DNA from: Candidatus Methylomirabilia bacterium
GTDB lineage: Bacteria; Methylomirabilota; Methylomirabilia; Rokubacteriales; CSP1-6
DNA: 64,000 bases
Assembly: GCA_041490825.1 (NCBI GenBank)
Contig: JBGPTW010000011.1
Location: 2,903-66,902 of the forward strand
Direction of reading: 5' to 3'
In this document: positions 1-64,000 of the stretch, piece after piece
Layout of the letters: the number at the start of each line of letters is the position of its first letter
Position numbering within the stretch: position 1 is the stretch's first letter
Notes under the pieces: generated by a model
Told to the model about the DNA's origin: nothing
What the model saw: the letters and a program-made list of their open reading frames with translations, nothing else
Databases searched by the model: none
Translations under genes and position numbers: made by a program

Positions 1-44
1 CGCGTGACGATGGCGCGCGTGCTCAGAGGCTCACGCGAGGCGGC

Positions 45-73
45 TTGACAATGCCCCGCGGGCCATTTGTAAT
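45..73 (+). promoter_or_regulatory. sigma70-like promoter of the Liv-type ABC operon
   Basis: TTGACA (45-50), 17-bp spacer, TGTAAT (68-73), upstream of SD GGAGG and ATG 121. Confidence 0.6.
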
Positions 74-120
74 CGCCCGCACTCGGGATTTCCGATCGAG
101 GCTGCCAAGGGGAGGACACC

Positions 121-1440
121 ATGTTCCATCGTAGATTGACGCGCCTTGCGTCCGGGCTGATCGCGGCAACGTTGGTGCTGGGCCTGTCGTTCGTTCCGCA
201 GGCCCCCGCCCAGACGAAGAAGCTCAAGATCGGAGTGGTCTACGACTATACCGGGCCCCTGGCCGGGGGCGGCTCGGACCTGCACGCGCTCGGCGCCAAG
301 ATCATGATCGACCACTTCATCAAGAAGGGCGGCGTCGAGGGCTATCAGATCGAGGCGCTCTATTCCGACGCGCAGAGCAAGCCCGAGGTCGCGATCAACG
401 AAGCGGTGCGCCTGATCGAGCAGGAGAAGGTCGACATGCTGCTCGGCTTCTACTCTTCGGCGCAGTGCGTCCCCGCGGCGGCGCGCATCGAGCAGCTCCA
501 CAAGTTCATGTGGATCACCACGTGCATCTCCTCGGCCGTGCTCGAAAACCGACATCTGAAGTACGTCTTCCGTTCGCAGCCGAGCGGCCGTCAGTTCGGT
601 CTGATGTCGATGGACTTCCTCGCGCAGAACGCGAAGGCCAAGCTCGGCAAGGAGCCGAAGGATCTCCGCGTCGCGATCATCCACGAGGACGGCGCCTACG
701 GCGTCGACGTCTCGAAGGGCAACGAGGAAGGCGCGAAGAAAGCCGGCTTCAACGTCGTGCTGAAGGAAGGGTACTCCGCGACGGCGCCCGATCTGTCGTC
801 GCTGGTGACGAAGCTGAAGCGCGGGCGTCCGGACGTCATCTTCCACACCGGCTACAACCCCGACATCACGCTCTTCCTGCGACAGGCCCGCGAGCTGGGG
901 CTGCGCTTCAGCGCGTTGATCGGCCACGGCGCAGGCTACGGGGTCTACGACAAGCTGAAGGAGGCGCTCGGCAAGGACGTGAACTACTTCTTCAACGTCG
1001 ATCCGATCTCGATCTGGCTGGTCAACGAGAAGGCCCTCAAGCCCGGGCTGCCGGCCATGATCAAGATGGTCGGCGACGAGTACGAGAAGGCGCGGCCGGG
1101 GACCGTCATCAAATCCGCGCACGTCGGCATGGCCGCCAGCAACACCTACGTGTTCATGACGGAAGTGCTCCCTCGCGCGATCAAGAAGTACGGCGGGGTC
1201 GACGCGGATGCCCTCCGCAAGGCCGCGCTCGAGGTCGATCTGCCGGAAGGCGGCACGATGCTCGGCTTCGGCGTCAAGTTCGAGCCGGAGTCTGGCCCGA
1301 TGGCCGGCCAGAACGATCGCGCCTTCCCCGTCATCGTGCAGTACATCGACGACAAGGCGAACGTCGTGTGGCCGAAGAGCCTGCAGCATCGCGAGCCGGT
1401 GCTGCCGCTGCCGTCCTCGTCGCCCTACTCAGCGCAGTGA
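121..1440 (+). CDS. livK: branched-chain amino acid-type ABC substrate-binding protein (LivK/Peripla_BP_6 family)
   Basis: Signal peptide, LKIGVVYDYTGPLA N-terminus; first gene of a complete Liv-type operon; true substrate unknown. Confidence 0.85.
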   Translation: MFHRRLTRLASGLIAATLVLGLSFVPQAPAQTKKLKIGVVYDYTGPLAGGGSDLHALGAKIMIDHFIKKGGVEGYQIEALYSDAQSKPEVAINEAVRLIEQEKVDMLLGFYSSAQCVPAAARIEQLHKFMWITTCISSAVLENRHLKYVFRSQPSGRQFGLMSMDFLAQNAKAKLGKEPKDLRVAIIHEDGAYGVDVSKGNEEGAKKAGFNVVLKEGYSATAPDLSSLVTKLKRGRPDVIFHTGYNPDITLFLRQARELGLRFSALIGHGAGYGVYDKLKEALGKDVNYFFNVDPISIWLVNEKALKPGLPAMIKMVGDEYEKARPGTVIKSAHVGMAASNTYVFMTEVLPRAIKKYGGVDADALRKAALEVDLPEGGTMLGFGVKFEPESGPMAGQNDRAFPVIVQYIDDKANVVWPKSLQHREPVLPLPSSSPYSAQ

Positions 1441-1447
1441 TCGGCTC

Positions 1448-2191
1448 TTGCTCAGCGTCGAAGGGCTGACGAAGCGCTTCGGCGGCTTCACGGCCGTCAA
1501 CGATGTGTCGTTCGAGGTCGAGAAGGGCGAGATTCTCGGCCTCATCGGTCCCAACGGGTCCGGCAAGAGCACGATCTTCAACGTGCTCTCCGGGACCTTG
1601 ATGCCGAATCGCGGCTCGATCCGTTTCGAGGGACGCGAGATCGCCGGTCAGGCGCCGCATCGGATCGTCAATCTCGGCATCGGTCGAACGTTTCAGATCC
1701 CGCGGCCGTTCCGCCGGCTCTCGCTCGTCGACAACGTGGTGCTGGCAGGGTTCTTCGGGCAGGGCCGACATTCGCGTATTCGAGCGTTCGAGGCGGCCGA
1801 GCGCGCGCTCGGTCTGGTGGGGCTGCCGATCGATCGCGCCGTCACGGTCGACGGACTCGGCGCAGCCGCGCTGAAGAAGCTGGAGCTCGCCAAGGCGCTG
1901 GCCACGGCCCCGAAGCTGCTGCTCGCCGACGAGAGCCTGAGCGGTCTGGACGAGCACGAGATGGATCAGGCTGCCGACTTGCTGCGCCGGATTCGCCAGG
2001 AGCTCGGCATCACGATCATCTGGGTCGAGCACATCATGGGCGTCCTGATGCGCGTGGTGGACCGGGTCATGGTGCTCGATCACGGCGAGAAGATTGCCGA
2101 GGGCCTCCCCGCTCGGGTCGCGACGGATCCGCGCGTGATCGAGGTGTACCTCGGGACCGAGGCCGCGCGCACGGTCGCATGCTCGAGCTGA
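1448..2191 (+). CDS. livG: Liv-type ABC ATP-binding protein
   Basis: Walker A GPNGSGKST, LLLADES, IIWVEH; start inferred at TTG 1448 within ORF 1208-2191. Confidence 0.88.
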   Translation: MLSVEGLTKRFGGFTAVNDVSFEVEKGEILGLIGPNGSGKSTIFNVLSGTLMPNRGSIRFEGREIAGQAPHRIVNLGIGRTFQIPRPFRRLSLVDNVVLAGFFGQGRHSRIRAFEAAERALGLVGLPIDRAVTVDGLGAAALKKLELAKALATAPKLLLADESLSGLDEHEMDQAADLLRRIRQELGITIIWVEHIMGVLMRVVDRVMVLDHGEKIAEGLPARVATDPRVIEVYLGTEAARTVACSS

Positions 2192-2883
2192 CGTCCGTCT
2201 GCGCTGGGTACGGCAGCTTTCAGGCACTGTTCGACGTCTCGCTCGAGGTGCGTCCCGGCGAGGCCGTCGGCGTCATCGGTCCGAACGGTGCCGGCAAGAC
2301 CACGCTGATGCGGGTGATCTCCGGTCTGATCCGCCCGACGTCCGGCGCGATCGTGATGGAAGGCGTCGACCTCGTGAAGACGGCGGCGCACCGGATCGTG
2401 GAAGTCGGGGTCGCCCACGTGCCGGAGAGTCGCCGGCTCTTCCCGCGCATGACCGTCGAGGACAATCTCAAGATCGGCGGTTTCATGCCGGCGGCGCGTT
2501 CGAAATTCCGCGCACGGCTCGACGTCGTCTACGAGCTCTTTCCGCGGCTGCGCGAGCGCAAGAAGCAGCTCGCGGGCACCATGTCCGGCGGCGAGCAGCA
2601 GATGTGCGCGATCGGTCGCGCGCTGATGTCCGAGCCCAAGCTGCTGCTGCTGGACGAGCCGTCGGCCGGTCTCGCGCCGGTCGTCGTGCAGCAGCTCTTC
2701 GAGCTCCTGAAGCGGATCCGCGCCGGCGGCCTCACCGTGCTGATCGTCGAGCAGAACGTCCGGCAAGTGCTGCGGGTGGTCGATCGGGCCTACCTGCTGA
2801 AGACGGGAAGCATCCGCGCCGCCGGCACCGCCGGGGAGCTCCTGGAGAGTGAAGCCATCCGCGAGGCCTATCTCGGCGTCTGA
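2179..2883 (+). CDS. livF: Liv-type ABC ATP-binding protein
   Basis: GPNGAGKTT, MSGGEQQM, LLLDEPSAGL. Confidence 0.92.
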   Translation: MLELTSVCAGYGSFQALFDVSLEVRPGEAVGVIGPNGAGKTTLMRVISGLIRPTSGAIVMEGVDLVKTAAHRIVEVGVAHVPESRRLFPRMTVEDNLKIGGFMPAARSKFRARLDVVYELFPRLRERKKQLAGTMSGGEQQMCAIGRALMSEPKLLLLDEPSAGLAPVVVQQLFELLKRIRAGGLTVLIVEQNVRQVLRVVDRAYLLKTGSIRAAGTAGELLESEAIREAYLGV

Positions 2884-2903
2884 GCCGAGGGGGACGAGGT
2901 CAG

Positions 2904-3773
2904 ATGGGCATCTTCGACATCTTCCTGCTCGAAGCGCTGATCAACGGCATCCTGCTGGGTGGCGTCCTGGCCTTGCTGTCGCTTGGCCTCAACCTGGTCT
3001 TCGGCGTCATCGACGTCGTCTGGATCTGCTACGCCGAGCTGATCATGCTCGGGATGTACGGCATGTATTTCCTGTACAGCCGCTTCCACGTGTCGATCCT
3101 GATATCGGCGGCAATCTGTATCGTCGGCGTCGGCATCCTGGGTCTCATCCTGCATGCGCTGGTGATCGCTCCGCTGCTCGGAACCGCACCGATCAATCAG
3201 CTCCTGGCCACCGGCGGTGTTCTCTTCTTCCTGCAGTCCGCGGCGACGGTGCTGTTCGGCATCGAGTTCAAGAACCTGGGCCTGCGCCTGCCCGTGCTCA
3301 AGCTGTCGGGGATCTTCATCAGCTACTCGCGTCTTCTGGCCTTTGGCGCGGCGCTCTCCGGCATGGTGCTGGTCTATCTGTTCCTGACGCGTACCTACAC
3401 GGGGATCGCGATCCGGGCCATCGCCCAGGACCGTCAGATCATGACGCTGATGGGCGTCGACAGCCGCCGGATGTACCTCATCACCTCCGCGATCGGCGGC
3501 GCGCTGGCCGGGCTGGCCGCCTGCCTCCTGGTGCTGCAATACGACGTCCATCCCTTCGTGGGCCTGTCGTTCGGTCCGATCATCTTCCTCGTCTGCGTGC
3601 TGGGCGGCCTCGGGAATTTCGTCGGCGGTTTCGTCGCCGCCTTCGTGTTCGCCGAGATCATCTCCGTGGGCGGGCTCTACCTCGATCTCGAATGGGGCTA
3701 CGTGTTCGCCTTCGCGTTCTTCATCGTGATGATGTTCGTGCGGCCCGAGGGGCTGCTGACACGGCGACCATGA
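2904..3773 (+). CDS. livH: Liv-type ABC permease
   Basis: Hydrophobic; NGILLGG...GLNLVFGV and GIAIRAIAQD motifs. Confidence 0.9.
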   Translation: MGIFDIFLLEALINGILLGGVLALLSLGLNLVFGVIDVVWICYAELIMLGMYGMYFLYSRFHVSILISAAICIVGVGILGLILHALVIAPLLGTAPINQLLATGGVLFFLQSAATVLFGIEFKNLGLRLPVLKLSGIFISYSRLLAFGAALSGMVLVYLFLTRTYTGIAIRAIAQDRQIMTLMGVDSRRMYLITSAIGGALAGLAACLLVLQYDVHPFVGLSFGPIIFLVCVLGGLGNFVGGFVAAFVFAEIISVGGLYLDLEWGYVFAFAFFIVMMFVRPEGLLTRRP

Positions 3774-4729
3774 CGCGGCCTCTGCCCTGGATCGCGGGCG
3801 CGGCCCTCATCGCGCTGCCGTTCGTCTACCGGTCGCCGTATCCGCTTCACATCCTGATCATCATCCTGATCTGGTCGTTCGCCTACACGTCCTGGTCGAT
3901 GATGGGACGGTTCGGCCTGGTGTCGCTCGGCCACGGAGGGTTCATGGGGACCGGCGCCTACGTGACGGCGCTGCTGTGGAACTCCAGGGGTGTGAGCCCA
4001 TGGATCGGCATTCCGCTCGCCCTGGTCGCCGGCGGGGCACTGGCGGTCCTGGTGGCGTACCCCTGCTTTCGCTTCCGCATCAAAGGCCATTACTTCGCGC
4101 TGGTCACGCTCGCGCTGAGCGGCATCGTCCTCCAGGTGATCACCGCCACTCGCGACTACACCGGTGGCTCGCTCGGCTACACGCCGGAACGGTACCAGGG
4201 CGGCAGCTCGATCTACGCGCTGCAGTTCAGCGGGAAGACGACGTGGTACCTGATCGCGCTCGCGGTCTGGGCGGCCGGGCTCTACGTGTGGTATCGCGTC
4301 GATCGCAGCATGCTGCGCTATGCGCTCGAGGCGATCTCCGAGGACGAGGACGCCGCCGCCGCGACGGGCGTCCACGTGACCGCCGAAAAGCTCAAGATCA
4401 CCGTGCTGAGCGCGGTCATGACGGCGCTCGCCGGCGCGCTCTATTGCCAGTATCAGATGTTCATCTCGCCCGACACGGTGAGCGGCATCTCGATCTCGCT
4501 GCAGATGGTGTTCGCGGTGGTCGTCGGCGGGATCTACGTGTCGCTCGGCCCCACGGTCGGAGCGGTGATCACGATCTCGCTGGCCGAGGTGCTGCGTATC
4601 TCGTTCGGCACTGCTGCGGTCGGCTGGGACAACCTGATCTACGGCGCCCTCCTGGTGGTCTTCATCATCTTCCTGCCGAAGGGCATCCTGGGAAGTCTGC
4701 TCGGCCTGCGCCGGGCCCGCGCGATCTGA
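3770..4729 (+). CDS. livM: Liv-type ABC permease
   Basis: ATGA overlap with livH; GLVSLGHGGF, AISEDEDAA, PKGILG motifs. Confidence 0.9.
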   Translation: MTRPLPWIAGAALIALPFVYRSPYPLHILIIILIWSFAYTSWSMMGRFGLVSLGHGGFMGTGAYVTALLWNSRGVSPWIGIPLALVAGGALAVLVAYPCFRFRIKGHYFALVTLALSGIVLQVITATRDYTGGSLGYTPERYQGGSSIYALQFSGKTTWYLIALAVWAAGLYVWYRVDRSMLRYALEAISEDEDAAAATGVHVTAEKLKITVLSAVMTALAGALYCQYQMFISPDTVSGISISLQMVFAVVVGGIYVSLGPTVGAVITISLAEVLRISFGTAAVGWDNLIYGALLVVFIIFLPKGILGSLLGLRRARAI

Positions 4730-4788
4730 GCCATGGCGCTCCGCATCCTGCGCGCCGTCTCGGAAGGCCCGGCCGGCGCGCCCACGTC

Positions 4789-5724
4789 ATGATCCAGGGA
4801 TCCAGATCGCCGGCCGATCGATTCGGGATGATCGCGATCACCGGCATCGGCCTGCTCATGGCTCTCGCCGCGACCATCGATCCGCTCGCGCCATCGGTAG
4901 GCGAGCCGGGCGCCCGCCTCATGGTCCGACTGCCCGATCGAGTCCGAATCGTCGCCTTTGCGTTGTTCGCGCTGTCCGCGATGATCTTCCTTGCGCTGCA
5001 ACGCCCGCGACGCCGGAACGCCCAGGCCCCGTTCTCGCCGCACCGCGAGCCCCGGCGGCTTTCGCCCTGGGCCGCGGCGCTCCTGTCCCTCCCGGTTCTG
5101 GTATCGCTCACCGCGGTTGCGTATCTCGTCTGGTATCGATGGTCCACCGGGGGCGGCCAGCCGATCGGCGCCGGCTTCGCGGCCATCTCGCAACTCCTGG
5201 AGCTTCTGTCCAGCTCACGCAAGCCGACGGCTTCGGCGCCGCTCTTCAACGCCGCGCTCGCGGCTCTCGTCCTGATGGCCGCTGTCGCGACGCTGGCGCT
5301 CATGCTCTTGATCACGTTCGCCGAGCGGCTGCACACGTGGTGGGCCGGCCAGATTTTCGACGACGCGGCCCCGCAGCTTCACGGGGCGATCGTGGACAGC
5401 CTCGACGACCTCCGAGCGGAGCCCGACGCGCGAGCCGCCATCGTCCGCGTGTATCGCCGCTTCGAGCACGCGCTGTCCACGGCTCGCACGCCGCGCGCGC
5501 CGTGGCAGACACCGTCAGAGTTCATGGGCGCCGCGCTCGCGCGGCTACCAGTGCCGCGCCCGCCGGTCGAGCGCCTCACCGCGCTGTTCGAGATCGCGCG
5601 GTTCAGCAACCGGCAGATGGGGACCGAGGCACGTGACTCCGCCTGCGACTGCCTGGACGAAATCAACATCGCGCTGGACGACATCGCCCCCGCGCTCGGA
5701 CGCGAGACCCGGCATGCACTCTGA
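4789..5724 (+). CDS. DUF4129 domain membrane protein
   Basis: TM segments then DARAAIVRVYRRFEHAL...WQTPSEF...LTALFEIARFS; lies in a MoxR/DUF58 cluster. Confidence 0.75.
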   Translation: MIQGSRSPADRFGMIAITGIGLLMALAATIDPLAPSVGEPGARLMVRLPDRVRIVAFALFALSAMIFLALQRPRRRNAQAPFSPHREPRRLSPWAAALLSLPVLVSLTAVAYLVWYRWSTGGGQPIGAGFAAISQLLELLSSSRKPTASAPLFNAALAALVLMAAVATLALMLLITFAERLHTWWAGQIFDDAAPQLHGAIVDSLDDLRAEPDARAAIVRVYRRFEHALSTARTPRAPWQTPSEFMGAALARLPVPRPPVERLTALFEIARFSNRQMGTEARDSACDCLDEINIALDDIAPALGRETRHAL

Positions 5725-6166
5725 ACAGCATCCGGGGCCAATCGCCGTCCGCTATGCCGTGCTCGTGGGCTTCGTGACCCTCGTCGCGGTCCCGGTGTAC
5801 GTCTTCGTCGAGCCGCCGTGGCGCGGCCTCGTGATGCGTCTCGCCTCGGCGCTCGTTCTCGGTGTCGCGATTCTCGAGCTGCGCGGCACGCTGGCGCGAG
5901 CGCTCACGGAGATCGGAAGATCTCCGCTCGACGACGCGCGCGCTCCTGCCGTGACCCGGCCGGACGTCCCGCCGCGCTTCCTGGCGCTGATCGACGACGT
6001 CCGCGCCGCCGTCCGGAGCCGGCGCTACTTCGAGCAGGGCCTGTGGCCGCGGCTGGTGGCGCTCGCGTCGCGCCCGCTCGCGCGGCCCGCGCCGAGGTCT
6101 CTCGGCCGCGGTCCGAGCCTGGCGAGCCTCCGCAACGTGATCGCCGCCATCGAGAAGCAGCCGTGA
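5714..6166 (+). CDS. hypothetical membrane protein (MoxR cluster)
   Basis: Two TM helices; overlaps both neighbours. Confidence 0.65.
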   Translation: MHSEQHPGPIAVRYAVLVGFVTLVAVPVYVFVEPPWRGLVMRLASALVLGVAILELRGTLARALTEIGRSPLDDARAPAVTRPDVPPRFLALIDDVRAAVRSRRYFEQGLWPRLVALASRPLARPAPRSLGRGPSLASLRNVIAAIEKQP

Positions 6167-7119
6167 AGATCGCCGTCGTCGCCGAGCGGGCCCGCGAGGT
6201 CGTGCATGCGCTCGGCCGTGTCGTGGTGGGCAAGGACAAAGTGCTCGAGCAAGTCCTCGCCGGCATTCTCGCCAATGGTCACGTCCTGATCGAGGATTAT
6301 CCCGGCCTCGCCAAGACGCTCATTGCCAGGCTCCTGGCCCAGGCGCTGGACCTCGGCTTCCGCCGCATCCAGTTCACGCCCGACCTGCTTCCGAGCGACA
6401 TCACCGGCAGCTTCCTCTACGACCAGCGCGAGGGCCGATTCGAGTTTCGTCCGGGCCCGGTCTTCACCAACCTTCTCCTTGGCGACGAGATCAATCGCGC
6501 CACGCCGAAGACGCAGTCGGCGCTGCTGGAGGCCATGCAGGAGTCGCAGGTGACCGTGGAGGGACAGTCGTTCCCGCTGGCGCCGCCGTTCCTGGTCGTC
6601 GCGACGCAGAACCCGATCGAGCTGGAAGGCACCTATCCGCTACCGGAGGCGCAGCTCGACCGGTTCCTGATGCGGGTCAGCGTTGGCTATCCGGACCCGG
6701 AGGCGGAGCGCGAAATCTTGAGGAAACGGCGCGAGCGACGCACGGACGCCGCAACACTTGCCACGATCGTCTCCCGGGAGGATTTGCTGGCCATGCAGCA
6801 AGCGCTCGAGGAAGTGTTCGTGAGCGACGCGCTCGAGCGCTACATCGTCGACCTCGTACAGGCGACGCGCGCCGACCACCGCGTGGCGCTCGGCGCCTCG
6901 CCCCGCGGCAGCCTCGCTGTCCTCAAGCTCGCCCGGGCGGAGGCGGCGCTGCGCGGCCGCGACTTCGTTCTTCCGGACGACGCCAAGGCCGTTGCGGTCG
7001 CGGCGCTGGCCCATCGTCTCCTCCTCAAGCCGGAGCTGTGGATCTCGAAGATCACTCCGGTCCAGGTCGTGGAGGATCTCCTCCGGCAGGTCCCGACGCC
7101 GACGGCGGAGTCGTCGTGA
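6163..7119 (+). CDS. moxR: MoxR family AAA+ ATPase
   Basis: DYPGLAKT, RIQFTPDLLPSDITG, DEINRATPKTQSALLEAM, ATQNPIE. Confidence 0.95.
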   Translation: MKIAVVAERAREVVHALGRVVVGKDKVLEQVLAGILANGHVLIEDYPGLAKTLIARLLAQALDLGFRRIQFTPDLLPSDITGSFLYDQREGRFEFRPGPVFTNLLLGDEINRATPKTQSALLEAMQESQVTVEGQSFPLAPPFLVVATQNPIELEGTYPLPEAQLDRFLMRVSVGYPDPEAEREILRKRRERRTDAATLATIVSREDLLAMQQALEEVFVSDALERYIVDLVQATRADHRVALGASPRGSLAVLKLARAEAALRGRDFVLPDDAKAVAVAALAHRLLLKPELWISKITPVQVVEDLLRQVPTPTAESS

Positions 7120-8393
7120 TCTGGCGGCCGACGCCGCTGAACATCTCGTTCATGACTCTCGTCGGATGGGCGCTCTTTCTCGGTGTCCTCACCGGCCGCG
7201 CCGATGTGATCGTCGCTGCCGTTCCCCTGATCGTCGCCCTCATGGCCGCGCGACGTGCGATGGCGCCGCCGGAGTGGCAGCTCACCCACGAGGTCTCCTC
7301 GGATCGGGTGTTCGAGGACGACCGGGTGACCGTCACCGTCACGCTCTCCGCTCGCACGTCGATGCCGCTGGTGGAGCTACTGGAGCCGCTGCCGCCGCTG
7401 GTCCATCTCGAGCAGGGGTGCAATCACGCCTTCTTCACGCTGCGGCCGGGAGAGGACGTCCGCTGGACGTTCGAGCTCCGCTGCGCCGGTCGCCAACGTC
7501 TGCGGCTCGGCGATGCTCACGTACGGCTGTGGGAGCCGCTGGGTCTCGTCGCGGCAGAGACGCGCGACCACCAGCGCACGACGGTCGCCGTCTACCCCCG
7601 CGTCACCAGGGTGCAACGCCTGCCGCGCCCCGCGCGGACGCAGACGTTCGTCGGCAACCACGTGTCGGCGGTGCAGGGGGAAGGCATCGAGCCCGGCGAG
7701 ATCCGTCCGTTCACGTCCGGTGATCAGATCCGCCACGTGAACTGGCGCGCGACCCTGCGGCGCGGCGAGCTCCACGTGACGCAGCATCACCCGGAGCGGA
7801 ACGCCGACGTGATCCTGATGCTGGACACGCTGTCCGCGGTGGGTCCGGACGGTGGGACAGCCATCGACCTCGCCGCGCGCGGTGCCGCCTCCCTCGCGGC
7901 GGCCTACCTCGCCCGCCGGGACCGCGTCGGCCTGATCGAGTACGGCGGTGTGCTCCGCTGGGTGAAGCCGGGCTCCGGTCGCGCGCAACGGGAGCGCCTG
8001 CTGGACACGCTGCTCCGGGCGTCGGTCGTCTTCACGCATGTGGCCAAGGATCTCGACCTCGTCCCGCGACGCGTGCTGCCGCCCCAGGCTCTGATCATCG
8101 CGCTGAGCCCGCTGCTCGACGCGCGCTTCGTGAAGGCGGCGACGGATCTCGCCGCCCGCCGCTTCGACCTCATCATCGTCGCCATCTCGCCGATCGCCCC
8201 GGCGAAGGCCTCCGTGGCTCGCTCGCCTGTCGCCGACGTGGCCGCGGGACTCTGGGCGCTCGACCGGCGCATCGAGCTCGACGACTTGCGTCGCCGAGGG
8301 CTCACGATCGTCGAGTGGAACGGCGCCGACCCGCTCGAGACGGCCCTCGGCGCGCTGCGCCGGCCGCGGTTTCGCTCGGTGGTCGCCGGCTGA
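7116..8393 (+). CDS. DUF58 domain protein
   Basis: EIRPFTSGDQIRHVNWRAT, RDRVGLI; follows moxR with GTGA overlap. Confidence 0.88.
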   Translation: MIWRPTPLNISFMTLVGWALFLGVLTGRADVIVAAVPLIVALMAARRAMAPPEWQLTHEVSSDRVFEDDRVTVTVTLSARTSMPLVELLEPLPPLVHLEQGCNHAFFTLRPGEDVRWTFELRCAGRQRLRLGDAHVRLWEPLGLVAAETRDHQRTTVAVYPRVTRVQRLPRPARTQTFVGNHVSAVQGEGIEPGEIRPFTSGDQIRHVNWRATLRRGELHVTQHHPERNADVILMLDTLSAVGPDGGTAIDLAARGAASLAAAYLARRDRVGLIEYGGVLRWVKPGSGRAQRERLLDTLLRASVVFTHVAKDLDLVPRRVLPPQALIIALSPLLDARFVKAATDLAARRFDLIIVAISPIAPAKASVARSPVADVAAGLWALDRRIELDDLRRRGLTIVEWNGADPLETALGALRRPRFRSVVAG

Positions 8394-8893
8394 TGCGCTT
8401 CGTCGCGTTCGCCCTTCTCCTTGCGCTCGTCGCGCTTCCGCTGGCCGTTCTGCCGTCGCTGCCGCTCGCCTGGCTCGCCGTTCCGGGGTTCATCATCGGC
8501 GTCGTGGGAGTGATTGCGCTGTCCGTGCCCCTGGTGACGGCGGGCGCCGCGCTCGCGTTGATCGAATACACGCTCGCGCTCACGATCACCAAAACCCCCG
8601 TTGACGTCGTCACCGCAGCCGGATTCGGCGCGGCGGTCTTCCTTCTCCTCCAGCTCGTTCACTTCGCCGGCCGCGTTCACGGCGCTACGATCGGCTCCGC
8701 CGTCATCGCCTCGCAGATCCGCCACTGGCTGGCGATCGTGGGTATCGCTTCCGCGGTCACGATCGTGCTGACCATCGGCGCGCCGGCGGTCCGGCTCGCG
8801 CTGACGGGCGTGCCGCTGCCGCTCGTCGTCGTCGCCGGCGCGCTGGGCGCTCTGGTGACGATCGGCGGCGTCATCGCACTCGCGAGGCGATGA
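8393..8893 (+). CDS. hypothetical membrane protein
   Basis: Highly hydrophobic ORF; ATG 8393 overlaps the upstream stop. Confidence 0.65.
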   Translation: MRFVAFALLLALVALPLAVLPSLPLAWLAVPGFIIGVVGVIALSVPLVTAGAALALIEYTLALTITKTPVDVVTAAGFGAAVFLLLQLVHFAGRVHGATIGSAVIASQIRHWLAIVGIASAVTIVLTIGAPAVRLALTGVPLPLVVVAGALGALVTIGGVIALARR

Positions 8894-8899
8894 ACCGCG

Positions 8900-10396
8900 A
8901 TGCCCTTGCCGGCCGGCCTCAGGGCGTTGAGCCATCGCGATTTCCGCGTTTTCTGGAGCGGGCAGATCGTGTCGCTGGTCGGAACGTGGATGCAGCGCGT
9001 GGGACAAGCGTGGCTGGTCCTGGAGCTCACGAATTCGGCGTTCAAGCTTGGCATCATCAGCGCGCTCCAGTTCGCGCCCGTGCTGCTCTTCTCCGTCCCC
9101 GCGGGAGCCATCGTGGATCGCGTGCCCAAGCGCCGGCTTCTCGTCGCCACGCAAAGCGTTCTCATGCTGCAGGCGTTCGTGTTGACGGCTCTGGTCTGGA
9201 CGGCCCGTGTGCGCTACTGGCATGTCGCGGTCCTGGCGACCGTCTACGGGCTGGCCAATGCCTTCGACATTCCGACGCGGCAAGCGTTCGTGGCCGACAT
9301 GGTGACGAAGCGGGATCTCATGAACGCGATCGCGCTCAATTCTGCGATGTTCAACGCGGCGCGACTCATCGGTCCCGCCGTGGCCGGCCTGCTCATCGCC
9401 CGGTACGGGCTGGCCCAAGCCTTCTTGCTCAATGCCGTGAGCTTCATCGCGGTCATCGTGGCCCTGTCCTTCCTCCGGGCCGACGGCGCGCCTCATCCAT
9501 CTCCCGGCACGACGATGTTCGAGAAGATCCGGGGCGGCTTGCAGTACGTGGGTGCGACGCCCGTCATCGGGTTCGTCCTCGCCCTGTTGCTGTCGGTCGG
9601 ATTCTTCGTGATCAACTTCAACGTGCTGGTCCCGCTGATCACGAAGCAGGTGCTTCACGCGGGCGCGAGGGAGTTCGGGTGGCTGATGGCGTCACTCGGC
9701 GGTGGAGCGATCGCTGGTGCCCTGTCGCTGGCGTACCTGATCCAGGGGCGGCCGCCGATCGCACTGCCGGTCGCCGCGGGGCTCGCCGTCTCGGCCGGGA
9801 CCATCGTCCTGGCGGCCGTGGAGCGGTTTCCGACTGCGGTCGGCCTGCTCATCGTGATCGGGTTCTCGCAGATCGTGTTCCAGGCGAGCTGCAACACGAT
9901 GCTTCAGGTGACCGTCCCCGATGCGCTCCGGGGACGCATCATGAGCTTCTATGCTCTCGTTTTTGCCGGGGCGACGCCGCTGGGTTCTCTGGCGGTCGGC
10001 TCGATCGCCGAGAAATTCGGAGTTTCGGGGGCGTGTGCGCTTGGCGGCGCGGGCGGCGTGCTCTCCGTGGCGATTCTCACGAGTTTGTGGACATGGGGGC
10101 CCCGACATGGCCCCCATACCCCCCGACGCTCGGGGCGTCCCGGGAAACCCGTGACGCCCCTCGAAAGTGATCGACATGGGGGCCTTGACATACCCCCGAC
10201 GGCTTTGCACAACAAGGCCGGTCACGCCGGGCTTTGTTGTGCAGCCGCCGATCCTGCCGAGAAAATGGCACAGGACCTTGCAGAGCGTCTCATTCACCAT
10301 TGCGGTGTCGCGCTTGCTCCGCAGCGAGTCGCCAAATTTCCGCTTGATCATGCTGAACGCGCTCTCCACGTTCGATCGCTTGTGGTAGTGCTCTAG
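8900..10396 (+). CDS. MFS transporter (MFS_3/DUF894-like) with aberrant repeat-derived C-terminal extension
   Basis: ALSHRDFRVFWSGQIVSLVGTWMQ and DRVPKRRL motifs, ~12 TMs up to ~10090; the frame then reads through a repeat and an IS remnant. Confidence 0.85.
   Translation: MPLPAGLRALSHRDFRVFWSGQIVSLVGTWMQRVGQAWLVLELTNSAFKLGIISALQFAPVLLFSVPAGAIVDRVPKRRLLVATQSVLMLQAFVLTALVWTARVRYWHVAVLATVYGLANAFDIPTRQAFVADMVTKRDLMNAIALNSAMFNAARLIGPAVAGLLIARYGLAQAFLLNAVSFIAVIVALSFLRADGAPHPSPGTTMFEKIRGGLQYVGATPVIGFVLALLLSVGFFVINFNVLVPLITKQVLHAGAREFGWLMASLGGGAIAGALSLAYLIQGRPPIALPVAAGLAVSAGTIVLAAVERFPTAVGLLIVIGFSQIVFQASCNTMLQVTVPDALRGRIMSFYALVFAGATPLGSLAVGSIAEKFGVSGACALGGAGGVLSVAILTSLWTWGPRHGPHTPRRSGRPGKPVTPLESDRHGGLDIPPTALHNKAGHAGLCCAAADPAEKMAQDLAERLIHHCGVALAPQRVAKFPLDHAERALHVRSLVVVL
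10091..10200 (+). repeat. two-hairpin REP-like element, copy 1 plus a truncated second head
   Basis: TGGGGGCC-CCGACAT-GGCCCCCA, then CTCGGGGCGTCCCGGGAAACCCGTGACGCCCCTCGA; partial head at 10167-10200. Confidence 0.9.
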
Positions 10397-10408
10397 AAAT
10401 TCCGCGCG
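10265..10408 (-). pseudogene. C-terminal fragment of an IS4/IS5-superfamily DDE transposase
   Basis: RAEFLEHYHKRSNVESAFSMIKRKFGDSLRSKRDTAMVNETLCKVLCH contains the Y-x2-R-x3-E-x6-K signature; the rest of the gene is absent. Confidence 0.8.
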
Positions 10409-10410
10409 TT

Positions 10411-10660
10411 AAAACATGGCGTCTTCGGAAAGACCGAATTCTTCCAGCGCGATCCCGAGGCGACGGCAGAGATACCACAAAGGTGATCCTAGTCAAACGG
10501 TCTCCGTCTTTAGCTCCCGAGAGGTCGACAAATTCGTCACCGCGAAACAGGTACCTGATTTTTGCGATGCCTCGTGGACCACGTACGCCAGGAGTGGTGC
10601 CAATTTTCCAGCGGTATAGGTCCCCGGTGGCCACTCGGATAAGCGAGGCGAAGAACCTTC
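10411..10660 (-). pseudogene. small frameshifted gene, possible HicA-like partner of the HicB-like gene
   Basis: One frame gives VATGDLYRWKIGTTPGVRGPRGIAKIRYLFRGDEFVDLSGAKDGDRLT; a shifted frame continues SPLWYLCRRLGIALEEFGLSEDAMF*. Confidence 0.4.
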
Positions 10661-10661
10661 T

Positions 10662-11027
10662 CTAGGCAGCCTTGTCGGCGGCTACTCGCAATTCGGGCAT
10701 CTTGATCCTACGAAAGGTAGCTGCCTTCGGTGGGACGAGAGGGATCTTCGATCGCTCAAACATGTCCCAGAATTTCTGCGGCGCTTTCGGTATTCCCTCA
10801 AAGGGGCGCTTACCGAGTTTCTTGCTCGTCGCGAAGTGCCCAACGAGGATCCTCTGGAGTTCGTATGCGAGTTCAGGCACGCTTCTAGCCTGAGCCGCAA
10901 TATCGTACTCCAGGAATTGAGCCGAAAGCCACTCTCCCTCCTGAAAGACGACAGCTCGCAAAGACTTAATGGTGCTCACGCGCGTCGCCTTCCGTCCTTT
11001 CTGCCGCCTCGAGCGGCGTTTCTTCAT
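10662..11027 (-). CDS. HicB-like protein
   Basis: LRAVVFQEGEWLSAQFLEYDIAAQARSVPELAYELQRIL resembles the HicB N-terminal partial RNase H fold. Confidence 0.6.
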   Translation of the reverse strand: MKKRRSRRQKGRKATRVSTIKSLRAVVFQEGEWLSAQFLEYDIAAQARSVPELAYELQRILVGHFATSKKLGKRPFEGIPKAPQKFWDMFERSKIPLVPPKAATFRRIKMPELRVAADKAA

Positions 11028-11081
11028 CCTGCTTCCGGAGACCGGCTTCGGGCACGGCCAACTCCGTCATCCGTTGGACGT

Positions 11082-11132
11082 GCAATGGAGCACGGTGACA
11101 TCACGCTATCGCTCCATGTTGCCATGTGTCAA
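11082..11132 (-). promoter_or_regulatory. sigma70-like promoter with overlapping inverted repeat (operator candidate)
   Basis: Minus strand TTGACA (11132-11127), 18 bp, TAGCGT (11108-11103); inverted repeat GCAATGGAGC ... GCTCCATGTTGC (11082-11122). Confidence 0.5.
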
Positions 11133-11260
11133 CCTTCCCGGGTTAGCGAACATCGCGCCGTTTCGAGCATTTAGGCTGGCACCGCACGCCTTTTTGTCGT
11201 CGAAACCTTCAGCACAGGATCTCTAGGCCGCCGCATCTGACTTTTTGTGCAGCTGCCTGA

Positions 11261-11339
11261 GTGATCGACATGGGGGCCTCGACATGGCCCCCATACCCCC
11301 GACGCTCGGGGCGTACCGGGAAACCCGTGACGCCCCTCG
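11261..11339 (+). repeat. two-hairpin REP-like element, copy 2
   Basis: Near-identical to the copy at 10091-10163. Confidence 0.9.
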
Positions 11340-11352
11340 GTATTCCGAACTT

Positions 11353-12492
11353 TTACCGCCAGAGCTGCGCGGATGCCAGCCTTGCGCCCTCGGCCATCGA
11401 CTTGAACTTGGCCCACGCGATCTCCGGCTCGACCTGAAGATTGGACCGGGCGAACGTTGCGAAGCCGCAGTCGGTGCCCGCGATCACGCGCTCGCGCCCC
11501 ACCACCTCGGCGTAGCGCACGAGGCGCTGCGCCACCAGCTCCGGATGCTCGATGAAGTTCGTCGTGGAGTCGAGCACGCCGGGGATGATCACCTTGTCGT
11601 CCGGTAGACGCACCTCCCGGAACACGGCCCATTCGTGCTCGTGGCGCGGATTGGCGCCTTCGAACGAGATTGCCTGCGGTCGAGCCTTGAGCGCGACGCC
11701 GATGATCTCCCTCAGCGGAATGTCGCGGTGATGCGGACCTTCGTAGTTGCCCCAGCAGAGGTGCATGCGGAGACGGTCGGCCGGAATGTCGCGCAGCGCG
11801 TGATTGAGCGCCTCGACGTTGGCCTCGGCGATCTTCACGAATTCGGCGTTGCTCAACGTCGGAAACGCAAGGTGCCGCCCCATGGCCAGGTCCGGGCAAT
11901 CGACCTGGAGCACGAACCCCGCCCGGTGAATGGCGTCGTACTCGTCCTTCATGACGTCGACGAGGCGCGCGAGATAGGCCTCGCGGCTCGGGTAATGCTC
12001 GTTGCGCAAGAAGTGCGCGATCACGCCCGGCGAGGCGGCCGTCATGAACGCTTCCGTCGCCTGGACTCCCTCGAGCGCTGCGCGAAGGTTCGCGACGTCC
12101 TTCTGCACCGCCGTCCTGTCCTTCCAGTCGATGGCGCCGTTGCACGACGGCCGTGCGACCGCCGAGCGCCGTTCGGCGCGGGCCGCCGCCTCGGGAAAGT
12201 CCGCCCAGTCCGCTCTCATCGGCACCGCGCTCTGTCCGCCGAACCCGGTGAGTCGATGTCGCACGTACGTGGAGTAGCCGACTTTGCCTTGCTCGCCGTC
12301 GTTGACGATATCCACGCCGGCTTCCACCTGCTGCCGGACGACGTCGGCGACGGCGCGGCGCACGCGGGCTTCGAAGCCCGCTGTGTCAGACACGGTCCCG
12401 GCGTCGAGCGCTTCGAGCATCGCGGTCAAATCGTGGGGGCGAGGCAAGCTGCCTGTGTGCGTCGTGAGGATCCGCTCGGTGCTCCGCTTCAT
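11353..12492 (-). CDS. cobalamin-independent methionine synthase II family (MetE C-terminal-like) protein
   Basis: ERILTTHTGSLPRP, VNDGEQGK, Zn ligands MHLCWGN, ISFE, GTDCGF; start ATG 12492. Confidence 0.9.
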   Translation of the reverse strand: MKRSTERILTTHTGSLPRPHDLTAMLEALDAGTVSDTAGFEARVRRAVADVVRQQVEAGVDIVNDGEQGKVGYSTYVRHRLTGFGGQSAVPMRADWADFPEAAARAERRSAVARPSCNGAIDWKDRTAVQKDVANLRAALEGVQATEAFMTAASPGVIAHFLRNEHYPSREAYLARLVDVMKDEYDAIHRAGFVLQVDCPDLAMGRHLAFPTLSNAEFVKIAEANVEALNHALRDIPADRLRMHLCWGNYEGPHHRDIPLREIIGVALKARPQAISFEGANPRHEHEWAVFREVRLPDDKVIIPGVLDSTTNFIEHPELVAQRLVRYAEVVGRERVIAGTDCGFATFARSNLQVEPEIAWAKFKSMAEGARLASAQLWR

Positions 12493-13715
12493 GGCGCCCT
12501 CCGCACCTTCCGCCCTACCGGCGTGTTCTCGAGACCGAAGTACGACAGCATGTTGCCCGCCGCGATCTTGAAGGTCTCGTCCGCCGGCACGCCGGCGAAC
12601 AGCCGTTCGGCGAACGGCCGGGTGTTCGGCCAGTCGCACTCGATGTGCGGAAAGTCCGTCGCGAACATGACGTGATCGACGCCCATGTGGTGACGCAGCT
12701 CGATCGCCACGCGTTCCACGTGCTGCACGCTGAAGTAGATGTGCTGCCGGACGTAGTCGCTGGGTCGCTGCTTCAGCGGCTTGAAGTTGAGCAGACGCTC
12801 GGCCCAGTGGCGATGCCGCTCGTACCAGTAGTCCGCTTCCTCCATCCAGAACGGCACCCAGCCGAGGCGCGTCTCGGCGAAGAAGATCTTCAGATCCGGA
12901 AGGCGATCGAAGACGCCGGACAGGATCATCTGGGCCAGGCTCAGCGATGCCTGCGTGTTCATGAACGGCAGCGCCACCCACTCGACGAGCTTTCGCGGCC
13001 CGAGCTTCGCCAGCACTTGCGGATCCGCGCCCGGGTACTCGAACGTGGGCTGGGCCGCGCGCGGCCCCAGGCGATCGAACCCGACGTGCACGGTGAGCGG
13101 CATCTTCATGTCGATCGCAGTCGTCCAGAAGCGATCGTCTACGGGTGTCGGATAGGACTTGCCGCTGGGGAACACGCCGAGCACGGCGCCCTTCAGGCCG
13201 AGCTTCGCGCAGTGATGGAGCTCGGCGATGGCGTCGTCCAGATTGGTCCACGGGATGACGCCGAGACCGACGAGACGATCGCGCGAGACCGCGCAGTACT
13301 CCTCGCCCAGCCAGTCGTTGTACGCGCGGACCGCGGCGCGGTACGCGGCGTCGTCGGCCATCGAGCGCCAGAGCCGCGGACCGACCTGCATGTTCGGGAA
13401 GAGCACCTCGGCGTCGATGCCGTCGACGTCCTGCTCCTTGATGCGCTGCTCCGGCGGGCCGACGCCGGCGGTGCCCTCGACCGTGACGCCGAACGGTTGC
13501 CAGCTCTCGTTGGTCCGGCCGGCCCGGAGATCGAGAAATGGCACCGGGTATGGCGCCTGTCCCTCGATCAGGATCGCGTCGCCGCCGTCAGGGAGCTTGA
13601 TCGTGCGCGGCGCCGTGTCGCGATACTGCGCCGGCATCCGTCCCGTCCAGCGCTCGGGGCGGACTTCGAGATGGCCGTCGCTGGAGAGCAATGGAGGAAG
13701 CTGAGAGGTCGCCAT
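12489..13715 (-). CDS. amidohydrolase family protein (Amidohydro_2)
   Basis: LSSDGHLEV, QDVDGIDAEVLFP, LTVHVG, FFAETRLGW, MFATDFPHIE. Confidence 0.9.
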   Translation of the reverse strand: MATSQLPPLLSSDGHLEVRPERWTGRMPAQYRDTAPRTIKLPDGGDAILIEGQAPYPVPFLDLRAGRTNESWQPFGVTVEGTAGVGPPEQRIKEQDVDGIDAEVLFPNMQVGPRLWRSMADDAAYRAAVRAYNDWLGEEYCAVSRDRLVGLGVIPWTNLDDAIAELHHCAKLGLKGAVLGVFPSGKSYPTPVDDRFWTTAIDMKMPLTVHVGFDRLGPRAAQPTFEYPGADPQVLAKLGPRKLVEWVALPFMNTQASLSLAQMILSGVFDRLPDLKIFFAETRLGWVPFWMEEADYWYERHRHWAERLLNFKPLKQRPSDYVRQHIYFSVQHVERVAIELRHHMGVDHVMFATDFPHIECDWPNTRPFAERLFAGVPADETFKIAAGNMLSYFGLENTPVGRKVRRAP

Positions 13716-13875
13716 GATGGTTCTCCTGGCTCGCGCCGCGAGGTCGCATCCTCACATTCACGATGCGTCCTGTGGTGACTGTCGACGCCAGGGCGATGGT
13801 CGCGTGGGCCGGCCGGGAGAGTCAAGGGCCATGGTCGAGGCTGCAGCCGACGAAGGCCGGTCTTGTCTCGGCTGG

Positions 13876-14322
13876 CTACAAGTCCCAGGTCATCCGCTGG
13901 CGATGCACGTTGCGGAAGCCGCGCCTGCGATAGAGGGCGAAAGCGGCGGTCTGCGTGGGCGCGACCTCGAGCTCGACCGCGCGCACGCCGCGGCGCCGCC
14001 CTTCTGCGGCGATGTAGTCGAGGAAGGCGGTGGCGACACGGCGGCGCCGCGCCTCTGGGACGACGTAGAGCTCCTCGACCCACAGCGTGTAGCCGCATTT
14101 TTCGACGCTGACGATCTGGTTGGCAAGGACGATTCCGACGGGCACGCCATCCAGCTCCGCCAGCAGTAGCCAGGCGGGCGAATGCGGCGCGAACGCGAGG
14201 TCCACGCCGCCGGCGATGCCGGCCGGATCGGCGGGGAGGGTGTGCTCGACGAGTTGCGCGATCAGGAGGCGAATGCAGGTCTCGCGATCTGCCGGGCCGG
14301 CGACGCGAACGGAGATCGACAT
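13876..14322 (-). CDS. GNAT family N-acetyltransferase
   Basis: WVEELYVVPEARRRRVA motif A; AFALYRRRGF. Confidence 0.85.
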   Translation of the reverse strand: MSISVRVAGPADRETCIRLLIAQLVEHTLPADPAGIAGGVDLAFAPHSPAWLLLAELDGVPVGIVLANQIVSVEKCGYTLWVEELYVVPEARRRRVATAFLDYIAAEGRRRGVRAVELEVAPTQTAAFALYRRRGFRNVHRQRMTWDL

Positions 14323-14423
14323 GCGGGGGAGGATAAATCAAGAAGGTCGGCGGGCGAAGCTGTTGACTTGGTCTGTGGGCGAGTACACGATGCATCACCG
14401 ACACGCGGCGAGGAGGAGAAGTC

Positions 14424-15473
14424 ATGGGAGCAATTCTCGGTCTCGGCCTGACGCACTTCCCGCCTCTGACTGGGCCCGACGAAGACATGGCGCGCATTCT
14501 CCGGCGCGTTCTCCAAGATCCGGATCTCCCGCAGCAATACCGTCAACCGGATGGATGGCCGGAGCCGATGCGGCGACAGTGGGGCACCGACGAAGGGCTC
14601 GGCGCAGCCCGCCGCCATCGTGAAACCCTCGTGGCTGGCTTCCGGAAGGCGCGACGGCTGCTGGACGACTTCGCGCCGGACTTCGTCTTGATCTGGGGCG
14701 ACGACCAGTACGAGAATTTCAAGGAAGACATCATCCCGCCGTTCTGCGCGCTGGCCTACGAGTCGATCGAGCACCGGCCGTGGGCGGAGTTGCAGCGGCG
14801 GAACGTGTGGGACGAAACCAAGGACACGACCTTCGTGTACAAGGGGCATCGCGGCGCCGCCAAGTCGCTCGTCACCGGGCTCCTCGAAGAGGGGTTCGAC
14901 CTGTCGTATGCGTACCAGCCGTTGCATCACCCGCTCGGTCACGCGTTCATGAACACGCTGCTCTTCCTCGACTACGACCGCCAGGGCTTTCCGTATCCGG
15001 TCCTGCCGTTCCAGGTCAACTGCTACGGTCGCCGCGTGATCTCACAGCACGGCGGTGCCAGCACCGTGGCGGACGCACCGACGGAGGAGCGGCTCGACCC
15101 GCCGTCGCCCGCGCCGTGGCGTTGCTTCGATCTCGGCAAGGCGTGCGCGCGAGTGACGTCGCGCAGCCCGTGGCGGGTCGCGCTAATCGCTTCATCGAGC
15201 TGGTCCCACGCGTTTCTTACGCCGAAAAATCATCTGCTCTATCCCGACGTGGCCGCCGACCGGGCGCTGTACGAGACGCTGCGGGCCGCTGACTACCCGG
15301 CGTGGCGTCAAACGCCGCTCGCGGCGCTGGAGGAGAGTGGCCAGCAGGAGATGCTGAACTGGATGTGCCTGGTGGGCGCGATGGCGGAACTGGGACGGCG
15401 GCCGACGGACACGGAGTTCGTCGAGAGCTACATCTTCAACTCGAACAAGTGCTTCGCGTTCTTCAATCCGTGA
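14424..15473 (+). CDS. LigB-like class III extradiol ring-cleavage dioxygenase
   Basis: LGLGLTHFPPL, PDFVLIWGDDQYENF, LGHAF, IASSSWSHAF; SD AGGAGGAG. Confidence 0.8.
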   Translation: MGAILGLGLTHFPPLTGPDEDMARILRRVLQDPDLPQQYRQPDGWPEPMRRQWGTDEGLGAARRHRETLVAGFRKARRLLDDFAPDFVLIWGDDQYENFKEDIIPPFCALAYESIEHRPWAELQRRNVWDETKDTTFVYKGHRGAAKSLVTGLLEEGFDLSYAYQPLHHPLGHAFMNTLLFLDYDRQGFPYPVLPFQVNCYGRRVISQHGGASTVADAPTEERLDPPSPAPWRCFDLGKACARVTSRSPWRVALIASSSWSHAFLTPKNHLLYPDVAADRALYETLRAADYPAWRQTPLAALEESGQQEMLNWMCLVGAMAELGRRPTDTEFVESYIFNSNKCFAFFNP

Positions 15474-16617
15474 GCGAGCGCACCACCCACGTGTGCGAAG
15501 CATCGACGCCGAGCACGATCTCGGCGCCTGGGGCCAGCGGCTGGTCAGGTGGCGCATCGACGTTGAAACGTAGCGAGCCGACGTCGACCGTATAGAGATT
15601 GCGCGTTCCGCGGAAGAATCGCTGGCGCACGACGCCGGTCCACGCGATCCCCGGCGCTGATCCGCGGCTGGCGGCACGGCCGAGCTGGATCACTTCAGGC
15701 CTGACGATCACCGTAACGGCCTCACCCGCCTGAATATCGACGGGCACCGAGCACCAGCCGTCCCAGCCCTCGCCCTCGACGCGCGCCAGCGTCGCCTCGC
15801 CCTCTCGGGCGAGCGGCGTCTCGCCCTCTCGGGCGAGCGGCGTCTCGCCCTCTCGGGCGACCTCCCGCACCTTCGCATCCAGGAGATTCGGCGTGCCGAA
15901 GAACGCGGCGACCGTCCTGTTGGCGGGGCGGGCGTAGATGGCCTCCGGCGCCGCGATCTGCAGCACCCGCCCGTCGTGCATGACGGCGATCTCGTCGGAG
16001 AGGACCATCGCTTCTTCCTGGTCGTGCGTGACGTAGACGGTCGTGATGCCGAGCCGCTGCTGGAGCGCGCGGATCTCCACCCGCATCTGCTCGCGTAATT
16101 TCGCGTCGAGGTTCGACAGAGGCTCGTCCATCAGGAGCACGCGGGGGTGGAACACGAGGGCGCGGGCGATCGCGACCCGCTGCTGCTGACCGCCGGAAAG
16201 CGCCGTCGCCGGGCGGGTGGCGAGGTGCTCCATCTCCATGAGCTGAAGCGATGCGAGGACGCGTTCGCGCACCTCGGCGGAGGGGCGCCGGCGGACCTCG
16301 AGCGGGTAGGCGACGTTCTCGAAGACCGTCATGTGCGGCCAGATCGCGTACGACTGGAAGACCATGCCGATCTCGCGGCGCTCCGGCGGCACGAACAGGC
16401 CCGCCGCGGCGTCGCTCACCACCCGGTCGCCGATCTCGATGTAGCCGGTGTCGTTCTGCTCGAGGCCGGCGATCATGCGGAGCGTCGTCGTCTTGCCGCA
16501 GCCCGACGGACCGAGCAGCGTCATGAGGCGGCCGTCAGCAACGGCGAGAGTCACATCCTCGACGGCGCGCACGCCGCCGAAGCGCTTGCTGACGCCCTGG
16601 ACGATCACGCCCGGCAT
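15463..16617 (-). CDS. ABC ATP-binding protein (FbpC/PotA-like)
   Basis: GPSGCGKTT, LSGGQQQRV, MDEPLSNLDAKLR; TOBE tail contains a tandem repeat. Confidence 0.93.
   Translation of the reverse strand: MPGVIVQGVSKRFGGVRAVEDVTLAVADGRLMTLLGPSGCGKTTTLRMIAGLEQNDTGYIEIGDRVVSDAAAGLFVPPERREIGMVFQSYAIWPHMTVFENVAYPLEVRRRPSAEVRERVLASLQLMEMEHLATRPATALSGGQQQRVAIARALVFHPRVLLMDEPLSNLDAKLREQMRVEIRALQQRLGITTVYVTHDQEEAMVLSDEIAVMHDGRVLQIAAPEAIYARPANRTVAAFFGTPNLLDAKVREVAREGETPLAREGETPLAREGEATLARVEGEGWDGWCSVPVDIQAGEAVTVIVRPEVIQLGRAASRGSAPGIAWTGVVRQRFFRGTRNLYTVDVGSLRFNVDAPPDQPLAPGAEIVLGVDASHTWVVRSLTD
15797..15860. repeat. 24-bp in-frame tandem repeat (2.7 copies)
   Basis: TCGCCCTCTCGGGCGAGCGGCGTC repeated; encodes AREGETPL-AREGETPL-AREGEATL. 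Confidence 0.9.
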
Positions 16618-16649
16618 CGTCGTTTCCTCCGCTGGGTCTACTTATTAGC

Positions 16650-16718
16650 TGGGGGCCTCGAAGGCCCCCAGACCCCCAGCCGCTCGCCGGTCGCCGGGAC
16701 ACCCGGCGCCCACCTCGA
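16650..16718 (+). repeat. two-hairpin REP-like element, copy 3 (diverged)
   Basis: TGGGGGCC-TCGAA-GGCCCCCA, GACCCCC, CGCCGGG-ACA-CCCGGCG, CCTCGA. Confidence 0.8.
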
Positions 16719-16756
16719 GACCCCCTACTGATCGTGTTGTGCGACGCGTTCCAGAC

Positions 16757-17518
16757 TCAGAATTGTCCGTGCCGGCCGGCGCCGGCCGCGAAACGACGGG
16801 CGCCGTCCTGGCTCTCGCCCGAATCGTGGGTCGCCTTGCCGAGCGCGAACTCGTTGCCGAGCGCATCCGGGAGCGGAACCCCGAGGCTCTCCCACGCCGA
16901 GCGGCGGTCGCTGCGGACGCAGCGCGGAGGAAAGTTCGCGATGGTCCGCGCCAGCGCCTCCGCCTCTTCGCGCGTCCGGCCCGCCGGGACCACGCGGTTG
17001 GCGAGCCCGAACGCGAGCGCTTCGTGGGCGCCGACCGGGCGGCCCGTCAGCACCATGTCGAGCGCTCGGGAGAGGCCGATCAGACGCGGCAGCCGAACCG
17101 TCCCTCCGTCGACGAGCGGGACGCCCCAGCGCCGGCAGAAGACGCCGAAGACCGCGGTCTCCCCGGCGATTCGAAGATCACACATCAGCGCCAGCTCGAG
17201 ACCGCCTGCCACCGCGTAACCCTCGACGGCGGCGATCGTCGGTTTGGTGAATGCCATGCGCGTCGGTCCCATCGGTCCGTCGCCGTCGGGAGCGAGACGG
17301 AGTCCGCGCTCGGTCCCTCTGGCCTTCAGGTCCGCGCCGGCGCAGAACACACCTCCGCTTCCCCAGAGCACCGCCACGCGCAGCTCGTCGTCCTGCTCGA
17401 ATTCGCGGAACGCATCGGCCAGCGCGCGCGCGGCGGGGCCGTCGACGGCATTGCGTGCTTCGGGGCGATCGATCACGATCGTCGCCACCGCCTCACTCCG
17501 CTCGAGTTGGATGGACAT
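16757..17518 (-). CDS. enoyl-CoA hydratase/isomerase (crotonase) family protein
   Basis: FCAGADLK, AVAGGLELALMCDLRIA, GVPLVDGGTVRLPRLIG. Confidence 0.92.
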   Translation of the reverse strand: MSIQLERSEAVATIVIDRPEARNAVDGPAARALADAFREFEQDDELRVAVLWGSGGVFCAGADLKARGTERGLRLAPDGDGPMGPTRMAFTKPTIAAVEGYAVAGGLELALMCDLRIAGETAVFGVFCRRWGVPLVDGGTVRLPRLIGLSRALDMVLTGRPVGAHEALAFGLANRVVPAGRTREEAEALARTIANFPPRCVRSDRRSAWESLGVPLPDALGNEFALGKATHDSGESQDGARRFAAGAGRHGQF

Positions 17519-17560
17519 CTCAGCGCTCCTCGACGGCCGGCATGACGTCGCCGGACCGAT

Positions 17561-18589
17561 CTACTTGTAGATCTGCTTGGCGAGCTTCAGCATCTCTTCC
17601 TGGAGCTTGGGGTCCGTGGTGCCCAGGAGCTTCGCCTGCGCGAGTGGCCGCGCCTCGGCGGTCATTTTCGCGTCCAGTCCACCGATCACCGGCGGGAAAC
17701 CCAGGTTCGCAAAGATCGTCTGGACCTCGTCGCTCATGAAGAAGTCGAGGAGCAGCCGGGCCGCGTTCGGATGCGGCGCGTTCTTGAAGACGGCGCCGTC
17801 GAAGCGCACGTACGGCGCGCCTTCGGCCGCGATGACGACTTTCACGGGCAGCCCCTTCAGCTCGAGGATGTCGGCGAGGCCGAATGGCAGGTAGACCGGA
17901 TACTCGCCGCGCGCGATGCGTCGATAGTTCCCGCGGAGCTCGCGGTTCATGTGCGGTTGCTGCTGCGCGAGCTTCTCGTGGAACTCGCGGCCGAACTTCT
18001 GGTAGGTGACCATGAAGAACACGGCGCCGCCGCCGAGCGCCCGCATGTCGTCGGCGAGGATCTGCCCCTTCCATCGGGGATCGAGCACGTCTTTCCAGCT
18101 CTTCGGCTCCTCGGCCGGCTTCACCATCTCGGAGTTGACGAGGATGCCGTACGGAATGACGTAGATCGGCACACGGATCTCGTCGACACGGAACGGTGCG
18201 GCCGGCTTCCCCGCGTTCGGGAGCGGCCCGTGGGGCTGGAACGTGCCGTCGGCGAGCTGGAGCGCCGTGGTCGTCGAGCCGTTGTGCGAGACGTCGCCGA
18301 GGACTTTGCCTGAAGCCTGCTCGGTCCGGATACGCTCCCTGAGCTCGCTGGCGCGCGCCTCGAGAAGCTCCATGCGGATGCCGTACCGCGCCTCGAACGC
18401 CGCGGCGATCTTCGGAAGCGTCGGCGTACCGACGGCGCCGTTGTACACCACGACCTTGCCTTCCTTCTTCGCCGCATCGACGAGCTTCTTCCATTCGGCG
18501 TCCATGGGCGCCTGGGCCGCCGCCGGGCCGGCGGCGAAGGCGAGCGGCGTCAGCGCAGCGAGACGGAGGACCGATCGACGTGTCAGCAT
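17561..18589 (-). CDS. ABC substrate-binding protein (Fe3+/polyamine cluster) with Tat-like signal
   Basis: MLTRRSVL signal; AAKKEGKVVVY, PKSWKDVLDPRWKG, APHPNAARLLLDF. Confidence 0.88.
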   Translation of the reverse strand: MLTRRSVLRLAALTPLAFAAGPAAAQAPMDAEWKKLVDAAKKEGKVVVYNGAVGTPTLPKIAAAFEARYGIRMELLEARASELRERIRTEQASGKVLGDVSHNGSTTTALQLADGTFQPHGPLPNAGKPAAPFRVDEIRVPIYVIPYGILVNSEMVKPAEEPKSWKDVLDPRWKGQILADDMRALGGGAVFFMVTYQKFGREFHEKLAQQQPHMNRELRGNYRRIARGEYPVYLPFGLADILELKGLPVKVVIAAEGAPYVRFDGAVFKNAPHPNAARLLLDFFMSDEVQTIFANLGFPPVIGGLDAKMTAEARPLAQAKLLGTTDPKLQEEMLKLAKQIYK

Positions 18590-18614
18590 GTTTCTCCTCC
18601 CGGACGGCCGGATG

Positions 18615-20339
18615 TCAGGACCAGTTCAGATGCGTGCGCACGAGCCGGCGCTCGACGAATCGGAAGAGGAACACGAGCGCCAGCATCCCGAGCGCGATCA
18701 CGCTCACTTGCTCCGCTTTGCCCTCGCTCCAGAGCTGCATCACGACGACCGGCAGCACCTCGTTGCCGACGGTGTAGAGCAGCACGGAGGCGGACAGCTC
18801 GCGCAGGATGATGAAGAAGATGAGGATCCAGCCCACGGCGAACGACGGCCAGGCCAGCGCCATCAGGATGCGCCGGAACGTCGTCCACCAGGGAGCGCCG
18901 TGGACGCGCGAGCACTCCTCGAGGTCGTGGGCGAGCTGCGCGAACGCGCCCGACATGGTTCGCACCGCGAGCGGCGTGCCCAGCGTGACGTACGCGACGA
19001 GGAGCGCCCACAGCGTGCCGTAGAGCTGGATCGGACCGGGCAGGAGCGCATAGGCCCACAGGAACCCGATTCCCAGCACCATGCCCGGCATCATCCACGG
19101 GAGCCACGCCAGAAGCTCCAGTGCGCGCCGTATCCGGGAACGGGTGCGGATGATCACGTAGGCGACGATGCCGCCGAGCAGCATCGTGGCCGTCGCGCCG
19201 AGAAGGCCGAGGAGCAGCGTATTGCCGAGCGCGCGCCAGACGAGACGGTTCTGCCAGACGGCCTGGTAGTGCTCCATCGTGAGCATGCTGACCCGGTAGA
19301 AGCCGACGTACTTGAAGAACGAGCCGATCAAGAGCTGGCCGACGGGCAGGCCGACAGTCACCGCGCAGAAGAGGACGCAGACGGCGAACGTGACCCAGCG
19401 CCAGCGGCCGAGCCGCGCCACGCGTGGCGTGTAGCCCTTCCCCGTCACCGTGAAGAAGCTTCGCCCGCCGAGGAGCCGCCATTGCCAGATGACGAGGCCG
19501 AACATGAGCACCATGATGCCGAAGGCCAGCGCGGTGGCCTGCTGGTAGTCCGGCCGGTTCCTGTGGTTGATCAGGCTGTAGATCTGCGTGGTGATCACGT
19601 CGATGCCGACGGGCGCCCCGAAGATCAGCGCCGACTCGAAGCTCTCCACGCCGCGGATGAACGACAAGATGAACGCGCTGGTCGTGACCGGGAGCATGAG
19701 ACCGAGCGTCACCCGTCGGAACGTCGTCCACGCAGAGGCGCCGGACATGCGGCTCGATTCCTCGAGCGACGGGTCCATCGACTTGAAGGCGCCGACGATC
19801 AGCAGGAAGAGGAACGGCGTCGAGTACTGCATCATGTGCCACACCACGCCGCCGTAGGAATAGACGTTGACGAGCGGCGCGCGGATTCCGGTGAGCCCGG
19901 TCCACGCCAGGTTGATGAGGCCGCCTTTCGGGGTGGCGAGCATGCCCCACGCCATCGCGGTGAGAATCGGCGGGATGTAGAACGGCAGCGTGATCAGGAC
20001 CTCCAGCGTGTCGCGGTACGGCGTGTCCGTGCGCGCCACGATCCACGCGAGGAAGAGCGCCAGCGTCATCGCCAGGACGGTTTTCACGAGCGAGATGCCG
20101 ATCGTGTTGAGCAGCACGATCGTGTTCTCGCGCCCGAGCATCGCGCGGTAGCCATCGAGGCTGAACGTCCCGGGCTCTCCGGGCGGCGTCGTGTGAAGGC
20201 TCCCGTACAGCAGCATCGCCATCGGATACGCGGTCAGGACCAGAAGGGTTGCGAGGAGCACCGCGAGCCCGATTCTGCGTCCGAGCGCCACCGCGTCGAA
20301 CGTCGCCACGGGTCGCACGACGCCTTCGAGCGTGATCAT
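18615..20339 (-). CDS. ABC permease (FbpB-like, duplicated TM domain)
   Basis: Two EAA-like loops (DPSLEESSRMSGAS, DLEECSRVHGA). Confidence 0.9.
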   Translation of the reverse strand: MITLEGVVRPVATFDAVALGRRIGLAVLLATLLVLTAYPMAMLLYGSLHTTPPGEPGTFSLDGYRAMLGRENTIVLLNTIGISLVKTVLAMTLALFLAWIVARTDTPYRDTLEVLITLPFYIPPILTAMAWGMLATPKGGLINLAWTGLTGIRAPLVNVYSYGGVVWHMMQYSTPFLFLLIVGAFKSMDPSLEESSRMSGASAWTTFRRVTLGLMLPVTTSAFILSFIRGVESFESALIFGAPVGIDVITTQIYSLINHRNRPDYQQATALAFGIMVLMFGLVIWQWRLLGGRSFFTVTGKGYTPRVARLGRWRWVTFAVCVLFCAVTVGLPVGQLLIGSFFKYVGFYRVSMLTMEHYQAVWQNRLVWRALGNTLLLGLLGATATMLLGGIVAYVIIRTRSRIRRALELLAWLPWMMPGMVLGIGFLWAYALLPGPIQLYGTLWALLVAYVTLGTPLAVRTMSGAFAQLAHDLEECSRVHGAPWWTTFRRILMALAWPSFAVGWILIFFIILRELSASVLLYTVGNEVLPVVVMQLWSEGKAEQVSVIALGMLALVFLFRFVERRLVRTHLNWS

Positions 20340-20378
20340 CGCGTCTCAGTTAGCTCGAGTCTCGACAGGACATCACGG

Positions 20379-21491
20379 CTAAAGTGTTCCGAGAAACTCC
20401 AGCATCGCGGCATTGACGTCGGCGGGCCGTTCCTGCTGCGTCCAGTGTCCGCATCCCGGAAGGATGATCGTCCGCCGGAGATTGGGGATGAACTGCTTCA
20501 GAGTCGGGAGGAGCTTGTCCATTCCGCGGAACGCGAGCACGAGGTCGCGGTCGCCGGCGACGTAGAGCGCGGGCACGGTCACGTTGGCGTCCGCCCACGG
20601 GGCCATCAGCTCCCAGTTCCGGTCGATGTTGCGGTACCAGTTGAGCCCACCGCGAAATCCCGAGCGCGTGAACTCGCCCGCGTAGAAGTCGACGTCCGCC
20701 TCGGTGAGCCACGCGGGAAGCGTGGCCGGACCGGCGCCGCCCCTGAGGAAGCCGCCGCCGCGGGGGACCATTGGTAGCGGGGGCCGCGTGCTCGGGACCG
20801 GCGCAGGTGGGCTGGATCGAGATGCGCGTGGCTCCGTGGTTCCCGCGGCCGGCACCGGCGCAGGTGGGCTGTATCCAGATGCGCGTGGCTCCGTGGTTCC
20901 CGTGCTCGGGACGACCGATACGGGTGGCTCCGTGCGGCCGCCACGAGGCGCATCGCCGGAGCCCCAGAACAGCATGCTGCGGATGGTGGCACGCGGGTCG
21001 CGCTCGAACTCCGCTTCTGCGACGCCCGGCTCCTGGAAGTAGAGCTGATAGAAGATCGCGTCCTCGGTCCGCGGCATGACGGTCGTGGGCCGTGCCGCGC
21101 GGCGGAGATGGTACGGGACGCTGAGACCGATCACGCCGCGGAAGCGATCGGGACGGAGCAGCGCGGCGTGCCAGGCGACCGGCGCGCCCCAGTCGTGTCC
21201 CGCGATCACCGCGGTCTCGGCCCCGAGCGCGTCCAGCAGGCCGACCATGTCGCCGACGAGATGAAAAAGCGTGTACTGGTCGATAGCGTCCGGACGATCC
21301 GTCTGTCCATAGCCGCGCTGATCGGGTGCGACGGCGTGAAAGCCAGCCTCGGCGAGCACGACGAGCTGATGCCGCCAGGAGTACCAGGATTCGGGGAACC
21401 CGTGGCAGAGGATGACGAGCGGGCCGTCGCCCGCCTCGGCCACGTGCATGCGGATGCCATTGGTCTCGACGAAGCGGTGCTCGATCTCCAT
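20379..21491 (-). CDS. alpha/beta hydrolase, epoxide hydrolase-like
   Basis: HGFPESWYSWRHQ, GHDWGA, GGLNWYRN, GCGHWTQQE; SD GGAGGA before ATG 21491. Confidence 0.9.
   Translation of the reverse strand: MEIEHRFVETNGIRMHVAEAGDGPLVILCHGFPESWYSWRHQLVVLAEAGFHAVAPDQRGYGQTDRPDAIDQYTLFHLVGDMVGLLDALGAETAVIAGHDWGAPVAWHAALLRPDRFRGVIGLSVPYHLRRAARPTTVMPRTEDAIFYQLYFQEPGVAEAEFERDPRATIRSMLFWGSGDAPRGGRTEPPVSVVPSTGTTEPRASGYSPPAPVPAAGTTEPRASRSSPPAPVPSTRPPLPMVPRGGGFLRGGAGPATLPAWLTEADVDFYAGEFTRSGFRGGLNWYRNIDRNWELMAPWADANVTVPALYVAGDRDLVLAFRGMDKLLPTLKQFIPNLRRTIILPGCGHWTQQERPADVNAAMLEFLGTL
20788..20935. repeat. 57-bp in-frame tandem repeat (2 full copies plus a partial)
   Basis: Units 20788-20844 and 20845-20901; encode TTEPRASGYSPPAPVPAAG / TTEPRASRSSPPAPVPSTR. 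Confidence 0.88.
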
Positions 21492-21614
21492 GCGTCCTCC
21501 TGCATGCCCATTGTCGAGGCGCGTCGATGATGAGCCCCGACACGCTCCGGAGCAAGCTGCGATGCGCGGTCGGGCTGAGCCGGGACTCACGGAAAACGGT
21601 ATACTTTACCGACG

Positions 21615-23090
21615 ATGGCGACCTTGACTGACACGCGGAAGCAGCAGGTGCGCCGCGAGCTGGACTCCATGCTCGGCCGCGGTGGCGTGCTGAGCGATCC
21701 CGACGAGCTGCTCGTCTACGAATCCGACGGGCTGACGCTCTTCCGGGCGCTCGCGGACTTCGTGGTGTTTCCGACCTCGACCGAGCAGGTGGCCGCGATC
21801 GTGAAGCTGGCCAATCGCGAGAATCTGCCGTTCGTCGCGCGCGGCGCCGGCACCGGGCTCTCGGGCGGCTGCCTGCCGTCCGAGGGCGGCATCGTGATCT
21901 CGTTGATGCGCATGAATCGCGTCCTGGAGGTCGATTACGACAACCAGATCGCGGTGGTCGAGCCCGGTCTCGTGAATCTCCATCTGTCGTGGAAGGTCGG
22001 CCCGCGCGGCTACTACTACGCGCCCGATCCGTCCAGCCAGCAGGCGTGCACGATCGGCGGCAACATCGCCAACAACTCCGGTGGCCCGCACACGCTGAAG
22101 TACGGGGTGACGACGAACCACGTCCTCGGGCTGGAAGTCGTCATGCCCGACGGTGAGATCGTGTGGCTCGGCGGCAAAACGCGCGAGACCCCGGGCTACG
22201 ACGTCGTCGGCGTGTTCGTCGGGTCGGAGGGGACGTTCGGGATCGCCACGAAGATCGTCGTCAGGATCTTGAAGAAGCCGCAGGCCGTGAAGACGGTGCT
22301 CGCTGTCTTCAACGAGGTGAATCGGGCGTCCGCCGCGGTGTCGGCGATCATCGCGCGGGGCCTGGTGCCGGCGGCGGTGGAGATGATCGATCAGCTCACG
22401 ATGCAGGCCGTCGAGGACGCGTTCGGGTGCGGCTATCCCCGGGACGCGGCGGCCGCGCTGCTGATCGAGATCGACGGGCTGGCGGTCGGCATGGAGACGC
22501 TAGCCGATCGGATCGTCGAGGCGTGCCGCGAATGCGGCGCGCGCGACGTGCGAACCGCGCGGGACGAGACCGAGCGGCAACTTCTCTGGAAAGGACGCAA
22601 GTCCGCGTTCGGTGCCTACGGCCGCATCTCCCCAGCGTACATGGTGATGGACGGCGTGATCCCGAGGACCAAGTTGCCGTACGTGCTCGGGCGCGTGAAC
22701 GAGATCGTCGGCGCTCATGGGCTCCGGGTCGGCAACGTCTTCCACGCCGGCGACGGCAACCTGCATCCGAACATCCTGTACGATCCGCGCATCGAAGGCG
22801 AAGAAGCGCGGGTCGTCGCCGCCGGTGCCGAGATCATGAAGGTCTGTGCCGAGGTGGGCGGATCGATCTCGGGCGAGCATGGGATCGGGCTCGAGAAGGC
22901 CGATTTCATGCCGTTCATCTTCTCCGCCGCCGATCTCGAGCTGATGACCCGACTCAAGGCCGCGTTCAATCCGACGAACCTTTGCAATCCAGGCAAGATC
23001 TTCCCGACCAAGAAGTCCTGCGTCGAGGTCGGTCCCGTCGCGTATCGCCCGCACGCCATCGAAGCGAAGGGTCTGGCCCAGCGCTTCTAG
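21615..23090 (+). CDS. glcD: glycolate oxidase-type FAD-linked subunit
   Basis: RGAGTGLSGG, PDPSSQQACTIGGN, FHAGDGNLHP, SGEHGIG. Confidence 0.92.
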   Translation: MATLTDTRKQQVRRELDSMLGRGGVLSDPDELLVYESDGLTLFRALADFVVFPTSTEQVAAIVKLANRENLPFVARGAGTGLSGGCLPSEGGIVISLMRMNRVLEVDYDNQIAVVEPGLVNLHLSWKVGPRGYYYAPDPSSQQACTIGGNIANNSGGPHTLKYGVTTNHVLGLEVVMPDGEIVWLGGKTRETPGYDVVGVFVGSEGTFGIATKIVVRILKKPQAVKTVLAVFNEVNRASAAVSAIIARGLVPAAVEMIDQLTMQAVEDAFGCGYPRDAAAALLIEIDGLAVGMETLADRIVEACRECGARDVRTARDETERQLLWKGRKSAFGAYGRISPAYMVMDGVIPRTKLPYVLGRVNEIVGAHGLRVGNVFHAGDGNLHPNILYDPRIEGEEARVVAAGAEIMKVCAEVGGSISGEHGIGLEKADFMPFIFSAADLELMTRLKAAFNPTNLCNPGKIFPTKKSCVEVGPVAYRPHAIEAKGLAQRF

Positions 23091-23112
23091 GCGCCGGGCC
23101 GGGACGGACGGC

Positions 23113-24423
23113 ATGGAAGCCGCACTGCTCGACAAGGTTCGCTCTGTCGTCGGCGCCGATCACGTGCTGACCGGTGTCGATCTCTCGCCGTTCGTCATCG
23201 AAGGACGAACGCCGGACGCCGCGGTGTTTCCCGGATCGACCGAGGAAGCGCGCGCCGTCGTCGCGCTCGCCGCCGAGCATGCCGTACCGATCATGCCCTG
23301 GGGCGGAGGAACGGCGGCAGCGGTCGGGCTGCCCGTCGCGTGGTCCGGGCTCGTGCTGGGCCTCACGCGGCTCAACCGGATCGTCGAGCACGAGCCTGGC
23401 GATTTGACGGTGACGGTGGAAGCCGGCCTCACGCTCGGCGCGCTGCAGGCGGCGCTGCACGCGCGAGGCCAGTGGCTGTCGCTGGATCCGCCGGAGCCGG
23501 ACCGCGCCACGCTGGGCGGCATCATCGCCGTGAACGCGGCAGGCCCGCGGCGCCATCTGTACGGGACCGCTCGTGACCTCTTGATCGGGGTGACGGTCGT
23601 CACCGGGAATGGCGCCGTCGTCCGTGGCGGCGGCAAGGTCGTGAAGAACGTCGCCGGCTATGATCTCCCAAAGCTCTTCATCGGCTCGTACGGCACGCTC
23701 GGCGTGATCACCGAGATGACGCTCAAGCTCCGGCCGGTGCCGGATCACGAACGATTCGTGGCGGTCAGCTTCGAGCGCATGAAGGAAGCGGGCGGCTGTG
23801 TCCGCGCGATCATGGCCTCGGATCTCATTCCGGCGGTGATCGACCTTCTTGACAGCGAGGCCATGCGGGCGCTCGCGCTCAGGGGGCCGGCGCTCGTGGT
23901 GGGCTTCGATGGGCTTGCCGAGCAGGTCGACTGGCAATGTCGTGAGCTCGTGCGTATAGCATCCGGTTTCAGTGGCCGCGACGCGGGGCCGCTCACACCC
24001 GAGGTCGCCGCTCGCCTCGGGACGGCGGCGCGCGACGCGTTCCCGCAGCCGGCATCGGTGATGCACTTTTCCGTGCTGCCGACGCACGTGGCCGACACGA
24101 TCGAGCAGGCGACGAGCGCCGCGCGCTCCCGCGGGCTCGTCTCGGCATGGGCCGCGCATGCCGGCGTCGGCGTCGTGACCGGCGCACTGGCGTCCACGCG
24201 CACGCAGGCGACGGGCCCTGTCGTCTCCGCGCTCGATGACTGGCGCACGATCGCGCACGCCAACAGCGGTTTCGCCACGCTGGAATCGGCCCCACTCGCG
24301 GTGAAGGCGGCGGTCCCGGTGTGGGACGACATGGGGGCAGTCGCGCGCGTCATGCAGCGCATCAAGGCGCAGCTCGATCCCACCAACATCTTGAATCCTG
24401 GTCGCTTCGTGGCAGGAATCTGA
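23113..24423 (+). CDS. glcE: glycolate oxidase-type FAD-binding subunit
   Basis: GGGKVVKNVAGYDLPKLF, DPTNILNPGR. Confidence 0.9.
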   Translation: MEAALLDKVRSVVGADHVLTGVDLSPFVIEGRTPDAAVFPGSTEEARAVVALAAEHAVPIMPWGGGTAAAVGLPVAWSGLVLGLTRLNRIVEHEPGDLTVTVEAGLTLGALQAALHARGQWLSLDPPEPDRATLGGIIAVNAAGPRRHLYGTARDLLIGVTVVTGNGAVVRGGGKVVKNVAGYDLPKLFIGSYGTLGVITEMTLKLRPVPDHERFVAVSFERMKEAGGCVRAIMASDLIPAVIDLLDSEAMRALALRGPALVVGFDGLAEQVDWQCRELVRIASGFSGRDAGPLTPEVAARLGTAARDAFPQPASVMHFSVLPTHVADTIEQATSAARSRGLVSAWAAHAGVGVVTGALASTRTQATGPVVSALDDWRTIAHANSGFATLESAPLAVKAAVPVWDDMGAVARVMQRIKAQLDPTNILNPGRFVAGI

Positions 24424-24429
24424 GAGCAG

Positions 24430-25836
24430 ATGACGCAGACCATCTCTGAACGCTCGACCACGACGCCACGCCCGCTCCAGCTTCACGGTCTCTCGGTCGA
24501 GGGCGTCAATCAGTGCGTGCACTGCGGGCTGTGCCTGGCGTACTGTCCGACCTTTTCCGAGCTGGGCACGGAGATGGACTCGCCGCGCGGCCGGATCTTC
24601 CTCATCAAGTCGCTGGCCGAGGGGCGCATCGCGCTGACGGACTCGACCGTCGACCATCTCTCGCTCTGCCTCGACTGCCGCGCGTGCGAGACCGTGTGCC
24701 CGGCCGGCGTGCCGTACGGCCGGCTGATCGAGGCCGCGAAGGCGGAGATCGAGACGCAGCGCCCCGGATCGATGGTGCGTCGTGTGTTCCGCTGGCTGAA
24801 TTTTGGGCTGCTGCTCGAGCATCCCGCGATGCTGCGTGTTGCCGCGACCGCGCTGCGCCTGTATCAGGCGAGCGGGTTGCAGAGCGTCGCGCGTCGGACC
24901 GGCCTCACGCGCCTGCTCCCGGGAACACTGCCCGCGTGGGAGGCGCTGCTGCCGCGCATGCCGTCACGCGCCGAGCGCGCGCCGCTGCCGCCCGTGATGC
25001 CTGCCGACGGGCCCCGACGCTCTCGCGTCGCGATGCTGACCGGCTGCGTGCAGTCCATCGTCTTCGGCGATCACAACCGCGCGACCGCGCGAGTGCTCGC
25101 GAAGAACGGCCTCGAGGTGGTGGTGCCACAGAGCCAGGGCTGCTGCGGCGCGCTCAACGCGCACGGCGGCGATCACGCGCGCGCGGTCGACATGGCGCGG
25201 CGCCTCATCGACGCGTTCGAAAACACGGGCGCCGAGGCGGTCATCGTGAACACGTCCGGTTGCGGCGCGCACATGAAAGCGTATGGCACGCTGCTGGCGG
25301 ACGACCCGCGTTATGCCGCGCGGGCCCAGCGCTTCGCAGCGTCGGTCAAGGACGTCGCGGAGTTCCTCGCGCGCGAACCGTTACGTGGCCCACTCCAGCC
25401 CGTGCCCATGACCGTGACGTATCACGATCCCTGCCACGTCGTGCATGGTCAGAAGATCCAGACGCAGCCACGGCAGCTCCTCGCACAGATTCCGGGACTG
25501 TGTGTCGTCGATCTTCCGGAATCGGACTGGTGTTGCGGCTCGGCGGGCATCTACAACCTCACGCAGCCCGAGATGGCGGGCCGGCTGCTGCACCGAAAGA
25601 TCGGCCACGTGCTCGAGACCGGAGCCGAGGCCGTCGTCACCGCCAACCCCGGCTGCATCTTGCAGATCCAGCAAGGGTTGCAAGCGCACGGCTCGTCCGT
25701 CCGCGTGCTGCACATCGTCGAGATTCTCGATCGGGCTTATCGTCGTGCTGGGGGCCCCGAAATGGCCCCCAGACCCCCAACCCTCGGAGCGCTCCGGGGA
25801 ACCCGTAGCGCTCCTCGACTCCTCCCCCAGCGATGA
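24430..25836 (+). CDS. glcF: glycolate oxidase-type iron-sulfur subunit
   Basis: Two CxxCxxCxxxC motifs, CCG domains (GCCGAL, YHDPCH, CCGSAGIYN); C-terminus derived from a repeat. Confidence 0.92.
   Translation: MTQTISERSTTTPRPLQLHGLSVEGVNQCVHCGLCLAYCPTFSELGTEMDSPRGRIFLIKSLAEGRIALTDSTVDHLSLCLDCRACETVCPAGVPYGRLIEAAKAEIETQRPGSMVRRVFRWLNFGLLLEHPAMLRVAATALRLYQASGLQSVARRTGLTRLLPGTLPAWEALLPRMPSRAERAPLPPVMPADGPRRSRVAMLTGCVQSIVFGDHNRATARVLAKNGLEVVVPQSQGCCGALNAHGGDHARAVDMARRLIDAFENTGAEAVIVNTSGCGAHMKAYGTLLADDPRYAARAQRFAASVKDVAEFLAREPLRGPLQPVPMTVTYHDPCHVVHGQKIQTQPRQLLAQIPGLCVVDLPESDWCCGSAGIYNLTQPEMAGRLLHRKIGHVLETGAEAVVTANPGCILQIQQGLQAHGSSVRVLHIVEILDRAYRRAGGPEMAPRPPTLGALRGTRSAPRLLPQR
25749..25818 (+). 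repeat. two-hairpin REP-like element, copy 4 (inside the glcF coding frame)
   Basis: TGGGGGCC-CCGAAAT-GGCCCCCA; GGAGCGCT...AGCGCTCC; CCTCGA. Confidence 0.9.
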
Positions 25837-26351
25837 CGGATCCAGCGTCCACCCCACGCGAGCACAAGGCGCACGCGCCACAAGCGATCGGCTGTTACGT
25901 CCTCACGATCTCCGATTCGAAGACCCCCGACACCGATACGAGCGGCGCCGCGATTCGCGAGCTCCTCACCGCCGCCGGTCACCCTGTCCTCGGGTCGACG
26001 ATCGTCCGTGACGAGCCGGACGCGGTCCGCCGCGTGATCGCAGAGGCGTGTGCCCGGGCCGAGATCCAGGCGATCATCCTGACGGGAGGCACCGGCATCA
26101 CGTCGCGCGACTCCACGTTCGAAGCGGTCGAAGGCTTGCTCGACAAGCGGCTGCCCGGGTTCGGTGAGCTGTTCCGCATGCTCTCCTACCAGGAGATCGG
26201 CGCGGCCGCGATGTTGTCGCGGGCCCAGATGGGAATCCACCAGCGCCGCATCGTCGTGTCGCTCCCGGGCTCACCGAACGCGTGCCGGCTGGCGCTCGAG
26301 AAGCTCCTCATCCCCGAGCTGCCGCACCTGGTGCGCGAAGTGAGCCGATAG
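25833..26351 (+). CDS. moaB: molybdenum cofactor biosynthesis protein B (MoaB/Mog family)
   Basis: VLTISDS, ILTGGTGITSRDST, PGFGELFRMLSY, SLPGSPNA. Confidence 0.9.
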   Translation: MTDPASTPREHKAHAPQAIGCYVLTISDSKTPDTDTSGAAIRELLTAAGHPVLGSTIVRDEPDAVRRVIAEACARAEIQAIILTGGTGITSRDSTFEAVEGLLDKRLPGFGELFRMLSYQEIGAAAMLSRAQMGIHQRRIVVSLPGSPNACRLALEKLLIPELPHLVREVSR

Positions 26352-26395
26352 ACGGCGGCGCTATACTGGTCGGCGCGACTTCCAAGGAGGTCTCG

Positions 26396-27499
26396 ATGAT
26401 CCGCTCGCCCTTCCGCGTGCTCGTCGCTCTCGCCATTTTCGGCGTTTCGGTCATCGGTTGCGCCGGCCCCGTTCGGGCCCAGAACGGCGGGGCTCAGCAA
26501 GCCGATGCCGTTCACTGGAAGGAAAGCCCGACCAGTGAGCCGGCGCCGGAGCTGGCTCGATTCAACGAGCTGCTCGCCGGACTCGCCGATAGCTTGAAGC
26601 CGGGTCTCGTCAACATCCGCGTGCGCCGGACAGCGGCCAAGGGCGACGCTGACGAGCCCGTGGAAGGCCGGCGCAGCACCGGGTCAGGCTTCGTCATCGA
26701 CGAGAGCGGGTTGATCGTCACGAACGCCCACGTCGTCGACAGTGCCGAGACCATCGAGGTCCGGCTGGCCGACGGCCGGCGCTTTCCCGGGAAGGTCATC
26801 GGCAAGGACAACCGCGTCGACCTGGCGCTGCTCAAGATCGAGGGCGCCGCGAACCTCAGCGCGCTGCCGATCGGCGATTCGAACCGGCTGCGCGTGGGGG
26901 AGTTCGTGATGGCGCTCGGGCATCCCTTCGGGCTCGAGCACAGCGTGTCGTTCGGCATCGTCAGTCGCAAGGGCGCGCCGCTGACCGTGGCCGCTCCGGG
27001 ATTCGATTTCATCCAGACCGACGCCGCGATCAATCCCGGAAACTCCGGCGGGCCGCTCGTCAACATGGCGGGTCAGGTCGTCGGCGTGAACAGCATGGCG
27101 GCGCGGAACGGCTCGATCGGGTTCGCGATTCCGGCGAACCTCGTGAAGCTCCTCGTGCCGCAGCTCGCCGCGAAAGGCAAGGTCGAGTGGGGCTGGCTCG
27201 GCGTCAGCATCGCGGAGGTCACCGACGACGATCTCGGCCGATTGAAGCTCAACGAGGCCAAGGGCGTCCTCATCCGGTCCGTCATGCCCGGCGAGCCCGC
27301 GGACAAGGGTGGAGTCAAGGCCGACGACGTCGTCGTGAAGGTGGACGGCACGCCGATGGCCACGCCGCGCGATCTGCAGCGCGTCGTGTCATCGGCCCCG
27401 GTTGGCAAGCGCGTGCGGCTGGTCGTCGTGCGCGAGGGCCAGGAGCACGAGGTCGACGTGACGGTTGGCGCCTACAAGGAGCCCCCGGCCGAGAAATAA
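26396..27499 (+). CDS. HtrA/DegP-like serine protease with PDZ domain
   Basis: Signal peptide; intact triad (TNAHVV, VDLAL, NPGNSGGPL); one PDZ. Confidence 0.92.
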   Translation: MIRSPFRVLVALAIFGVSVIGCAGPVRAQNGGAQQADAVHWKESPTSEPAPELARFNELLAGLADSLKPGLVNIRVRRTAAKGDADEPVEGRRSTGSGFVIDESGLIVTNAHVVDSAETIEVRLADGRRFPGKVIGKDNRVDLALLKIEGAANLSALPIGDSNRLRVGEFVMALGHPFGLEHSVSFGIVSRKGAPLTVAAPGFDFIQTDAAINPGNSGGPLVNMAGQVVGVNSMAARNGSIGFAIPANLVKLLVPQLAAKGKVEWGWLGVSIAEVTDDDLGRLKLNEAKGVLIRSVMPGEPADKGGVKADDVVVKVDGTPMATPRDLQRVVSSAPVGKRVRLVVVREGQEHEVDVTVGAYKEPPAEK

Positions 27500-27529
27500 C
27501 ACCGGGGGCCAGATCCGCGGCGGCCACGT

Positions 27530-27632
27530 TCAGTGCCTGGGATGTTGGCCGACGCGATTGTTCATGAGCGCGCTGCAGGTCGCAACCGAGAACGGCACGA
27601 AGTAGGTCAGGAGGAGCTTCAGGACCGTATCA
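27530..27632 (-). pseudogene. 3' remnant resembling the C-terminus of the NrtS small nitrate/nitrite transporter
   Basis: VLKLLLTYFVPFSVATCSAL matches the recalled K-x-x-LTY-x-VP-x-x-V-x-T-x-x-A pattern; no matching N-terminal half. Confidence 0.35.
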
Positions 27633-29341
27633 CGCGCCGTCGTGGCGGCTGGGGTGGTCACGCCGTCTTGCTCGCTCTCGCCGCTCTGCTGGCGGCGAGT
27701 CCGCCCGCGCGAGCCGCCGAGCCGCTCGTGCCGCTCGCGCGTCCGGGGCCGTGGTCGGCGGTCTCCGGCCTCATCGGCTACGGCGATCGTCTCTGGTTCG
27801 TCAACAGCGTGAAGTTCGTCGATCACAACTCCGCCGATGTCTACAGCTACGATCCCGTGACGGGTCACGCTCGCTACGAGCGCCATCTGTTCAGTCAGGA
27901 TGCCGGCGATCCGGCCCAAAGCGATGGACTGCTCTACTGGCCGTTCGAAGACGCGCGGTTCTCCGTGGGGCACGGCGAGTTCATGGTCACGAACGGTCGT
28001 GAGTGGCAGTGGCGGAGGATGTCACAGACTCGCCTCGAACGGGCTCCGCCTGCGGCTCCGCCGACGTTCTGCGGCTCGCCCTGCTCGTCACAGACTGACG
28101 TGTTTCACGTCCACGCGATGGTGGCCGATCGCGGCTTGCTCTACGCCGCGACGTCGGCGTGGCGCGGGCTCATTCAGCGATCGGACGACGGCGGGCTGAC
28201 GTGGCGCGTGGTCTCCGAGTATCCGTCGGCTCCAGGCTCCGTCAGTCGGCTGACCACGCTGGCCGTGCTCGATGGGGCGTTGTATGCGGGGCTGACGTCC
28301 AGCGAAGACGGCGTGAAGCTCCGGCGGCTGGTCGGCGAGACGATGACCCCGGTGCCTGGCTGGCCGCGGGGCCGGAGCGTCTGGACCGTGAAGACGTATC
28401 GCGGTTGGCTCTACGGCGTCAACCGCGGCGGCGCCGGCTCGGCCGTGTGGCGTACGAACGGAGAACGCGTCGAGCGCGTGAAAGATCTCGACCGTGAGCC
28501 GGTTCGCGCGTTCGCGGCAGGCGCCGACACGATCTGGGCCGTGAGCGCGAGCGACGACCGGGGAACACTCTGGCGGAGCGGAGACGGTATCTCCTGGATC
28601 GCGGTGCAGTTCTTCAGGGGTGCCGAGCCCGTGGATGTTGCCGTGTATGGCGGCCACGTCTACGTCGGAACGATCGGTCCCCGCGACCGCGGAACGCTCT
28701 GGGGACCACCGGCACCGGCTGCCGCGGAGCCGGCGGTCGACGCGTCGGTTCCGCAACCGCCAGCTCGCGCGCCGCTTGAACGCCGTGCAACCGATGCGGC
28801 GCTTGCCACGCTCGATCGGGTGCTGGCAGAGAGCGCGAGCTACGCCGCGCATGGTGCTCGGCTGCGTGACGTGCTCGAGCCGCTCGCACTGGGTCGCGAT
28901 CCCGACGTCGGGCTCCAGCTCGCTCGGCGGCTCGATGGCCCGTTTCCGGAGTCGTCCGTCAGCATGTTTGGCGGCGCGCTCCGCATCCCGGCCGCGAAGC
29001 TTGCCCGCTGGTATCTCCTCTGGGCGCTCGCGCTGAATGGTCATGGTCGAGTGCCGCCGCGGCTGCTCGCCGTGGCGTGGCAGGCCCAACCCAATCGCGC
29101 CGAGAAATATCTCGAGCCGGCGCCAGCCGCCGCGTGGGCCATCGCGCAGCTGGGTCAAGCCGATGATGAAACTCTCGGCGCGCTCATCAGCCGGCTCGGG
29201 GCCCGAGATCAGCCGCGATGGCTCGACGGCGATCTCGTCGGCGCGCTCAGCGCGGTCACCGGCAAGCGCTTTGGGTACGACATCTCGGCCTGGCGGGCCT
29301 GGCACTGCCGGCGAGACCAGCGCGCGTGCGATCGGCGCTAG
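27533..29341 (+). CDS. secreted beta-propeller-like protein with Asp-box motifs; true start probably near 27630-27670
   Basis: Signal-like LLALAALLAASPPARA; QRSDDGGLTW and WRSGDGISW Asp-boxes; helical C-terminus. Confidence 0.7.
   Translation: MPGMLADAIVHERAAGRNRERHEVGQEELQDRITRRRGGWGGHAVLLALAALLAASPPARAAEPLVPLARPGPWSAVSGLIGYGDRLWFVNSVKFVDHNSADVYSYDPVTGHARYERHLFSQDAGDPAQSDGLLYWPFEDARFSVGHGEFMVTNGREWQWRRMSQTRLERAPPAAPPTFCGSPCSSQTDVFHVHAMVADRGLLYAATSAWRGLIQRSDDGGLTWRVVSEYPSAPGSVSRLTTLAVLDGALYAGLTSSEDGVKLRRLVGETMTPVPGWPRGRSVWTVKTYRGWLYGVNRGGAGSAVWRTNGERVERVKDLDREPVRAFAAGADTIWAVSASDDRGTLWRSGDGISWIAVQFFRGAEPVDVAVYGGHVYVGTIGPRDRGTLWGPPAPAAAEPAVDASVPQPPARAPLERRATDAALATLDRVLAESASYAAHGARLRDVLEPLALGRDPDVGLQLARRLDGPFPESSVSMFGGALRIPAAKLARWYLLWALALNGHGRVPPRLLAVAWQAQPNRAEKYLEPAPAAAWAIAQLGQADDETLGALISRLGARDQPRWLDGDLVGALSAVTGKRFGYDISAWRAWHCRRDQRACDRR
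28021..28096 (+). repeat. 66-bp in-frame insertion bounded by a 10-bp direct repeat
   Basis: GTCACAGACT at 28021-28030 and 28087-28096; internal GGCTCCGCC repeats. Confidence 0.75.
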
Positions 29342-30156
29342 TCGCCGTCCTCCTCGCCACCGTCGTGGTCGCGGGCGAAGCCGCCGACATGACGTGGGTC
29401 TCGAGCGGCAGCGTGCTGATGGGTTCCGACCGGGGTGAGCCTGCCGAGCGCCCGATCCACCGTGTCGTCGTATCCGGGTTCGCGATCGACCGGCTCGAAA
29501 CCACGAACGCCGAGTTCGCTGCGTTCGTCGCGGCGACCGGTCATCGCACCGATCCGGAGCGATCGGGTGTCGGCTGGCACTGGGATGGCGAATGGCGTGA
29601 GATCCGTGGCGCCGACTGGCGTCATCCTCACGGTCCGGGCTCGTCGATTGCCTCCCTCGATCGCCATCCGGTCGTCCAGGTCAGCTGGAACGACGCCGTC
29701 GCGTATTGCCGCTGGCGTGGCGCGCGCTTGCCGACCGAGGCGGAGTGGGAGCGTGCGGCGCGCGGCGACGGGGCCGGCGTGTATCCGTGGGGCGACGAGC
29801 TGCCGCGGATCGGCGCCCGCTATCGCGCCTCGTACGGGAGCGACGATTGCTGTCGCGCCGATGCGGGCGATGGTCATCGGTTCACCGCGCCGGTGGGCAG
29901 CTTCCCGCTCGGTCGGTCGCCGTTCGGCGCCGACGACATGGCGGGCAACGTGTGGGAGTGGGTCGAGGACTGGTTCGACGCCGGCTTCTATGCTCGCTCG
30001 GCGACGGAGAACCCCGTGAACCGGACACCGAGCGGACGCAAAGTCATCAGGGGCGGTGGGTGGGGCAACGATGCCCGGGGACTGCGGTCGACGCTACGCC
30101 ACGCCAATCCTCCGGACATCGGTCTCTCGATGGTCGGCATCCGCTGCGCGAATTGA
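29326..30156 (+). CDS. formylglycine-generating enzyme (FGE/SUMF1) family protein
   Basis: FAIDRLETTNAEFAAFV, HPVVQVSWNDAVAYC, RLPTEAEWERAARG, DMAGNVWEW, VIRGGGW. Confidence 0.92.
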   Translation: MRSALVAVLLATVVVAGEAADMTWVSSGSVLMGSDRGEPAERPIHRVVVSGFAIDRLETTNAEFAAFVAATGHRTDPERSGVGWHWDGEWREIRGADWRHPHGPGSSIASLDRHPVVQVSWNDAVAYCRWRGARLPTEAEWERAARGDGAGVYPWGDELPRIGARYRASYGSDDCCRADAGDGHRFTAPVGSFPLGRSPFGADDMAGNVWEWVEDWFDAGFYARSATENPVNRTPSGRKVIRGGGWGNDARGLRSTLRHANPPDIGLSMVGIRCAN

Positions 30157-30161
30157 TCTCA

Positions 30162-30233
30162 TGAGGGGCCCCAAATTGGCCCCTCAAACTCCCCAACGTT
30201 CGGAGCGCCCCGGCGAAGCCGTGGCGCTCCTCG
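30162..30233 (+). repeat. two-hairpin REP-like element, copy 5, between convergent genes
   Basis: TGAGGGGCC-CCAAATT-GGCCCCTCA; GGAGCGCC-CCGGC-GAA-GCCGT-GGCGCTCC. Confidence 0.9.
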
Positions 30234-30236
30234 GGT

Positions 30237-31601
30237 TCAAGCCGGCTTCACGGCGTCCATCAGCGCGTAGAAGCCCTCGGCCAGCGTCGGGTGAATGTAG
30301 ACGGCGCCCTCGAGCACCGTGTACGGCAAGCCGGCGCGCATGACGATCGCGAGCGCCTGGATGAGCTCACCGCCCTCGACGGCGACGATACCGGCTCCGA
30401 GGATCTTGTCGCTGGCCGCATCGACGACGACTTTCATCAGCCCCATCGTCTCGTCGCGCTCGATGGCCCGCGCCACCCACGACATCGGGATCGTACCGAT
30501 CTTCAGCCGGTGGCCCGCCGCGCGCGCCTGCTTCTCCGTCATTCCGACGCGGCCGACTTGCGGGTCGGTGAAGACGGCATACGGAACGATGCGGTCCTCG
30601 GTCGTGAGGTTCGCACCGTCGAGGTTGGCGTGGAGGATCTGGTAGTCGTTGTACGAGATGTGCGTGAAGGCGGGTCCGCCCTTCACGTCGCCGATCGCCC
30701 AGATTCCTGGCACGCTCGTCTCCAGGCGACCGTTCACCTTGATGAACCCGCGGTCGTCGACGGCGACGCCGGCCTTGTCGAGTCCGAGGTCGTCGGTATT
30801 CGGTCGTCGTCCCGTCGCGACGAGGAGGTGGGTTCCGGAGATCGTCCGGGTCCCGCGGGGACTCTTCACCCGCAGCGCGATGCCGCCCGTGCGGGGCTCC
30901 ACGCGCGTCGTGGTCGCATCGAGGACGAAGGCGATGTCCTCGGCCTCGAGCGCCTTCTGCAGCGCGCCGGCGACGTCGGGATCTTCGAGCGGAAGGATCT
31001 GCGAGCCACGGTGCACGACGGTGACGCGGCTCCCGAAGCGACGGAACATCTGTCCGAATTCCAGCCCGATGTAGCCGCCGCCGAGAACGACGAGGTGCCG
31101 CGGCACCTCGGTCAGCTCCATGATGGTTGCGTTCGTGAGATAGCGGGCTCCCTCGAGTCCCTCGATCGACGGGACCTGGGGCCGCGTGCCGGTGTCGATG
31201 ACGATCGTCTCGCTCTCGAGCGTCTGGCCGTTCACTTCGATCGCGTGCGGTGCGACGAAGCGCGCATGACCGCGGTGGAGCTCGAGACTCGGGCGCTGAT
31301 CGATTTTCTGCTGCTGGCCCGAGCGAAACTGCTCGACGATCGCCCGCTTGCGCTCGACGACACGGCCGAGGTCGACCGCGACCCGCCCGGTCACCACGCC
31401 CCATCGACGGGCGGCGCGGGCGTAGTGCGCGACCTGCGCCGAGGCGACCATCGTCTTCGTCGGCGTGCAGCCGGTGTTGATGCAGGTGCCGCCGAGGTGT
31501 TCACGCTCGATCAGGGCGACCCGCCCGCCCCGATCCGCCAGGGCGTGCGACAGCGGGTTGCCGCCCTGGCCCGAGCCGATCACGATCGCGTCGTACTTCA
31601 G
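30237..31601 (-). CDS. flavoprotein disulfide oxidoreductase (mercuric reductase-like family)
   Basis: YDAIVIGSGQGG, GGTCINTGCTPTK, GGGYIGLE, HPTLAE; start uncertain (CTG 31601 or GTG 31583). Confidence 0.88.
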   Translation of the reverse strand: MKYDAIVIGSGQGGNPLSHALADRGGRVALIEREHLGGTCINTGCTPTKTMVASAQVAHYARAARRWGVVTGRVAVDLGRVVERKRAIVEQFRSGQQQKIDQRPSLELHRGHARFVAPHAIEVNGQTLESETIVIDTGTRPQVPSIEGLEGARYLTNATIMELTEVPRHLVVLGGGYIGLEFGQMFRRFGSRVTVVHRGSQILPLEDPDVAGALQKALEAEDIAFVLDATTTRVEPRTGGIALRVKSPRGTRTISGTHLLVATGRRPNTDDLGLDKAGVAVDDRGFIKVNGRLETSVPGIWAIGDVKGGPAFTHISYNDYQILHANLDGANLTTEDRIVPYAVFTDPQVGRVGMTEKQARAAGHRLKIGTIPMSWVARAIERDETMGLMKVVVDAASDKILGAGIVAVEGGELIQALAIVMRAGLPYTVLEGAVYIHPTLAEGFYALMDAVKPA

Positions 31602-32227
31602 GAGGGACGCTTCGATGTCGAGCCCACCGGCGGGGGCGCGAACTCCTTGGCGCGCATCTTCGCGACCAAGTCGTCATACGAGGACGTGCGGATGATCTTG
31701 TTGAACTGGGTCCGGTAGTTCGAGATGAGGCTCATGCCCTCGATCACGACGTCGTAGACGACCCAGCGGTCGCCCTTGTGCTCCATGCGGTAATCGATCG
31801 GGACCTCCGTGCCCTTCTTCGTGAGGATCTTCGTGTGCACGGTGGCCTGCTCGCCTTCGAGCGCATCGCCCGTGTACGCGACCTTCTCACCGGTGTACTG
31901 CTCGATCCTCGAGATGTAGCTCTGCTCGAGGAGATCGGCGAAGAGCCGCGTGAACTCTTCGCGCTGCGCGGGCGTGCGCTGCTGCCAGTGCGGCCCGAGG
32001 CTGCGCTTGGCGGTCTCCTGAAAATCGAAGATCTTGCCGACCACTTCGCGGATGGCTTGCCGTTCGGCGGGGCTGCCGCGGTCGGGACGATCGAGGATCC
32101 GGATCACTTCGTCGACCTGCTGTCGCAGTTGATTGCTCGGAGCTCCCGCGCGCGCGTCGCGAGGCGCCACGAGCAGCAACGCGAGCGCTGCGAAGAGCAG
32201 GCAGGTCCATCGACGTTCGAGCATCAT
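31598..32227 (-). CDS. mlaC: MlaC/Ttg2D family periplasmic lipid-binding protein
   Basis: FDFQETAKRSLGPHW, YDVVIEGMSLISNYRTQF; SD AGGAGGAG. Confidence 0.88.
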   Translation of the reverse strand: MMLERRWTCLLFAALALLLVAPRDARAGAPSNQLRQQVDEVIRILDRPDRGSPAERQAIREVVGKIFDFQETAKRSLGPHWQQRTPAQREEFTRLFADLLEQSYISRIEQYTGEKVAYTGDALEGEQATVHTKILTKKGTEVPIDYRMEHKGDRWVVYDVVIEGMSLISNYRTQFNKIIRTSSYDDLVAKMRAKEFAPPPVGSTSKRPS

Positions 32228-32267
32228 GTGGACTCCTCCTGGCCGACTCGGGTTTCTCATTCGTACG

Positions 32268-32282
32268 GCAATGCGTATGCCA
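32268..32282 (-). promoter_or_regulatory. sigma54 (-24/-12) promoter candidate for mlaC
   Basis: Minus strand TGGCATACGCATTGC matches TGGCAC-N5-TTGC, 40 bp upstream of the ATG. Confidence 0.6.
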
Positions 32283-32305
32283 GCCAGCCAGGCGTTGTAG
32301 CTAAT

Positions 32306-33328
32306 TCAACGAGCGGGAGGAGAGGCCATCGGGGACGCTTCCGGTTGGTCGGATCTGATCCGTAACGCCCCGATCGCAATGGAGAGCACGCCGCCGACGA
32401 CGATTCCGATCGTCGCGATGCCACTGTTCACGGCAAGGACTGATAGTCCCGTCAGGGCGTTTCCTATGTTGCAGCCGAGTGCGAAGGTGCCGCCCACGCC
32501 CATGAGCAGGCCGCCGCCGAGTCTGCGCGCACCTTCCGTCCGGGACGGCAGGCGCCAGGACACCGGGCCTCGCACACGCGCGCTCAGAAACGTCCCGACC
32601 GGCAACCCGATCAGCATGACCGTCCCCCAGTTCAATGCAGTGGGGCGGGCGAAGATGACGACGTTGACCAGCGACCGGGCGGGACCGGTGATGGAGAGGC
32701 CCCAGTTCCACCCCGCAAAAGCACCCGTGAGCCAGGCGAGAACGCCAACGGCGCCGAGCGCCAGGCCGGTCACTGCCCATGGCCAGTGCGTCGTCTGCTC
32801 ACTCGGCCGGCGCAGGAGCGTCAGGAGCGCGATGATCAACGCCACGCCGGCGGCGACGGCGATCCAGGTCGAGACCCCGAACAACTCGGGGAGCGACGCG
32901 CTGATGTCCGGCGCGCCTTCGGATGGACTCAGCCACTCATTCACCGCGGCAAGCGGCCATCGCGCCGTGAGCGTAGCGCCTGCCGCAAAGCCCACCGCGG
33001 CGACCGTCGCTCCGCCGCTTCCGGTTCCGACGCGGGACCATATGGACGTCGCGCAGCCTTTCGCGAGGACCATCCCGATTCCGAACACGAGGCCCCCGAT
33101 GAATGCCGCGGCGACCGCGACCGGTGGCATCGGGATCTCGAGCCATCCGAGCTCGCCGAGCGTGTTCACGATGGCGAGCTGCACGCCAAGGGCGACCAGG
33201 TAGGCGCGGAGCGACGCGCCCGGTCGCCGCGCCACGATTTCTCGGAGCGCGGAGTGCATGCAGAAGTCGCCGCGGTGCACGACGACGCCGAGGAGCACGC
33301 CAACGAGGAAGCCGGGAAAGATCAGCAC
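32306..33328 (-). CDS. YeeE/YedE family sulfur/thiosulfate transporter
   Basis: HRGDFCMH, GMVLAKGC, GGTFALGCNIGNALTG conserved Cys motifs; start approximate. Confidence 0.85.
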   Translation of the reverse strand: MLIFPGFLVGVLLGVVVHRGDFCMHSALREIVARRPGASLRAYLVALGVQLAIVNTLGELGWLEIPMPPVAVAAAFIGGLVFGIGMVLAKGCATSIWSRVGTGSGGATVAAVGFAAGATLTARWPLAAVNEWLSPSEGAPDISASLPELFGVSTWIAVAAGVALIIALLTLLRRPSEQTTHWPWAVTGLALGAVGVLAWLTGAFAGWNWGLSITGPARSLVNVVIFARPTALNWGTVMLIGLPVGTFLSARVRGPVSWRLPSRTEGARRLGGGLLMGVGGTFALGCNIGNALTGLSVLAVNSGIATIGIVVGGVLSIAIGALRIRSDQPEASPMASPPAR

Positions 33329-33338
33329 GTCGGTTCCA

Positions 33339-33953
33339 TCAGCGCGGACCCTGATCGAGCCAGCCCTGGAAGATGTCCGCAGCGAGCTCAACCACCTTCG
33401 TGTCGGTCTCCACGCCGTTCGAGGCCGACAGCGTCATCCGCAACGCGCCCGCCGGCCGGCGGTTCAGCAGTCTCAAGAGCGGCGCGATCCTGACAGAGAT
33501 CCGGCCATCGCGATCGGAAGCGAGCTGACTCTGCCCTACACCGTCGATGTCGAGGGTCGCTCTGGCCGAGGGCCACGCTTCCTCGACCTCCTCCACGTCC
33601 TTGATCTTGCGTGGCAGGCTGCGGACGATCGTCTTGCCCTCCGTCGTCGTGAAATTGATGATGCCGCCACTGACGGTGGCCAGAGCGATGACCGCGATGC
33701 GGCGGACGTCCACCGCGCGCGCTTGCTCCTCGGTCACGTCGACTTCGTAGAGCGGCCCGTGCACCTTGCGCGTCAGCCGTAGCGTCAGCTCGTCGTCGGC
33801 CTGGGTCGGGGCGGTGAGGATCGTGACCACGGGCTGGAGACGTACCGCTTCCGCTTCGTTCACGAACCGGATGGTCTCGTGCTTGACTGTCGTGGTGGCG
33901 CACGCCGATACGACCCCGAGCGAGACGACGAGGAGCGACGCGAGGAGTCTCAT
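33339..33953 (-). CDS. hypothetical lipoprotein
   Basis: MRLLASLLVVSLGVVSAC lipobox. Confidence 0.65.
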   Translation of the reverse strand: MRLLASLLVVSLGVVSACATTTVKHETIRFVNEAEAVRLQPVVTILTAPTQADDELTLRLTRKVHGPLYEVDVTEEQARAVDVRRIAVIALATVSGGIINFTTTEGKTIVRSLPRKIKDVEEVEEAWPSARATLDIDGVGQSQLASDRDGRISVRIAPLLRLLNRRPAGALRMTLSASNGVETDTKVVELAADIFQGWLDQGPR

Positions 33954-33966
33954 CGACCGGTGTCCG

Positions 33967-34467
33967 TCACGCCCGGGCGCGCGACTGCGCCAGCGCCGCG
34001 AAGGTCGCGCGCGCCCAGGGCTCATCGAGCGTCGGCGGGGGCTCGTACCGGATCGGTTCGGTGATTCGCATGCCCGCTTCCCATTCGGCCGCGGAGTCCT
34101 CCAGGACTTCGTCGACCTCCAGCAGGAAGTACCCGAGTCCGTGTTCGCTGCCACCGGCCACGGGCAAGGGACCGTCGACGATCCGCGTTTTCACATAGAC
34201 CGTCGTGTCGGGCTCCACGATGAGAAGCGTTCCGGTGCCGCGCTCCACGAGATTGCGCGCGCTCTGACTCCGCGCCTGGATCACGAGGCCGAGCGTGCCG
34301 GAGTCGTAGGCCTTCAACTCGAGATACGAGAGCAGCATCGGATGCGGCCGCCCCTCGTGATCGACGGTGACGAACGGTACGGCGACGCCGAGGCGCCGGC
34401 GAAGGTCGCGCTGCGACAGTCGCTCGACGAGAAGCGGGGGAAGAGCGGTACCGACCTGGCGTGTCAT
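33967..34467 (-). CDS. pyridoxamine 5'-phosphate oxidase-like FMN-binding protein
   Basis: PFVTVDHEGRPHPMLLS, SQSARNLVERG; start ATG 34467 (the ORF finder extends it into the repeat array). Confidence 0.75.
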   Translation of the reverse strand: MTRQVGTALPPLLVERLSQRDLRRRLGVAVPFVTVDHEGRPHPMLLSYLELKAYDSGTLGLVIQARSQSARNLVERGTGTLLIVEPDTTVYVKTRIVDGPLPVAGGSEHGLGYFLLEVDEVLEDSAAEWEAGMRITEPIRYEPPPTLDEPWARATFAALAQSRARA

Positions 34468-34473
34468 TCTAAC

Positions 34474-34640
34474 TGGGGGCCCCGACATGGCCCCCAGACC
34501 CCCAACGCTCGTCACGCCCCGGCACAGCCGTGGCGCGCCTCGATATCCCCCAACGCTCGTCACGCCCCGGCACAGCCGTGGCGCGCCTCGATATCCCCCA
34601 ACGCTCGTCACGCCCCGGCACAGCCGTGGCGCGCCTCGAT
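34474..34640 (+). repeat. REP-like element, copy 6: one head plus three tandem 48-bp second hairpins
   Basis: CCCCCAACGCTCGTCACGCCCCGGCACAGCCGTGGCGCGCCTCGATAT repeated three times with no spacers. Confidence 0.93.
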
Positions 34641-34706
34641 CCCCCGAAATGGCGTGCCGCTCCTAGAGACATCGAATAGATCATACCGTCGCGTTGCGCC
34701 GGCCGC

Positions 34707-35471
34707 TCACTTCGGAGTCTCGAACCCGGCGGCGCGGAACCGCGCTCGACCTGTCGGAGACGTGAGGAGCCGCAGGAACGCGCCCGCCGCTTCGGGCGAC
34801 TGCGCGCGGGTCAGGATCGCCGCCGAGTAGGTGAGACGGGCCTGGAGCGGATCTGGCAAGGGCCCCGCAAGCGCGACGCCCGGCACCGATACGATCTCGC
34901 TGATCGGCGACACGGCGAGCTCGATTTCACCCGCGGCGACGCGTTCCAGCGCCGCGAGCCCCTCGGGAAAGAGCGTGGTCTTCGCCTTCATCGTGTCCGC
35001 GAGACCGAGCTGTTCGAGGACGCGAGCGAAGTGGGTGCCGCCCTGGCCACCGCGCGCGGGATCGGCATACCCGAGCGAGCGTGCCGCAAGAATGGCCTGC
35101 CGCAATGACGCCGGCGTGCCGACGTCGGGCAGTACCGCGCCGGCCCGGACCGCGACGCCGATCATGACCGTTCCGAGCTCCACTCGGCTCTCCTGCGTCA
35201 CCGTGCCGGCGCGCGCAAGCTGGTCGATGCCGCTGGCGCCTCCAATGATCAGATCGCCCGGCTCTCCGGCAGCGGCCTTCGCGCGCAGCCCGCCCGCGGT
35301 TCCGAACGTCAGCTTCACGTCAGTGCCGGTCTCGCGCTTGAACTCGGCGGCGAGCGCGCTGACCGGCGTCTGCGTCGCGCGCGGGCACAGCACCGCGAGC
35401 TGAGCCGAGACGGAGACTGGCGTGACGACAACGAGCGCCACGACGGCAGCGAGCACGAGGGAGCCGAACAT
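34707..35471 (-). CDS. ModA-like ABC substrate-binding protein
   Basis: Signal peptide; LTFGTAGGL, LGYADPARGGQGG, GVALAGPLP; no permease nearby. Confidence 0.8.
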   Translation of the reverse strand: MFGSLVLAAVVALVVVTPVSVSAQLAVLCPRATQTPVSALAAEFKRETGTDVKLTFGTAGGLRAKAAAGEPGDLIIGGASGIDQLARAGTVTQESRVELGTVMIGVAVRAGAVLPDVGTPASLRQAILAARSLGYADPARGGQGGTHFARVLEQLGLADTMKAKTTLFPEGLAALERVAAGEIELAVSPISEIVSVPGVALAGPLPDPLQARLTYSAAILTRAQSPEAAGAFLRLLTSPTGRARFRAAGFETPK

Positions 35472-35491
35472 GTCCTGACGTCCGCGACGGC

Positions 35492-36391
35492 TCAGTAGCC
35501 GCGCGCTCGGTCCACCACCTGCACGAGCGGCCGGCCGCCGACGAATCGGCGGAGATTGTCCACGAACAGCTCGGCGACGAACACGTCGCGCTCGGGATGG
35601 AGACCGCCGACGTGCGGCAGCACCACGATGCCCTCGGTCGTCCAGAACGCGTGGTCTTGCGGCAGCGGTTCGACGCGAAACACGTCGAGCACCGCGCCCG
35701 CGATGCGGCCCGTCTTCACGGCGTCGACGAGGTCGTCGTCGACCACGAGATCGCCGCGCGCGAAGTTCAGCACGTGTGCGCTCGGCTTCATGCGCGCGAG
35801 GGTTCGCGCGTTCAGCAGGCCGCGCGTCGCAGTCGTCGAAGGAAGCAAGAGCAGCACGAAATCGGATTCGCCGAGCACCGCGTCGGTCCCGTCAGGTCCG
35901 AAGACGCGCTCCACGCCCGGCACCGGACGCGGGTTCCACCGGGTGCCGATCACCCGCATCTCGAGCGCGGCGGCTTTGCGCGCGACTTCAGCGCCGACGG
36001 CGCCGAGCCCGAGGATACCGAGTGTCGTGCCCGCGAGCGTGGGATTCACGCGCCGGCGCCAGCGACGCTCGCGCTGATCGAGGACGATCGCGGGGATCTG
36101 CTTGGCGATCATGAAGAGCGTGGCCAGGATGTGCTCCGGCATCTGGAGCCGATGGGTGCCGCGCGCGCACGTGAGCGTCACGCCCGGGGGCAGATCGGGC
36201 GAGGCCAGCCACTGATCGCAGCCGCCGGTGAGCGACTGGATCCAGCGAAGGCGCGGCGCTCCCGCTGCCAGTCCGGCAGGCGGGCGCCACGCCAGCAGTC
36301 CTTCGCAGCGCGCGAGGGCATCAGCGGGCGGATGGGTCTTGAGCGAGGCGGTGATGAGCTCGACGTCTCCGGCGAGGCCGGCAGCCTTCAC
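35492..36391 (-). CDS. D-2-hydroxyacid dehydrogenase family protein
   Basis: GILGLGAVG, NFARGDLV, AVLDVFRVEPL, PHVGG; frame stays open upstream of GTG 36391, so the start is uncertain. Confidence 0.88.
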   Translation of the reverse strand: MKAAGLAGDVELITASLKTHPPADALARCEGLLAWRPPAGLAAGAPRLRWIQSLTGGCDQWLASPDLPPGVTLTCARGTHRLQMPEHILATLFMIAKQIPAIVLDQRERRWRRRVNPTLAGTTLGILGLGAVGAEVARKAAALEMRVIGTRWNPRPVPGVERVFGPDGTDAVLGESDFVLLLLPSTTATRGLLNARTLARMKPSAHVLNFARGDLVVDDDLVDAVKTGRIAGAVLDVFRVEPLPQDHAFWTTEGIVVLPHVGGLHPERDVFVAELFVDNLRRFVGGRPLVQVVDRARGY

Positions 36392-36446
36392 GGCGTCGAT
36401 GTACGGCCCCGGCTCGTCGGTCCAGAGCAGGACGGTAGCCGTTCGG

Positions 36447-37703
36447 TCAGCTCCGGGCGGGCGTGGTCGCGAGCACCGGCGTCGCCGGCGTCCCCGCTGT
36501 CGCGGGCTCCTGGCGCTCGCCGTGACCGTTCGATCCTGTCTCGCAGGCGCCGCCGGCGCCCTGGCGGTGGATCGACAGATCTGTGATCGTCGGGGACTTG
36601 CCGCAGAGCGGGCAGTTCGGATCGCGGCGCAGCTTCACTTCGCGGAACCGCATGCCGAGGGCGTCGTAGGTCAGCAGACGTCCGATCAACGGGTCACCGA
36701 TGCCGAGCACCAGCTTCACGGTTTCCGTCGCCTGCACCATCCCGACCACTCCTGGGAGCACGCCCAGGACGCCAGCCTCGCTTCAGCTGGGGACGAGCCC
36801 CGGCGGCGGTGGCGTGGGATAGAGGCAGCGATAGCAGGGACCCTGGTTCGGCGCAAAGACCGTCGCCATGCCTTCGAACTGGAAGATCGAGCCGTGGACG
36901 TTCGTCTTGCCCGCCAGGTAGCACGCGTCGTTGACGAGGTAGCGCGTCTCGAAGTTGTCCGAGCCGTCGACGATGAGATCGTAGTCACGGATGACGTCCA
37001 TCACGTTGTCGACGTCGATGCGCATCGGCAGCGGAATCACCGTCACGTCCGGGTTCAGCGCGCGAATCGTCCGCGCGCCCGACTCCACCTTCGGTTTGCC
37101 GACGTCGGCCGTCGTGTGGAGGACCTGTCGCTGCAGATTCGTGATGTCGACGACGTCGCCGTCCATGAGCCCCAGCGTGCCGACACCGGCCGCGGCGAGA
37201 TAGAGGGCCGTCGGCGAGCCGAGCCCCCCGGCGCCGATCAGCAAGACCTTCGAGCGCAGGAGCTTGCGCTGGCCCTTGTCGCCGACTTGCGGCAGCAGGA
37301 AGTGCCGGCTGTAGCGCTGGATCTGGTCCGGCGTCATCGGGATCTCGCGAACGACCGGGAGCCCCGACTGCAGCCACTTCTGGTAACCGCCCCGGAGGTT
37401 GATGACGTTCTGGTAGCCGAGCTCCTTCAACTGCGTGGCCGCCAGCACTGACCGCAAGCCCGTCTGGCAGTAGAGAACGATGGTCGTCGCAGGATCGCTG
37501 ACGGCCGTGCCGATCCTGAACTCGAGGAATCCGCGACTGATGTTGGACGCGGCCTCGATGTGGCCGTCCCGGTACTCGTCCGGGTCGCGGACATCGATCA
37601 CGGTGACCGGCTCGCCCGACTGGAGGCGCCGCTGCAGATCCGCCGGGCCTTCCTCGGGCACGACCTGGCGAGCTTCCGCCAGCATTTCCTTCAACGTTTT
37701 CAT
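36447..37703 (-). CDS. moeB: rhodanese-MoeB/ThiF fusion, predicted selenoprotein (in-frame TGA at 36785-36783)
   Basis: Rhodanese YCQTGLRS, GAGGLGS, DITNLQRQ, CYRC, PPPPGLVPS-TGA-SEAGVLGVLPG, CPLC; both halves are in one frame; 418 aa with Sec307. Confidence 0.85.
36750..36769 (-). promoter_or_regulatory. bacterial SECIS-like hairpin of moeB
   Basis: TCCTGGG-CGTGCT-CCCAGGA, a perfect 7-bp stem starting 13 nt after TGA, with G at loop position 2. Confidence 0.6.
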
Positions 37704-37710
37704 GCGGCCG

Positions 37711-37738
37711 ATATTACCCCCATTCCCGGTCGAGTCAA
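37711..37738 (-). promoter_or_regulatory. sigma70-like promoter of moeB (leaderless transcript predicted)
   Basis: TTGACT, 16 bp, TAATAT, 7 nt, ATG; no SD. Confidence 0.6.
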
Positions 37739-37842
37739 ACGAGACGCCGCCCAGTTCAGCAGCCTTCCGCGGCTCGGAGGGGCTTGCTATACTGGCGAAA
37801 CTTCCGCCGACTCGTTCGCATACTCGTGAGGGGATTGTCTCA

Positions 37843-38907
37843 GTGAAAGGCTTGATTCTATCCGGAGGGCGCGGCACCCGCCTCAGACCGATCACGTTCA
37901 CCTCCGCGAAGCAGCTCGTCCCGGTCGCGAACAAGCCCATCCTCTTCTACGGGATCGAGGCGCTGGCAGCGTCGGGCATTCGGGACATCGGCATCGTGGT
38001 CGGCGATACGCATCAGGAGATCCGTGATGCGGTCGGGGACGGCTCTCGCTTCGGGATCCGCGCGACCTATCTGCAGCAGGAAGCGCCGCTCGGCCTGGCG
38101 CACGCGGTGCTCATCTCCGAAGCGTTCATGGCGGGCGAACCGTTCGTCATGTACCTCGGCGACAACGTGATCCGGGAATCCCTCGGTCCGCTGGTCGAGC
38201 GCTTCAGCCGCGAGGCGCCGAACGCCCAGATCTTCCTGGCGCGCGTGCCGAATCCCCAGCAGTTCGGTGTCGCCGAGCTCGGTCCCGACGATCGCATCGT
38301 CAGGCTCGTCGAGAAGCCGGCCAAGCCACCGTCGGATCTGGCGCTCGTCGGCGTGTACATGTTCGATCGAAGCGTCTTCGACGCCGTCAAGGCCATCAAG
38401 CCGTCGGCTCGCGGTGAGCTCGAGATCACCGACGCCATCCAGTGGCTGATCGATCACGGCAAGACCGTGCGCCCGTTCGTGATCAGCGGCTGGTGGAAGG
38501 ACACCGGGAAGCTCGAAGACATGCTCGAGGCGAACCGGATCATCCTCGACGCCATGGAGCGTCGCATCGACGGCGACGTGGTCGCGTCCGAGATCGTCGG
38601 CAAGGTGACGATCGAAAGCGGCGCCAAGGTCGTCGAGAGCACGATCCGGGGCCCCGCGATCATCGGCCGCGGCGCCACGATCGAGCACGCCTACATCGGG
38701 CCGTTCACGTCGATCGGCGACGGTGTCGTCGTGCGCGGAAGCGAGATCGAGCACTCGATCGTGCTGGAAGGCTCGAGCCTCACGGACATCGACGCGCGCA
38801 TCGAGTCGAGCTTGATCGGTCGCAACGTCACCATCTACCGATCCGACGCGAAGCCGAAGTCCTACAAGCTCATGATCGGCGACCGCTCGGATATCGGGCT
38901 TATTTAA
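37843..38907 (+). CDS. rfbA: glucose-1-phosphate thymidylyltransferase (long form)
   Basis: KGLILSGGRGTRLRPIT, KQLVPVANKP, SARGELEITDA, GWWKDTG; hexapeptide-like tail. Confidence 0.93.
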   Translation: MKGLILSGGRGTRLRPITFTSAKQLVPVANKPILFYGIEALAASGIRDIGIVVGDTHQEIRDAVGDGSRFGIRATYLQQEAPLGLAHAVLISEAFMAGEPFVMYLGDNVIRESLGPLVERFSREAPNAQIFLARVPNPQQFGVAELGPDDRIVRLVEKPAKPPSDLALVGVYMFDRSVFDAVKAIKPSARGELEITDAIQWLIDHGKTVRPFVISGWWKDTGKLEDMLEANRIILDAMERRIDGDVVASEIVGKVTIESGAKVVESTIRGPAIIGRGATIEHAYIGPFTSIGDGVVVRGSEIEHSIVLEGSSLTDIDARIESSLIGRNVTIYRSDAKPKSYKLMIGDRSDIGLI

Positions 38908-38910
38908 AGG

Positions 38911-39072
38911 TGGGGGACCCCGAGATGGCCCCCACACCCCCCAGCGCTCGTCGCGTCCCGGCCAAGCCGTGCCGCGCCTCGATGTTCCGAGAGTCGTCAT
39001 GAGGGACCCCGAGATGGCCCCCCGCCTCGATAGTCCGAGGGTTGTCATGGGGGACTCCGAGATGATCCCCCA
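38911..39072 (+). repeat. REP-like element, copy 7: full copy plus two further head hairpins
   Basis: Heads at 38911, ~39000 and ~39048, separated by TGTTCCGAGAGTCGTCA and TAGTCCGAGGGTTGTCA linkers. Confidence 0.85.
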
Positions 39073-39099
39073 CATCCCGCAATCTCGCGGAGATTGCTC

Positions 39100-39636
39100 A
39101 TGGACCTGAGCCCCGACGCCAAGCTCCGGTTCGATCTGCAGTCCTACGGTCCGCCGGCGGACATCGACGGCGTCGAGCTCATCGAGCTGAAGAGGTTTCA
39201 CGACGATGGCGGCGCGATGACCGAGCTGGCGCGGCTGGTGGACGGCTGCCCGCAGGCGCTCCAGGGATTCACGGTCCGGCAGATCAACTACAGCGAGGTC
39301 GAGCCGGGCGCGATCAAGGCGTTCCACGTTCACCTGCGACAGACCGACGTCTGGTACGTGCCGCCGTCCGACCGCATGCTGGTGGTCTTGCTCGACGTAC
39401 GGAAGGGCTTGCGGACTGAAGGCGCGCGCCGCCGCGTGCTGCTCGGCGGCGGGACGTCGCGCCTGCTCCGCATCCCGCCCGGCGTTGCTCACGGCGCGCG
39501 CAATCTTGCCGCCGCCACCGGCCGGATCATTTACTTCACCGATCTCCACTTCTCGCCCGAGCCGGCGACGTGCGACGAGGGCCGGCTGCCGTGGGACTAC
39601 GCGGGCCCGGGGATCTGGGAAGTCTCGCGAGGCTGA
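39100..39636 (+). CDS. rfbC: dTDP-4-dehydrorhamnose 3,5-epimerase family
   Basis: IDGVELIELKRFHDDGG, IKAFHVH, IPPGVAHG. Confidence 0.85.
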   Translation: MDLSPDAKLRFDLQSYGPPADIDGVELIELKRFHDDGGAMTELARLVDGCPQALQGFTVRQINYSEVEPGAIKAFHVHLRQTDVWYVPPSDRMLVVLLDVRKGLRTEGARRRVLLGGGTSRLLRIPPGVAHGARNLAAATGRIIYFTDLHFSPEPATCDEGRLPWDYAGPGIWEVSRG

Positions 39637-39643
39637 TGCCGTC

Positions 39644-40654
39644 GTGAAGCTGCTCGTCACCGGCGGTGCGGGATTCATCGGCTCCAACTTCATCCGGCAC
39701 GTGCTGACGACGCATTCCGACGACTCCGTCATCAACCTCGACAAGCTGACCTACGCCGGCAATCCGGCAAACCTGGCTGACATCGCCGGCGACGCGCGGT
39801 ACAGCTTCATCCAGGGCGACATTTGCGACGGCAAGCTGGTGCGCGACGTCGCGCCCGGGGTGGACGCGGTCGTGAATTTCGCCGCGTCCACTCATGTCGA
39901 CCGTTCCCTCATGGAGCCGGATGAGTTCCTCCGCACCGACGTGTTCGGCGTCTTCACGCTGCTCGAAGTCGTACGTGAGCTGCGCATCCCGAGGCTGCTC
40001 CACGTCAGCACCGACGAGGTGTACGGGAGCGTCGCGCGCGGGTCGTCCCGCGAGACGGATCCGCTGGCGCCGAGCAATCCGTACTCCGCGTCGAAGGCGA
40101 GCGGCGATCTGATGGCGCTGGCCTACTGGCACACGCACCGTGTGCCAGTGGTGATCACCCGGTCGTCGAACAACTTCGGGCCGTACCAGTACCCGGAAAA
40201 AGTGATTCCGCTCTTCATCACCAACGCGCTCGAGGAGCGACCGCTCCCGCTCTACGGCGACGGCAAGAACGTGCGCGACTGGCTCTACGTCCTCGACAAC
40301 TGTGCGGCAATCGATCTCGTCCTGCGCGCGGGCCGCGACGGGCAGGTGTACAACATCGGCGGCAGCCACGAGGTCGAGAACATCGTGCTCACGCGTGAGA
40401 TCTTGCGACTGGCGGGCAAGCGGGAAACGCTGATTCAGCCCGTCAAGGATCGCCCCGGCCATGACCGGCGGTACTCGGTCGACTCCATGAAGGTCCACCA
40501 GCTCGGCTGGAAGCCACGTCACGCGTTCGGCGCGGCGCTCGCCGCGACCGTCCAGTGGTACCGCGATCACGAGGCCTGGTGGCGACCGCTGAAGTCCGGC
40601 GAGTTCCGGACGTATTACGAGCGGCAATACGGCTCGGCCACCCGGGCCGTCTGA
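39644..40654 (+). CDS. rfbB: dTDP-glucose 4,6-dehydratase
   Basis: LVTGGAGFIGSNF, DKLTYAGN, STDEVYG, PYSASKA, RPGHDRRY. Confidence 0.95.
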   Translation: MKLLVTGGAGFIGSNFIRHVLTTHSDDSVINLDKLTYAGNPANLADIAGDARYSFIQGDICDGKLVRDVAPGVDAVVNFAASTHVDRSLMEPDEFLRTDVFGVFTLLEVVRELRIPRLLHVSTDEVYGSVARGSSRETDPLAPSNPYSASKASGDLMALAYWHTHRVPVVITRSSNNFGPYQYPEKVIPLFITNALEERPLPLYGDGKNVRDWLYVLDNCAAIDLVLRAGRDGQVYNIGGSHEVENIVLTREILRLAGKRETLIQPVKDRPGHDRRYSVDSMKVHQLGWKPRHAFGAALAATVQWYRDHEAWWRPLKSGEFRTYYERQYGSATRAV

Positions 40655-40680
40655 ACCGAACGCCCACGCCTGGAGGGGTC

Positions 40681-41697
40681 ATGAAACGAGCTGTCTTCGG
40701 GGCCGTCGCCGTCCTCCTTCTGCTTCCCGCGCTCACGGCTGCCGTTCCGCGGCCGCCGGCGCGGCGGCTCGACCCGAACAAGATCTCGGAAGCGCCGTCC
40801 TACGTCGGCCGCGTGAGGCCCTCGATCGTGGGGCTGAAGGTGCGAGCGGCCGACGATGCGCCGTCGTCGGCGCGGCTCGGCGTGCATCGGTTCGCCAGCG
40901 GCGTGCTGTTCGACGCGCGCGGGTATGTGGTGACCGTGAGCTACGCCGTCATGGACGCCGTCGCCCTCGAAGCCGAGACAAGCGACCGCGGGACGGTGCC
41001 GGCCCGTCTCGTCGCCATCGATTTCGACACAGGTCTCGCGGTGGTGAAGCTGGACGCCGACGGGCCGTGGCCCGCGGCGACGCTCGGTTACTCACGCGAC
41101 GTCAAGCTCGGCGAGCTCACGGGCACGGTCGGTGTCGACGAGGAGAACGACCTGGTGTACGTGACGGGGGAGCTGCGGGCCGTCCGGCGCTTCTCCGCGT
41201 ACTGGGAGTACATGCTCGATCGCGCGCTCTTCGTGTCTCCGTCGAGCCCGTCGTGGGGCGGCAGCGCCGTCGTGGACGCGTCGGGACGGGTCATCGGCCT
41301 CGCCTCGCTCCGGCTCGGCGAGCCGCCATACGTCAATGTCGCCATCCCGGTCGAAAGGCTGCAGGCGGTGAAGGACGAGTTGATCGCGGCCGGTCGCGTC
41401 GTCAGCCATCCACCGCGCCCGTGGCTCGGTCTCTACACGATCGGCGGTGACGACAGCGTGGTCGTGGACGGCTTCGCGGCGAGCGGGCCCGCGCGGGTCG
41501 CTGGATTCAAGCGCGGTGATCGCATCGTGCGCGTGAATGGCGTTGCGGTCACGTCACAGGAGGACTTCTACGAACAGCTCTGGCGTGCTCGGGCCGGAGA
41601 CCTGGTCGAGGTTGCGGTCGAGCGGGCCAACGCGCTCCACGTGATCCGAGTACGTTCTGTCGATCGGTACGATGTGATCGTGCGGCCCAAGCGCTGA
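40681..41697 (+). CDS. S1C/HtrA-like PDZ protein with degenerate catalytic triad
   Basis: SGVLFDARGYVVTVSYAV (His position is Tyr), SPSWGGSAV (no GNSGG); PDZ at the C-terminus. Confidence 0.8.
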   Translation: MKRAVFGAVAVLLLLPALTAAVPRPPARRLDPNKISEAPSYVGRVRPSIVGLKVRAADDAPSSARLGVHRFASGVLFDARGYVVTVSYAVMDAVALEAETSDRGTVPARLVAIDFDTGLAVVKLDADGPWPAATLGYSRDVKLGELTGTVGVDEENDLVYVTGELRAVRRFSAYWEYMLDRALFVSPSSPSWGGSAVVDASGRVIGLASLRLGEPPYVNVAIPVERLQAVKDELIAAGRVVSHPPRPWLGLYTIGGDDSVVVDGFAASGPARVAGFKRGDRIVRVNGVAVTSQEDFYEQLWRARAGDLVEVAVERANALHVIRVRSVDRYDVIVRPKR

Positions 41698-41771
41698 CGG
41701 GGCCTCCCCCAGGTCCAGGCGTCTATCGTCATGCTCAGGCGCCGGCGCCCCGGGAGGAGAAGGAACTTCTC

Positions 41772-44700
41772 ATGACGTGCCAGCAGTGCCGGTTCGAGAA
41801 TCCCGCCGGGATGCGCTTTTGCGGGCAGTGCGGCGCCCCGCTCGCGCTCCGTTGCCCGCAGTGCGGAGGAGAGGTCCCGCCTCAGTTCAAATTCTGCGGG
41901 CAGTGTGGCGCGAGTCTCGCGCCCGCGCCGGCGCCAGCCGCGCCGGCGCCAGCCGCGCCGGCGCCAGCCGCAACGGCGGCGACCGTCCCGACCGTGTCAC
42001 CGGCGTCACGCCCGGCCGTCACGGCGGTCGCTCCGTCGCCCGGCATCGCCAGCTATACGCCGAAGCACCTGGCCGACAAGATTCTCAAATCGCGATCGGC
42101 GCTCGAAGGGGAACGGCGGCAGGTGACCGTGCTCTTCGGCGACGTCGCCGGCTTCACCACGCTCGCCGAGAAGCTCGATCCCGAAGAGGTCCACCGGATC
42201 ATCAACCATTGCTTCGAGCTGATCACCGCCGAGGTGCATCGCTTCGAGGGCACGATCAATCAGTACACGGGCGACGGGATCATGGCGCTGTTCGGAGCGC
42301 CGATCGCCCACGAGGACAGCCCGCGGCGCGCCGTCCACGCCGCGCTGGGAATCCAGCGCGCGCTGCGCGACTACGCCAAGGAGCTCGAGGCGGAGCGCGG
42401 GCTGACAGTGCAGATGCGCATCGGACTCAACACCGGGCCCGTGGTCGTCGGCAGGATCGGCGACGACTTGCGCATGGACTACACCGCGGTCGGTGACACC
42501 ACGAACCTCGCGGCCCGGATGCAGCAGATCGCGCGGCCGGGCAGCGTGCTGGTGAGCGACGCGACGCACCGGGTGATCGGCGGGTTCTTCGAGACGCTCG
42601 ATCTCGGCGAAGTCCCGATCAAGGGGCACACGCCCGTGCGCGCCTGGGAAGTGTTGCGGGCGCGCGGCATGCGCTCGCGCCTCGACATCGCCGCCGAGCG
42701 TGGACTTACGCCGCTCATCGGTCGCGACCGTGAAGTCTCGACGCTGCTCGACCGTTTCCGCGACGCGAAGGCCGGCCGCGGCCAGGTCGTGTTTCTCGCC
42801 GGCGAGGCCGGGATCGGCAAGTCGCGGCTGCTGCTGGAGTTCCGTCGCCGCCTGGCGGAGGCCGGTGAAAGCGTCACGTGGCTCGAAGGCCAGTGCGTGT
42901 CGTTCGGCCAGTCCATCCCCTTCCTGCCCGTCGTCGATCAGCTGCGCAGGAACTTTGCGATCGAGGAGCTCGACGGCGAGCCCGAGATCATCGCGAAGAT
43001 CGAGCACGGGATGCGGCGCATGGGGCAGCTCGAGCCGCACATTCCGTACGTGCGGTTTCTTCTGTCGGTGGACCCGGGCGACCCGGCCATCGCGGCGATG
43101 GATCCGCTCGCGCGCCGGCGCAAGGTGTTCGATGCGGTCCGCGCGCTGGCCGTAAGAGGCGCTACTCTCAAGCCCGTCGTCTTCGTGTTCGAGGATCTGC
43201 ACTGGGTGGACACGAGCAGCGAGGAGTATCTCGGTGCGCTGATGGACTCCGTCGCGGGGGCGGCGATCGTGCTGGTGATGACGTATCGCGTCGGTTACGC
43301 GCCCCCGTTCGGTGGCCGCAGCTTCCACACGACGCTGACCCTGCAGAACCTCACCGCGGAGGAGACGCTCGCGATGGCGGGGCGGATCCTCGGGACGGAC
43401 CAGTTCCCCGAGCAGGTCAAGGCTGCGCTGATGGACAAGGCCGAGGGCGTCCCGCTGTTCGTCGAGGAAGTGACCAAGACGCTTCTCGATCTCGGCGTGC
43501 TCCGGCGAGAGGGCGCGGGGCTGGCCGTCGCGAAGGGACTCAGCGAGGTGAGCGTGCCCGACACGATGCAGGGCATCATCATGGCGCGGCTCGATCGCCT
43601 CGGCGACGCCGGCAAGCGCACCGTGCAGCTCGCGTCGGTGATCGGCCGGCGATTCCTCGTGCGCCTGCTCGACCGCATCGGCGGCATGCGCGAGCAGCTC
43701 CACGGCCTGCTGGCCGAGCTGAAGGCGCTGGAGATCATCTACGAGCAGGGGCTCCTGCCCGAGCCCGCGTACATCTTCAAGCACGCCGTCATTCAAGACG
43801 TCGCGTACAACAGCCTCCTGAAGGAGCGACGGCGTGAGCTGCATCGCGCCGTCGGTGACGCGATCGAGGAGCTGTACGCCGACCGGCTCTCCGAGCACCA
43901 CGAGGAGCTGGCCCACCACTACGTCAACGGCGAGCAGTGGGCCAAGGCCTTCGACTACCTCGTGAAATCGGGCGACCGCGCCAAGGACGCCTACGCCAAC
44001 CAGCTGGCGCTCGACTTCTACGCCCGCGCCCTCGACGTCGCGTCGCGCACCTCGCCCGCGCTGACGCCCTGGCAAGTGATGGACGTCCATCAGCGGCGCG
44101 GGCGCGTCTGGCTGTTGCTCGCAAAGTACCAGGAGGCGATCGCCGAGTCCCAGCGGATGCTCGAGGTCGCCCGCGCCGCCGGCGATCGGCACGGTGAGGG
44201 CGAAGCGCTGGTGGACCTGGCGCTCGAGCATTACATGACGTTCGCGTCCGAGAACATGCCGCTCACGAAGCGCCTGGCGGAGGAAGCGCTCGCGATCGCC
44301 GAGCAGACCGGCGACCATCCCGTGCTGGCGAAGGCGCGCACCTATCTGGCCTTCCTCGATCAGGTCGAGGGAAATCTCGTCAGCGCGGACCGATTCCTGG
44401 AGGAATCGCTCAGGATCAGCGAGGCGGAGGGGCTGAAGGAATCGATCGCGCAGAACGTGATGTGGCTGAGCGCGCACGCCGAGTGGCGTGGAGACTTTCC
44501 GAGGGCGATCCAGCTCGCGCAGAAAGCCTCGGCGGCGGCGGCGGAAATCCACGACGGCTTCTTCGAGCTCATGGCGATCGCCTTCGGCTGCCTGGCGGAG
44601 GGAGGTGCCGGACATTACGCCGAGGCGCTCGAGCTGATCAACGACGGCTTGACGAAGGCCCGTGACCGGAATGCCGCGTTCTTCCAGGGCCGGCTCGGCA

Positions 44701-45380
44701 ACAGCCTCGGGTGGGTGTACCAGGAGCTCGGGGATTTCCGGCGGGCGCACGAGCACGACCGCGAGAGCGTCGACCTCGGCCAGCGGATCAAGAACGCGAA
44801 CGTCGAGGTGAGCGCAACGATCAATCTGGGTCTGGATTATTTGAACCTTGGCGAGCCGCGCAAAGCCCTGGCGTTGCTCGAAGCGACCCAGACCCGCGTC
44901 GACAAGCTGGCGTTCGGGGCCCATCGCTGGCGCTGGTCCATCCACACGGCCGTCTATCTCGCCGAAGTGCTCCGAGCGCTCGACGAGCCGGAGCGGGCTC
45001 TCGTGCAGGTGGAGCCGGCGCTGCTCGAGGCTCGTCGGACGGGGTCGATGAAGTACGTGGGAATGTGCCACGCGCTTCGCGGCGAGCTGCAGATGACGGG
45101 ACGGCAGTGGAGCGACGCCGAGGGCGGCTTGCGCGAAGCGCTCGAGATCGCTCAGCGCATCGGCTATCCGAAGCTCCTCTGGCAAGCCGCCGACGGTCTG
45201 GCGCGCGCGCTCGCCGCCCAGGGACGGATGCAGGACGCGTTCGAGGCTTCTCGAGTGGCCGTCAGCGCGATCGAGGCCACCGCGGCACGCGCGCCCGAGC
45301 CGGCGCTCCGCGACTCCTTCATGAACTGGCCGCGCGTGCAGGCCGCGCTCGAGACCGCCGAGCGGCTGCGCCGGGCCTGA
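41772..45380 (+). CDS. double zinc ribbon + class III adenylate/guanylate cyclase + AAA ATPase + TPR protein
   Basis: CxxC pairs; ERRQVTVLFGDVAGFT, YTGDGIMALFGAP, TAVGDTTNLAARM; GEAGIGKS; FEDLHW; TPR-like tail. Confidence 0.93.
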   Translation: MTCQQCRFENPAGMRFCGQCGAPLALRCPQCGGEVPPQFKFCGQCGASLAPAPAPAAPAPAAPAPAATAATVPTVSPASRPAVTAVAPSPGIASYTPKHLADKILKSRSALEGERRQVTVLFGDVAGFTTLAEKLDPEEVHRIINHCFELITAEVHRFEGTINQYTGDGIMALFGAPIAHEDSPRRAVHAALGIQRALRDYAKELEAERGLTVQMRIGLNTGPVVVGRIGDDLRMDYTAVGDTTNLAARMQQIARPGSVLVSDATHRVIGGFFETLDLGEVPIKGHTPVRAWEVLRARGMRSRLDIAAERGLTPLIGRDREVSTLLDRFRDAKAGRGQVVFLAGEAGIGKSRLLLEFRRRLAEAGESVTWLEGQCVSFGQSIPFLPVVDQLRRNFAIEELDGEPEIIAKIEHGMRRMGQLEPHIPYVRFLLSVDPGDPAIAAMDPLARRRKVFDAVRALAVRGATLKPVVFVFEDLHWVDTSSEEYLGALMDSVAGAAIVLVMTYRVGYAPPFGGRSFHTTLTLQNLTAEETLAMAGRILGTDQFPEQVKAALMDKAEGVPLFVEEVTKTLLDLGVLRREGAGLAVAKGLSEVSVPDTMQGIIMARLDRLGDAGKRTVQLASVIGRRFLVRLLDRIGGMREQLHGLLAELKALEIIYEQGLLPEPAYIFKHAVIQDVAYNSLLKERRRELHRAVGDAIEELYADRLSEHHEELAHHYVNGEQWAKAFDYLVKSGDRAKDAYANQLALDFYARALDVASRTSPALTPWQVMDVHQRRGRVWLLLAKYQEAIAESQRMLEVARAAGDRHGEGEALVDLALEHYMTFASENMPLTKRLAEEALAIAEQTGDHPVLAKARTYLAFLDQVEGNLVSADRFLEESLRISEAEGLKESIAQNVMWLSAHAEWRGDFPRAIQLAQKASAAAAEIHDGFFELMAIAFGCLAEGGAGHYAEALELINDGLTKARDRNAAFFQGRLGNSLGWVYQELGDFRRAHEHDRESVDLGQRIKNANVEVSATINLGLDYLNLGEPRKALALLEATQTRVDKLAFGAHRWRWSIHTAVYLAEVLRALDEPERALVQVEPALLEARRTGSMKYVGMCHALRGELQMTGRQWSDAEGGLREALEIAQRIGYPKLLWQAADGLARALAAQGRMQDAFEASRVAVSAIEATAARAPEPALRDSFMNWPRVQAALETAERLRRA
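41925..41969 (+). repeat. 15-bp in-frame tandem repeat (3 copies) in the linker
   Basis: GCGCCGGCGCCAGCC repeated three times, encoding APAPA. Confidence 0.85.
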
Positions 45381-45482
45381 TCGGTTGGCTGCGCTGCGCG
45401 ACAGCGAGGCGGACGTGAGCCGTGGCCGTCCCGGCTTCGAGCGCACGCGGGAGAGGAGACTCGCGTGATGTGACATCGCCGC

Positions 45483-45575
45483 GTGGCGGTCACGATCATG
45501 GTGACGGTGCTCGGACTGAATCTGCTCGGCGACGGCTGGCGGGACGTGCTGGATCCCAGCATGCGGTTAACCTGA
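45483..45575 (+). pseudogene. 3' remnant of an Opp/Dpp (DppC-like) permease
   Basis: VAVTIMVTVLGLNLLGDGWRDVLDPSMRLT* matches the DppC C-terminal NLLGDGLRDALDP motif. Confidence 0.75.
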
Positions 45576-45593
45576 CCGCAGGAGATCAATCCC

Positions 45594-46418
45594 ATGGCGG
45601 CTCCGGTGAAGTGGAAGAACGGCGCGCGGTGCGCCGTGATGCTGTCGTTCGACGTCGACGGCGAGACCCTCTGGATGGCGCGCGATCCGGCGCTGGCCGA
45701 GCGGCCCATCCACATGTCGATGGGCGCGTACGGGCCGAAGACCGGCGTGCCTCGCATCTTGAAGCTGCTCGACCGCTACGGCATCAAGGCGGGCTTCTTC
45801 ATCCCGGGCTGGACGATGGAGCACTATCCCGAGATGACGAAGGAGATCGTGCGTCGCGGTCACGAGCTCGGACACCACGGCTACCTGCACGAGAAGCCGT
45901 TCTTCCTGCCGGGACCGAAGGAAGAGGAAGCGCTGATCGTCAAGACGCTCGACATCTTCAAGAAGATCGCGGGCGTCGCGCCCAGGGGATCGCGCACGCC
46001 GTCCGCTGACCCGAGCAAGCACACGATGGATCTCTTGCGGAAGCACGGCATGATCTATCACAGCAACATGATGGACGCCGATCTGCCGTACCGGGTGAAG
46101 ACCGCGCATGGCGAGCTGATCGAGCTCCCGACCACGTGGGTCAACGACGACTGGATGTACTTCGGCTTCAGCGCCAACCCGCCGGCGGGCAACGGCATCT
46201 GGAGTCAGGAGGACGTCTTCGAGATCTGGAAGGAAGAGTTCGAGGGCGCGTACGAGGAGGGCGGCTTCTTCAATCTGATGGGTCACCCGCAAGTCATCGG
46301 CCGGCCGTCGCGCATGCGGATGGTCGAGCGGCTGATCCAGCACATCCTGGGCAAGAAGGACGTCTGGTTCGCGCAACCGCTGGAGCTCGCGGAGTTCTGG
46401 CTCGAGCACGGCGCGTGA
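45594..46418 (+). CDS. polysaccharide deacetylase family (CE4, PuuE/PgdA-like)
   Basis: LSFDVDGE, YGPKTGVPRILKLL, HELGHHGYLHE, MGHPQVIGRPSR. Confidence 0.9.
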   Translation: MAAPVKWKNGARCAVMLSFDVDGETLWMARDPALAERPIHMSMGAYGPKTGVPRILKLLDRYGIKAGFFIPGWTMEHYPEMTKEIVRRGHELGHHGYLHEKPFFLPGPKEEEALIVKTLDIFKKIAGVAPRGSRTPSADPSKHTMDLLRKHGMIYHSNMMDADLPYRVKTAHGELIELPTTWVNDDWMYFGFSANPPAGNGIWSQEDVFEIWKEEFEGAYEEGGFFNLMGHPQVIGRPSRMRMVERLIQHILGKKDVWFAQPLELAEFWLEHGA

Positions 46419-46478
46419 GTCGCGAGAACGCCTTTTCAGCGCGGTTCTCATCGCGTACGCTCCCATAGGGAGACCGAA

Positions 46479-46715
46479 ATGGGTGATTCACCAATTCAGG
46501 GCTATGAATATCTCGTCACGAATCCCGAACGCCTAGGCGGAAAACCAGCGATCAAGGGAACGCGCTTTTCCGTCTCCTTCATTCTTGCTTGCCTCGCCGA
46601 GGGAATGTCGTACGACGACATCGTGCGTGACTACTCAGAATTTCCGCGTGAGAGCCTCGCCGAGGCGCTTCGCTATGCGGCCGAAGTGACCGACCGGCGT
46701 GATGTGGCTGCTTGA
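46479..46715 (+). CDS. DUF433 family antitoxin
   Basis: NPERLGGKPAIKGTRFSVSFIL, GMSYDDIVRDY. Confidence 0.9.
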   Translation: MGDSPIQGYEYLVTNPERLGGKPAIKGTRFSVSFILACLAEGMSYDDIVRDYSEFPRESLAEALRYAAEVTDRRDVAA

Positions 46716-47037
46716 TGTCAACCTCCCGAATGGTTTGCTGCCCCTGCTCCAGAGCCTTGGGATTTCGTGTGACACGACGATCCGACGCGGCTGGCGCGGG
46801 CTGACCAACGGGGAGCTCGGGAGGGCGGCATACGAAGGGGGCTTCCGGGTCATTCTCACGCGGGATCGTGACTTCGGAGGCACAGCGGGAAGCGTCTTGA
46901 TGCGGTTGCCCGACCTGGCGGTTGTTGTGGTGACGATCCCTCAGGCCCGTGAAGCCGCATATCTGGAAGCCTTTGAAGCGCGTTGGCGCGAGCATGCGAT
47001 CGCTCCGGTAGCGGGATCCATTATCGAGTGGCCGTGA
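46699..47037 (+). CDS. DUF5615 PIN-like toxin
   Basis: WLLDVNLP, RVILTRDRDFG; overlaps the DUF433 gene. Confidence 0.85.
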   Translation: MMWLLDVNLPNGLLPLLQSLGISCDTTIRRGWRGLTNGELGRAAYEGGFRVILTRDRDFGGTAGSVLMRLPDLAVVVVTIPQAREAAYLEAFEARWREHAIAPVAGSIIEWP

Positions 47038-47206
47038 ATACGGGGCGATCGAACACCCTCTCGGACCCGGCGGCGCTCGACACGCGCCGCAGATGATCTG
47101 CCGACTTCACCTCGTCGGGATCGTCCCATCTGGTCGATAGGCTGTCAACGTCACCGATCGCATTCATACGAGGTGAACATCGAGGCGCTGAGGTATCCTC
47201 CATCTC

Positions 47207-48613
47207 ATGAAGGGCGCCGCCGACACGTATCAGGGCCGCGGGCTCATCGCCGACCCGATCCATCGGTACATCCTCTACACGCGCCCCGGGGGGATGGCCG
47301 GGGAGGCGACCGAGCAGGACCTGATCGATACGTCGTGGGTGCAGCGGCTGCGGCGCATCCCGCAGCTCCAGTCGGCGCGCTGGGTGTTTCCGGCGGCCGA
47401 GCACAGCCGTTTCCAGCACTCGCTCGGCGCCATGCACCTCGCCGGGCGGTTTGGCCAGCAGTTGTATCCGTCGTTGCGCGCGCACTTCGACGACGCGCCG
47501 TCGCCGGCGCTGATCGAGGAGCTGCTGCGCGTGTCTGGCCTGCTCCACGACGTCGGCCACGGGCCGTTCGGCCATTTCTTCGACGACAACTTTCTCGTCG
47601 ACTACGACCTGACGCACGAGCTGGTGGGGCAGCGCATCATCCGCGAAGAGCTCGCGGACATCCTGCGCGAGCTGCGACGCAGCCCGAGCGGCGCGTTCGC
47701 TGCAGGCGAGGCGGTCGATCCCGAGTGGATCTGCTACCTGATGGGCAAGAGCTACACGCAGCCGCTCGAGTCACACCCGCGGTGGCTGCCGTTCCTCAAG
47801 CCACTGCTCTCGGGCGTCTTCACCGCTGACAACATGGACTACGTGCTGCGTGACGCCTACATGTGCGGGGTGGCGGTGGGACCGATCGACGTCGAGCGCA
47901 TCATCTATTATTCGTTCTTCTCCGAGCACGGGTTAACGCTCGACCGGGGCGGGCTGCAGGCGTTCATCATGTTCCTGAATGCCCGCTTCTACATGTACAC
48001 GAACGTCTACTATCACCGCACGACGCGCGGGATCGACATGCACCTGAAGGAGATCTTCCGCGACACGATGCGGCTCGTGTTCCCGTACGACCTCCGCAAG
48101 GACCTGCACCCGTACCTCCATCTGACCGAATGGACGCTGCTGGAAGAGGTCGGCCGCTGGCACGACAGCGACGACCCCGAGAAGAAGGCGCTCGGAAGCG
48201 AGTGGCGGCAGATCCTGGACCGCAAGCTTCGGTGGCGGATGTCGCACGAGGTCGTGCTCGATCTGTTCGAGCCGCGGCGCGGCCACAGTTTCCTCGACGC
48301 CGACACCGTCGAGCGGAGGGTGCGGACCTTCCTGCCGGCCCACCTCAAGGCCTTCCCCTTCAAGATCGACATGGCGTTGCAGGACCCGCGGCCGCTCAAT
48401 CCGTTGCAGATGGGCGATCGTCAGATCTACGTCTACGACTCCGCGGCCGGCATCGTCGCGAAAGAGCCCCTGACCGAGATCTTGAAATATCTCCCCGGCA
48501 AGGTCGCGCAGTGCCGGATCTTCGCCGCCAGTCACGAGCACGATGCCCAGCTGGCGCGGGCGCTCGAGCGCGCGCTGACCGAAGAGCCGGCGTCGATCGT
48601 CACGAATGTGTAA
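47207..48613 (+). CDS. HD-domain phosphohydrolase (SAMHD1/YdhJ-like dNTPase family)
   Basis: VQRLRRIPQL, HSRFQHSLG, LLHDVGHGPFGH, DNMDYVLRD, VYYHRT. Confidence 0.88.
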   Translation: MKGAADTYQGRGLIADPIHRYILYTRPGGMAGEATEQDLIDTSWVQRLRRIPQLQSARWVFPAAEHSRFQHSLGAMHLAGRFGQQLYPSLRAHFDDAPSPALIEELLRVSGLLHDVGHGPFGHFFDDNFLVDYDLTHELVGQRIIREELADILRELRRSPSGAFAAGEAVDPEWICYLMGKSYTQPLESHPRWLPFLKPLLSGVFTADNMDYVLRDAYMCGVAVGPIDVERIIYYSFFSEHGLTLDRGGLQAFIMFLNARFYMYTNVYYHRTTRGIDMHLKEIFRDTMRLVFPYDLRKDLHPYLHLTEWTLLEEVGRWHDSDDPEKKALGSEWRQILDRKLRWRMSHEVVLDLFEPRRGHSFLDADTVERRVRTFLPAHLKAFPFKIDMALQDPRPLNPLQMGDRQIYVYDSAAGIVAKEPLTEILKYLPGKVAQCRIFAASHEHDAQLARALERALTEEPASIVTNV

Positions 48614-48630
48614 GAGTGCCTCGACCCAGA

Positions 48631-48659
48631 TTGACAGGCGTGACACCCCCGGGGACAAT
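48631..48659 (+). promoter_or_regulatory. sigma70-like promoter of the TlpA-peroxiredoxin pair
   Basis: TTGACA, 17 bp, GACAAT, 9 nt before ATG 48669. Confidence 0.6.
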
Positions 48660-48668
48660 GCCTCACTC

Positions 48669-49196
48669 ATGAGGTTGCCACTCTCGCGACTCGTGCTCGT
48701 CCTCGCGGCATGCGCCTTCGCCTTCACCGGCCAGCGTGCCGTGGCGCAAGACTCCGACGTCTTCATCTTGAAGGAGAAGACGCCGGCACCCGCGTTCTCG
48801 CTCCCCGACCTCTCGGGCCAGACCGTCAAGTCCACGGCATTCGCCGGGAAGGTCGCGGTGCTGAGCTTCGGCGCGACCTGGTGCCCCACCTGCACCAGCG
48901 AGCTCAAGAGCCTCGAGAATCTCCAGGCGAAGTTTCCGAAAGATCTCGTGGTCTACTTCGTGGCGCTGGACGGTCGCGGCGACAAGGACGTCAAGCCGTA
49001 CATGGAAAAGAACGGGCACAGGATCCCGACGCTGATCGACCCGAAGATGGCGGTGGCGCGCGAGCACGGGATCCGCTGGATCCCGGTCACCGTGGTGCTC
49101 GACCGTACCGGCGTGATCGTCGGCCGGGCGATCGGCCCGCGTGAATGGGACGGCAAAGAAGCGCTCGACTTCATCCAGCCGCTGATCAAGCGATGA
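48669..49196 (+). CDS. secreted TlpA-like thiol:disulfide oxidoreductase
   Basis: Signal peptide; APAFSLPDL; SFGATWCPTCTSE; IPVTVVLDRTG. Confidence 0.88.
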   Translation: MRLPLSRLVLVLAACAFAFTGQRAVAQDSDVFILKEKTPAPAFSLPDLSGQTVKSTAFAGKVAVLSFGATWCPTCTSELKSLENLQAKFPKDLVVYFVALDGRGDKDVKPYMEKNGHRIPTLIDPKMAVAREHGIRWIPVTVVLDRTGVIVGRAIGPREWDGKEALDFIQPLIKR

Positions 49197-49224
49197 GGAT
49201 TCGATCCGTCACAGGAGGATGCGC

Positions 49225-49779
49225 ATGAGACCTATGCGGTTCGCGATGACCCTGCTCGTGGTGAGCATCATGTTCGCGCTGGCGCTTGCCTCGGCGCTCC
49301 CGGCCGCGGCGCTCGAGGTCGGTGACAAGGCGCCCGACTTCAAGCTGCCGGCGACGACGAAGCCGGAGCTGACGCTGTCCGAATTCGCCGGAAAGAAGAA
49401 CGTCGTGCTCTTCGGCTTCATCGGAGCGTTTACCCCGACGTGAACGCGCGAGGTCGCGGCTTTCCAGCTTGATCTCCCCAAGTTCGAAAGCCGTAACGCC
49501 CAGGTCGTGGGCATCAGCTCGGATTTCCAGCCCGCCAGCGCCGCGTGGAGCGAGAAGATGGGACTCACGTTCCCGCTCGTGAGTGACATGGCGCGCACCA
49601 CGCTCGACGCGTACGGGTTTCTCGACACCGACCCGAAGAGCCGCCTCTACCGCTACGCGAAACGTGCGTACGTCATCGTCGACAAGACGGGCGTCGTTCG
49701 CTACAAAAAGATCCTGGCGACTCCGCGTGATCTCGTGACGGATGACGAGCTTCTCGCGGAACTCGACAAGCTGAAGTAG
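49225..49779 (+). CDS. secreted peroxiredoxin (AhpC/TSA, BCP-like), predicted selenoprotein (in-frame TGA at 49441-49443)
   Basis: VGDKAPDFKL...GAFTPT-TGA-TREVAAFQ...VVGISSD...FPLVSD...RAYVIVDKTG in one frame; TGA at the peroxidatic Cys position. Confidence 0.85.
49457..49493 (+). promoter_or_regulatory. bacterial SECIS-like hairpin of the peroxiredoxin
   Basis: CGGCTTTC-C-AGCTTG-ATCTCCC-CAAGTT-C-GAAAGCCG; stem starts 13 nt after TGA. Confidence 0.6.
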
Positions 49780-49787
49780 GTCACGGA

Positions 49788-49825
49788 CTGTGGGCTCGTC
49801 GGCTGAGCGGCCGATGAGCTCACAG
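49788..49825. terminator. hairpin between convergent genes (terminator candidate)
   Basis: CTGTGGGCTC-GTCGGC-TGAGCG-GCCGAT-GAGCTCACAG; no clear U-tract. Confidence 0.4.
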
Positions 49826-49830
49826 CAGTC

Positions 49831-50820
49831 TCACCGCTTCTCGCGCAGCTTCTCCAGCGATGCTTTGAAGTCCTCGCAGGGGTCCGCGTCGTCGACGCGC
49901 GGGGTGAACCAGACGTAGTCCACCGGCAACGCCGGCCGTCCGAAGCCGGCCGCGTAGTCCTCAGGCTTCCTCGTCTCGCGCTCGACTTCGAGGAATGCCA
50001 TCGTCACCACGATCGCTCCCGGTCGCGCGATCCGCAGATACACCGGAACGCCACGGTCCTTGCGCACGTGACCGAAGCCGGCGATCAGCACGGCGCCGTC
50101 GGGCTCCGACCCCGTGGCCAGGCTGTCCGCGATGTGCGCGTCCCGCACGCGCTGTGTCGTCACCAGGCTGGCGATCGTCGCGTCGCTCCCATGACCACAG
50201 TGCGCGGCCTTGATCTCCTCGGCCATCTCGGCCTGCGTGTCCGCCGCAAGCGGTCGTTCGAGTCCGTAGCGCGCGACGAGCGCTGGATCGAGCGCCGCCA
50301 CGCCGTCGCGCCGCACGGCCGTGACCGTCGATTGCGCCAGGTTCGTCACGATGATGCGCAGCCGCGCCTTGAGCGCCGTGTCCGCGATGGGCTGATAGAG
50401 CGACCAGTCCGGCCAGCCCGAATGCTTCCAGTCCACGGCGTCGGCGAGGCCTGCGGCATCTCCGGGCGCCGTCGCCAGGTACCGCGCGAGCGCCGGTGCC
50501 TGCGCGACGGTCAGCATCTCGAAGCCGATTGCCGGCCGCCGGCCCGCCGCCACCATCCCGACCAGAAGCCACGCCTGAAGCTGGTGATGGTCAGGATTGT
50601 CGTGCTTCTCTCCCAGCAGCACGAACCGGCCGCGCGCGAGTCGGTCGACCAGCGCGGACGGTGAGACGAAGCTCGCCGCCGCGACGTCCCAGATGCGGCC
50701 CGCGAGGACGTGATCACGGCCGAGCGTCGTGCGCCACGACGGAACCGGATCGGTGGCGGCCGCGGCAAGCAGCGCGGGTACGATGAGAACCGCAAGCCAG
50801 CCACGATGGGGGAGCGGCAT
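49831..50820 (-). CDS. ChaN family (heme/iron-regulated, DUF399) protein
   Basis: VLLGEKHDNPDHH, IGFEML, WKHSGWPDWSLYQPI, QRVRDAHIA, LIAGFGHVRKDRGVP; start 50820 or 50835. Confidence 0.85.
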   Translation of the reverse strand: MPLPHRGWLAVLIVPALLAAAATDPVPSWRTTLGRDHVLAGRIWDVAAASFVSPSALVDRLARGRFVLLGEKHDNPDHHQLQAWLLVGMVAAGRRPAIGFEMLTVAQAPALARYLATAPGDAAGLADAVDWKHSGWPDWSLYQPIADTALKARLRIIVTNLAQSTVTAVRRDGVAALDPALVARYGLERPLAADTQAEMAEEIKAAHCGHGSDATIASLVTTQRVRDAHIADSLATGSEPDGAVLIAGFGHVRKDRGVPVYLRIARPGAIVVTMAFLEVERETRKPEDYAAGFGRPALPVDYVWFTPRVDDADPCEDFKASLEKLREKR

Positions 50821-50959
50821 GGAGTCAGGATGCACCGGAAGAGACCTGCGCGCCGGCGGAATAGCTGCGCGCCGTCACCGCCAGGACTAGAATCGGACGT
50901 CGTGCGAATTCGGAGCCGGCGGTCCGGGAGGACTGGCGGTCCGACATGAGGGACTCAGC

Positions 50960-52135
50960 ATGGAGAAATTCCGCGGCGTCGATTACTACGGGATCGAAGA
51001 CCTCCTCTCCGAGGAGGAGCGCATGGTGCGTGACGCCGTGCGCGACTGGGTCGAAGTGGAGTTCTTGCCGGTCGTCATCGAGCACCATCGGGCCGGCACG
51101 TTTCCGACCGAGCTGACGCCAAAGCTCGGCGAGCTCGGCATCTTCGGTGCCACGCTGAAAGGCTACGGGTGCGCCGGGCTCAACAACGTCGCCTACGGTC
51201 TCATCATGCAGGAGCTGGAGCGCGGGGACTCCGGGCTGCGCTCCTTCGCGTCCGTGCAGAGCGGGCTCGTCATGCATCCCATCCACGCCTACGGGTCCGA
51301 CGCGCAGAAGGACCGCTGGCTTCCGCGCCTCGCGACCGGTGAGCAGCTCGGGTGCTTCGGTCTCACCGAGCCCGATTACGGCTCCGATCCGGGCGGGATG
51401 AAGACGCGCGCGAGCAAGAAGGGCGACGCCTACGTGCTGAACGGCACCAAGCTCTGGATCACCAACGGGTCGATCGCCGACGTCGCGGTGGTCTGGGCCA
51501 AGGAAGACGACGGCGAGATCTACGGGTTCCTCGTCGAGCGGGGCACACCAGGATTCTCGACGCTCGACATCCACGGCAAGTTCTCGATGCGCGCCTCGAT
51601 CACCTCCGAGCTGGCGTTCCAGGACTGCAAGATCCCGCTCGAGAACAAGTTGCCCAACGTCAAGGGCCTGCGCGGTCCGCTCGGCTGTCTCAATCAGGCG
51701 AGGTACGGGATCGCGTGGGGCGCCATCGGGGCCGCCATGGCGTGCTACGACTGGTCGCTGCAGTACGCCCAGCAGCGCATCCAGTTCGGCAAGCCGATCG
51801 CCTCGTTCCAGCTCGTGCAGCAGAAGCTCGTGTGGATGATCACCGAGATCACGAAGGCGCAGCTCCTGTGCCTCCAGCTCGGCCGATTGAAGGACGCCGG
51901 CAAGCTGCGTCCCCAGCAGGTCTCGATGGCGAAACGTAACAACGTGCAGATGGCCCTCGACACGGCGCGCCTGGCGCGTGACATCATGGGCGCCGCCGGC
52001 ATCGTGGACGAGCACCCGATCATCCGCCATCTGCTGAACCTCGAGACCGTCAACACTTACGAGGGCACGCACGACATCCACACGCTGATCATCGGCCGGG
52101 ACATCACGGGGCTCGACGCGTTTTCAATTAGCTGA
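50960..52135 (+). CDS. gcdH: acyl-CoA dehydrogenase, glutaryl-CoA dehydrogenase-like
   Basis: ELERGDSGLRSFASVQSGL, FGLTEPDYGSDPGGM, TYEGTHDIH. Confidence 0.88.
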   Translation: MEKFRGVDYYGIEDLLSEEERMVRDAVRDWVEVEFLPVVIEHHRAGTFPTELTPKLGELGIFGATLKGYGCAGLNNVAYGLIMQELERGDSGLRSFASVQSGLVMHPIHAYGSDAQKDRWLPRLATGEQLGCFGLTEPDYGSDPGGMKTRASKKGDAYVLNGTKLWITNGSIADVAVVWAKEDDGEIYGFLVERGTPGFSTLDIHGKFSMRASITSELAFQDCKIPLENKLPNVKGLRGPLGCLNQARYGIAWGAIGAAMACYDWSLQYAQQRIQFGKPIASFQLVQQKLVWMITEITKAQLLCLQLGRLKDAGKLRPQQVSMAKRNNVQMALDTARLARDIMGAAGIVDEHPIIRHLLNLETVNTYEGTHDIHTLIIGRDITGLDAFSIS

Positions 52136-52360
52136 GGGGCCACGAAATGGCCCCTCAGACTCCCCCACGCTCGGGACGCCCCGGGACACCCGTGGCGCCC
52201 CTCGACCCCCCACGCTCGGGGCGTCGCGGGACACCCGCGACGCCCCTCGACCTTTCCCCACGGTCGGGACGCCCCGGGACACCCGCGACGCCCCTCGACA
52301 CTCCCCCACGCTCGGGGCGCCCCGGGACACCCGCGACGCCCCTCGACCCTCCCCCACGGT
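52133..52360 (+). repeat. REP-like element, copy 8: one head plus four tandem second hairpins
   Basis: Units end at 52205, 52250, 52298 and 52346 (periods 45, 48, 48); unit 2 has a perfect 13-bp stem. Confidence 0.93.
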
Positions 52361-52920
52361 CTCGGGCGCGTACGCTGCCCGATTACCTCGCGCCGGGACT
52401 CGGCCTCGTGTTCGTCGGAATCAATCCCGGCGCGTACTCGGTCGCGCGCGGCCACTACTTCGCGCGGCCGACCAGCCGCTTCTGGCCGGCGTTTTCCAGG
52501 TCCCGACTGAGCGAGCGTGCCCGACTCGTCCTGGGCCGCGCCACGCTCGGGCCCGAATGCGATGCCGAGCTCTTACGGGCTGGTATCGGTTTCACCGACG
52601 TCGTCAAGCGCACGACTGCCAATGCGGCCGAGCTGACGCCGGCAGACTTCGAGCTCTGGGCGCCGAAGCTCCTGGCGAAGCTGCGCCGGTATCGGCCGCG
52701 AGTCGCATGCTTCCACGGACTCACCGGGTACCGGCCGTTCGTTCGTCTTGCGCTGCGACGCGTTGACACCGAGCCAGCGCTCGGTCCGCAGCTCGATGTG
52801 ATCGGCGTCACGCGGATCTTCGTCGTCCCGAACCCGAGCCCTGCGAACGCGCACTTCACGCCGGCCGATCAGGCCGCCTGGTACGATCGGCTCGCCGAAT
52901 TCATCGGGGGGGCGGCGTGA
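52147..52920 (+). CDS. mug: mismatch-specific uracil-DNA glycosylase (Mug/TDG family) with a repeat-derived N-terminus
   Basis: TLPDYLAPGLGLVFVGINPG, HYFARPTSRFW, GFTDVVKR, PNPSPAN; the only ATG found upstream lies in the repeat head. Confidence 0.85.
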   Translation: MAPQTPPRSGRPGTPVAPLDPPRSGRRGTPATPLDLSPRSGRPGTPATPLDTPPRSGRPGTPATPLDPPPRSRARTLPDYLAPGLGLVFVGINPGAYSVARGHYFARPTSRFWPAFSRSRLSERARLVLGRATLGPECDAELLRAGIGFTDVVKRTTANAAELTPADFELWAPKLLAKLRRYRPRVACFHGLTGYRPFVRLALRRVDTEPALGPQLDVIGVTRIFVVPNPSPANAHFTPADQAAWYDRLAEFIGGAA

Positions 52921-52971
52921 TGATATGATGAAATCGTCATCCAGCCGAGATCGTCCGGGGAGGCCCCACGA

Positions 52972-53196
52972 ATGGCACGGATCAATCTCGAAATAGACGA
53001 CGACCTGAAGCGCCGGGCAAAAGTGAAAGCTGCGCAGGAGCAGCGGCCCCTCACGCAGGTGATCGAAGAGCTCCTCACCCACTGGGTGGAGGCCGGGGAT
53101 ACGGCCGCCAAGCGACGACGATTGCGGCTCGGAGTGCACAAGCTCGGCACGATCGGGACGCTGTCGCGCCGCGAGCTCTATGAAGATCTTCGTTGA
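52972..53196 (+). CDS. vapB: ribbon-helix-helix antitoxin
   Basis: RINLEIDDDLKRRAKVKAAQE; overlaps a PIN gene. Confidence 0.75.
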   Translation: MARINLEIDDDLKRRAKVKAAQEQRPLTQVIEELLTHWVEAGDTAAKRRRLRLGVHKLGTIGTLSRRELYEDLR

Positions 53197-53665
53197 TACC
53201 AATCTCTTCGTATATGCCGTCGACGCTCTGAGTCCCTTCCATCACGACGCGGGATCGTTCTTCGAATCGGTGGCGGAGCGCAACCTCGAACCGCACTACT
53301 CGAACCAGGTGCTCGGTGAGTTCTTCTCGGCCGTCACCAAGCGGGCTGCCCGTCCGCTGAGCCCCACGGTCGCCGCGCGGGAAGCGCTGCGCATGCTCCA
53401 GGCGACGCAGTTGGTGAGACTGCCGATCGACGATATCGCGATGAAGCTCACACTGGCGCTGGCCGGAAAGCATGGGCTGCGGGGCGTCGAGATTTTCGAC
53501 GCCCAGATCGTGGGGACCATGCTGAGCCACGGCGTCGAGGTCCTGTATACGGCCAATGTTCGGGACTTCGCTCGCTTCGACGAGATCGACGTCGTCAATC
53601 CCCTGTTGCCGGCCGGCCCGGGAACTCCACGCGTCGCCGAGAAACGCCGCCGGTATCGGCGGTGA
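53180..53665 (+). CDS. vapC: PIN-domain toxin
   Basis: IFVDTNLFVY, QVLGEF, IFDAQIVG, TANVRDF. Confidence 0.9.
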   Translation: MKIFVDTNLFVYAVDALSPFHHDAGSFFESVAERNLEPHYSNQVLGEFFSAVTKRAARPLSPTVAAREALRMLQATQLVRLPIDDIAMKLTLALAGKHGLRGVEIFDAQIVGTMLSHGVEVLYTANVRDFARFDEIDVVNPLLPAGPGTPRVAEKRRRYRR

Positions 53666-53701
53666 TAAGATCGGGCCTCACCAGTCTCACGGAGGAGAGC
53701 C

Positions 53702-54448
53702 ATGCCGCTCCCGGTCGCCGAATTCGCCGCCACGCTCCTGAAGGAGGCCCAGGAGACCCACCCCTGGCTCCATCACCCGCTCTTCCGGATGATCGCCGAC
53801 GGCGAGCTCAGCCGCGGCCAGGTCCAGCAGATCCTCCTCCAGCAAGGCTGCTTCTTCCTCGACACGCTCCGGCACGCCGCCTGGAAGATCATCTCGGTCG
53901 GCGGCTACACGCCGACGTACGAGGACCTCGAGCGCCAGCGCGCGCTCATTCCGCTCGTGGTCGAAGAAGGCGGCCACGACACGATCGGCGGCACGCAGAC
54001 GGCCCACGCCTTCTTGTTCGTCCGGCTGTGCGAGGGAATCGGGCTCACGCGCGATCAGGTGTTCAACACGGAGTACCTGCCGACCACGATCATCGAGAAG
54101 AACGAGCTGTTCCTGTTGCAGCGGTCCTCCACGGTCGAGGCGCTCTGCGGCGGTAACATCGCGACCGAGTCGATCAACGCCGGCGTGTGCCAGCGCCTCG
54201 CCGCGGCAATGGAGAAGCACTACGGCGTGCCCGGGAACGCGCTCGACTTCTACCGTGAGCACATGGAGGTCGAAGGCGACCACAGTGACCGCGCGGTGCA
54301 CATCCTGTCGAAGGTGGCCGTGACCGGCGAAGAGCAGAAGCGCGGGCTCCTGGCCTTGCGGCGAGCGATCACCGCCAGGCGCATCTGCGTCGAGGGAATG
54401 TACGAGGCGTTCGTCAGGGATCGCAAGGAGATCGGCCATGGCCGTTGA
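53702..54448 (+). CDS. heme-oxygenase-like diiron oxidase/oxygenase (TenA/PqqC/CADD superfamily)
   Basis: HPWLHHPLF, VVEEGG...TAHAFLF, ATES, FYREHMEVEGDH give a candidate E-H-E-H-E-H ligand set. Confidence 0.75.
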   Translation: MPLPVAEFAATLLKEAQETHPWLHHPLFRMIADGELSRGQVQQILLQQGCFFLDTLRHAAWKIISVGGYTPTYEDLERQRALIPLVVEEGGHDTIGGTQTAHAFLFVRLCEGIGLTRDQVFNTEYLPTTIIEKNELFLLQRSSTVEALCGGNIATESINAGVCQRLAAAMEKHYGVPGNALDFYREHMEVEGDHSDRAVHILSKVAVTGEEQKRGLLALRRAITARRICVEGMYEAFVRDRKEIGHGR

Positions 54449-55484
54449 CGCCCCACGGATCGATCAAGCGCTCGAGCAGTACATTGCCAGCCTGAGAGCC
54501 GCGGGACTCGATGCCCCGTGGACGCGCCCGGGGCCGCTCATCCAGCCGAAGGCGACCGCGGTGCAGCCGCGTCTGTGGCGCTGGAGCGACGTGGAGGCGC
54601 TGGTCCCGCGCAGCGCCGCGTTCATGAAGCCGGGTCGAGGGGCCGAGCGTCGCGTCGTCCGGCTCGACAATCCCGGCGTGCCGGAGCGAACCACGACGCA
54701 CACGATCTCCGTCGCGGTGCAGTATCTGCTGCCCGGTGAAGTGGCGCCGGCTCACCGCCATACCCCGAATGCGATTCGCTTCATGCTGTCGGGTGAGGGG
54801 GCGTACACCACCGTGGAAGGCGACCGCTGCCTCATGCGCCGCGGCGATCTGGTCTTGACGCCGAGCATGACGTGGCACGATCACGGCAACGCCGGCGGCG
54901 ACCCGGTCATGTGGATCGACGGTCTCGATTCGCCGCTCGTGCGCTACCTCGAAAATCTCCACGGCGAGGGCTATCCGGACGACGCTCAGACACCCGGCCG
55001 CGTCGCCGGGATCTCGGAGCGGAAGTTCGGCGCGCCGGGGCTACGCCCGGCGTGGCGATCGGCGGACACCCCGCCGCATCGAAGTCATCTCATTCACTAT
55101 CGCTGGGAGCCGACGCGCGCGGCGCTCTTCCGGCTGGCCGACGTCGACTCGAGTCCGTTCGACGACGTGATCATGGAATACGTCGATCCGGTGACGGGTC
55201 GCTCGGTGACGCCGGTGCTCGGCTGCTACATCCAGCTGCTCAGGCCCGGCGTGAAGACGCGCGCTCACCGCGAATCGAGCAGCGCCGTGTATCACGTCGT
55301 CGAAGGCAGCGGGGTGACGATGATCGACAACGAGCGTTTCGAATGGGGCACGGGCGACTTCTTCGCGATCCCGCCATCGGCGTCTCACCATCACGAGACG
55401 CGCGGCGGCGAGCCCGCGATTCTCTTCTCGTTCCAGGACGTCCCGTTGCTGAAGGCGCTGGGACTCTATCGAGTGGACGTGTGA
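54438..55484 (+). CDS. gentisate 1,2-dioxygenase-like bicupin
   Basis: EVAPAHRHTPNAIRF, TWHDHGN, WIDGLDSP, TRAHRESSSAVYHV. Confidence 0.85.
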   Translation: MAVDAPRIDQALEQYIASLRAAGLDAPWTRPGPLIQPKATAVQPRLWRWSDVEALVPRSAAFMKPGRGAERRVVRLDNPGVPERTTTHTISVAVQYLLPGEVAPAHRHTPNAIRFMLSGEGAYTTVEGDRCLMRRGDLVLTPSMTWHDHGNAGGDPVMWIDGLDSPLVRYLENLHGEGYPDDAQTPGRVAGISERKFGAPGLRPAWRSADTPPHRSHLIHYRWEPTRAALFRLADVDSSPFDDVIMEYVDPVTGRSVTPVLGCYIQLLRPGVKTRAHRESSSAVYHVVEGSGVTMIDNERFEWGTGDFFAIPPSASHHHETRGGEPAILFSFQDVPLLKALGLYRVDV

Positions 55485-55530
55485 GCCACAGAACGTCGCG
55501 GGGCTGGGGCTCCGCCGTCCGAGGCGAACG

Positions 55531-56484
55531 ATGATCAGTCGCCGAGCGTTCCTCGTCACGGCGACGGCGGCGCTGGCGAGGCCTCGGCGCGCCCGCGCGG
55601 CGGAGCCGGCGTCATTCTCGTTCGCGAGCACCTCCAGCGCGCTCGGCCTCACGACGCAAGTGATCCGCCGACTCGATCTCGAGAAGAAGTACGACCTCAA
55701 GCTCGACGTGAAGCTGCTCGACCCGGCGGCGGCGGAGAAGACCGTGCTGCTCCGTCAGGCCGACACCGGGCTCTTCCCGGTGATCACGGCCGCCGACGTC
55801 AGCCTGAAGGGCCAGGCGCTCGTCCTCTATGCGCCGCTGCTCTACATGCACACGTTCATGGTGGTGTGGCAGGACTCGCCGTACCAGAAGTTCGCCGATC
55901 TCCGGGGCAAGCGGATCGCGCTGCTCGACAAGGTGTCGGGCGCCTATCGCGGCATGGAGGTGCTCGCTGGGCGAGCGGGGATGAGCTTCGAGAAGGATTT
56001 CCAGGTCGTGACGGCTCCGCCGCCGGCGGTCATCGTATTCCTCCAGCGCAAACAGGCCGACGCGATCGTCATCCACGAGCCACTGGTCAGCAAGCTGCTG
56101 GCTGAAGGCAAGTTCCGCGTGGTGATGGGATTGAACGACGAGTGGCGGAAGACGTCCAGGCAGAACTGGCTGTTCCTCTGCGCGGCGGCGTATCGCGACT
56201 GGCTCGACCGGAATCGCGCGGCGGCCAAGCGGCTCTGCGACATGCTGGTCGACGCTGCGCGACAGATCAACAAGAATCCCGATCTGATCGAGGCCGAGGC
56301 CGCGTTCCTCGGATTGAAGACCAAGACGGAGATCGACCTGGCGCGCGAGCGGATGCCGCAGTTCTATCCAGGCGAGTGGAACGAGGCGGTCGTCGCCGGT
56401 GTCTTCGAGAGCGTGCGCGAGGCCGCGCGTCTGGGGCAGATCAAGCAGGCGCCGGGACCGGAGCTCGTCGCGCTGCTGCGCTGA
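55531..56484 (+). CDS. NitT/TauT/SsuA-type ABC substrate-binding protein with Tat-like signal
   Basis: MISRRAFL signal; DLRGKRIAL; ADAIVIHEP. Confidence 0.82.
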   Translation: MISRRAFLVTATAALARPRRARAAEPASFSFASTSSALGLTTQVIRRLDLEKKYDLKLDVKLLDPAAAEKTVLLRQADTGLFPVITAADVSLKGQALVLYAPLLYMHTFMVVWQDSPYQKFADLRGKRIALLDKVSGAYRGMEVLAGRAGMSFEKDFQVVTAPPPAVIVFLQRKQADAIVIHEPLVSKLLAEGKFRVVMGLNDEWRKTSRQNWLFLCAAAYRDWLDRNRAAAKRLCDMLVDAARQINKNPDLIEAEAAFLGLKTKTEIDLARERMPQFYPGEWNEAVVAGVFESVREAARLGQIKQAPGPELVALLR

Positions 56485-56490
56485 GCGCCA

Positions 56491-57264
56491 ATGGCCGAGC
56501 CGCGGCGCCGCCTCGGGAGCCGGGTCGCGTGGGTGCTGTCGGTGGGCGCCATCCTTCTGGTGTGGAGCGGCATCGCGGCGTTCTTTCCGCCGACGCTCCT
56601 GCCGAACCCGGCCATCGTCGGCCGGCGTCTCCTCGAATTGATCCGAGACGGCGAGTTCGGGGTCCACCTCGCGGCCACGCTGCGGCGGGTCGTGGCCGGA
56701 TTCGCGATCGCCTTCGTCGTCAGCGTGGCCGCCGGCATGCTGATGGGCGCGCGGCGGATCGCGGAGAGCGTTTTCGAGTCGTGGGTCCTCGTCGGACTCA
56801 CGGTGCCCGGTCTCTGCTGGGCCGTGCTCGCCGTCATGTGGTTCGGCATCACGGAGATCGCGCCGGTCTTCGCGATCGTCGTCGTGGTGCTGCCGATGCT
56901 GACGCTGAACATCTGGCAGGGCACGAAGAGCGTCGATCGCGACCTGATCGAGATGGCCGCGGTGTTCCACGCCTCCCGCTGGACGATGCTGCGCGACGTC
57001 GTGTTGCCGCAGCTGCTGCCGTTCTGCCTGGCCGGCGCGCGCCTCGGCTTCGCGCTCGGCTGGAAAATCGTGGTGCTGTCCGAGATGTTCGGGCTGTCGA
57101 GCGGTGTCGGATACATGATCAACCGTAGCTTCTCGTCGTATTCCATGGACGACGTGCTCGCCTGGACCGTCGGGTTCACGACGGTCATGTTCGCGTTCGA
57201 GTACGCCGTCATGCTTCCGATCGAGCGCCGGCTGCTGCGCTGGCGCCCGGTGGTGGCGTTTTGA
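56491..57264 (+). CDS. NitT/TauT-type ABC permease
   Basis: TLRRVVAGF, DRDLIEMAAVFHAS, LGWKIVVLSEMFG. Confidence 0.9.
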   Translation: MAEPRRRLGSRVAWVLSVGAILLVWSGIAAFFPPTLLPNPAIVGRRLLELIRDGEFGVHLAATLRRVVAGFAIAFVVSVAAGMLMGARRIAESVFESWVLVGLTVPGLCWAVLAVMWFGITEIAPVFAIVVVVLPMLTLNIWQGTKSVDRDLIEMAAVFHASRWTMLRDVVLPQLLPFCLAGARLGFALGWKIVVLSEMFGLSSGVGYMINRSFSSYSMDDVLAWTVGFTTVMFAFEYAVMLPIERRLLRWRPVVAF

Positions 57265-58025
57265 CCGAGCGCGATGCCGCTGGCCTCGAGGTGGCCGGCG
57301 TCCGCAAGACGTTCCGTCGAAGCGACGGCCGGCAGCTCGTCGTGCTGGATCATCTGAGCTTTCAGGTCGAGCCGCGCGGCTTCGTGTGCCTCGTCGGCCC
57401 GTCGGGTTGTGGCAAGTCCACCATCCTGAATCTGCTGGCAGGACTCCTCGCGCCGGACGTGGGACACGTCCTGATCGGCCATGAACCGCTCAGTCGGGTC
57501 AGCCATCGCATCGGGTACGTGTTTCAGAAGCCCCGGCTCCTCAACTGGCGCACGGTGCGGCAGAACGTCGAGTTCGGGCTGCGGGCCGCCGGCGTCGCGG
57601 GCCGTGAAGCGAGCGATCGCGCGCGAGCCGCGCTGGCGCTCGTCGGGCTCGACACGTTCGCCGACGAGTATCCACTGGTGCTCTCGGGCGGAATGCAGCA
57701 GCGCGTGGCCATTGCGCGCGCGCTCGCGATCGAGCCGCAACTGCTCTTGATGGACGAGCCGTTCAGCCATCTGGACGAGCTGACGGCGCGGGCGCAGCGG
57801 CGCGAGCTGCTCCGCTATCGCGAGAAGATCAACGCGACGGTCGTCTTCGTGACCCACAACGCCCTCGAGGCGACGTACCTCGCCGACTCCGTGTACGTGC
57901 TCGCCCCGTGTCCGGCGCGCATCACGGCGACGTTCGCGGTCGACAGCCCGCGCAGCCGCGAGCTCGAGGATCCGTACGTCGTCGACGTGCAGCGCGCCGT
58001 GCTGAAGGCGCTCGGTGTCGAGTAA
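57261..58025 (+). CDS. NitT/TauT-type ABC ATP-binding protein
   Basis: GPSGCGKST, LSGGMQQRV, MDEPFSHLD. Confidence 0.92.
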   Translation: MTERDAAGLEVAGVRKTFRRSDGRQLVVLDHLSFQVEPRGFVCLVGPSGCGKSTILNLLAGLLAPDVGHVLIGHEPLSRVSHRIGYVFQKPRLLNWRTVRQNVEFGLRAAGVAGREASDRARAALALVGLDTFADEYPLVLSGGMQQRVAIARALAIEPQLLLMDEPFSHLDELTARAQRRELLRYREKINATVVFVTHNALEATYLADSVYVLAPCPARITATFAVDSPRSRELEDPYVVDVQRAVLKALGVE

Positions 58026-58027
58026 GC

Positions 58028-58108
58028 TTCACGAAGGGCTGCCCGGTGTCGCGGTCGGCCCCGCGCGGGATCAAGATCGAGTGGGACGGTGAAGTGGAAG
58101 AGGAGTGA
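58028..58108 (+). pseudogene. possible 3' remnant of an OsmC/Ohr-family gene
   Basis: FTKGCPVSRSAPRGIKIEWDGEVEEE* resembles the OsmC C-terminal CPVS motif. Confidence 0.3.
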
Positions 58109-58175
58109 TCAGATACGCTACGATGCCAGACGTCATGACACGGGAATCGGTGAAACCGGTGAGGGAGAGAGTGAG

Positions 58176-59198
58176 ATGACGCCGAACAGCTACTGGCGAA
58201 TGCCTGGGATCGCGTTTGTCGTTCTGGTGTCGCTGGTCGCCACGGTCTTCGCGGCCGACCCGTGCCCGCATCGAGGAAAGCTGGACGCGCTGTACTGTGA
58301 CGAGAACCGTGATCTCGTCGCCGATCCGCCGAAGGACCCCTCGAAGCTCATCAATCCCGACACGCTGGTGTTCTCGTACGTGCCGGTCGAGGACCCCGCC
58401 GTGTACGAAGGCGTGTGGATCGACTTCCTCGAGCATCTCGGCCACGTCACCGGCAAGAAGACGAAGTACTTCGGACTGCAGAACTACGCGGCCGAGATCG
58501 AGGCCATGCGCTCGGGTCGGCTGCACGTCGCCGGCTTTTCGAGCGGCAGCGTGCCGTTCGCCGTCAACGTCGCAGGCGCCGTGCCGTTCGCGATCATGAG
58601 CAGGGGCGCGGTCAAGTCGGGCTACCACCTGGTCGTGATGGTCCAGGCCAAGAACGACAAGATCAACTCGATCGCCGATCTGAAGGGCAAGCGCGTGGCC
58701 CACGTGTCGCAGACATCTAACTCCGGTCATCAGGCGCCCGTGTACCTCTTCTCCAAGATGGGCGTCGTGCCGGGCAAGGACTACCAGATCGTCTTCTCGG
58801 GCAAGCACGACACGAGCGCGCTCGGCGTCGTCAACGGCGACTACGACGCGGCGGCCGTGGCCGACGAGGTGGTCAGGCGGATGGTGGCGCGCGGCGTGAT
58901 CAAGGCCAGCGACTACAAGATCATCTACACGTCGCCGCTGTTCCCGACGACCGGCTATACCTACGCCCACAATCTCGATCCCAAGCTCGTCGACAAGATC
59001 AAGCAAGCCTTCCTGACCTTCAAGTTCGACGGGACGAGCATGGCGAAGGAATTCGGCGTGAGCAGGTACACGGCCTTCCTGCCGATCAACTACGCGAAGG
59101 ACTGGGAGCCGGTGATCGGCATCCAGGACGCGAACGGCGTCGTCTACAGCAAGGACTCGGAAGACTACAAGAAGCTGCACAAGCCGACGAAGGACTGA
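58176..59198 (+). CDS. phnD: phosphate/phosphite/phosphonate ABC substrate-binding protein
   Basis: [33 protein letters not shown]. Confidence 0.9.
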
Positions 59199-59209
59199 TC
59201 GGCGCCGGC

Positions 59210-59965
59210 TTGCTCGAGGTCAAGGATCTCGCCAAGCGGTATCCGACGGGCGACCACGCCCTCCGCGGCGTCTCGCTCACCATCGACGGCAGCGACGCCG
59301 TCTTCATCATCGGGCCGTCGGGCGCCGGCAAATCCACGCTGCTCCGCTGCATCAATCGGCTCGTCGAGCCCGACGCCGGCTCCGTCCGTCTCGACGGACT
59401 GGAGATCACCACGCTGACCGGATCCGAGCTGCGCGCCGCCCGCCGCAAGATGGCGATGATCTTCCAGGAGTTCAACCTCGTCGAGCGGCTCACGGTGATG
59501 GAGAACGTGCTGTCGGGCCGCCTCGGTTACGTCTCGACGTGGCAGGCGTGGCGGCGCCGATTCCCGCCCGACGACGTCGAGACCGCGTTCCGCACGTTGC
59601 AGCGAGTCGGTCTCGAGGGCTTCGAGAACAAGCGCGCCGATGCATTATCGGGGGGCCAGCGCCAGCGCGTCGGCATCGCGCGCGCGCTCGTCCAGCGCCC
59701 GAAGATTCTCCTGGTGGACGAGCCGACCTCGAGCCTCGACCCGCGGACCTCCGACGCGGTGATGCGGCTCATCGTCGAGCTGGCCGCCGAGGCCGGCATC
59801 CCCGCGCTGGTCAACATCCACGACGTGCCGCTGGCGCGCGCGTTCGCCAAACGCATCGTCGGGTTGCGGAACGGCGTTGTCGTCTACGACGGCACGGCCA
59901 GCGAGCTGACGCCCGCGGCCCTCGAGCGCGTGTACGGGGGCACCTCGCTCGCCGCCGAGTCATGA
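59210..59965 (+). CDS. phnC: phosphonate ABC ATP-binding protein
   Basis: [40 protein letters not shown]. Confidence 0.92.
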
Positions 59966-60756
59966 TGGCGGCGGCGCGCGCCTGGCGACCGCCGTCGATC
60001 TGGCCGCGACCGTGGATCGGCCCGACGCTCTGGATCATCATTGCCGGGTTTCTCGTCTGGAACGTCTTCGAGCTCGAGATCGATCCGGTGCGTGTGGCCC
60101 GTGGCGTCGCGCGCTTCAGCACCGTGCTCGCGCGCGCGTTTCCGCCCGACTTCCACCGCGCCGGGCTCATCACGACGGGCGTGCTCGAGAGCGTCGAGAT
60201 GGCAACGCTGTCCACGCTCCTCGGCGTGCTGCTCGGCATTCCGGTGGCGGTGCTCGGCGCGCGCAACGTCGTCCCGCTGCTCGTGTACCTCGGTGGTCGG
60301 GGCACGATCACGATCGGCCGCACGTTCCACGAGCTGATCGTCGCGATTCTCTTCGTGAAGGCGCTCGGCTTCGGCGTCTTCGCCGGCGTGCTGACGCTCA
60401 CGGTCAACTCCGTCGGATTCTTCTCGAAATTGCTGGCCGAAGAGATCGAGACGATCGACCGCGGACAGATCGAGGCGATCCGCGCGACGGGCGCCTCACG
60501 CGGCCAGGTGCTGATCTACGCCGTGCTGCCGCAGGTGCTGCCGCGCATCGTCGGACTCACCGTCTACCAGTGGGACATCCACCTCCGGCAGTCGACCATC
60601 ATCGGCATCGTCGGCGCCGGCGGCATCGGCGCCACGCTCTACAACGCCTTCGCGCGCTACGACTTCGACTTCGTGCTGGCCATCCTCATCGTCATCGTGG
60701 CGATCGTGCTGGTCGGCGAGGCGCTGAGCGCGCTGGCGCGCGCGGCGGTGCAGTGA
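59962..60756 (+). CDS. phnE: phosphonate ABC permease
   Basis: [31 protein letters not shown]. Confidence 0.9.
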
Positions 60757-61550
60757 GCGAATCCGTGGCTCGCGCCTGGCGCCGCTTCACGCCGGCGCAA
60801 ACGATCGCACGGACGCTCGGCCAGCTCGCCGTGGCGGTCCTCGCCGCCTGGATGATCGCGCGGCTCGGCATCCGCTGGGATTACGTGGCCGACGCGCCGG
60901 CGCAAGTTGGCGATCTCCTCCACCGGATGTTTCCACCGGAGTGGCAGTTCGCGGGCACGCTCGTGCGCCCGCTGATCCAGACCGTCAACATCGCGACGCT
61001 CGGCACCGCGGTGTCGGTCGTGCTGTCCATTCCCGTCGCGGTCCTGGCGGCCCGGAACACGACACCGAACATCGTCACGTACGGTCTCGGCCGGGTGCTG
61101 ATGGTCGTGAGCCGCTCGGTGGACACGCTGATCTGGGCGCTGATCTTCATCATCGTCGTCGGGCCGGGCTCGCTGGCCGGCGTGCTCGCCGTCTCGATGC
61201 GCTCGATCGGGTTCGTCTCCAAGCTCTTCGCCGAGGGCATCGAGGAGGTCAACCGGGGCCAGGTCGAGGCCATCGTCGCGACGGGCGCGAGCCGCTGGAA
61301 AGTCCTCCTCTATGCTGTCGCGCCGCAGGTCCGGCCGGTCTTCGCGGGCGTCTCGATCTATCGTTGGGACATCAACATCCGCGAGTCGACCGTGCTCGGC
61401 ATCGTCGGCGCCGGCGGGATCGGCTTCGTCCTGAACGAGGCGATTCTCGGGCTCGAGTGGAGCCGCGTCGGTCTGGTGCTCGTCGTGATCCTCGCCGTCG
61501 TCGTTGCATCCGAAGCCGTCTCCGCGCTGCTTCGAAAGCGCCTGACCTGA
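60753..61550 (+). CDS. phnE: phosphonate ABC permease (second copy)
   Basis: [39 protein letters not shown]. Confidence 0.9.
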   Translation: MSESVARAWRRFTPAQTIARTLGQLAVAVLAAWMIARLGIRWDYVADAPAQVGDLLHRMFPPEWQFAGTLVRPLIQTVNIATLGTAVSVVLSIPVAVLAARNTTPNIVTYGLGRVLMVVSRSVDTLIWALIFIIVVGPGSLAGVLAVSMRSIGFVSKLFAEGIEEVNRGQVEAIVATGASRWKVLLYAVAPQVRPVFAGVSIYRWDINIRESTVLGIVGAGGIGFVLNEAILGLEWSRVGLVLVVILAVVVASEAVSALLRKRLT

Positions 61551-61587
61551 GCGCGTCGCGGGTGGGCTGCCTGCTGCGAGGCCGTCT

Positions 61588-62805
61588 GTGAGCCCGCTCG
61601 ATCGTCGTCTTGCCGGGCGCAGCGTGACGATCGCGGCGCTGACGCTCGCGGTCCAGAACGGCGTCTACATGTCGTTCGCCGTCCTGTACTTGCCGCTCAT
61701 CGACGAATTCCGCGGCACGCGGGCCGAGGTCGCGACGGTGCACTCCGCCGTGCTGCTGCTCGGCGGCCTCGGCTCGCCGATGATCGGCTGGGCTTTCGAT
61801 CGTCTGGGACCACGCCGATTGTTCCAGTACGGCGCGGTCGTGGCTGCGATCGGCTTTCTCCTCGCCAGTCGCGCGCACTCGCTGCCGGAGCTCGTGCTGA
61901 CGTACGGGATCGTCGGCGGCTTCGGTCTGGCGATGCTCGGCAGCCAGGCCAACATGATCGTCGCCGCGCTCTGGTATCCGGCGACGCGCGGGCGCGCCAT
62001 CGCGCTCGTGGATCTGGGCACGGGCGCTGGCGCGTTCGCGTTCTTGCCGCTCGCGCAGGCGCTGGTGGACCGCGTAGGCTGGCGCGGCACGCTGCTGGTG
62101 TGGGTGGCGCTGCTGCTCGCGGTCGTCGTACCGCTCAACGTGTTGCAACGGCTGCCGCCACGATCGCCTGTTGACGTGAGCAACGTCTCGTCTCCCGCGC
62201 GCTGGACGCTCGGCACCGCGCTTCGCTCGCCGGCGTTCTGGTGGCTGGCGGCGATGCGGTTCTGCGGCGCGTGCGCGTTCCCGGTGATGAACACGCACAT
62301 GGTCGCGTACGCGATCGGGCAGGGGATTGCGCCGGAACGCGCGGCCACGGCGCTGGGCGCCGTGAGTCTCGTGAGTCTGGTCGGGAGATTCAGCACCGGC
62401 GCGCTATCCGATCGCATCGGTCGCGCGCCGACGCTGACGCTGGCGTACGCGAGCGCGGCGCTGGGCATCGGATGTCTCTCGATGCTGTCACTTCACGGCG
62501 CGGGGTGGTGGCTCGTGCTCTACGTCGTCTGGTACGGACTGGCGCAGGGCTCGACGGGCATCATCGGCTCGGCGCGTACGGCGGACATCTTCGCGGGCCC
62601 GACCTTCGGCTCGATCTTCGGCTGGGTCGCGCTGGCCATCGGTCCGGGTGAAGCGTTCGGCGCGTGGGTGGGCGGCCGGATCTACGACGGCGCGGGCAGC
62701 TATCTGCCGGCGTTCGCGTTCGTGATCGTCGCGCTCGCGGGTGGGGTGTTCGCGATCTGGCGGGTGCGGGCTGAACCGCGCGCGTCGTCGACGCTGGCGT
62801 CCTGA
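61588..62805 (+). CDS. MFS transporter (OFA/MCT-like)
   Basis: ~12 TMs; GWAFDRLGPRR, ALSDRIGR motifs. Confidence 0.88.
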   Translation: MSPLDRRLAGRSVTIAALTLAVQNGVYMSFAVLYLPLIDEFRGTRAEVATVHSAVLLLGGLGSPMIGWAFDRLGPRRLFQYGAVVAAIGFLLASRAHSLPELVLTYGIVGGFGLAMLGSQANMIVAALWYPATRGRAIALVDLGTGAGAFAFLPLAQALVDRVGWRGTLLVWVALLLAVVVPLNVLQRLPPRSPVDVSNVSSPARWTLGTALRSPAFWWLAAMRFCGACAFPVMNTHMVAYAIGQGIAPERAATALGAVSLVSLVGRFSTGALSDRIGRAPTLTLAYASAALGIGCLSMLSLHGAGWWLVLYVVWYGLAQGSTGIIGSARTADIFAGPTFGSIFGWVALAIGPGEAFGAWVGGRIYDGAGSYLPAFAFVIVALAGGVFAIWRVRAEPRASSTLAS

Positions 62806-63145
62806 GTGCGTCCCTGTTCAGGATTGTCGGCCGAGTGAAGAGCGCCTATGCTTTGCGCGAGAGGAACAAAAGGAGGGCAAGATCGGGTATCTGCCTCGGA
62901 CGCACTCGTTCCTCATCACGCAGGATCACATGGTGTCTCTCCCAGCTGCTCCGGGGGTGTACTCCTGACCGCGCTGTGATACAAGAGCGTTTGAATGGAC
63001 AAGACATTCCTTGCCCTTTGTGCCTTTTCGGGGTCTTCCGTGGGTGACTATAGATCTTTCTCTGGGGGTCCAGAGAGGGCTGGGAGCGAGGGCCCCGGGG
63101 GCGGCTCCTCCGGGCCAGTGGACCCTGGAAGGGACCGACCGACGC

Positions 63146-63955
63146 ATGATCTGCTACATAATCAACCTGGAACGCCACCCCACTCGCCTGCAGTCGTTCC
63201 TGCAGCAGTTCGACAGCAGCGATCTGAGCGCCGCAGAGCTGCGGCGGTTCCGAGCGGTCGACGCCGCGAGCGTCTGGCCGCAGGCCCGGGCCTTCGTGTA
63301 CGCGCCGGCGCTGGCCAGGCTCGCCGCCGTCGAACGCCGCGGGTTCCGCCAGAAGCACGCCGAGATGCCGTCGAAGGGTGGCGTGGGGTGTGCGCTCAGC
63401 CACCTGTGCACCTGGCTCGACATCCTGTCCGACGCGGCTGCCCCCGAAAGCCAGCAATACTTGGTGATGGAAGACGACGCGCGCGTGCCCAGGCGCCTGG
63501 TGGCCTCCGTGCAGAACGCGCTGGAGGGCATGCCGACCGGCTGGGACATCCTACTGCTGGGCTGCCGCACCCCCCAGCCCAGCATGGTCACCAAGCACAC
63601 GACGCACGTGAACATAGGGCTGTTCCAGGGCACACACGCGTACCTGATCAGCAAGGCGGCGGTGCGCAAGATCTTTGCGAACAGCGCGCTGCCCATGAGG
63701 GTGCAGATAGACGCCTACCTGAGTCAGCTGGCGCAGGCCAAAAACCTCAAGATCTACGCGCTGCCGAAGCAACTGGTCGGCGTGCACCTGCAGCACTGGC
63801 GTTCCAGCGTCCAGCTCGACTACGACTTCGAGCACGCGCACGCTAAGCTGACGTACGACCACCCGTTCGAGATGGCGACTGTGTCGACGGGTGTCGAGGA
63901 CCTGGAGAGACTCGGCGCCCTCCGGGTGCAGTGCGGGGTTGAACGCTTGCGATAG
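63146..63955 (+). CDS. glycosyltransferase family 25
   Basis: YIINLERHPTRL, FRAVDA, GGVGCALSH, LVMEDDA, GTHAYLIS, QIDAYL; start ATG 63146. Confidence 0.85.
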   Translation: MICYIINLERHPTRLQSFLQQFDSSDLSAAELRRFRAVDAASVWPQARAFVYAPALARLAAVERRGFRQKHAEMPSKGGVGCALSHLCTWLDILSDAAAPESQQYLVMEDDARVPRRLVASVQNALEGMPTGWDILLLGCRTPQPSMVTKHTTHVNIGLFQGTHAYLISKAAVRKIFANSALPMRVQIDAYLSQLAQAKNLKIYALPKQLVGVHLQHWRSSVQLDYDFEHAHAKLTYDHPFEMATVSTGVEDLERLGALRVQCGVERLR

Positions 63956-63957
63956 GA

Positions 63958-64000
63958 AATCCGGCCGATTGACACGGCCCACAAAAACCAGGGCCGGATT
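63958..64000. repeat. 9-bp inverted repeat directly after the GT25 stop
   Basis: AATCCGGCC (63958-63966) and GGCCGGATT (63992-64000). Confidence 0.6.

Follow-up and report, generated by a model that had tools for sequence, protein, structure and literature searches.

A heme-oxygenase-like oxidase gene overlapping a gentisate-dioxygenase-family bicupin gene in a NitT/TauT-type uptake operon

Background

The heme-oxygenase-like dimetal oxidases (HDOs) characterized so far, such as UndA, BesC, SznF, HrmI/BelK, AetD, SktA, FlcD/E, RohS and CADD, all build a natural product or a cofactor. Among the solved structures, CADD and NePabS (PDB 1RCW, 8VA9, 9PJ4) give the best sequence-profile match (2e-52 and 4e-42 with the family profile) to the HDO described here, which has in common with them the seven-helix fold and the six-ligand dimetal site, with E191 in the place of D178 of CADD. 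However, the identity over the structural alignment is about 12-14%, the loop from the first Glu to the His ligand takes 12 residues instead of 6 in CADD, and the gene is located in an uptake operon beside that of a predicted ring-cleaving dioxygenase rather than in a folate cluster. PqqC, the top structural match (TM-score 0.82), differs from this HDO by having no metal cofactor and no H-x3-E-x2-H motif. In SznF, a dimetal HDO passes its product to a mononuclear-iron cupin, and the same two folds are encoded here by overlapping genes; SznF, however, is a single polypeptide of a biosynthetic pathway (streptozotocin), with N-methyl-arginine as the substrate and a monocupin unrelated to the gentisate dioxygenases.

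The cupin of the present locus resembles gentisate 1,2-dioxygenase, salicylate 1,2-dioxygenase (SDO) and 5-aminosalicylate dioxygenase MabB in the 3-His Fe(II) site of the N-terminal barrel and in the Arg, Gln, His and Asp residues holding the ortho-hydroxybenzoate. Its distinctive pocket residues are S91 (for W104 of SDO), A93 (for G106) and H88, the latter being invariant in the bicupin. The classical upstream partner of these dioxygenases is a flavin hydroxylase, such as 3-hydroxybenzoate or 3-aminobenzoate 6-hydroxylase, whereas here the upstream partner is an HDO.

Organization of the locus

The window, i.e., the whole stretch of 64,000 nucleotides that was analysed, contains five co-directional genes at 53702-58025 (Table 1), and five of five were recovered by the codon-usage gene caller (codon log-odds with start optimisation). 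The HDO start is preceded by a ribosome-binding site, GGAGGAG. The ATG of the bicupin at 54438 lies within the last HDO codons, giving an overlap of 11 bp (54438-54448), with AAGGAG 8 nt on its 5' side, and the permease and ATPase genes share the 4 bp TTGA (57261-57264). Both overlaps, given in an earlier note on this DNA as marks of five tightly linked genes, are read in the sequence itself, and gene overlaps in this range (4 to 11 bp) suggest coupled translation.

Table 1. Genes of the uptake operon, with coordinates in the window and the basis of each assignment.
Feature	Coordinates	Strand	Basis
Type-B HDO, 248 aa	53702..54448	+	PF14518 1.4e-14; structural model; fold matches; CADD ligand mapping; subfamily markers
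Gentisate/salicylate 1,2-dioxygenase-family bicupin, 348 aa	54438..55484	+	TIGR02272, NF049978, PDB 2d40/2phd
NitT/TauT-type ABC periplasmic substrate-binding protein, 317 aa	55531..56484	+	PF12974, PF13379, PF09084, TIGR01728 (all weak)
ABC permease, SsuC/TauC/SaoP-like, 257 aa	56491..57264	+	PF00528 5e-20; NF040733 1.8e-35
ABC ATPase, 254 aa, TTG start in the overlap with the permease stop	57261..58025	+	PF00005 8.6e-34

Fold and metal site of the HDO

The AlphaFold model of the first protein (pLDDT 93.9) is all-helical, with the seven-helix heme-oxygenase-like fold, and its best fold matches are PqqC, CADD, UndA, FlcD, HrmI and BesC (TM-score 0.7-0.82), in agreement with the CADD/PqqC-like helical fold that had been noticed from the letters. 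In the profile alignment with CADD, the residues E89/H102/E156/H187/E191/H194 correspond to E81/H88/E142/H174/D178/H181, making up the three-His, three-carboxylate set (E...H, E, H-x3-D/E-x2-H), and all six are invariant in every one of the approximately 50 family members examined. The E-H-E-H-E-H ligand set that the earlier note had offered as a candidate is thus real, with one correction: the ligand is H102, while H92, a look-alike histidine of an ExxH pattern, varies across the family. By its fold and ligand set the protein is assigned to the HDOs, with the metal binding and O2 activation predicted from the sequence and the model.

Other identities of proteins of this fold were rejected. 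PF03070 matches at 4e-7 (30 bits) over residues 23-130 only, and the structures of TenA thiaminase II match the N-terminal half only (1e-5 to 1e-10, versus 1e-42 for CADD); the protein, possessing the full CADD-type six-ligand site, is not the metal-free TenA thiaminase that the earlier note had named as one of two refuting outcomes. PqqC was dismissed by 34.1 bits on TIGR02111 against the cut-off of 240 and by the presence of the metal ligands absent from PqqC, and a CADD-type pABA synthase by 38.7 bits on TIGR04305 against the cut-off of 200, as well as by F28 and L166 at the positions aligned to the sacrificial Tyr27 and to Lys152 of CADD. The Y27F replacement in CADD abolished pABA synthesis, and NePabS needs both Tyr25 and Lys159. 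In the flanks examined, no pqq (including pqqA, B, D, E), thi or fol genes were found near the HDO.

The bicupin

The second protein contains two Cupin_2 domains and matches the gentisate 1,2-dioxygenase model TIGR02272 (1.7e-80, 270.5 bits) and the MabB model NF049978 (2.2e-81, 274 bits), in both cases below the equivalog cut-off (442.1 and 650, respectively); the matches to the solved structures are 8e-66 for PDB 2d40 and 3.5e-53 for PDB 2phd. It is a member of the gentisate/salicylate dioxygenase family outside both named equivalogs, for which ring cleavage is predicted by homology. The Fe(II) site H106/H108/H147 corresponds to H119/H121/H160 of SDO and the substrate contacts R67/R71/Q95/R114/H149/D161 to R79/R83/Q108/R127/H162/D174, and both the Fe ligands and the contacts are kept across the subclades of the bicupin. 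However, the scores stay below both cut-offs and S91 stands where the characterized enzymes have W, Y or F, so that gentisate or a substituted salicylate is a putative substrate of the bicupin at most; this counts against the route proposed below.

The sister bicupin subclades adjoin genes of the aromatic-acid decarboxylase type, such as UbiX, UbiD and Amidohydro_2. In the loci with a bicupin and a NitT transporter that lack an HDO, an upstream gene of 394 aa was considered as the HDO replacement and rejected, being a porin-like protein next to UbiX.

Linkage of the type-B HDOs to bicupins

About 527 homologues were found. The HDO family is narrow, mostly of Rokubacteria/Methylomirabilota, and falls into two types, B and O, which are told apart by the residues beside the ligands. 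The type-B markers are H/R92, V/A162 and E186, and the HDO of the window has H92, V162 and E186. A bicupin is found 0 to 1 genes downstream in all of the type-B loci found (15 of 15, the window locus counted), whereas it accompanies none of the approximately 36 type-O loci. The co-occurrence of the two enzymes elsewhere, on which the earlier note had made its interpretation depend, was thus found in 14 further loci of other MAGs and metagenomes. The linkage in reverse is weaker: the HDO-linked bicupins are confined to bicupin subclades 7 and 8, and in the bicupin-seeded sample an HDO stands beside 2 of the 8 assessable members of these subclades. An HDO always found with a bicupin, and a bicupin often found without an HDO, fit the HDO as an upstream, peripheral funnel into a shared ring-cleavage step.

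The loci with both genes belong to different MAGs and have unlike flanks, the surroundings being wholly different in five of them (L009, L016, L021, L051 and L129). A frequent companion of the pair is either a D-2-hydroxyacid dehydrogenase or else an F420-type oxidoreductase. In 6 of the 15 loci, among them that of the closest relative (91% identity), the dehydrogenase gene separates those of the HDO and the bicupin; it is missing from the window locus, though present in its nearest relatives. The type-O HDOs are located mainly beside amino-acid and peptide transporters, either as the last gene of polar-amino-acid ABC operons or near APC permeases, D-aminoacylase-like amidohydrolases and MR/MLE enzymes. 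The Rosetta-stone search gave no fusion of an HDO with a cupin, the longer relatives examined containing HDO domains only. Two small soluble proteins that may be co-expressed give a handle on function, and a family with just two subtypes, which are three residues beside the metal site apart, gives another.

The carriers of the cassette are uncultured Rokubacteria/Methylomirabilota, Acidobacteria and Binatia of soil, groundwater and sediment, lineages about whose aromatic-carbon metabolism little is known. The source organism of the uptake operon described here is a sediment bacterium.

Proposed route and alternatives

The reading preferred here, which is given about an even chance of being correct, is that the HDO and the bicupin constitute a portable two-enzyme oxidative cassette set on an anion importer, the HDO turning an imported aromatic or heteroaromatic carboxylate into the substrate of the bicupin, and the bicupin cleaving the ring. 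The Tat-exported binding protein with its ABC partners would import, most likely, an aromatic or heteroaromatic carboxylate bearing substituents; the HDO, using O2 at an Fe/Fe or Mn/Fe site, would hydroxylate, oxidatively decarboxylate or demethylate it to an ortho-hydroxy-carboxylate; and the 3-His Fe(II) site of the bicupin would chelate this product and cleave the ring with a second O2. We infer in this scheme the substrate class, the reaction of the HDO and its action before ring cleavage. A wider proposal, more tentative and with the chances leaning against it, is that an imported aromatic acid is tailored by the type-B HDOs in an O2-dependent reaction not known from HDOs (e.g., arene hydroxylation, oxidative decarboxylation or O-demethylation) and that the product goes to a gentisate-dioxygenase-like enzyme dedicated to it, with the cassette moving between uptake systems in Rokubacteria and other soil/sediment phyla. 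A catabolic HDO, if true, would be the first member of its class to serve in breakdown, and would extend the superfamily in both chemistry and biological role.

Several points count against this route. None of the characterized HDOs carries out arene hydroxylation or has a catabolic role, and natural-product biosynthesis is the only setting in which a 2026 review describes them; literature searches gave no case of an HDO connected with gentisate, ring cleavage or catabolism. The pair, moreover, has no transporter that is kept with it throughout. No maleylpyruvate isomerase/hydrolase or other enzyme acting on ring-fission products was found within the window flanks examined, and the transporter context of the type-O HDOs could mean an amino-acid-like substrate for the family.

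The alternative that survives best, although unlikely, keeps the coupling of the pair and places the HDO elsewhere in the pathway, either on a part that is non-aromatic or amino-acid-like or after the ring has been cleaved. The HDO might, for example, oxidatively decarboxylate or N-oxygenate an amino or 2-oxo acid, and the 2-hydroxyacid dehydrogenase would then act on that side chain or on the product of ring fission. The known HDO chemistry (N-oxygenation, C-C cleavage and oxidative decarboxylation of amino and fatty acids), the type-O context of polar-amino-acid ABC operons and APC permeases, and the dehydrogenase lying between the two enzymes are in line with this; however, the HDO gene comes first, in the asymmetric linkage it is the HDO that depends on the bicupin, and the type-O context is a weak guide since type B differs from type O near the active site.

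It is improbable that the two enzymes share no pathway and lie side by side through an inherited gene order, with the bicupin and the importer taking up and cleaving a substrate in the ordinary gentisate-type manner. The close relatives L127, L130 and L131 do have in common the order UDG-HDO-bicupin, and many bicupins of the same subclades lack an HDO, but the linkage is kept despite the wholly different flanks of the five loci named above, the association divides sharply between types B and O, and the genes overlap. Still less probable is the HDO as an auxiliary of the bicupin (repair or loading of the Fe(II) site, or by-product removal) rather than a pathway enzyme: its strict one-way dependence on the bicupin would suit such a role, and protective roles have been given to some HDO-like proteins, such as DtpC of A. 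baumannii, whereas the full catalytic-type dimetal site is kept with subfamily-specific residues around it, and among the type-O relatives the HDO stands without a cupin. A role in making or salvaging a cofactor, whether as a TenA thiaminase served by a ThiY-like importer, as PqqC or as a CADD-type pABA synthase, would agree with the PF03070 match, the NMT1/THI5-like binding protein, the name 'PqqC' given to relatives by JGI and PqqC as the best fold match, but is largely refuted by the scores far under the cut-offs, the metal ligands, F28/L166 and the gene neighbourhood described above.

Importer and neighbouring transporters

The NMT1/SsuA-type binding protein, the SsuC/TauC-like permease and the ATPase form one unit of the NitT/TauT family. 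The binding protein carries a twin-arginine signal (SRRAFL), by which the transporter is an importer; its family matches are weak (59 bits versus 163 on TIGR01728), and the nearest solved structures, TauA and SsuA, are reached with only E~3e-3. The protein may serve as bait for the ligand.

The transporter beside the HDO-bicupin pair varies among four or five classes, including NitT ABC, TTT (TctC), MFS and TRAP, with TctC and TRAP binding proteins in L051 and L129. The NitT transporter is one of several interchangeable partners, and the five genes are not conserved as one unit. Of the uptake-and-catabolism route first suggested for the operon, the general framing gained support from the Tat signal, the varied importers, the UbiX, UbiD and Amidohydro_2 genes near related bicupins and the asymmetric linkage.

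A link to phosphonates was considered, as Phosphonate-bd is the top Pfam match of the binding protein and a PhnDCEE-like transporter lies on the 3' side both here and in locus L127, and was rejected, because the downstream system is GpxB-like. Its binding protein matches 9LF9 at 1.6e-87 and has all four glycerol-phosphate contact residues, so that this "phosphonate" transporter is a GpxB-type glycerol-phosphate importer, which probably has no relation to the cassette.

Composition of the Operon

The five plus-strand ORFs claimed in the earlier note, encoding a heme-oxygenase-like dimetal oxidase (HDO), a bicupin of the gentisate/salicylate 1,2-dioxygenase family and a NitT/TauT-type ABC importer, were seen in the window sequence exactly as described, and a gene caller trained on the window's codon usage recovered all five. 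A GGAGGAG ribosome-binding site is found at the HDO start; the bicupin gene, from its ATG, overlaps the HDO gene by 11 bp, with AAGGAG 8 nt upstream of the ATG, while the permease TGA stop and the ATPase TTG start overlap as TTGA. The proteins were assigned to families by Pfam and NCBIfam searches.

Features of the operon and its surroundings (window positions, unless another locus is named)
Feature	Position	Strand	Product and assignment
HDO	53702-54448	+	248 aa; PF14518 (Haem_oxygenas_2), weaker partial match to TENA/THI-4/PQQC
Bicupin	54438-55484	+	348 aa; two Cupin_2 domains; gentisate 1,2-dioxygenase 1.7e-80, 5-aminosalicylate dioxygenase 2.2e-81, both below cut-offs
Binding protein	55531-56484	+	NMT1/SsuA/Phosphonate-bd type; twin-arginine signal SRRAFL
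Permease	56491-57264	+	SsuC/TauC/SaoP-like
ATPase	57261-58025	+	ABC_tran
Second transporter	58089-61550	+	four genes: PhnD, PhnC, PhnE, PhnE-like
VapBC pair	52972-53665	+	VapB-like (74 aa), VapC PIN-domain (161 aa)
Tandem repeat	52160-52358		48 bp, 4.2 copies, 86% matches
Short ORFs	49219-49779	+	74 and 90 aa, adjoining
Redoxin	48675-49196		Redoxin/AhpC-TSA
Signalling protein	41772-45380	+	1202 aa
Dehydrogenase, L131	1742-2731		D-2-hydroxyacid dehydrogenase
Dehydrogenase, L008	3662-4639		D-2-hydroxyacid dehydrogenase

Metal Sites of the Two Enzymes

From a 50-sequence alignment, AlphaFold predicts the HDO with confidence (pLDDT 93.9), and the model matches PqqC (TM-score 0.82), CADD, UndA, FlcD, HrmI and BesC. 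The solved pABA synthases were the best matches of the family profile (9PJ4 at 2e-52, CADD 1RCW at 4e-42), in whose alignment E89/H102/E156/H187/E191/H194 correspond to E81/H88/E142/H174/D178/H181 of CADD. These six metal-ligand residues are present in every family member recovered; H92 varies across the family, so that H102 is taken as the histidine partner of E89. Metal-free TenA thiaminase, the alternative considered in the earlier note, was rejected because the metal site is complete and the TenA match is limited to the N-terminal part. PqqC was rejected at 34 bits versus a cut-off of 240, and it lacks the H-x3-E-x2-H motif of the HDO. A CADD-type pABA synthase was also rejected, since Tyr27 and Lys152 of CADD are replaced by F28 and L166; Y27F in CADD abolishes pABA formation (PMC9522330), and the Nitrosomonas pABA synthase needs both corresponding residues (PMC11965152).

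The bicupin keeps the Fe ligands when mapped onto salicylate 1,2-dioxygenase (SDO, 2PHD). The SDO residues R79/R83/Q108/R127/H162/D174, which we take from published SDO work to be the substrate contacts, correspond to R67/R71/Q95/R114/H149/D161, and they are conserved, with the Fe ligands, throughout the related bicupin subclades. However, SDO has W104 in place of S91 (Y or F in two solved gentisate dioxygenases) and G106 in place of A93, and the invariant H88 is a further difference. Since the contacts are conserved but these three positions differ, the substrate is likely an ortho-hydroxy-carboxylate, yet probably one other than gentisate itself.

Linkage of the Oxidase to the Bicupin

A search over 5.8 billion proteins gave 527 HDO matches, the best 120 of which share 75% identity or more with the window protein, and 1.84 billion 50%-identity representatives contained essentially one full-length HDO cluster plus fragments, followed after a gap by relatives about 31% identical. 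The HDO occurs in 40 genome loci, mostly of Rokubacteria/Methylomirabilota MAGs, the remainder being some Acidobacteria (group 5, Acidoferrum), Binatia and one Chloroflexota; many sediment metagenomes contain the window sequence.

HDO-seeded loci, bicupin-seeded metagenome loci and contigs of the closest relatives were compared by gene calling, neighbour clustering and annotation of cluster representatives. Two HDO groups are separated by fixed differences adjoining the metal ligands: type B is marked by H92 (or R92), V162 or A162, and E186, and type O has E92, H162 and V186 (30/30 aligned members). The bicupin lies downstream in all 15 type-B loci (window, L007, L008, L009, L016, L017, L021, L051, L067, L127, L128, L129, L130, L131 and the P0005 contig), so that the co-occurrence at issue in the earlier note recurs in 14 loci besides the window, the P0005 bicupin, a 206-aa fragment, being presumed. 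It follows the HDO directly in nine, and in six a D-2-hydroxyacid dehydrogenase gene intervenes, overlapping both neighbours by 4 bp each; the contigs of L128, L131 and P0005 stop within or just past the gene downstream. The bicupin is absent from all of the roughly 36 type-O loci. HDO-linked bicupins are confined to two sister subclades whose members share 65-100% identity with the window bicupin, with linkage in 12 of 18 assessable members and in just two of eight in the sample seeded regardless of HDO; in the other subclades linkage is absent throughout. Because this reverse linkage is weaker, the HDO depends on the bicupin and not the reverse, as would be expected if the HDO were peripheral and funnelled a single precursor into a common ring-cleavage step.

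Proposed Pathway

The best reading, to which we give an even chance, is that the importer would bring in a substituted aromatic carboxylate, which the dimetal HDO would convert in an O2-dependent reaction before the Fe(II) bicupin would cleave the ring. Gene coupling, the metal sites of both enzymes and the exclusive association of type B with the bicupin are established here; for the uptake-and-catabolism route of the earlier note, the aromatic substrate, HDO reaction and step order are offered as a proposal. Literature searches turned up neither a catabolic HDO nor one paired with a gentisate-type dioxygenase. Rather unlikely, but worth weighing, is a rival in which the HDO acts on the side chain of an amino or 2-oxo acid, or on the product of ring cleavage; both known HDO chemistry and the amino-acid-type settings of type O leave room for it. 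Type O closes polar-amino-acid ABC operons in at least six loci; elsewhere it is flanked by Amidohydro_2 and LVIVD β-propeller genes, followed by an MR/MLE enzyme or APC permease gene, or preceded by a D-aminoacylase-like amidohydrolase, molybdopterin oxidoreductase or aldehyde:ferredoxin oxidoreductase. Type O, found in L013, L015, L022, L024, L027, L045 and other loci, is a sister subfamily 70-78% identical to the window protein, and in the importer operons the gap before it is about 14 bp; itself uncharacterised, it may have an imported, amino-acid-like compound as its substrate.

Variation of the Gene Neighbourhood

The importer adjoining the HDO-bicupin pair differs between loci: NitT/TauT ABC (window, L007, L009), a TctC binding protein (L051), MFS (L016, L130), a divergent TRAP system with a CoA ligase (L129) or a PhnD-like system (L127). 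An oxidoreductase is usually present beside the pair, the D-2-hydroxyacid dehydrogenase in some loci and a 257-aa F420-type luciferase-like protein in others (L009, L016, L051, L129), never both, and neither is found in the window or L127. The closest relative, L131 (HDO 91% identical), has the order UDG-HDO-dehydrogenase-bicupin. In the window the dehydrogenase gene is absent at 54438-54448, where an extra C-terminal HDO tail, RKEIGHGR, overlaps the bicupin start; since the closest relatives have the gene, this tail and the 11-bp overlap may be the scar of its loss.

Bicupins without the HDO stand beside UbiX, a porin and the same kind of NitT transporter; UbiD; an ABC transporter and Amidohydro_2; an NAD-binding dehydrogenase and α/β-hydrolase; or a radical-SAM protein and a fumarase/adenylosuccinate-lyase-family enzyme. 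In L049-L053, with sister-subclade bicupins, the conserved unit comprises the UbiX flavin prenyltransferase, a porin-like protein (394 aa, weak ExtI match), bicupin, and a NitT-type importer of binding protein, permease and ATPase; the stretch examined showed no UbiD gene.

Flanking Genes of the Window

The second transporter, which annotation would read as a phosphonate ABC transporter, is probably not part of the HDO-bicupin system. Its binding protein matches GpxB (9LF9) at 1.6e-87 and keeps all four glycerol-phosphate contacts (Tyr138, His199, Arg223, Thr247; PMC12718374), which makes a GpxBACD-type glycerol-1-phosphate/glycerol-3-phosphate importer most likely. GpxB was reported from marine bacteria in 2025; the host here is probably a Rokubacteria-like sediment organism. 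In L127 the same GpxBACD-like transporter directly follows the bicupin.

Upstream of the HDO stand the VapBC pair and the UDG gene, the other flanking genes being housekeeping; no enzyme for a ring-fission product was found among the flanking genes examined. The overlapping VapBC genes, lying between UDG and HDO, look like an insertion, because UDG directly precedes HDO in L127, L130 and L131. The tandem repeat separates the acyl-CoA dehydrogenase and UDG genes, and a long ORF from 52147, if real, would place a proline-rich repeat (PRSGRPGTPATPLD) at the UDG N-terminus. The two short ORFs, just downstream of a separate redoxin, may reflect a frameshift in one gene or a fault in the assembly; the 90-aa translation resembles, by eye alone, the C-terminal part of a peroxiredoxin/redoxin. 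The signalling protein combines a double zinc ribbon, adenylate/guanylate cyclase, AAA_16 ATPase and TPR repeats, a predicted STAND-like architecture.
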